Origin: Zhouia amylolytica
Lineage (GTDB): Bacteria > Bacteroidota > Bacteroidia > Flavobacteriales > Flavobacteriaceae
Length of the DNA stretch: 24,000 nucleotides
Direction: 5' to 3'
Assembly (NCBI RefSeq): GCF_900116365.1
Contig: NZ_FPAG01000004.1
Location: forward strand, 235,935-259,934
Made by a program: the position numbers and the translations under genes
Notes under the pieces: generated by a model
Told to the model about the DNA's origin: nothing
The model's input: the letters and a program-made list of their open reading frames with translations, nothing else
The model's database searches: none
In this document: piece by piece, positions 1 through 24,000 of the stretch
How the letters are laid out: each line of letters opens with the position of its first letter
Numbering within the stretch: position 1 is the stretch's first letter

Positions 1-11
1 ATGATCTATAA

Positions 12-62
12 GGATAACATAGGGATATAATGGGGATAATATGGGGATAACATGGGGATAAC
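12..62. repeat. Imperfect ~11-bp tandem repeat (GGGGATAAYAT-like), about 4.5 copies, abutting the window edge
   Basis: Read directly: GGATAACAT (12-20), AGGGATATAAT (21-31), GGGGATAATAT (32-42), GGGGATAACAT (43-53), GGGGATAAC (54-62). The unit contains TAA and the 11-bp period shifts frame at each copy, so + strand reading is interrupted. No listed ORF covers it. It may continue upstream of the window. Confidence 0.7.
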
Positions 63-356
63 TTTGCTTTTTGTAAGAAAAAGCCTCGCTTTTGTTATGG
101 GGGATTGGGGCCTTTACCTTTGTTTTTTAGGTCCTTGGTTTAGACGGGAGTTTAACGTTTTGGTCATGATTTTCTTTTGAAGCCATCAGTTGTTTTGAGT
201 ACCATATAAGGGGTTTCGAAAAACGCTTTATGATGTTTAGTTTAAGGAGCTATTAGTGTAAACTGTCTAATTTTAACAATACGTCAATTATTTGATTAAA
301 AAAATCGTAAATAGAAAAAATATGTATATTGTTCTTGCATTAAAAACAAACTAAGT

Positions 357-3116
357 ATGATGAGAACATTATTTTGTGGGCTTTTGATGTTATTCAGTCT
401 TTGTGCGTTTTCGCAAACGACAATAACAGGTAAAGTAGTCGATCAAGACAATCAGCCCATACCCGGGGCTAATGTGGTAATAATTGGTAAAGCTGAGGGG
501 GCAGTAACCGATTTCAATGGGAGATTTTCCCTAACCACTGATCAAACACCTCCATTCAAACTTCGAGTTACAAGTATTGGGTTTTCTTCTGTTGAGCTTG
601 AAGTGACTTCTGATAATCAAAATTTAGATATTATTCTTGAGGAAGCTCAGACCCAGCTGGATGAGATTGTGGTTTCTGCTTCCAGAACACCTGAAAGGAT
701 CTTTGAATCGCCGGTAACTGTTGAGCGATTTGGATTAAAGGAAATTAAGAATGCAGCTGCTCCGGATTTTTATTCGGGGTTGGAAAACCTAAAAGGAGTT
801 GATATCAACACCAATAGTTTAACGTTTCAATCGATCAATACCAGAGGGTTTGCGACTTTTGCGAACAACCGTTTTGTGCAATTGGTGGATGGAATGGATA
901 ATACTTCTCCTGCCTTAAACTTTGTTTTAGGAAATTTATTGGGAATGACAGAGCTCGATGTGAATAGTGTTGAGTTGTTGCCCGGTGCTTCTTCTGCGTT
1001 GTATGGGGCTAATGCCTTTAACGGGATTTTGTTTATGACCAGTAAGGATCCGTTTAAATTTAACGGTTTGAGTGCGTATGCTAAATCGGGGTTTACTTCT
1101 CAAGAAGCTGCCGGAGATAATCAATACTATGATTTCGGTATTCGTGCTGCTCATAAGTTTTCAGATAAATTCGCTGGAAAAGTAAACTTCTCCTATTTAA
1201 ACGGGACTGATTGGTGGGCTGTAAGTGAAGAAGATGTTTTGAATCCTGGGAGAACTCGTGCGCATCAAAATTACGATGGGTTGAATATTTACGGGGATGA
1301 AGTAAGTACGAATATCAGAGCCGTGGGAGCGGCTTTGGCTGATATGGGACTTATTCCTTCCGGTGCAGAGAATTTATTGCCTGATGAAAATGTGAGTCGA
1401 ACCGGTTACGCCGAAAGAGATCTGACTGATTATAATGCGGAGAGTGTTAAGTTTGACGCCTCGTTACATTACAGACCATTTGCAGATGATTTTGAGATCA
1501 TATATCAAGGAAAATTAGGTAAAGGAACTACTATTTACCAAGGGTCGAACCGTTATTCTATTAAAGATTTTTTTCTGCAACAACATAAATTGGAATTCAG
1601 GAATGATAATTTCTTCGTTAGGGGGTATATAACGAGTGAAGATGCAGGTGATTCATATGATATGAGATTTGCAGGTATTAACATCAACCGTGCGTGGAAA
1701 GATGATTCAACCTGGTTTGGTGAATACGCAGGGGCTTACCTTCAGGCTTCTCTTGCAGGGGCGAATTCGGAGCAGGCTCATATGGTGGCGCGCCAAACGG
1801 CGGATACCGGTAGGTTGATTCCGGGTACAGCCGCATTTGAGTCTACCTTTAACAGGGTGATAAGTGATCCTGACTTTACTAAAGGAGCGCAGTTCAAGGA
1901 TGAGACTAAGATGAGGCATGTAGATGTAAATTACAATTTTTCACATTTAACTGATGACTTTGCGGAAGTACAGGTTGGGGGGTCTTTCAGAGAATATGTT
2001 TTGAATTCATTTGGAACGATCTTTACGGATGCCAACGGTCCGATAAGTTATTCGGAAATTGGTGCGTATGCTCAAATTCAGAAAAAATTCGCAGATGATC
2101 GTTTAAAGGTGACTGCATCAGGGAGGTATGATAAATCACAACTTTTTGATGGGTTCTTTTCTCCTCGGTTGTCATTAGGTTACACTATGGGGGGAGCCCG
2201 TAATCATAATTTAAGAGCATCTTATCAGACGGGATTCAGGAACCCTACTACCCAGGATCTTTTTATCGGTTTGGATGCCGGCAGAGCTATTTTGGTAGGG
2301 TCGGCTGAAGAAAATCTCGACAGGGATGTTAGGGAATTCAGAGTGAATAATATTGCTGCCAATGGCGGGAATGATACCGCTACGATTCTTGGACGTGAAG
2401 CTTATGAAAATTCATTTACTTTAAATTCTGTAAATAACGGAACCTTTCAGAAATCTGATGTTTCTTTAGTTGAGCCGGAAAAAGTGCAGTCTTTTGAGGT
2501 TGGTTACCGTGGTGAGGTAAGTAAGGTGACGATTGATTTAAGTGTGTACTATAATATTTATGATAAGTTTATAGCGAATGAGACTGTTATTGTTCCGTTC
2601 TATGGCGAAGTGGGTGATAACTCTTTGTCTTTGCTGGCCATGCAGAGTGGCGACTTCAAACCTTATCAGACTTATACGAATTCGGATGCTGATGTAAAAT
2701 CTTATGGTGCCTCGATCGGGCTTGATTATAGGATTTTTGGAAATTTTGATTTAGGAGGAAGTTATACGTATGCTAAACAAGATTTTGATCAGGCTTCTGC
2801 TCCTGACTTCAGAACAAGTTTTAATACTCCTGAGCATAAAGTAAAGGTGTCATTTGGCAATACGGATCTTTTTGAGAATTTCGGATTCAATATCGATTAC
2901 AGATGGAGTGATTCATACTTTTGGCAAGCTACTTTTGCTGACGGAAATATTTCATCATACAGTGTTTTTGACGCCCAGATTAACTACAGGGTTCCAAGTT
3001 TGAAGTCTACCTTTAAGGTGGGAGGTTCTAATATTGGTGGGAAGGATTATTTCACTGCCATAGGAACAGGGTATATAGGATCTCAATTTTATGTTTCCTG
3101 GGTAATCAATAATTAA
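357..3116 (+). CDS. TonB-dependent outer-membrane receptor with N-terminal CarboxypepD_reg-like domain
   Basis: 919-aa ORF. Signal peptide MMRTLFCGLLMLFSLCAFSQ. Carboxypeptidase-regulatory-like domain (ITGKVVDQDNQPIPGANVVI...TDFNGRFSL). Plug-like region (DEIVVSASRTPERIFESPVTVERF...NLKGVDI...RGF...NRFVQLVDGMDN). Long Gly/Tyr/Asn-rich beta-barrel region. Confidence 0.9.
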   Translation: MMRTLFCGLLMLFSLCAFSQTTITGKVVDQDNQPIPGANVVIIGKAEGAVTDFNGRFSLTTDQTPPFKLRVTSIGFSSVELEVTSDNQNLDIILEEAQTQLDEIVVSASRTPERIFESPVTVERFGLKEIKNAAAPDFYSGLENLKGVDINTNSLTFQSINTRGFATFANNRFVQLVDGMDNTSPALNFVLGNLLGMTELDVNSVELLPGASSALYGANAFNGILFMTSKDPFKFNGLSAYAKSGFTSQEAAGDNQYYDFGIRAAHKFSDKFAGKVNFSYLNGTDWWAVSEEDVLNPGRTRAHQNYDGLNIYGDEVSTNIRAVGAALADMGLIPSGAENLLPDENVSRTGYAERDLTDYNAESVKFDASLHYRPFADDFEIIYQGKLGKGTTIYQGSNRYSIKDFFLQQHKLEFRNDNFFVRGYITSEDAGDSYDMRFAGININRAWKDDSTWFGEYAGAYLQASLAGANSEQAHMVARQTADTGRLIPGTAAFESTFNRVISDPDFTKGAQFKDETKMRHVDVNYNFSHLTDDFAEVQVGGSFREYVLNSFGTIFTDANGPISYSEIGAYAQIQKKFADDRLKVTASGRYDKSQLFDGFFSPRLSLGYTMGGARNHNLRASYQTGFRNPTTQDLFIGLDAGRAILVGSAEENLDRDVREFRVNNIAANGGNDTATILGREAYENSFTLNSVNNGTFQKSDVSLVEPEKVQSFEVGYRGEVSKVTIDLSVYYNIYDKFIANETVIVPFYGEVGDNSLSLLAMQSGDFKPYQTYTNSDADVKSYGASIGLDYRIFGNFDLGGSYTYAKQDFDQASAPDFRTSFNTPEHKVKVSFGNTDLFENFGFNIDYRWSDSYFWQATFADGNISSYSVFDAQINYRVPSLKSTFKVGGSNIGGKDYFTAIGTGYIGSQFYVSWVINN

Positions 3117-3141
3117 AAGAATTCATTTAAAAAATATTCCA

Positions 3142-4764
3142 ATGAAAATAAATTATAAATGGCTTTTACTTTTGGCGTTTGGCTTTATAGCATGTGACTC
3201 TGATGATGATATGTCTTCTGAGGGGCCGGATGCAGTAATGCTAACTTCAGGTGAAGCCGATTTTTCAACATACGTGGCGGTAGGGAGTTCGCTGTCTGCC
3301 GGATATTCAGATGGAGCTCTTTTTATTGCTTCGCAAATCAATTCATTTCCTAACATATTGGCATCAAAATTCCAAATGGCGGGGGGAGGTGCATTTACCC
3401 AGCCTTTAATGGGTGATAATTTAGGAGGAATGCTTGTTGGGGGTAATCAGTTATTAGAGAACAGGTTGTTCTTTAACGGTGAGTTGCCGGAGCGGTTGCC
3501 CGGTACACCAACCACTGAAGCTACCAATGTAATGCCGGGGCCTTATAATAATATGGGGATTACCGGGGCAAAGATTTTTCACCTGGGGGTGGAAGGTTAT
3601 GGGAGTCCAGCCGCATTGTCTGTTGGGGCTGCCAATCCGTATTATGTTAGGATGGCATCGAGTCCGGGCGCGAGTGTTATAGGAGATGCGTTGTCTTTAG
3701 CTCCCACTTTTTTTACCTTATGGGCAGGTAGTGATGATGTATTGGCATATGCTGTGAGCGGAGGTATAGGAGAAGACCAAGCCGGGAATTTTAATCCGGA
3801 AACATATGGTTCAAATGATATTACTGATCCTGCTGTCTTTTCACAGGCATTCTCGGGTATATTGACCTTGTTAACCAGTAATGGGGCTACGGGTGTTGTG
3901 GCGAACATACCAGATGTAACCGCATTACCTTATTTTACTACGGTGCCTCATGCTCCGCTAGACCCGACTAACGAAGATTTTGGGCCTCAAATCCCTCTGT
4001 TGAATACAATATTCGGGGCATTGAATCAAATATTTGTTGCTCTTGGAGAAGGAGAGCGAGCGGTTGTGTTCTCTGAAACCTCTGCTAGTCCTGTGGTTAT
4101 TAAGGACGAGAGTTTAACAGATATATCAGCACAAATTGAAGCTGCCTTAAATGCGAGTGAAACATTTCCACAGTTTATAGCTCAATTTGGATTGCCACCT
4201 GAAGCAGCTCCGGGAGTTGCTAATTTGTTGGGAGTAATGTATGGTCAGTCGAGACAGGCCACGGAAGCTGATTTACTGGTTTTAACAAGTTCTTCGGTGA
4301 TTGGGGAGGTGAATACAGCTGCTGTGCAATTTTTAATGTCCAGAGGGTTATCGCAGGAATTGGCGGCACAATTTTCGGTGGAAGGGATTACGTATCCGCT
4401 TGATGATGGATGGGTGTTGTTGCCTTCTGAACAGAATGAAATTAAAACTGCTACCACAGCTTTTAATACGACTATTGAGAGTTTGGCTTCGCAAAACGGT
4501 TTGGCGTTTGTAGATGCGCACGCTTTGATGAATGAGGTTGCTTCCGGGGGGCTGCCTTTTGATGAATTTACTTTAAACTCAAGTTTGGTCTTTGGAAATA
4601 CTTTTTCTTTAGATGGAGTCCATCCTACGGCCAGAGGTTATGCATTTATAGCCAATCAGTTTATGTTGGCCATAGATGCTGCATATGGTTCGAATTTTGA
4701 GGAGGCTGGTGTTTTGGCAAAGGCAGGGGATTATGGTACGATGTATCCGGTTGAATTACCTTAG
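3142..4764 (+). CDS. Surface lipoprotein of the SGNH/GDSL hydrolase (lipolytic/esterase) superfamily
   Basis: 540-aa ORF starting 25 nt after the receptor stop. Lipoprotein signal with lipobox Cys18 (LLLLAFGFIAC-DSDD). SGNH block I-like VAVGSSLSAGY. Block V-like SLDGVHPT (Asp-x-x-His) near the C-terminus. Confidence 0.75.
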   Translation: MKINYKWLLLLAFGFIACDSDDDMSSEGPDAVMLTSGEADFSTYVAVGSSLSAGYSDGALFIASQINSFPNILASKFQMAGGGAFTQPLMGDNLGGMLVGGNQLLENRLFFNGELPERLPGTPTTEATNVMPGPYNNMGITGAKIFHLGVEGYGSPAALSVGAANPYYVRMASSPGASVIGDALSLAPTFFTLWAGSDDVLAYAVSGGIGEDQAGNFNPETYGSNDITDPAVFSQAFSGILTLLTSNGATGVVANIPDVTALPYFTTVPHAPLDPTNEDFGPQIPLLNTIFGALNQIFVALGEGERAVVFSETSASPVVIKDESLTDISAQIEAALNASETFPQFIAQFGLPPEAAPGVANLLGVMYGQSRQATEADLLVLTSSSVIGEVNTAAVQFLMSRGLSQELAAQFSVEGITYPLDDGWVLLPSEQNEIKTATTAFNTTIESLASQNGLAFVDAHALMNEVASGGLPFDEFTLNSSLVFGNTFSLDGVHPTARGYAFIANQFMLAIDAAYGSNFEEAGVLAKAGDYGTMYPVELP

Positions 4765-4786
4765 AGAGTGATAAATATAGTTTTTT

Positions 4787-4822
4787 GAAGGTCGGCATTA
4801 TCAGATGTCGACCTTTGTTTTT
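4787..4822 (+). terminator. Rho-independent terminator after the receptor/lipoprotein pair
   Basis: Stem 4787-4796 (GAAGGTCGGC) pairs with 4807-4816 (GTCGACCTTT), including two G-U wobbles. 10-nt loop. Followed by TTTGTTTTT. Confidence 0.75.
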
Positions 4823-4897
4823 ATAAAGAGATGAGGAAGTCCGATAATTGGAATTAAAAAAAAATAATATCGGTTACTTTTTTTTCAATTAAAAACA

Positions 4898-4905
4898 TAT
4901 CTTTG
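4898..4905 (+). promoter_or_regulatory. Candidate Bacteroidota sigma-A -7 box (TATCTTTG, matches TAnnTTTG) upstream of atpD
   Basis: Exact match to the TAnnTTTG consensus, 85 nt upstream of the atpD ATG and after the upstream terminator. I could not find a convincing -33 TTG at canonical spacing. Confidence 0.4.
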
Positions 4906-4986
4906 CACCGCGAAAAAAGCATCTTTTTGAGATGTTGTAAAGAAAATATGATTTCGCTTTTAATACGCTAAACATTAAATAGTTGA

Positions 4987-6498
<1,512 letters not shown>

Positions 6499-6521
6499 TT
6501 TAATATCAAATTAAAAGGCAT

Positions 6522-6800
6522 ATGTATTTAGAAATAGTATCACCCGAAGCAACATTATTTAAAGGAGAGGTTGAGTCAATTGCCGTTCCTGGTATAAATG
6601 GTGAGTTTCAAATGCTTAAAGATCACGCCCCAATAGTTTCAATCCTTGGAAAAGGTGATGTGAAGATATTTGGTGATGTGGAATTGGGAAAAGAGTTCGC
6701 TGATAAGTTTTCTAAAGGTGATAAGAATGAAACCTTATTACCAATCAATAGTGGAACTATTGAACTCAACAACAATAAAGTAATTATTTTAGCTGACTAG
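6522..6800 (+). CDS. atpC: F1F0 ATP synthase subunit epsilon, short form (beta-sandwich domain only)
   Basis: 92 aa, 23 nt after atpD. N-terminus LEIVSPEATLFKGEVESIAVPGINGEFQMLKDHAP matches the epsilon beta-sandwich. The protein ends ...NKVIILAD, which aligns with E. coli ...NVTVLAD at the sandwich/helix boundary. Confidence 0.9.
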   Translation: MYLEIVSPEATLFKGEVESIAVPGINGEFQMLKDHAPIVSILGKGDVKIFGDVELGKEFADKFSKGDKNETLLPINSGTIELNNNKVIILAD

Positions 6801-6823
6801 TTTCAGTAAATAAATATAATACT

Positions 6824-6856
6824 AAAAAAAAACCGGACTTTTGGTCCGGTTTTTTT
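6824..6856. terminator. Bidirectional rho-independent terminator between convergent atpC and the M61 peptidase gene
   Basis: A9 run (6824-6832), stem CCGGAC (6833-6838) / GTCCGG (6844-6849), 5-nt loop, T7 run (6850-6856). The symmetric A/T flanks allow termination on both strands. Confidence 0.9.
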
Positions 6857-6923
6857 ATGCTTTCTATTGAGCAGGGATTAAATTGTCATCTAATTGATTA
6901 TATGTTGAAAGTGGCTGTCTGGA

Positions 6924-8693
6924 TTAGTTTAACAGCCACTCACTTCGCTTTTTCAATTGTTTTTTCGAGGCTTTGTCATCAATACTAATGGTGTAGGTTG
7001 GATCTGAAGAAAGGATGAGAGTTGTATTTTTCTTTACACCGTGTCTTTCAAATTCTACTGTAATTTTATCACCTGGTTTATAGGTGGTGATCAGGTCTTT
7101 GAAGTTTCCGTCTACTTTTTTCCCGTCAATACTTAAGATCGTATCACCCATATCTAATTTTGCTTTATATGCGGGAGTATTTTGAGCGATGTTCTTTTGT
7201 ATCGCGTTCTGACCATTCAAGCTTATTCCGCTATATGCTTTGGAGGCATCCTGATTGATTTGGATACCTACTTTAGAGAATAAGGTTTTGTGATCCGGCA
7301 TTTCACTTTTGTATATATAGTTATTGAAGAAATTTGTAGCGAATGTTGTTCCGGCATATTCTTTTAGTGCTTCTTCTAATTTCTTAATGGTATATGGCTG
7401 TTCTTTTTTTCCGTATTTGATCCATACGAGTTTCATATAATCATCTAAATTAAGCCTTTCTGCACGTAGTGACAGGTCTAAAGCCAAACCAAGGACGCTT
7501 CCGTAGGAGTAATATGAAATAAAGGTGTTTTCTCGGTTTACCGGATCGATGGAAGTTGCCGCATCTACAAAAGGAGCCTGATAGCTCATTTCAATGGGGT
7601 TAAAGTATTGCCTGGCAGGTGAATTCCATACGTAATTAAAAGTTCCGTTAAGGCTTTTAATGTACTGTTCCGGAGTGATAACCCCTGCTCTACTAAGGAT
7701 TAGATTGGTATAATAGCTTGTGAAGCCTTCAGCAAACCACAGCGCACCACTCATATTTGCTTTGGTAAAATCAAAAGGCTCCAGGGACTGAGGTCGGATA
7801 CGCTCTACATTCCATGCATGAAAGAATTCATGTGATACGGTTCCAATGTTACCTTGAATTCCTCCGTTCGCCAGACTTCGTGTACTGGTAAGGATAGTAG
7901 AGTTTCTGTGTTCCATGCCGTCACCACTGGCATTTGGTATGTAACAAGCTAAAAAGGTATAAGTGTCAAAGTCAAATTCCGGAAGTTCACCAAAGACTTT
8001 TTTCTGCTCTAAAACTGTTTTTTTTACATTTTCAAAGTAAGTGTCCAGTTCTTCTTCGGTGCCGTGATGATGTAATACGAATCGGATGGTTTGTCCGTCT
8101 ACATCAAAACTTCTTATAGAAAAGTCACTCACTTCTGTGGGGCTGTCCATAAAATACTGCAGATTTGGTGCCCAATAGATGTTAGCACCTGTTTCTTTTA
8201 ATTGAGTAGCTACCTTCCAGTTGAGATCTTTTCTTACGTTAAAGGTGATTTCCATGGGGAAGTCTTCCAGGGTCGGAGCGAACATAAAAGTTGCCGGCAT
8301 ATTCAGATGGGCGTGTGTTTCGTCTATTTGACTATAGGTGCCATCTCCCCGGTTGGCGAACAAAATATAATTGAGGTTTACTTCACCATCATGGTTCATT
8401 ATTTTCCATGAAAAAGGATCTGGACGCATTATTTTAAGTGGAGTCCCTTTGCTGTCTGTGGCTTTTACTCCATAAATGTTTTTAGCAAAATGGTGCACGG
8501 CGTATCGACCTGGAGAGGCGCTGCTCATTCTAACAGTTAAATTTTCGCCTTCCAATTCAGAAAATATAACATTAACGTTTGCTTCATGGTGTACTGCATT
8601 CTCAAAGGAGATCTTATAGGTTGATTTTTGTGCCTGGGTATAAAAGCTAAAAACACAGAACAGGGTTAAAAGGGGTGTGTATATTAATCGCAT
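6924..8693 (-). CDS. Secreted M61-family (glycyl aminopeptidase-like) zinc metallopeptidase with C-terminal PDZ domain
   Basis: 589 aa. Signal peptide MRLIYTPLLTLFCVFSFYTQAQ. Zinc motif HEFFHAWNVERIRP (HExxH). The C-terminal DMGDTILSIDGKKV...GDKITVEFERHG resembles a PDZ domain. Confidence 0.8.
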   Translation of the reverse strand: MRLIYTPLLTLFCVFSFYTQAQKSTYKISFENAVHHEANVNVIFSELEGENLTVRMSSASPGRYAVHHFAKNIYGVKATDSKGTPLKIMRPDPFSWKIMNHDGEVNLNYILFANRGDGTYSQIDETHAHLNMPATFMFAPTLEDFPMEITFNVRKDLNWKVATQLKETGANIYWAPNLQYFMDSPTEVSDFSIRSFDVDGQTIRFVLHHHGTEEELDTYFENVKKTVLEQKKVFGELPEFDFDTYTFLACYIPNASGDGMEHRNSTILTSTRSLANGGIQGNIGTVSHEFFHAWNVERIRPQSLEPFDFTKANMSGALWFAEGFTSYYTNLILSRAGVITPEQYIKSLNGTFNYVWNSPARQYFNPIEMSYQAPFVDAATSIDPVNRENTFISYYSYGSVLGLALDLSLRAERLNLDDYMKLVWIKYGKKEQPYTIKKLEEALKEYAGTTFATNFFNNYIYKSEMPDHKTLFSKVGIQINQDASKAYSGISLNGQNAIQKNIAQNTPAYKAKLDMGDTILSIDGKKVDGNFKDLITTYKPGDKITVEFERHGVKKNTTLILSSDPTYTISIDDKASKKQLKKRSEWLLN

Positions 8694-8747
8694 CAGAAAA
8701 GTTTTTTGCTAATATATTATTTAATTGAATGTTGATTACATTTGCGT

Positions 8748-9902
8748 ATGCCTAAGTTCCCAACAAAGCTTCAACAGAAAATAGATGAGCGCATTAGAAA
8801 TAATGCCCTCCGGGTATTGCCGGGTCTGAGTGATCATATAGATTTTTCTTCCAATGATTATTTAGGATTTTCTAAAGCGTCTTCCATTTTTAATGAGGCA
8901 GGTGCTATTTTAGAACGAACAGTTTCTCAATCTAATGGAGCTACCGGGTCCAGGTTAATTTCGGGCAATCATAAATTGTATGGTAAGGTTGAGGCCTTAT
9001 TGTGTGATTTTCACAATGCCGAGGCCTCGGTTGTTTTCAATTCGGGATACGATGCTAATATCGGTTTGTTTTCAAGTGTGCCTCAGAGGGGTGATGTTAT
9101 TTTATATGATGAATTCATTCATGCGAGTATCCGTGATGGCATTCAGATGAGCAATGCCAGGGCCTATAAGTTTAAGCATAACGATCTCGAGAATCTCGAA
9201 ATGTTAATGGGGAAGAATGTAGATGGGGTTAAGGAAGTGTATGTGGTTACAGAATCGGTCTTTTCGATGGATGGTGATGCTCCTGATTTGAAAAAGATGC
9301 TCGAAATAGTGGAACGAAGTGATGCGCGTTTAATTATAGACGAGGCACATGCCCTTGGGGTAATTGGAGAAAAGGGAGCTGGGATGTCGCAATATTTGGG
9401 ATTGGAAAGCAGGGTTTTTGCCAGAGTGGTAACTTTTGGGAAGGCTATGGGTTGTCATGGAGCTGCGGTACTCGGATCCTCTGAATTAATAACTTATCTG
9501 TTAAATTTTGCGCGCAGTTTGATCTATACAACTGCATTGCCTCCACATTCATTGGCGACTATATTAGCCTCTTACGGGAAACTTAAAAGTTTAGGAGCCG
9601 GTGACAGTCAATTATTGAAGTTGCTTAATAATATTGCTTTTTTCAAATCTGAGGTGTTACACAAGGGATTAAAAGAACATTTTATTGATAGTGATTCAGC
9701 GATCCAATGTTGTGTGATTCCGAGTAATGATAAGGTCAAGTTAATAGCTGCTCAACTTCAGGAAAAAGGATTTGGGGTTAAGGCTATTTTGTCACCAACG
9801 GTTCCTGCTGGTGAAGAGCGATTAAGATTTTGTCTTCACGGCTATAATTCCACGGTTGAAATTTCGGAAGTGTTGGGCTTGTTGGCTACTTTTGTGGTTT
9901 AA
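8748..9902 (+). CDS. bioF: 8-amino-7-oxononanoate synthase
   Basis: Class II aminotransferase-like. SNDYLGF substrate motif, SVFSMDGD, PLP-lysine motif VVTFGKAMG. The ORF track starts at TTG 8742. The ATG at 8748 is two codons downstream and more likely. Confidence 0.9.
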   Translation: MPKFPTKLQQKIDERIRNNALRVLPGLSDHIDFSSNDYLGFSKASSIFNEAGAILERTVSQSNGATGSRLISGNHKLYGKVEALLCDFHNAEASVVFNSGYDANIGLFSSVPQRGDVILYDEFIHASIRDGIQMSNARAYKFKHNDLENLEMLMGKNVDGVKEVYVVTESVFSMDGDAPDLKKMLEIVERSDARLIIDEAHALGVIGEKGAGMSQYLGLESRVFARVVTFGKAMGCHGAAVLGSSELITYLLNFARSLIYTTALPPHSLATILASYGKLKSLGAGDSQLLKLLNNIAFFKSEVLHKGLKEHFIDSDSAIQCCVIPSNDKVKLIAAQLQEKGFGVKAILSPTVPAGEERLRFCLHGYNSTVEISEVLGLLATFVV

Positions 9903-9911
9903 GAATCCGAC

Positions 9912-9952
9912 ATACTGAAATTGTTTCAGTGTCCCATTGTGATATACAATGG
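9912..9952 (+). promoter_or_regulatory. Two back-to-back perfect hairpins/palindromes immediately after the bioF stop
   Basis: HP1: ACTGAAA-ttg-TTTCAGT (9914-9930), extendable to 9912-9932. HP2: CCATTGT-gatat-ACAATGG (9934-9952). No U-tract follows, so this is not a canonical terminator. Confidence 0.6.
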
Positions 9953-10015
9953 AAGTTAGATTTAATTAAGCAAATGAATCCAACATTACAAATATTGAAT
10001 TATAAAATTGATGAG

Positions 10016-10036
10016 ATGCTGAAGTGAATTCAGCAT
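10016..10036 (+). promoter_or_regulatory. Perfect 8-bp-stem hairpin/palindrome 11 nt upstream of bioD
   Basis: ATGCTGAA-gtgaa-TTCAGCAT. Shares the core CTGAA-N5-TTCAG with HP1. The two centres (9922 and 10026) are 104 bp apart. Confidence 0.6.
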
Positions 10037-10047
10037 AACGATACCGT

Positions 10048-10671
10048 ATGAAAAGAAAAAAAATATTTGTTACCGGAATATCCACTGAAGTTGGTAAAAC
10101 GGTAATTTCTGCAATAGTTACTGAGGCCTTAAAGGCAGATTACTGGAAGCCAATCCAGGCTGGGGATCTTCATAATGCTGATGCTCATAAAGTAGAAAAG
10201 CTCATCAGTAATGAACAATCGATTATCCATCCAAATAGTTATGCGTTAAACACACCTATGAGTCCGCATGCGGCGGCAGAAATAGATGGAGTTACTATTG
10301 CTTTGGAGGAAATTATAGAACCGGAAACAAAGAATCATTTGGTGATTGAAGGTGCCGGTGGACTTTTAGTTCCTTTAAACGATAAAGACACCATTTTAGA
10401 TATCATTCAACCGTCATACAAGGTTATTGTTGTTTCGAGGCATTATCTGGGGAGTATTAATCATACATTGCTTACCGTAAAAGCATTGTTGGATAAAGGG
10501 TATGATGTGTCTATTATTTTTAGCGGAGATGAAAATTCGACTACTGAAAATATTGTAAAGAAAATGACTGAGGTGAAGGTAATCGGAAGGGTTTCAGAAG
10601 AGCCTTATTTTGATGAAAATGTGGTGAAGGAGTATGCAGAAAAATTTAGTAAAACTCTTCAGGAGTTATAA
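10048..10671 (+). CDS. bioD: Dethiobiotin synthetase
   Basis: 207 aa. P-loop GISTEVGKT (compare E. coli GTDTEVGKT), YWKPIQAG, EGAGG motif. Confidence 0.92.
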   Translation: MKRKKIFVTGISTEVGKTVISAIVTEALKADYWKPIQAGDLHNADAHKVEKLISNEQSIIHPNSYALNTPMSPHAAAEIDGVTIALEEIIEPETKNHLVIEGAGGLLVPLNDKDTILDIIQPSYKVIVVSRHYLGSINHTLLTVKALLDKGYDVSIIFSGDENSTTENIVKKMTEVKVIGRVSEEPYFDENVVKEYAEKFSKTLQEL

Positions 10672-10687
10672 TAATTAAAGAAATAAA

Positions 10688-11956
10688 ATGACATTACAGG
10701 AAAGAGATAAAGCTCATTTGTGGCATCCATTAACCCAGCATAAGGTAAAACCTGATGCTTTAGGAATAACCAAGGCAAAGGGCGCGTATTTGTATGATGA
10801 ACATGGAAAGGAGTATATAGATGGGATTGCCTCCTGGTATACCTGTATGTATGGGCATTGTAACCCCTTTATTACAGAGAAAGTAGCCCAACAAATGCAG
10901 ACCCTCGATCAGGTTGTGTTTGCAGGTTTTACTCATGAACCTGCTGTTAAGTTATCTGAAGCCTTAGTCTCCATATTACCAGGGAATCAACAAAAGCTGT
11001 TTTTTTCAGAAAATGGTTCTACTGCAGTGGATGTTGCCATAAAAATGGCCTTTCAGTATCATTTTAACGGGGGTGATAAAAGGGATACACTTATTGCTTT
11101 TGAAGATGGTTTTCACGGCGATACATTTGGCGCGATGTCTGTTTCCAGCCTGTCCGTATATAACGGACCTTTTGAAGATTTCTTTTTGAAAGTAATTCGA
11201 ATTCCGACTCCGGATGGAAGTAATAATGCAGATGTTGTTGAGAGGTTAAAACAGGTGATTGCTGAAAATAAAGTAGCTGCTTTTGTTTATGAGCCTTTAG
11301 TTCAGGGTGCCGCAGCTATGAAAATGTATGATTTAAATGGGTTGCAATCACTTTTAGCTTGTTGTAAAGAGAATGATGTCTTGACGATAGCGGATGAAGT
11401 GATGACAGGTTTTGGAAAGACCGGGAAAAACTTTGCTTCTGAATTTCTGGAAATTAAGCCTGACTTTATTTGTATGAGTAAGGCTTTGACGGCGGGTCTT
11501 TTGCCTATGGCGATTACTAGTTGTACTCAGGAAATATATGATGCGTTTTACGATGATGATATAGCTAAAGGTTTTTTTCATGGCCATACTTATACAGCTA
11601 ATCCATTAGCTTGTATGGCTGCATTGGCTGGAATTGAATTACTTGCTTCAGAGGATGTTCAGGGTAATATACAAATGGTCGTAGAGAGTCATCAGGAATT
11701 TGATCAAGAGATAAAGACTCATCCAAAAGTTGCCGGTACAAGGCAGCAAGGGGTTATTTATGCCTTGGATTTAAATATTAAAATGGAGCGCTACGGAAAT
11801 TTGCGTGATATGTTATTTAAGCATTTTATGGATCAAGGTGTCTTTTTACGTCCGTTAGGAAATACCATCTATATTCTAGCTCCTTATACTATTACGAAAA
11901 AGGAACTAGAAAAAATATACGATAGTATTAAATCAGCTCTTGATTTAGTTTTGTAG
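10688..11956 (+). CDS. bioA: Adenosylmethionine-8-amino-7-oxononanoate aminotransferase
   Basis: 422 aa, class III aminotransferase. HLWHP N-terminal motif, DEVMTGFGKTG, PLP-lysine region CMSKALTAG. Starts 16 nt after bioD. Confidence 0.92.
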   Translation: MTLQERDKAHLWHPLTQHKVKPDALGITKAKGAYLYDEHGKEYIDGIASWYTCMYGHCNPFITEKVAQQMQTLDQVVFAGFTHEPAVKLSEALVSILPGNQQKLFFSENGSTAVDVAIKMAFQYHFNGGDKRDTLIAFEDGFHGDTFGAMSVSSLSVYNGPFEDFFLKVIRIPTPDGSNNADVVERLKQVIAENKVAAFVYEPLVQGAAAMKMYDLNGLQSLLACCKENDVLTIADEVMTGFGKTGKNFASEFLEIKPDFICMSKALTAGLLPMAITSCTQEIYDAFYDDDIAKGFFHGHTYTANPLACMAALAGIELLASEDVQGNIQMVVESHQEFDQEIKTHPKVAGTRQQGVIYALDLNIKMERYGNLRDMLFKHFMDQGVFLRPLGNTIYILAPYTITKKELEKIYDSIKSALDLVL

Positions 11957-11966
11957 TAGTGAAAGC

Positions 11967-12392
11967 TTAAAATTCACTCTCCAGTAAAAATATGGTTTCA
12001 CCTGTGGCTTTAATTACGATATACATATCAGAATAGTTCCAGGTGTCTCCTTGTTTTGTTCCAACGATATAGAGGGAGGCTTTTCCTTTAGCACCTTCCA
12101 GCGGTACTTTGATGTCGATGTCTCCATGGTCGTTTTCATAATTGATTTTACCTTGGATCATACCTTCTTGTACAATTGGTTCGCCTAATGCTTCAATGAT
12201 TTGTTTGTTTTCTTTTACCCTTGTAATGGCTTCCTCATAGGGTGTTGAGCTTTTCATCATGGTACTGACACCAAAAAAGACCGTGCCTATAAAAACAACA
12301 ATGAAGATAATAATGGTAAGACAACCACCGGCAGGAATAACCCATTTCCAGTTTCTGCCCCACCAGCTTTTTTTGGGGGATAGTTCGTTCAT
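11967..12392 (-). CDS. Small single-pass membrane protein, Coa1-like (cytochrome oxidase assembly factor 1 family-like). Function uncertain.
   Basis: ORF on the opposite strand inside the bio cluster. N-terminal KKSWWGRNWKWVIPAGG followed by one hydrophobic helix (CLTIIIFIVVFIGTVFFGV), then a ~90-aa soluble domain. I place the start at ATG 12392 (MNELSPKK). The 19-codon extension in the track to 12449 would run through the divergent promoter. Confidence 0.6.
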   Translation of the reverse strand: MNELSPKKSWWGRNWKWVIPAGGCLTIIIFIVVFIGTVFFGVSTMMKSSTPYEEAITRVKENKQIIEALGEPIVQEGMIQGKINYENDHGDIDIKVPLEGAKGKASLYIVGTKQGDTWNYSDMYIVIKATGETIFLLESEF

Positions 12393-12415
12393 GTGATTTA
12401 GTAGGGTTTGTTTTA

Positions 12416-12434
12416 GGTATCTTCTTAAGATACC
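12416..12434. promoter_or_regulatory. Perfect inverted repeat GGTATCTT-ctt-AAGATACC in the divergent intergenic region. Candidate operator.
   Basis: 8-bp arms and a 3-bp spacer, read directly. Lies between the Coa1-like start (12392, minus) and the KAS-like start (12461, plus), 2 nt upstream of a TAnnTTTG box. Confidence 0.5.
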
Positions 12435-12436
12435 CT

Positions 12437-12444
12437 TAATTTTG
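12437..12444 (+). promoter_or_regulatory. Candidate -7 box TAATTTTG (TAnnTTTG) for the KAS-like/bioB transcription unit
   Basis: Exact consensus match 17 nt upstream of the TTG start. The nearest upstream TTTG (12407-12410) is 26 bp away, longer than usual -33/-7 spacing. Confidence 0.4.
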
Positions 12445-12460
12445 CCCAAAATACAAAAAA

Positions 12461-13615
12461 TTGAACAACAAGGTATCTATTAAGTCAATTGCTTCTGTTT
12501 CTCCGTTGGGAATTAAGGAAAATGAAATTTGGCAGAAGTATTTAAGTGATGAACATTGTTTAGAAGAAAGGGAGTTTGGAGAATTCAAAGCTATGGTTGC
12601 TCCATTAGCAGAGGGTGCAAAGCTTGAAATTGAAAAACTTAGGGTATCGGATCAGAAATATAAAGCGCTTGATGATACGGTATTATATGCCATGTATGCT
12701 GCAAGAATGGCGATGAAAGATGCCCATTGGAGCTCAGATGATAATTTTGGGGTCAATATGGGTTCATCGAGGGGAGCAACTGCGTTGTTTGAATCTTATT
12801 ATGAGGACTTTCTTTCAAGTGGTAAAACGGAAACCCTATGTTCACCAACAACTACTTTGGGCAACATATCCTCTTGGATAGCCCACGATTTACAAACTAA
12901 AGGGCCGGAAATTTCACATTCAATTACATGTTCTACGGCATTGCATGCTTTATTAAACGGAGTTGCCTGGATTAATTCAGGTATGACCAGCAAGTTTATG
13001 GTTGGTGGTAGTGAGGCTTCACTGACCCCTTTTACAATTGCCCAGATGAAGGCTCTTAAAATTTACTCCAGGGAGACTGATGCGTATCCTTGTAAGGCTT
13101 TAAACCCCGATAAACTGGGCAATACTATGGTTTTGGGAGAGGGTGCAAGTGTAGCTTGCCTTGAAAAGGGCGTGTCGGATAATGCCATAGCAATTATAGA
13201 AGGAGTTGGTTATGCTACCGAGGTGCTTCAGCATAATATTTCGATTTCAACGAACGCAGAATGTTTTCAACGTTCGATGAAAATGGCTTTGGGAAATACA
13301 AGCCCATCAGATGTAGACGTTATTGTTATGCATGCCCCCGGGACCAAAAAGGGCGACAGTTCAGAACTCAATGCCATTGAATTGGTTTTTGGAAACCAGC
13401 AGCCCGCATTAACAACCAATAAATGGAAAGTTGGGCATACCTTTGGAGCATCGGGAATGTTAAGCCTAGAGCTCGGAATAATGATGTTGCAGAAGCAAAA
13501 GTTTATTAATGTACCTTATTTAAATTCAAATATGGAGCCGGAGAAGATTAGAAAAGTGATGGTGAATGCAGTGGGCTTTGGGGGGAATGCGGTGAGTGTT
13601 CTTTTAAGCTTATAG
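12461..13615 (+). CDS. Stand-alone beta-ketoacyl-ACP synthase I/II-like (FabF/FabB-type) condensing enzyme embedded in the biotin cluster
   Basis: 384 aa, collinear with FabF. Active-site Cys in HSITCSTALH. First His in VIVMHAPGTKKGD (compare NAHGTSTPAGD). Lys/His in TTNKWKVGHTFGASG (compare STKSMTGHLLGAAG). C-terminal NAVGFGGNAVS. TTG 12461 is the only possible start, because there is an in-frame TAA at 12437-12439. Confidence 0.85.
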   Translation: MNNKVSIKSIASVSPLGIKENEIWQKYLSDEHCLEEREFGEFKAMVAPLAEGAKLEIEKLRVSDQKYKALDDTVLYAMYAARMAMKDAHWSSDDNFGVNMGSSRGATALFESYYEDFLSSGKTETLCSPTTTLGNISSWIAHDLQTKGPEISHSITCSTALHALLNGVAWINSGMTSKFMVGGSEASLTPFTIAQMKALKIYSRETDAYPCKALNPDKLGNTMVLGEGASVACLEKGVSDNAIAIIEGVGYATEVLQHNISISTNAECFQRSMKMALGNTSPSDVDVIVMHAPGTKKGDSSELNAIELVFGNQQPALTTNKWKVGHTFGASGMLSLELGIMMLQKQKFINVPYLNSNMEPEKIRKVMVNAVGFGGNAVSVLLSL

Positions 13616-13670
13616 TTGTTTCAAATAAAATATATTGAACCAGAACTACATTAGGCAAAAAATGATTTGT

Positions 13671-13678
13671 TATTTTTG
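13671..13678 (+). promoter_or_regulatory. Candidate -7 box TATTTTTG (TAnnTTTG) upstream of bioB
   Basis: Exact consensus match in the 186-bp gap before bioB. It would give a leader of about 118 nt. No clear -33 element. Confidence 0.3.
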
Positions 13679-13801
13679 ACGCATCGAAAGTTTGGCTTAG
13701 GGATGGAGCAAGAATGTTTAAGGATTTTAAAATGCATTGATTTTTTTAAACATCTAGCGAATTGTCCGACTCTTTTGGAGGAGCCTGTAAATTAAGATAA
13801 T

Positions 13802-14905
13802 ATGACTGAGAACAGACACAATTGGACAAAAGAAGAAGTTTTAGCAATATATAATAAGCCACTGATGGAGTTGCTTTATGAGGCAGCAACGATACACAGA
13901 GAGCACCACGACCCGAATACGGTGCAGGTTTCTACTTTATTATCTATAAAAACCGGTGGTTGTCCGGAAGATTGCGGATACTGTCCACAAGCAGCCCGAT
14001 ATCATACTGATGTTGAGGGGAATGACCTGATGTCTGTTCAGCAAGTAAAAGCTCAGGCATTAAGGGCGAAACAAAGCGGGAGCTCGAGAGTATGTATGGG
14101 AGCAGCCTGGAGAAATGTAAAAGACGGACCGGAATTCGAAGAGGTATTGGAAATGGTACGTACCATCAATAAACTTGATATGGAGGTTTGTTGTACACTA
14201 GGGATGCTTACTGAAAATCAGGCTCAGCGTTTGGCAGAGGCTGGGTTATATGCTTACAATCACAACCTGGACACATCGGAAGAATACTATAAAGAAGTGA
14301 TTTCAACCAGAGGGTATGAAGACCGTTTACAGACTATTGATAACGTTCGTAAAACAAACGTAACTGTCTGTAGTGGAGGTATTATTGGAATGGGAGAGAA
14401 GTTGGAGGACAGAGCCGGGATGTTGGTGTCATTATCTACGTTAAATCCTCATCCTGAATCGGTTCCTATTAATGCTTTGGTTGCAGTTGAAGGTACGCCA
14501 ATGGAAGAACAGCAACCCGTAGAAATATGGGATATGTTGCGCATGGTAGCAACTACCAGAATCGTCATGCCAGAAACTCAGGTTAGGCTATCTGCAGGAC
14601 GAACGCAAATGAGCAGAGAAGGGCAGGCTATGTGTTTCTTTGCCGGGGCAAATTCTATTTTTGCAGGTGATAAATTATTAACAACTCCTAATCCTGATGT
14701 GAATGAGGATATGGAAATGTTTAAAATGTTAGGGCTTAATCCTCAAAAGCCATTTACGAAAAAAGTACAGCCGCAAACTACTGAAGCTGGCGACTCAAAG
14801 TATAAACCGTTAGGGGAAAAACCTAAATGGTCGCGTCCTGGTCATGTCATTGATAAAAATGAAGAGGCCAAAGCGAAAGCTCAGCATGCTAAAGCCGATA
14901 AGTAG
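13802..14905 (+). CDS. bioB: Biotin synthase (radical SAM)
   Basis: 367 aa. Radical-SAM cluster motif GGCPEDCGYCPQ. Collinear with E. coli BioB from WT..EV....KPL.ELL.EA through LGLNPQ. Has an extra Lys/Ala-rich C-terminal tail. Confidence 0.97.
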   Translation: MTENRHNWTKEEVLAIYNKPLMELLYEAATIHREHHDPNTVQVSTLLSIKTGGCPEDCGYCPQAARYHTDVEGNDLMSVQQVKAQALRAKQSGSSRVCMGAAWRNVKDGPEFEEVLEMVRTINKLDMEVCCTLGMLTENQAQRLAEAGLYAYNHNLDTSEEYYKEVISTRGYEDRLQTIDNVRKTNVTVCSGGIIGMGEKLEDRAGMLVSLSTLNPHPESVPINALVAVEGTPMEEQQPVEIWDMLRMVATTRIVMPETQVRLSAGRTQMSREGQAMCFFAGANSIFAGDKLLTTPNPDVNEDMEMFKMLGLNPQKPFTKKVQPQTTEAGDSKYKPLGEKPKWSRPGHVIDKNEEAKAKAQHAKADK

Positions 14906-14969
14906 GCTTTAGCAGTTGCAAAGTCAGGCATTTTAGTATCTTTATCTGGTTATAATTAATTGGTTTGCT

Positions 14970-15833
14970 ATGAGGTTGCAGAAAATACCCAGGGTAAAAA
15001 CAATAAGCAAAGAAGACTTTATTGAGAATTATCTAAGACCACAAAAGCCTGTGGTTATTGAGCAGCTGACGGCTGACTGGGATGCCTTTAATAAATGGAG
15101 TCTTGAATATATCTCTGAGATTGCGGGGGACAAAATTGTGCCTTTATATGACGATCGACCGGTAGACTATAAAGATGGATTTAATGAACCTCATGCCAAG
15201 ATGAGGATGAAAGATTATATAGATCTTTTAAAAACAGAGCCAACTGATTATCGCATCTTTCTTTATAATTTGATGAAAGAGGTGCCACAACTGCAAAAGG
15301 ATTTTAAATGGCCTGATATTGGATTGCGTTTAGTTAAGCAATTACCGATGTTATTTTTTGGCGGAGCGAATAGTAAAGTGTTTATGCATTTTGATATCGA
15401 CTATTCGAATATTCTTCATTTTCATTTTCATGGAAAGAAACGATGTGTCATTCTTCCTCCTGATCAGAGCAAATACTTGTACAAAGTACCGCATGCCTTA
15501 ATTTCCAGAGAAGATATAGATTTTGATAATCCGGATTATAAAAAATGGCCAGCGTTGAAATATGCAGAGGGCTATGTTACAGATTTAAATCATGGAGAAA
15601 TGCTTTTTATGCCAGAGGGATATTGGCATTATATGAAATATGTAACTCCCGGATTTTCAATGAGTTTACGGGCCTTTCCAAGGAAATTTTCAAATCTTGC
15701 GAAGGCAGCATATAATGTACTTGTGATGCGTCATTACGACAATTTAATGCGTAGGGTTCAGGGACAAGCCTGGATCGATAAAAAAAATGAAAAGGCTTTC
15801 GTGGAGACCCATAAGAAGTTGGGTATTAATTGA
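14970..15833 (+). CDS. JmjC/cupin_8-type Fe(II)/2-oxoglutarate-dependent oxygenase-like protein
   Basis: 287 aa. The N-terminus resembles JmjC proteins (F..NYL.P.KPVVI..L..DW.A..KW). Putative facial triad His140-x-Asp142 (FMHFDID) and His220 (GYWHYMKY), with the ~80-residue spacing seen in FIH-type enzymes. Confidence 0.7.
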   Translation: MRLQKIPRVKTISKEDFIENYLRPQKPVVIEQLTADWDAFNKWSLEYISEIAGDKIVPLYDDRPVDYKDGFNEPHAKMRMKDYIDLLKTEPTDYRIFLYNLMKEVPQLQKDFKWPDIGLRLVKQLPMLFFGGANSKVFMHFDIDYSNILHFHFHGKKRCVILPPDQSKYLYKVPHALISREDIDFDNPDYKKWPALKYAEGYVTDLNHGEMLFMPEGYWHYMKYVTPGFSMSLRAFPRKFSNLAKAAYNVLVMRHYDNLMRRVQGQAWIDKKNEKAFVETHKKLGIN

Positions 15834-15921
15834 AGGAATAAATATTTCATTTATGGAGAATGATTTTAACTCTTAAGATTTATTCAGTATTATAGCCTGT
15901 AAGCAGTAAAAATTAAGCTTC

Positions 15922-16503
15922 ATGAATAAATCAGTACTCAACAATTATTTTCACTCTTTGTTCCCCATAGAAAAGGAGATTGTGGTTCAAATTACTGAAA
16001 AATTTACCTCTTTTAAATTGCATAAGAACACCGTACTGATCGATAAGAATGAAATTAGTTCCAAAACTTATTTTTTGGAGGAAGGTTATATGCGTTCTTA
16101 TATTTTGAATGAAGATAATGAGGAGGTCACCACTAATATTTATGTTGCTCCATGTTTTGTGAATGATTTTTTATCGTTTTTCAAACAACAGCCTACCCGG
16201 GAAATTTATCAAACAATCACTGCATGTTCTTTTTGGGAAACGAGCTTGGAAAATGTTCAGTCTAATTTTCATAATATTCCTGAATTCAGGGAATTTAGCC
16301 GACTTTTGTTTGTGATAAATTATCATAAACTGAAGGACAGGACCATTGAGATGGCGAGTCAAAAAGCTGAAACAAGGTATTTAAATCTTCTTGAACAAAA
16401 CCCCAATGTATTTCAACATATCCCTTTAAAAGTTATAGCTTCTTATCTGGGTATTACAGATAGTTCTTTAAGTCGTATAAGAAAAGATATTGGCAAATAT
16501 TAA
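15922..16503 (+). CDS. Crp/Fnr-family transcriptional regulator
   Basis: 193 aa. N-terminal cNMP-binding-like beta-roll (KNTVLIDKNEISSKTYFLEEGYMRSY). C-terminal HTH (LKVIASYLGITDSSLSRIRK). Confidence 0.8.
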   Translation: MNKSVLNNYFHSLFPIEKEIVVQITEKFTSFKLHKNTVLIDKNEISSKTYFLEEGYMRSYILNEDNEEVTTNIYVAPCFVNDFLSFFKQQPTREIYQTITACSFWETSLENVQSNFHNIPEFREFSRLLFVINYHKLKDRTIEMASQKAETRYLNLLEQNPNVFQHIPLKVIASYLGITDSSLSRIRKDIGKY

Positions 16504-16506
16504 TTT

Positions 16507-16522
16507 CTTGTCATTTGACAAG
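16507..16522. promoter_or_regulatory. Perfect palindrome CTTGTCA-tt-TGACAAG between the Crp/Fnr gene and the reductase gene. Candidate operator.
   Basis: 7-bp arms and a 2-bp spacer, read directly. Begins 3 nt after the regulator stop codon and ends 47 nt before ATG 16570. The loop is too small and there is no T-tract, so it is not an intrinsic terminator. Confidence 0.5.
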
Positions 16523-16569
16523 TGATCGTTATCTTATCTCTTTCGAGATTTGCAAAAAACATAGATTAT

Positions 16570-17517
16570 ATGAACAAAAAGAACATTGCAATTGTTGGAC
16601 TCGGAGGAGTTGGAGGATATTTTGGATTTAAAATAAATCAGAGAAATGAAGAGTTACAAAATAACAGAGTATCTTTTATAGCCCGGGAAAGGACTTATAA
16701 AACTTTAAAAGAAAACGGACTAAGGTTACACTCGCCGGAACATCAAAATACTATTACCAGCCCAGATGATCTTTTTCAAAGTGTATTAGATTTAAATAAC
16801 CCTGATTTAGTTTTAATTTGCGTAAAGGAATATGATTTAGAAAGTGTTTGCCGGCAATTATCGAAGGTCATTTCCAAAGATACGATTCTATTACCTCTTA
16901 TGAATGGGGCCAATATATACGATAGAATACGTGCGGTAATTCCTGAAAACGTTATACTCCCTTCTTGTGTTTATGTTGCTTCTCATATAAGGGAAAAGGG
17001 TATAATTGAGCATAAGGGAAGGCCAGGAAAGCTAATTTTCGGAAATGATCCGGAGCACCTGGATGCCGGGTTGTTATGGGTTAATGATTTAATGAAGGCA
17101 AGCGGTATCGATTATGAGTTTAAAGATGATCCGTTGACTGATATCTGGACAAAATTTATTTTTATAACAAGTTTTGGGATGGTCACTGCTAAATACAATT
17201 CTTCTATTGGAACGGTTTGTTGCGATTCTGTACAAAAGGCAGAAGCAACGGAAATAATGAAGGAAGTTAAGCTGATTGCAGCGAAAAAGGATATATTTTT
17301 GCCTGACAATATTATAGAACAAACTTTTGATAAAGCCGCGACATTTCCAAAAGAAACGCCCACTTCTTTACAGTTAGATGTGAATTCCGGAAAAGATAAT
17401 ACAGAATTAGAATTATTTGCCGGAGCTATTGTAACTTATGGAAAGGAATTGAATATAGAAACACCTGTAACCCAACGAATGTATGCAGAATTACAGCGTG
17501 TTGTTAAGGGAGTTTAA
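16570..17517 (+). CDS. 2-dehydropantoate 2-reductase (ketopantoate reductase, ApbA/PanE) family oxidoreductase
   Basis: Rossmann motif NIAIVGLGGVGGYFG directly after ATG 16570. The GTG-initiated 16-codon extension from 16522 overlaps the palindrome and is unlikely. Family-typical ...LICVKEYDL...LPLMNG... The physiological substrate cannot be inferred. Confidence 0.75.
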   Translation: MNKKNIAIVGLGGVGGYFGFKINQRNEELQNNRVSFIARERTYKTLKENGLRLHSPEHQNTITSPDDLFQSVLDLNNPDLVLICVKEYDLESVCRQLSKVISKDTILLPLMNGANIYDRIRAVIPENVILPSCVYVASHIREKGIIEHKGRPGKLIFGNDPEHLDAGLLWVNDLMKASGIDYEFKDDPLTDIWTKFIFITSFGMVTAKYNSSIGTVCCDSVQKAEATEIMKEVKLIAAKKDIFLPDNIIEQTFDKAATFPKETPTSLQLDVNSGKDNTELELFAGAIVTYGKELNIETPVTQRMYAELQRVVKGV

Positions 17518-17559
17518 GAATTCACATTGATCCGGATGATTTAAATAGCTATCAATTAT

Positions 17560-18435
17560 ATGGCTGAAATAACTGAAGAACATAAGGTTCCAAAACAGAT
17601 AGCTCCGATACGATTACAAGAGTACGGGGTTGGAATTTTTTATGCCTTGCCTACTAAGTCGGGATTGAAAAAAGCCCTTAAAAAAGAGTATATAAGGGTT
17701 AATGGGGTTATAGCGAGTACAGCAACTTTCATAAAAGGAGGGGAGATAATCGAATTAAATATTCCAGTAGCCACCACACCTCAGAAACAATTGATCTTTA
17801 AGTTGAAAGTATTGTTTGAGGATGAATACCTGGCACTTGTTCATAAACCTGCAGGAATTTTAGTAAGTGGTAATAGCTTTTATACGATTGCAAATGCCTT
17901 ATCACAGAATTTAAAACTCAGTACACAGTCTGATGCTACTAAACCACAGCCTGTTCATCGGTTGGATTATGCTACCACCGGAGTTTTACTGGTCGGAAAA
18001 ACAAGCAAGGCAATTCGAGCACTTAATAAGCTGTTTGAGGACAAGGCAATTCAAAAAACCTATTATGCCATTGCTATTGGTGAAATGGACAAGGAAGGGG
18101 TGTTAAATGAACCCATAGATGGCAAAAAGGCAAGTTCTGTGTATAAAGTTGTTCAAACAGCAGATTCTCCACGATTCAATAAATTAAATCTTGTTCAACT
18201 GGAACCGCAAACGGGTCGACGCCATCAATTACGTAAACACCTATTTGGTATCGGACATCCGATATTGGGAGATAAGGAATATTTTTTGAAAGGTTTGGTG
18301 CTGAATGGTAAAGGTGTTTATTTGCATGCCTGTGGTTTAAAATTCATTCACCCAATCACGAATGAGGCCATGGAAATTAAAGATCCTCTGCCAAAAAAGT
18401 TCTTAAAGATATTTCCGGATTCGGAGGTTATTTAG
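17560..18435 (+). CDS. RluA-family pseudouridine synthase with N-terminal S4-like domain
   Basis: 291 aa. Catalytic-Asp motif HRLDYATTGVLLVGKT. The downstream GRRHQLRKHL motif is typical of the RluA family. Confidence 0.85.
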   Translation: MAEITEEHKVPKQIAPIRLQEYGVGIFYALPTKSGLKKALKKEYIRVNGVIASTATFIKGGEIIELNIPVATTPQKQLIFKLKVLFEDEYLALVHKPAGILVSGNSFYTIANALSQNLKLSTQSDATKPQPVHRLDYATTGVLLVGKTSKAIRALNKLFEDKAIQKTYYAIAIGEMDKEGVLNEPIDGKKASSVYKVVQTADSPRFNKLNLVQLEPQTGRRHQLRKHLFGIGHPILGDKEYFLKGLVLNGKGVYLHACGLKFIHPITNEAMEIKDPLPKKFLKIFPDSEVI

Positions 18436-18590
18436 GGTGATTTTTTTCTTTCAATCATAGTTTAGCGGTTACTTACTGTGCTTTAGGAGAAATTGTCTAT
18501 CAGAAAGCTCCTTTTGTCCATTTTAAAAGCCTTTAGCATTATGAACCTTTGTATCGTCGATATTGACAAAGAATTTAAATACTTAAAACG

Positions 18591-19145
18591 ATGCAAAGAA
18601 TTGAAGCACTTAATCCTGAACAAACTACAGGGCCGTCTAAAGATTTATTTGAAGCGATACAGTCTAAATTAGGAATGGTTCCTAATATGATGAGAACAAT
18701 GGGGAATTCTCCAGCAGTACTAGGTGGGTATCTTTCACTGAGTGAATCCTTGGGTAAAAGTACCTTGGGAGGAAAATTAGGGGAGTTAATAGCACTTACG
18801 GTAGCCAATGTTAATGGATGTAATTATTGTAATGCTGCTCATTCATTTATAGGTGAAAAGTTAGTTGGTATTGATGCCAATACTATTGAAAATGCAAAAG
18901 CTGGTAAGGGCAATGATGCTAAAACTCAAGCGGCTTTAACATTTGCTCAGGTTTTATTAGCTAAAAGAGGAAGTGTTAGTACGGAGGATTTTAATGCTGT
19001 TAAAGGGGCTGGTTATACTGATGCTGAAATTGCCGAAATTATTGGTCATACGGTATTAAATATTTTTACAAACTATTTCAATAATGCCATTGAAGTAGTT
19101 GTTGATTTTCCTGAAACTGCCTTAGTTGAAACTTCAACGTTTTAA
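18591..19145 (+). CDS. Carboxymuconolactone decarboxylase (CMD)/AhpD-like alkylhydroperoxidase-family protein
   Basis: 184 aa. AhpD-core CxxC-xxx-H motif NGCNYCNAAH. Two-repeat CMD-like helical layout. Confidence 0.75.
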   Translation: MQRIEALNPEQTTGPSKDLFEAIQSKLGMVPNMMRTMGNSPAVLGGYLSLSESLGKSTLGGKLGELIALTVANVNGCNYCNAAHSFIGEKLVGIDANTIENAKAGKGNDAKTQAALTFAQVLLAKRGSVSTEDFNAVKGAGYTDAEIAEIIGHTVLNIFTNYFNNAIEVVVDFPETALVETSTF

Positions 19146-19155
19146 TACTTGCTTG

Positions 19156-19190
19156 AAAAGGGCAAGATAAATTGCTTGTCCTTTTCTTTT
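19156..19190 (+). terminator. Rho-independent terminator after the CMD/AhpD-like gene
   Basis: Stem AAAAGGGCAAG (19156-19166) pairs with CTTGTCCTTTT (19175-19185), 11 bp with one G-U. 8-nt loop. Followed by a TTTTCTTTT tract. Confidence 0.7.
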
Positions 19191-19210
19191 GCAACAAAGA
19201 CAGATTTGAT

Positions 19211-19621
19211 ATGGATATTAAAAATTTAGTACCTCCGTTTACGCTTGAATCTGCTTTGATGAAGGTGCAATTGGCAGAAGATACCTGGAACACCCGAAAC
19301 CCGAATAAAGTAGCTTTAGCTTATACCATAGATTCTGAATGGAGAAACCGGACTCAATTTATAAATGGAAGAAAGGAAATTATAGATTTCCTGACTAAAA
19401 AATGGAAAACAGAGCAATGTTACCGGTTAAGAAAGGAATTATGGGGATTTCGCAATAACCGAATCGCGGTTCGTTTTGAATACGAATATCGGGATGAGCA
19501 TCAACAATGGTACCGTGCATATGGTAATGAACTATGGGAGTTTGATGATGAGGGGTTAATGCAAAAAAGATACGCAAGTATAAATGATCTTAAGATTGAA
19601 AAGAAGGATAGAAAACTGTAA
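19211..19621 (+). CDS. DUF1348-family (NTF2/SnoaL-like fold) protein of unknown function
   Basis: [47 protein letters not shown]...[35 protein letters not shown] matches my memory of the conserved DUF1348 pattern. I chose ATG 19211 because the track's extension from 19172 overlaps the terminator hairpin. Confidence 0.7.
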
Positions 19622-19630
19622 ATTTATTTT

Positions 19631-20524
19631 ATGATGCAGAAAAGTAAGCTGACCCTGGTTAACCCGCAAACCGGTAACCTGGCGTTTAAAATTTATGATG
19701 TTGATACTTTACAGGCTTTTGACCATATTCAAAGGCTAAATTATTATGCGTTAATATGGGTTAAAAAGGGTAAAGGAACTTTAAAAGCTGACTTTTCGGA
19801 GTATAAATTTACAGCACATACCCTGATGTGTTTTTCCCCATATCAGCCCTTCATGATCATGAGTGATACAGAAGAGGTGAAGGTGACAATCATTCACTTT
19901 CATCCGGATTTCTTCTGTATACACAAACATCAAAAAGAAGTAGCTTGTAATGGCGTTCTCTTTAACAATATTTATTGCCCACCGGTAATGGAAGTCAAGG
20001 AGCCTGTTAGTAATAAACTTGAAATGTTTATGGAACAGATCAAGAATGAACTGCAGAGTGATGCATTGGCGCAGTACGAGTCGATCATATCCTATTTGAA
20101 ACTTTTTCTTATTACCGCCTCGAGAGAAAAGACACAGCAATCGTTATCAGCTTACAGCCAAAAGGAAGCGCAGAATGAGGAGCCGTTTATTTTGCAAAAT
20201 TTAAAAGACAGTATCGAAGAGCATTATAAGACCAAACACAGTGCAAGTGACTATGCAAGAATGTTGACGATAAGCACCAAGTCATTGGGAAAACTTACTA
20301 AAAAGCATTTTGATAAAACGATTACCAACTTAATTGCTGAACGAATCGTAATTGAGGCTAAAAGGGAGTTGTATTTAACGGATAAAACGATAAAGGAAAT
20401 AGCCTATGAATTAGGGTATAGCGATGAATATTATTTTAGCCGGTTCTTCAAAAAGAATGTAGAAATATCACCTCAAATGTATAGAGAAACTGTAGGTTTT
20501 AATAGATTAGCAACAGGTAGATAA
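19631..20524 (+). CDS. AraC-family transcriptional regulator
   Basis: 297 aa. N-terminal cupin-like sensor region. C-terminal double HTH (SASDYARMLTISTKSLGKLTKKHFDKT...IKEIAYELGYSDEYYFSRFFKKNVEISPQMYR). Confidence 0.88.
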   Translation: MMQKSKLTLVNPQTGNLAFKIYDVDTLQAFDHIQRLNYYALIWVKKGKGTLKADFSEYKFTAHTLMCFSPYQPFMIMSDTEEVKVTIIHFHPDFFCIHKHQKEVACNGVLFNNIYCPPVMEVKEPVSNKLEMFMEQIKNELQSDALAQYESIISYLKLFLITASREKTQQSLSAYSQKEAQNEEPFILQNLKDSIEEHYKTKHSASDYARMLTISTKSLGKLTKKHFDKTITNLIAERIVIEAKRELYLTDKTIKEIAYELGYSDEYYFSRFFKKNVEISPQMYRETVGFNRLATGR

Positions 20525-20545
20525 ATAATTTAATTCGAAGTAGAT

Positions 20546-21028
20546 ATGAACGGGAAAACCTTAATAGAGCAATTAGACTTACAACCCCATCCGGAGGGAG
20601 GGTATTATAAGGAAACTTATCGATCTACAGAAACGACTTTGAATCGTGATGGAGAGAAAAGAAATGTGTGTACTGCTATCCATTTTCTTCTTGAAGATAT
20701 GGATAAATCGCATTTTCATCGAATCCAATCTGATGAGCTTTGGTTCTTTCATAAGGGTGCGCCCCTGGAAATATATTATATATCAGAAGGTATACTTCAT
20801 ACCGTTGTCTTAGGTGATAATTTAGAAAAGGGGGAAAGGTTATTTTATAAAATACCTGCCAACACCTGGTTTGCGTGTAAGGTTAAAGACGAAAAGGGCT
20901 TCACCCTTGTAAGTTGTACCGTGGCTCCAGGATTTGATTTTGCTGATTTTGAATTGGCAACGAATGCTCAACTAAAGAAGGAATTCCCCGATCTGAAGAG
21001 TGTAATAGATGAATTTACATTGGAATAG
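20546..21028 (+). CDS. DUF985/cupin_5-family cupin protein
   Basis: 160 aa. N-terminal signature LDLQPHPEGGYYKETYRS and a later WFFHKG...TWF...GFTLVSCTVAPGFDFADFEL. Confidence 0.75.
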   Translation: MNGKTLIEQLDLQPHPEGGYYKETYRSTETTLNRDGEKRNVCTAIHFLLEDMDKSHFHRIQSDELWFFHKGAPLEIYYISEGILHTVVLGDNLEKGERLFYKIPANTWFACKVKDEKGFTLVSCTVAPGFDFADFELATNAQLKKEFPDLKSVIDEFTLE

Positions 21029-21100
21029 CTGATAGCCTCAGATATATAATTATTGATGCTATGGGTTTCTTTGTCCCTGTCTCCATACAATTTTAAGCAA

Positions 21101-21808
21101 ATGGACAACATTATAGAATTAATCAGAAATGAATTAAAAGAAAATAGTTCTGTTAGAGCTCGGGAGAGCGGATACCGTTTTTTTAAAGAAGAGGTAAGGC
21201 TTTATGGGGTTAAAGCGGCTGTAGTTCGTAAAATTGGTAAAGAGTATTTTAAAGAAATTAAAGTAGCAGACAAACAGACTATTTTTAATTTGTGCGAAAC
21301 CTTGTGGCAATCGGGTTTTATGGAAGAATCGTTTATTGCCTGCCATTGGTCTTATTATATTCGCAAACAATACGAGCGAGAAGATTTTGAGGTTTTTAAA
21401 AAATGGGTGAATACCTATGTAAATAACTGGGCTTCGTGTGATACCCTATGTAATCATACTGTAGGAACCTTTGTAGTGATGTATCCTGAATATATAGAGG
21501 AATTAAAAAAATGGACAACTTCCGAAAACAGGTGGGTAAGGCGGGCAGCAGCAGTATCTCTGATAGTTCCGGCAAAAAAGGGTGAATTTCTGGATGATGT
21601 TTTTGATATAGCTGATAGGCTATTGTTAGATGAAGACTATTTGGTGCTAAAAGGTTACGGATGGTTGTTAAAAGTAGCCAGCCAGGTACATCAAAGAAAA
21701 GTTTTTGAATATGTAATGGATAAAAAAGATGTAATGCCTCGTACCTCTTTACGTTATGCAATTGAAAAAATGACTTCTGAAAGGAAAAAACAAGCAATGA
21801 AAAAGTAA
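21101..21808 (+). CDS. DNA alkylation repair protein (AlkD-like HEAT-repeat family)
   Basis: HEAT-like helical repeats with family-typical ...WVNNWASCDTLC... and ...ENRWVRRAAAVSLI... I prefer the start at ATG 21101 (MDNIIELI). The 16 hydrophobic codons upstream, from 21053, look non-native. Confidence 0.7.
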   Translation: MDNIIELIRNELKENSSVRARESGYRFFKEEVRLYGVKAAVVRKIGKEYFKEIKVADKQTIFNLCETLWQSGFMEESFIACHWSYYIRKQYEREDFEVFKKWVNTYVNNWASCDTLCNHTVGTFVVMYPEYIEELKKWTTSENRWVRRAAAVSLIVPAKKGEFLDDVFDIADRLLLDEDYLVLKGYGWLLKVASQVHQRKVFEYVMDKKDVMPRTSLRYAIEKMTSERKKQAMKK

Positions 21809-21917
21809 GAAGTACACTAAAACATTCAATACAGTTTGATATGGCTATGACTAGTTTTATGGTCTCAACACTTAAAGCTGAACACTGAGTAGTAACAGCA
21901 TGGAAGATACTAACGAT

Positions 21918-22391
21918 TTATTTAATCAACTCATTTACTTTGTCATATACCATATGGCTTTCCCATCCACGATACAACAGGTAATCGGCTAATTTTTTCT
22001 TTTTTTTATACAAATTGCGTTCAGTCAGTTGATCTAAACGTTTTTTAGCCAATGCATCGAAGGTCTTATAATATGCTTTGTCAGGGATTTCCTTTAAAGC
22101 AGTTTGAATGTTGTATTTAGAGATGTCCCGAGCTTTTAATTCTCTTATAATTCGATTTCGACCCCATTTTTTATGATTGAATTTGCCACGGGCGAAACTT
22201 TTGGAAAAGCGTTCCTCATTTAAGAAGTTATGTTCTATTAAATGTCCGACGATCGTGTCTATAGCTAATGGAATCATACCCATTTGCGTTAGTTTGGCAA
22301 CAACCTCTTTATGGCAGCGGTCTTGATAGGCACAATAGGCTTCCAGTTTACGTTTGGCTTCATCGACCGTATACGAACGTTTTTCAATCAT
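21918..22391 (-). CDS. recX: Regulatory protein RecX
   Basis: 157 aa. The N-terminus (A..KLE.YCAYQDRCHKEV..KL) and repeated three-helix units (FLNEERFSKSFARGKF...WGRNRIIRELKARDIS) are typical of Bacteroidota RecX. Confidence 0.8.
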   Translation of the reverse strand: MIEKRSYTVDEAKRKLEAYCAYQDRCHKEVVAKLTQMGMIPLAIDTIVGHLIEHNFLNEERFSKSFARGKFNHKKWGRNRIIRELKARDISKYNIQTALKEIPDKAYYKTFDALAKKRLDQLTERNLYKKKKKLADYLLYRGWESHMVYDKVNELIK

Positions 22392-22600
22392 GGTGTAAAG
22401 AAACGAAAAAAGATTTTTCTATATTAGAGCGAAAATTCATCGTAACAGAATTTAAAAAACTTTTAAATAGTAGTATTTAATCGTTATCTAAGGACGAAAT
22501 AGGGCTATAGTTTATGGCCGGGATAAAACTTTTGAATGAGCGCTATGTTTTGGTATTCAGTGGACAATAAAAATTATAACTTTATTAATTACATATTTAT

Positions 22601-22819
22601 ATGACACACTTTTTAGGAATGATCGGCCCATGGCAGATCCTTATGTTGATTTTAATTCTTTTTATAATTCCCGTAATTTTTGCAATAATTGATATTGTTA
22701 AACATGAATTTGAAGGGTATGGAAAAATTATTTGGTTGCTAGTTGTTTTATTTTTCTACCCTATAGGAGTTATACTTTACTTCCTGATAGGAAGAAGTCA
22801 GCGGATAAAGAAGGTGTGA
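22601..22819 (+). CDS. PLDc_N (phospholipase-D-nuclease N-terminal) domain small membrane protein
   Basis: 72 aa, two hydrophobic helices. Signature KIIWLLVVLFFYPIGVILYFLIGRSQ. Confidence 0.65.
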   Translation: MTHFLGMIGPWQILMLILILFIIPVIFAIIDIVKHEFEGYGKIIWLLVVLFFYPIGVILYFLIGRSQRIKKV

Positions 22820-22939
22820 TTGTTCTAATCGCTTGTTTTTCATGGTTGTAGAAGGCAAATTTTTCTTAACTTCATAGTCCATTAAGGAAAGATCCTGGTT
22901 ATTAGGGTCTGAATTGCTAACCGTCAAACAAAATAACTC

Positions 22940-24000
22940 ATGAAAAACTTTTCATCATTTTTGGTGTTAGGGTTGCTGTTGATAGGCGTTACCGCTCAAT
23001 CACAGAATGTAAACGACACCAGATTGTTAAATTCCCCTGCAATTAGTAATGACCAAATCGCATTTGTTTATGCTGAAGACCTATGGATCGCTGATAAAGA
23101 TGGCTCGAATCCAAAACGATTAACTATCGATGAAGGAAGGGAGTCGAATCCGGTTTTTTCACCGGATGGGTCTATGATCGCATTCAGTGCGGAATACGAT
23201 GGGAATACCGATGTGTTTGTGATTCCTTCAACAGGAGGAGTTCCTAAACGATTAACCTGGCATCCTTCGTGGGATATTGTTAGGGGTTTTACTCCGGATG
23301 GAGCGGTGTTATTTAACTCCAGACGTACGAATTATACGAATCGACACGCAAAGCTGTATACTGTAAGTGTGGACGGAGGGCAGCCAAAAGAATTGCCCAT
23401 TCCCACGGTTTTTAGAGGTACTATTTCAGGCAATGGAAATTACATAGCCTATAACCCGAATTACGAAGCATTCAATCAATGGAAGCATTATCGCGGTGGT
23501 ACACAAGCCCGTATTTGGGTGTATAACAGGAGCAATAAAAGAGTAAGTGAAATTCCGAAGCCGGCATCGGGGTCAAATGATGCGCATCCGCAATGGATTG
23601 GGAATAAGGTGTACTTCAGAAGTGATAGAAATGGTGAATTCAATTTATTCTCTTATGATATTAATACCAAAGAGGTAGATCAACATACTAATTATACTGA
23701 TTTCCCGGTTATAGGAATGGGCTCGAATGGTGAAGAGCTCATTTATGAACAGGGTGGGTATTTACATATTTTCAATCCGGAATCAAACTCCAGTGAGAAA
23801 ATAACGGTGGGTATAGCTACCGATTTACTTGAAATGAGGCCGCGGTTTGTTTCGGGGGCTAATTATATTCGAAGTGCCGGTATTTCACCTTCAGGAGTCA
23901 GAGCAGTATTTGATTTTAGGGGTGACATTGTTACTGTGCCAGCTGATAAAGGTGACGTCAACTATATCACTCAGACCCCCGGGGTTCATGAAAAGGAGCC
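22940..24000 (+). CDS. Tricorn-protease-homologue / S41-family peptidase, N-terminal beta-propeller part (partial, continues beyond the window)
   Basis: Not in the supplied ORF track because it is open at the window end. I translated it by hand from ATG 22940: MKNFSSFLVLGLLLIGVTAQSQ (signal peptide), then ...LLNSPAISNDQIAFVYAEDLWIADKDGSNPKRLTIDEGRESNPVFSPDGSMIAFSAEYDGNTDVFVIPSTGGVPKRLTWHPS... No stop codon through 24000. TolB/tricorn-like propeller repeats. Confidence 0.85.
   Translation, partial: MKNFSSFLVLGLLLIGVTAQSQNVNDTRLLNSPAISNDQIAFVYAEDLWIADKDGSNPKRLTIDEGRESNPVFSPDGSMIAFSAEYDGNTDVFVIPSTGGVPKRLTWHPSWDIVRGFTPDGAVLFNSRRTNYTNRHAKLYTVSVDGGQPKELPIPTVFRGTISGNGNYIAYNPNYEAFNQWKHYRGGTQARIWVYNRSNKRVSEIPKPASGSNDAHPQWIGNKVYFRSDRNGEFNLFSYDINTKEVDQHTNYTDFPVIGMGSNGEELIYEQGGYLHIFNPESNSSEKITVGIATDLLEMRPRFVSGANYIRSAGISPSGVRAVFDFRGDIVTVPADKGDVNYITQTPGVHEKE

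What the first reader, a model, noticed from the sequence alone, without database searches (positions are those of the whole stretch)
12461..13615. Catalytically intact FabF/FabB-like condensing enzyme in the biotin cluster: candidate non-canonical pimeloyl-thioester synthase
The cluster encodes all four late biotin enzymes (bioF, bioD, bioA, bioB). I can recognise no gene for the pimeloyl moiety in this window: no BioC methyltransferase, no BioH/G/K/J/V esterase, no BioW, no BioI, and no KAS III-type BioZ. Directly upstream of bioB is a 384-aa KAS I/II-type protein that keeps the full decarboxylative-condensation triad. The Cys is in SITCSTALH, one His is in MHAPGTKKGD, and the Lys and second His are in KWKVGHTFGASG. 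It is therefore not a chain-length-factor-type dead paralogue. It is shorter and more divergent than housekeeping FabF. It is forced to use a TTG start, with an in-frame TAA 24 nt upstream. It appears to have its own promoter and operator. The precedent is alpha-proteobacterial BioZ, a FabH-like enzyme that condenses glutaryl-CoA with malonyl-ACP to feed pimeloyl-ACP synthesis. A KAS I/II-type enzyme doing an analogous dedicated step would, to my knowledge, be uncharacterised. I cannot verify that against the literature or databases here.
Basis: partly seen in the sequence, partly recalled or inferred. Interest (0 to 1): 0.7.

Follow-up and report, generated by a model that had tools for sequence, protein, structure and literature searches.

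The report
Biotin-operon ketosynthase with arginine-capped pocket
A divergent but catalytically intact FabF-like condensing enzyme sits in the biotin gene cluster of Zhouia and many other Bacteroidota, has an arginine-lined polar acyl pocket, and is a strong untested candidate for the missing step that makes the pimelate part of biotin.

Summary
Window 12461-13615 (+) encodes a 384-aa KAS I/II-fold protein of Zhouia amylolytica with Cys157, His291, Lys321, His326 and Phe373 intact. It has an obligatory TTG start and lies between bioA and bioB. It is not the housekeeping FabF: it scores 150 bits against a FabF cutoff of 494 and is 20-29% identical to FabF.

Its link to biotin genes is conserved. 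bioA lies directly upstream in 78 of 79 Flavobacteriaceae genome loci and in 51 of 75 distant or metagenomic loci. These include Cytophagales, a Marinimicrobia MAG and a proteobacterium-like MAG. Gene order varies, and bioA and the KAS gene often overlap by 4 bp.

In 138 family representatives the FabF "back-gate" residue Ile108 is always Arg. The neighbouring hydrophobic pocket residues are Ser, Thr or Gln.

My best reading is a BioZ-like job done on a KAS II scaffold: an omega-carboxy primer, most likely glutaryl, is condensed with malonyl-ACP to give 3-oxopimeloyl-ACP.

No BioC, BioH, BioG, BioW, BioI, BioZ or BioE gene is in the window or in 170 related loci. Genome-wide absence could not be tested. 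Desulfovibrio DVU2563 is a partial precedent. I found no paper describing this family.

The parts
12461..13615 (+). Bio-cluster KAS I/II-type condensing enzyme, 384 aa, TTG start
   Evidence: ORF and translation. PF00109 and PF02801. 100% identical to a Zhouia amylolytica protein. AF2 model pLDDT 96.5, FabF fold with TM 0.90.
12770..12772 (+). Codon AGG = Arg104, aligned to FabF Ile108 (back gate of the acyl pocket)
   Evidence: Invariant in 138/138 and 70/70 family representatives. The same pairing appears in the HMMER alignment to Listeria FabF. Role of I108 from PMC9006962.
12842..12862 (+). Motif S128-P-T-T131-T132-L-G134, replacing FabF V134-P-S-T-I138-V-N140
   Evidence: At least 96% conserved in the family and hydrophobic in FabF.
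12929..12931 (+). Codon TGT = catalytic Cys157 (FabF C163)
13043..13045 (+). Codon CAG = Gln195 (FabF G201, next to gate residue F202, which is Met196 here)
   Evidence: 99% conserved in the family.
13331..13333 (+). Codon CAT = His291 (FabF H303)
13421..13438 (+). Lys321 ... His326 (FabF K335, H340)
13577..13579 (+). Codon TTT = Phe373 (FabF F400 gatekeeper)
12437..12444 (+). TAATTTTG, a Bacteroidetes-type -7 promoter box (TAnnTTTG) 17 nt before the TTG start; its first three bases are the in-frame TAA
   Evidence: Sequence. Motif enriched upstream of KAS orthologues, 35/81 against bioA 1/79 and bioD 7/76. This is a pattern match only.
12416..12434 (.).
   Evidence: Unique in the window and not conserved upstream of the KAS gene in relatives. 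Function unknown.
8742..9902 (+). bioF (a likelier start is ATG 8748)
   Evidence: TIGR00858 at 338 bits is the best hit, below the equivalog cutoff.
10048..10671 (+). bioD
   Evidence: TIGR00347 above cutoff.
10688..11956 (+). bioA
   Evidence: TIGR00508 at 541 bits.
11967..12449 (-). Coa1-like small membrane protein inserted between bioA and the KAS gene (a likelier start is ATG 12392)
   Evidence: PF08695. Present at this position in only 9/80 related loci.
13802..14905 (+). bioB
   Evidence: TIGR00433 at 408 bits.
13671..13678 (+). TATTTTTG, a -7-box-like motif upstream of bioB
   Evidence: The 8-mer is present upstream of bioB in 51/75 loci.

Best explanation
The gene encodes a dedicated biotin-pathway condensing enzyme. 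It is a KAS II (FabF)-fold protein with full Cys-His-His/Lys/Phe machinery. Its fatty-acyl pocket has been converted into a short, polar, positively charged pocket. It is inferred to load a short omega-carboxy acyl primer on Cys157, most likely glutaryl from glutaryl-CoA or glutaryl-ACP. The free carboxylate would be held by Arg104, Gln195 and the Ser/Thr lining. The enzyme would then condense the primer decarboxylatively with malonyl-ACP to give 3-oxopimeloyl-ACP. Ordinary FAS II enzymes (FabG, FabZ, FabI) would reduce that to pimeloyl-ACP, the BioF substrate. Functionally this is a BioZ analogue built on a KAS II rather than a KAS III scaffold, and it needs no BioC methyl-ester disguise. Shown: gene integrity, fold, catalytic residues, the invariant pocket substitutions, and conserved membership of bio operons. 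Inferred: the substrate, the product and the dispensability of BioC/BioH.
For: (1) Operon membership. bioA lies within 1.5 kb upstream on the same strand in 78/79 Flavobacteriaceae genome loci and in 51/75 distant or metagenomic loci at 36-67% identity. This holds with different gene orders and unrelated flanks. L083 and L086 have bioF-D-A-KAS-bioB. L084 and L088 (Pontibacter) have bioB-F-D-A-KAS. L089 is a Marinimicrobia MAG and L090 a 'Deltaproteobacteria' MAG. bioA and the KAS gene overlap by 4 bp in L081, L083, L084 and L086. (2) It is the only conserved extra gene. No bioC/H/G/W/I/Z/E-type gene is in the window, inside any of the 80 clusters, or in the Pfam-annotated distant loci. (3) It is not the housekeeping enzyme: 150 bits against the fabF cutoff of 494, 20-29% identity to E. 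coli FabF, and a separate acpP-fabF pair in L084. (4) The catalytic residues are all invariant. (5) The pocket is changed. FabF I108 is Arg in 138/138 representatives, V134 is Ser, I138 is Thr and G201 is Gln. I108/F202 form the gate at about C7-C8 of a bound acyl chain, and I108F limits loading to about C6 (PMC9006962). An Arg there is therefore placed to meet the terminal carboxylate of a C5 diacid. (6) BioZ holds the glutaryl omega-carboxylate with Ser side chains (PMC12625853), which is a chemically parallel solution. (7) In L089 the operon abuts a kynurenine/ACMSD/aminomuconate-type gene set (Pfam-based reading). By textbook knowledge that pathway ends in glutaryl-CoA.
Against: There is no experimental datum. 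Absence of bioC plus an esterase, or of bioW/bioI/bioZ/bioE, elsewhere in the Zhouia genome could not be checked. KAS I/II enzymes normally take acyl-ACP primers, and no enzyme making glutaryl-ACP or glutaryl-CoA is encoded in the cluster. About 20 of 75 distant family members lie outside bio clusters. Within Flavobacteriaceae the whole neighbourhood (atpDC ... recX) is syntenic, so those 78 loci are not independent evidence.
Confidence: 0.55

Rival explanations
1. Desulfovibrio-type iterative route. The enzyme elongates a free-carboxyl malonyl thioester twice (C3 to C5 to C7) with malonyl-ACP and no methyl ester. FAS II reductases are borrowed for both rounds, so no external glutaryl source is needed.
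For: It is a KAS I/II-type enzyme in a bio cluster, like DVU2563, which is genetically required for biotin synthesis in an organism lacking bioC/bioH (PMC10102598). The cationic, polar pocket would also suit C3 and C5 diacid primers. No glutaryl-CoA-forming gene is in the cluster.
Against: The Desulfovibrio cluster carries a dedicated ACP, a FabG-like gene and two FabZ-like genes. None of these accompanies the KAS gene in any of the 170 loci examined. Textbook KAS chemistry says a malonyl group on the active-site Cys tends to be decarboxylated. Orthology to DVU2563 was not tested.
Confidence: 0.2
2. Helper of a canonical BioC-BioH route. bioC and an esterase lie elsewhere in the genome, and this enzyme is a specialised KAS that elongates malonyl- and glutaryl-ACP methyl esters, which the host FabF/FabH handle poorly.
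For: Genome-wide absence of bioC/bioH is untested. In 4 of 170 loci (L020, L027, L072, L156) an alpha/beta-hydrolase gene sits between the KAS gene and bioB.
Against: No BioC-like gene was found in 2.6 Mb of flanks (a weak test). The hydrolases are proline-iminopeptidase-family proteins: about 135 bits to that family against about 40 bits to BioH, whose cutoff is 207. The L020 copy has a signal-peptide-like N-terminus, and they are rare. An invariant Arg plus a Ser/Thr/Gln lining suits a charged carboxylate better than a neutral methyl ester. Known BioC organisms use their housekeeping KAS (PMC12704756).
Confidence: 0.12
3. An ordinary secondary FabF/FabB paralogue, or an enzyme of another pathway, whose position next to bio genes is inherited synteny without functional meaning.
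For: The Flavobacteriaceae neighbourhood is syntenic as a whole. About a quarter of distant members are not next to bio genes. Unrelated genes have been inserted into the cluster (flotillin/NfeD, a PMT-like protein, Coa1).
Against: The linkage persists across orders and phyla with changed gene order and changed flanks, and with overlapping stop and start codons. The pocket is incompatible with long hydrophobic chains. It is the only constant non-bioFDAB member.
Confidence: 0.06

Closest known systems
BioZ (alpha-proteobacterial KAS III-type 3-ketoacyl-ACP synthase; glutaryl-CoA + malonyl-ACP -> 3-oxopimeloyl-ACP)
   Same: It is a single extra condensing-enzyme gene embedded in the bioFDAB cluster of organisms where no BioC/H/W/I gene is seen nearby. 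The proposed chemistry is the same. Both use polar residues to hold an omega-carboxylate, Ser84 and Ser287 in BioZ (PMC7645780; PMC12625853).
   Different: It belongs to a different branch of the thiolase superfamily. It has the KAS I/II domains PF00109/PF02801 with a Cys-His-His triad plus Lys, not the FabH-type Cys-His-Asn triad. The carboxylate-binding candidate is an invariant Arg at the FabF back gate. The taxonomic range is different (Bacteroidota, Marinimicrobia). Function is untested.
Desulfovibrio vulgaris DVU2563 (FabF-like KAS in the extended bio cluster)
   Same: It is a KAS I/II-type gene inside a bio cluster in an organism lacking bioC/bioH. A methyl-ester-free pimeloyl-ACP synthesis has been proposed for it (PMC10102598).
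   Different: DVU2563 comes with a dedicated ACP, a FabG-like gene and two FabZ-like genes (plus a nitroreductase elsewhere). Here the KAS gene stands alone. DVU2563 has genetic evidence and this family has none. The sequence relationship and the residue at position 108 were not compared.
Housekeeping FabF/FabB (KAS II/I)
   Same: The fold is the same (TM 0.90 to P. aeruginosa, Listeria and B. subtilis FabF). So are the two domains, the catalytic Cys-His-His, Lys335, Phe400, Asp311 and Glu314.
   Different: Identity is only 20-29%. It scores 150 bits against the FabF equivalog cutoff of 494. It lacks the FabF 353-366 loop. I108 is Arg, V134 is Ser, I138 is Thr, G201 is Gln and T305-S306 are Pro-Gly. 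It is encoded in bio operons and not next to acpP.
BioE (ferritin-like diiron oxygenase) and BioI (P450)
   Same: They are alternative non-canonical solutions to the pimeloyl step. BioE occurs in the sister family Weeksellaceae and reportedly in some Flavobacteriaceae (PMC12704756, PMC12915131).
   Different: They are unrelated folds with unrelated chemistry: oxidative C7-C8 cleavage of long acyl chains against Claisen condensation. No ferritin-like or P450 gene is in the window.

Membership tests
KAS I/II elongating condensing enzymes (thiolase fold) | N- and C-terminal ketoacyl-synthase domains | tested here: met
   PF00109 at 1.5e-22 and PF02801 at 2.6e-16.
KAS I/II elongating condensing enzymes (thiolase fold) | Cys-His-His triad with Lys335 and gatekeeper Phe400 | tested here: met
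   C157, H291, H326, K321 and F373 are invariant in 138 representatives.
KAS I/II elongating condensing enzymes (thiolase fold) | FabF-like three-dimensional fold | tested here: met
   AF2 pLDDT 96.5. Foldseek TMq 0.88-0.91 to FabF structures.
Housekeeping FabF (TIGR03150 equivalog) | Score above the curated equivalog cutoff | tested here: not met
   150.4 bits against a cutoff of 493.75. No NCBIfam KAS model reaches its cutoff.
Housekeeping FabF (TIGR03150 equivalog) | Hydrophobic acyl pocket with an Ile108/Phe202 back gate | tested here: not met
   Arg104 and Met196, with Ser128, Thr132 and Gln195. Gate definition from PMC9006962.
Chain-length factor / KS-beta (inactive paralogue) | Loss of the active-site Cys (usually Gln) and of the His residues | tested here: not met
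   Cys and both His residues are retained, so it is not a CLF.
BioZ | KAS III (FabH-like) sequence with a Cys-His-Asn triad | tested here: not met
   KAS I/II domains and a Cys-His-His triad. BioZ definition from PMC7645780.
BioZ | Gene clustered with bioFDAB | tested here: met
BioZ | Condenses glutaryl-CoA with malonyl-ACP; rescues E. coli bioC/bioH mutants | not testable with these tools
   Needs enzymology and genetics.
Desulfovibrio-type bio-cluster FAS module | KAS accompanied by a dedicated ACP plus FabG- and FabZ-like genes in the bio cluster | tested here: not met
   None of these is found next to the KAS gene in 170 loci.
Desulfovibrio-type bio-cluster FAS module | Orthology to DVU2563 | not tested
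BioC-BioH route | SAM methyltransferase BioC and a pimeloyl-ACP methyl esterase encoded in the organism | tested here: inconclusive
   Absent from the window and from the flanks of 170 loci. The rest of the genome could not be searched.

The most novel reading that the evidence does not exclude
This family is a previously undescribed route to the pimelate moiety of biotin. It would be a stand-alone KAS II-type 'BioZ analogue' with an arginine-capped pocket that condenses a free omega-carboxy primer with malonyl-ACP. It would explain how Flavobacteriaceae, many Cytophagales and Sphingobacteriales, and some Marinimicrobia make biotin without BioC/BioH, BioW/BioI, BioZ or BioE. Flavobacteria are counted among the main marine biotin producers.
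Probability: 0.5. Interest if true: 0.78.

Novelty: new variant of a known kind. Interest (0 to 1): 0.72.

Why it matters
[quoted passage not shown] A curated survey found 74 gut species with BioFADB but no known pimeloyl source (PMC6593275). As of late 2025, reviews of the field list only BioC-BioH, BioI/BioW, BioZ and BioE. Most marine Flavobacteria carry bioFADB and are regarded as primary biotin producers (PMC9561691). Yet their genome annotations call this gene only a generic 'beta-ketoacyl synthase N-terminal-like domain-containing protein'.

If the prediction holds, three things follow. It fills that gap for a large and ecologically important group. It corrects automated prototrophy and auxotrophy calls. 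And it gives a second, independent case of a fatty-acid condensing enzyme retooled for a dicarboxylate, with a clear single-residue specificity hypothesis (Ile108 to Arg). The hypothesis is directly testable with existing E. coli bioC/bioH strains.

Tried and rejected
(1) Shared operator. I looked for the 12416-12434 palindrome or any common inverted repeat upstream of bioF, the KAS gene and bioB, in the window and in 80 relatives. None was found. The sigma-70 scan was uninformative, with 18 sites against 19.5 expected.

(2) A second conserved partner gene. Clustering of the ORFs inside the 80 clusters gave only these:
- a DUF2007 protein;
- NfeD-like and flotillin genes;
- a PMT-like glycosyltransferase;
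- SET, DUF1398 and VF530 proteins;
- a rare secreted-looking alpha/beta-hydrolase.
None is universal. The unknown 550-aa neighbours in L085 and L088 are unrelated to each other.

(3) 'Orphan' family members outside bio clusters share no alternative context.

(4) tblastn with E. coli BioC and BioH, both recalled from memory, against 2.6 Mb of loci gave no BioC hit. The only BioH hits were weak generic hydrolase matches.

(5) The Cupin_8 gene downstream of bioB is conserved in 64/80 Flavobacteriaceae loci. It is missing from the Pfam-annotated non-Flavobacteriaceae operons L083, L084, L086 and L088-L090, so it is not treated as part of the system.

(6) Rfam and tRNA scans of the window were empty.

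- the afdb50 fold search, because the library was not installed;
- the 2021 FEMS biotin review, which is not held;
- model coordinates for distance measurements;
- the DVU2563 sequence.
Full report
**What is there.**

The window comes from Zhouia amylolytica (Flavobacteriaceae): the translated ORF is 100% identical to a protein of that species. ORF 12461-13615 (+) starts with TTG. An in-frame TAA lies 24 nt upstream, and homologues align from residues 1-5. The next in-frame Met is residue 45, so TTG is the only workable start.

The protein has both ketoacyl-synthase Pfam domains. The neighbouring genes are:
- bioF, 8742-9902;
- bioD, 10048-10671;
- bioA, 10688-11956;
- a Coa1-like small membrane protein on the opposite strand, 11967-12449;
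- the KAS gene;
- bioB, 13802-14905;
- a Cupin_8 gene, 14970-15833.

The remaining ORFs of the 24 kb are:
- a TonB-dependent receptor-like protein and a lipoprotein-like protein, identified by reading their sequences only;
- AtpD and AtpC, supported by Pfam annotation of the homologous genes in L081;
- an M61 peptidase, a Crp-like protein, a PanE-like protein, RluA, and CMD, DUF1348, AraC, DUF985, AlkD-like and RecX proteins.

None of these resembles BioC, BioH/G/K/J/V, BioW, BioI, BioZ or BioE.

**It is a real, active-looking condensing enzyme, but not FabF.**

I aligned it with E. coli FabF. I recalled that sequence from memory; its residues C163, I108, H303, K335, H340 and F400 fall at the literature numbering. 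On this alignment the protein keeps Cys157, His291, Lys321, His326, Phe373, Asp299 and Glu302.

An AlphaFold2 model built on a 70-sequence family alignment has mean pLDDT 96.5. It superposes on FabF structures with TM 0.88-0.91 at only 20-25% identity.

The best NCBIfam hit is fabF at 150 bits, against a curated cutoff of 494, and no KAS model reaches its cutoff. The best solved structure by sequence is FabF at 95 bits. By contrast, the 150 nearest 50%-identity cluster representatives score 237-550 bits. One carrier genome shows a separate acpP-fabF (416 aa) pair 10 kb from its bio-KAS operon (L084).

**The link to biotin genes is conserved well beyond local synteny.**

In 80 Flavobacteriaceae genomes the order bioF-bioD-bioA-KAS-bioB(-Cupin_8-recX) is kept. 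bioA lies within 1.5 kb upstream in 78 of 79 evaluable loci. That block is syntenic as a whole, so the distant cases carry more weight:

| Locus | Member and identity | Arrangement |
|---|---|---|
| L081 | P0204, 39% | bioF-D-A-KAS-bioB, bioA/KAS overlap of 4 bp |
| L083 | P0173, 42% | same operon, unrelated flanks |
| L084 | P0153, 43% | bioB-F-D-A-KAS |
| L086 | P0262, 39% | bioF-D-A-KAS-bioB, overlaps on both sides |
| L088 | Pontibacter korlensis | bioB-F-D-A-KAS |
| L089 | Marinimicrobia MAG | bioB-F-D-A-[FA_hydroxylase]-KAS |
| L090 | 'Deltaproteobacteria' MAG | bioF-D-A-KAS-[Acs-like] |

Over 75 evaluable distant or metagenomic loci (36-67% identity), 51 have bioA directly upstream and 55 have some bio gene. 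About 20 members lie elsewhere, with no shared alternative context. Named carriers include Cellulophaga, Zobellia, Flavobacterium, Kordia, Pontibacter, Adhaeribacter, Solitalea, Pelobium and Bacteroidales MAGs.

Inside the clusters no other gene is constant. The insertions are a DUF2007 protein, NfeD-like and flotillin genes, a PMT-like glycosyltransferase, and Coa1, SET, DUF1398 and VF530 proteins.

**The acyl pocket is rebuilt.**

In 138 representatives the residue aligned to FabF Ile108 is Arg without exception. The same is true in a 70-sequence and a 38-sequence tool alignment. HMMER pairs the same residues independently: GSSRGA against GSGIGG.

Other family-specific near-invariant changes are:
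- V134 to Ser128;
- I138 to Thr132;
- N140 to Gly134;
- A160 and A162 to Ser154 and Thr156;
- L197 to Phe191;
- G201 to Gln195, with the gate partner F202 mostly Met;
- T305-S306 to Pro-Gly.

[quoted passage not shown] A six-carbon chain reaches that gate. The I108F mutant mainly elongates C6 to C8 because longer acids cannot load (PMC9006962).

An invariant Arg at this gate, backed by Gln, Ser and Thr, should close the pocket to long hydrophobic chains. It should also offer a salt bridge at the depth reached by the terminal carboxylate of a C5 diacid. BioZ, the KAS III enzyme that uses glutaryl-CoA, anchors the same carboxylate with Ser84 and Ser287 (PMC12625853).

This step is inference from alignment and literature. 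I could not measure distances in the model.

**Most likely mechanism.**

Glutaryl (or another short omega-carboxy acyl) is loaded on Cys157. It is condensed decarboxylatively with malonyl-ACP to give 3-oxopimeloyl-ACP. FAS II then reduces that to pimeloyl-ACP for BioF. A single added gene is what the BioZ route needs. The Desulfovibrio module, in contrast, brings its own ACP, FabG and FabZ genes (PMC10102598), and these are absent here.

Glutaryl-CoA could come from lysine or tryptophan catabolism. In L089 the operon lies beside genes that I read, from their Pfam families, as a kynurenine/ACMSD/aminomuconate pathway. This is a single anecdote.

The rivals are:
- an iterative methyl-ester-free elongation from malonyl;
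- a helper role in a BioC/BioH route encoded elsewhere;
- a functionally unrelated paralogue.

**Regulatory details.**

In Zhouia the divergent Coa1-like gene separates the KAS gene from bioA, so the KAS gene needs its own promoter. TAATTTTG at 12437-12444 matches the Bacteroidetes -7 consensus TAnnTTTG, which I know from the literature on Bacteroidetes promoters. The motif lies within 64 nt upstream of the KAS gene in 35/81 loci. For comparison it is upstream of bioF in 52/74, bioB in 48/75, bioD in 7/76 and bioA in 1/79.

The palindrome at 12416-12434 is unique and not conserved. TTG is the start codon at the orthologous position in 51 of 90 loci, which suggests deliberately weak translation.

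**Novelty.**

The accessible literature lists BioC-BioH, BioI/BioW, BioZ and BioE, plus the genetically supported Desulfovibrio module. Searches combining biotin, pimeloyl, ketoacyl and Flavobacteria or Bacteroidetes terms found no description of this family. Databases name it only generically. The paper library is incomplete, so prior description in a subscription journal cannot be excluded.

I rate it a new variant of a known kind: a condensing enzyme recruited to pimelate synthesis, on a different scaffold and with a different specificity device.

Noticed in passing
window 12461-12463; L001-L090 KAS starts: The weak TTG start codon of the KAS gene is conserved. At the orthologous start position the counts are 51 TTG, 7 GTG and 32 ATG among 90 loci, and TTG is often the only candidate. 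This suggests selection for low translation.
   Followed up: partly
L089:8738-9994 and L089:11334-20580: In a Marinimicrobia MAG a membrane fatty-acid-hydroxylase-family (PF04116) gene sits between bioA and the KAS gene. The operon also abuts genes carrying Pfam families that I read as kynurenine formamidase, KMO, kynureninase, ACMSD, 3-HAO, RidA and an aldehyde dehydrogenase. That would be a tryptophan catabolic branch ending in glutaryl-CoA.
   Followed up: no
L090:11269-13215: An acetyl-CoA-synthetase-like AMP-binding enzyme (ACAS_N + AMP-binding, 648 aa) lies directly downstream of the KAS gene in a bioF-D-A-KAS operon of a 'Deltaproteobacteria' MAG. It is a possible primer-activating enzyme, or just a neighbour.
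   Followed up: no
window 14970-15833; L001-L080: A Cupin_8 (JmjC-like) gene follows bioB on the same strand in 64/80 Flavobacteriaceae loci. It is absent from the Pfam-annotated non-Flavobacteriaceae bio-KAS operons (L083, L084, L086, L088-L090). Function unknown.
   Followed up: partly
L001:6159-6539 and 62 other loci: A roughly 126-aa DUF2007 protein with a C-terminal Cys-rich motif is encoded between bioF and bioD in 63/80 Flavobacteriaceae loci. It is missing in Zhouia, where the gap 9903-10047 is only 145 nt.
   Followed up: partly
L020:11179-12147, L027, L072:13532-14500, L156:1726-2688: A proline-iminopeptidase-family alpha/beta-hydrolase of about 320 aa lies between the KAS gene and bioB in 4 loci. 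The L020 copy has a signal-peptide-like N-terminus. It scores about 40 bits to BioH against a cutoff of 207. It is probably unrelated, but BioH substitutes are notoriously diverse.
   Followed up: partly
L006:8790-9377 and L011, L017, L026, L047: A 195-aa SET-domain (SAM methyltransferase fold) protein is inserted between bioA and the KAS gene in the Joostella, Galbibacter and Sinomicrobium loci, together with DUF1398 and VF530 genes in L006, L011 and L026.
   Followed up: no
window 11967-12449 (-): A Coa1-like (PF08695) small membrane protein gene is inserted divergently between bioA and the KAS gene in Zhouia and in 9/80 relatives. This splits the operon. Elsewhere the gap between the bioA match and the KAS start is mostly 0-30 nt.
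   Followed up: partly
L002:11226-13238 and 31 other loci: An NfeD-like plus flotillin (Band_7) gene pair is inserted between the KAS gene and bioB in 32/80 Flavobacteriaceae loci. So the KAS-bioB adjacency seen in the window is not the conserved feature.
   Followed up: yes
(P0325, P0382, P0389): Several Pontibacter and Adhaeribacter members of this KAS family are mis-named 'beta-ketoacyl-ACP reductase' in public annotation.
   Followed up: no
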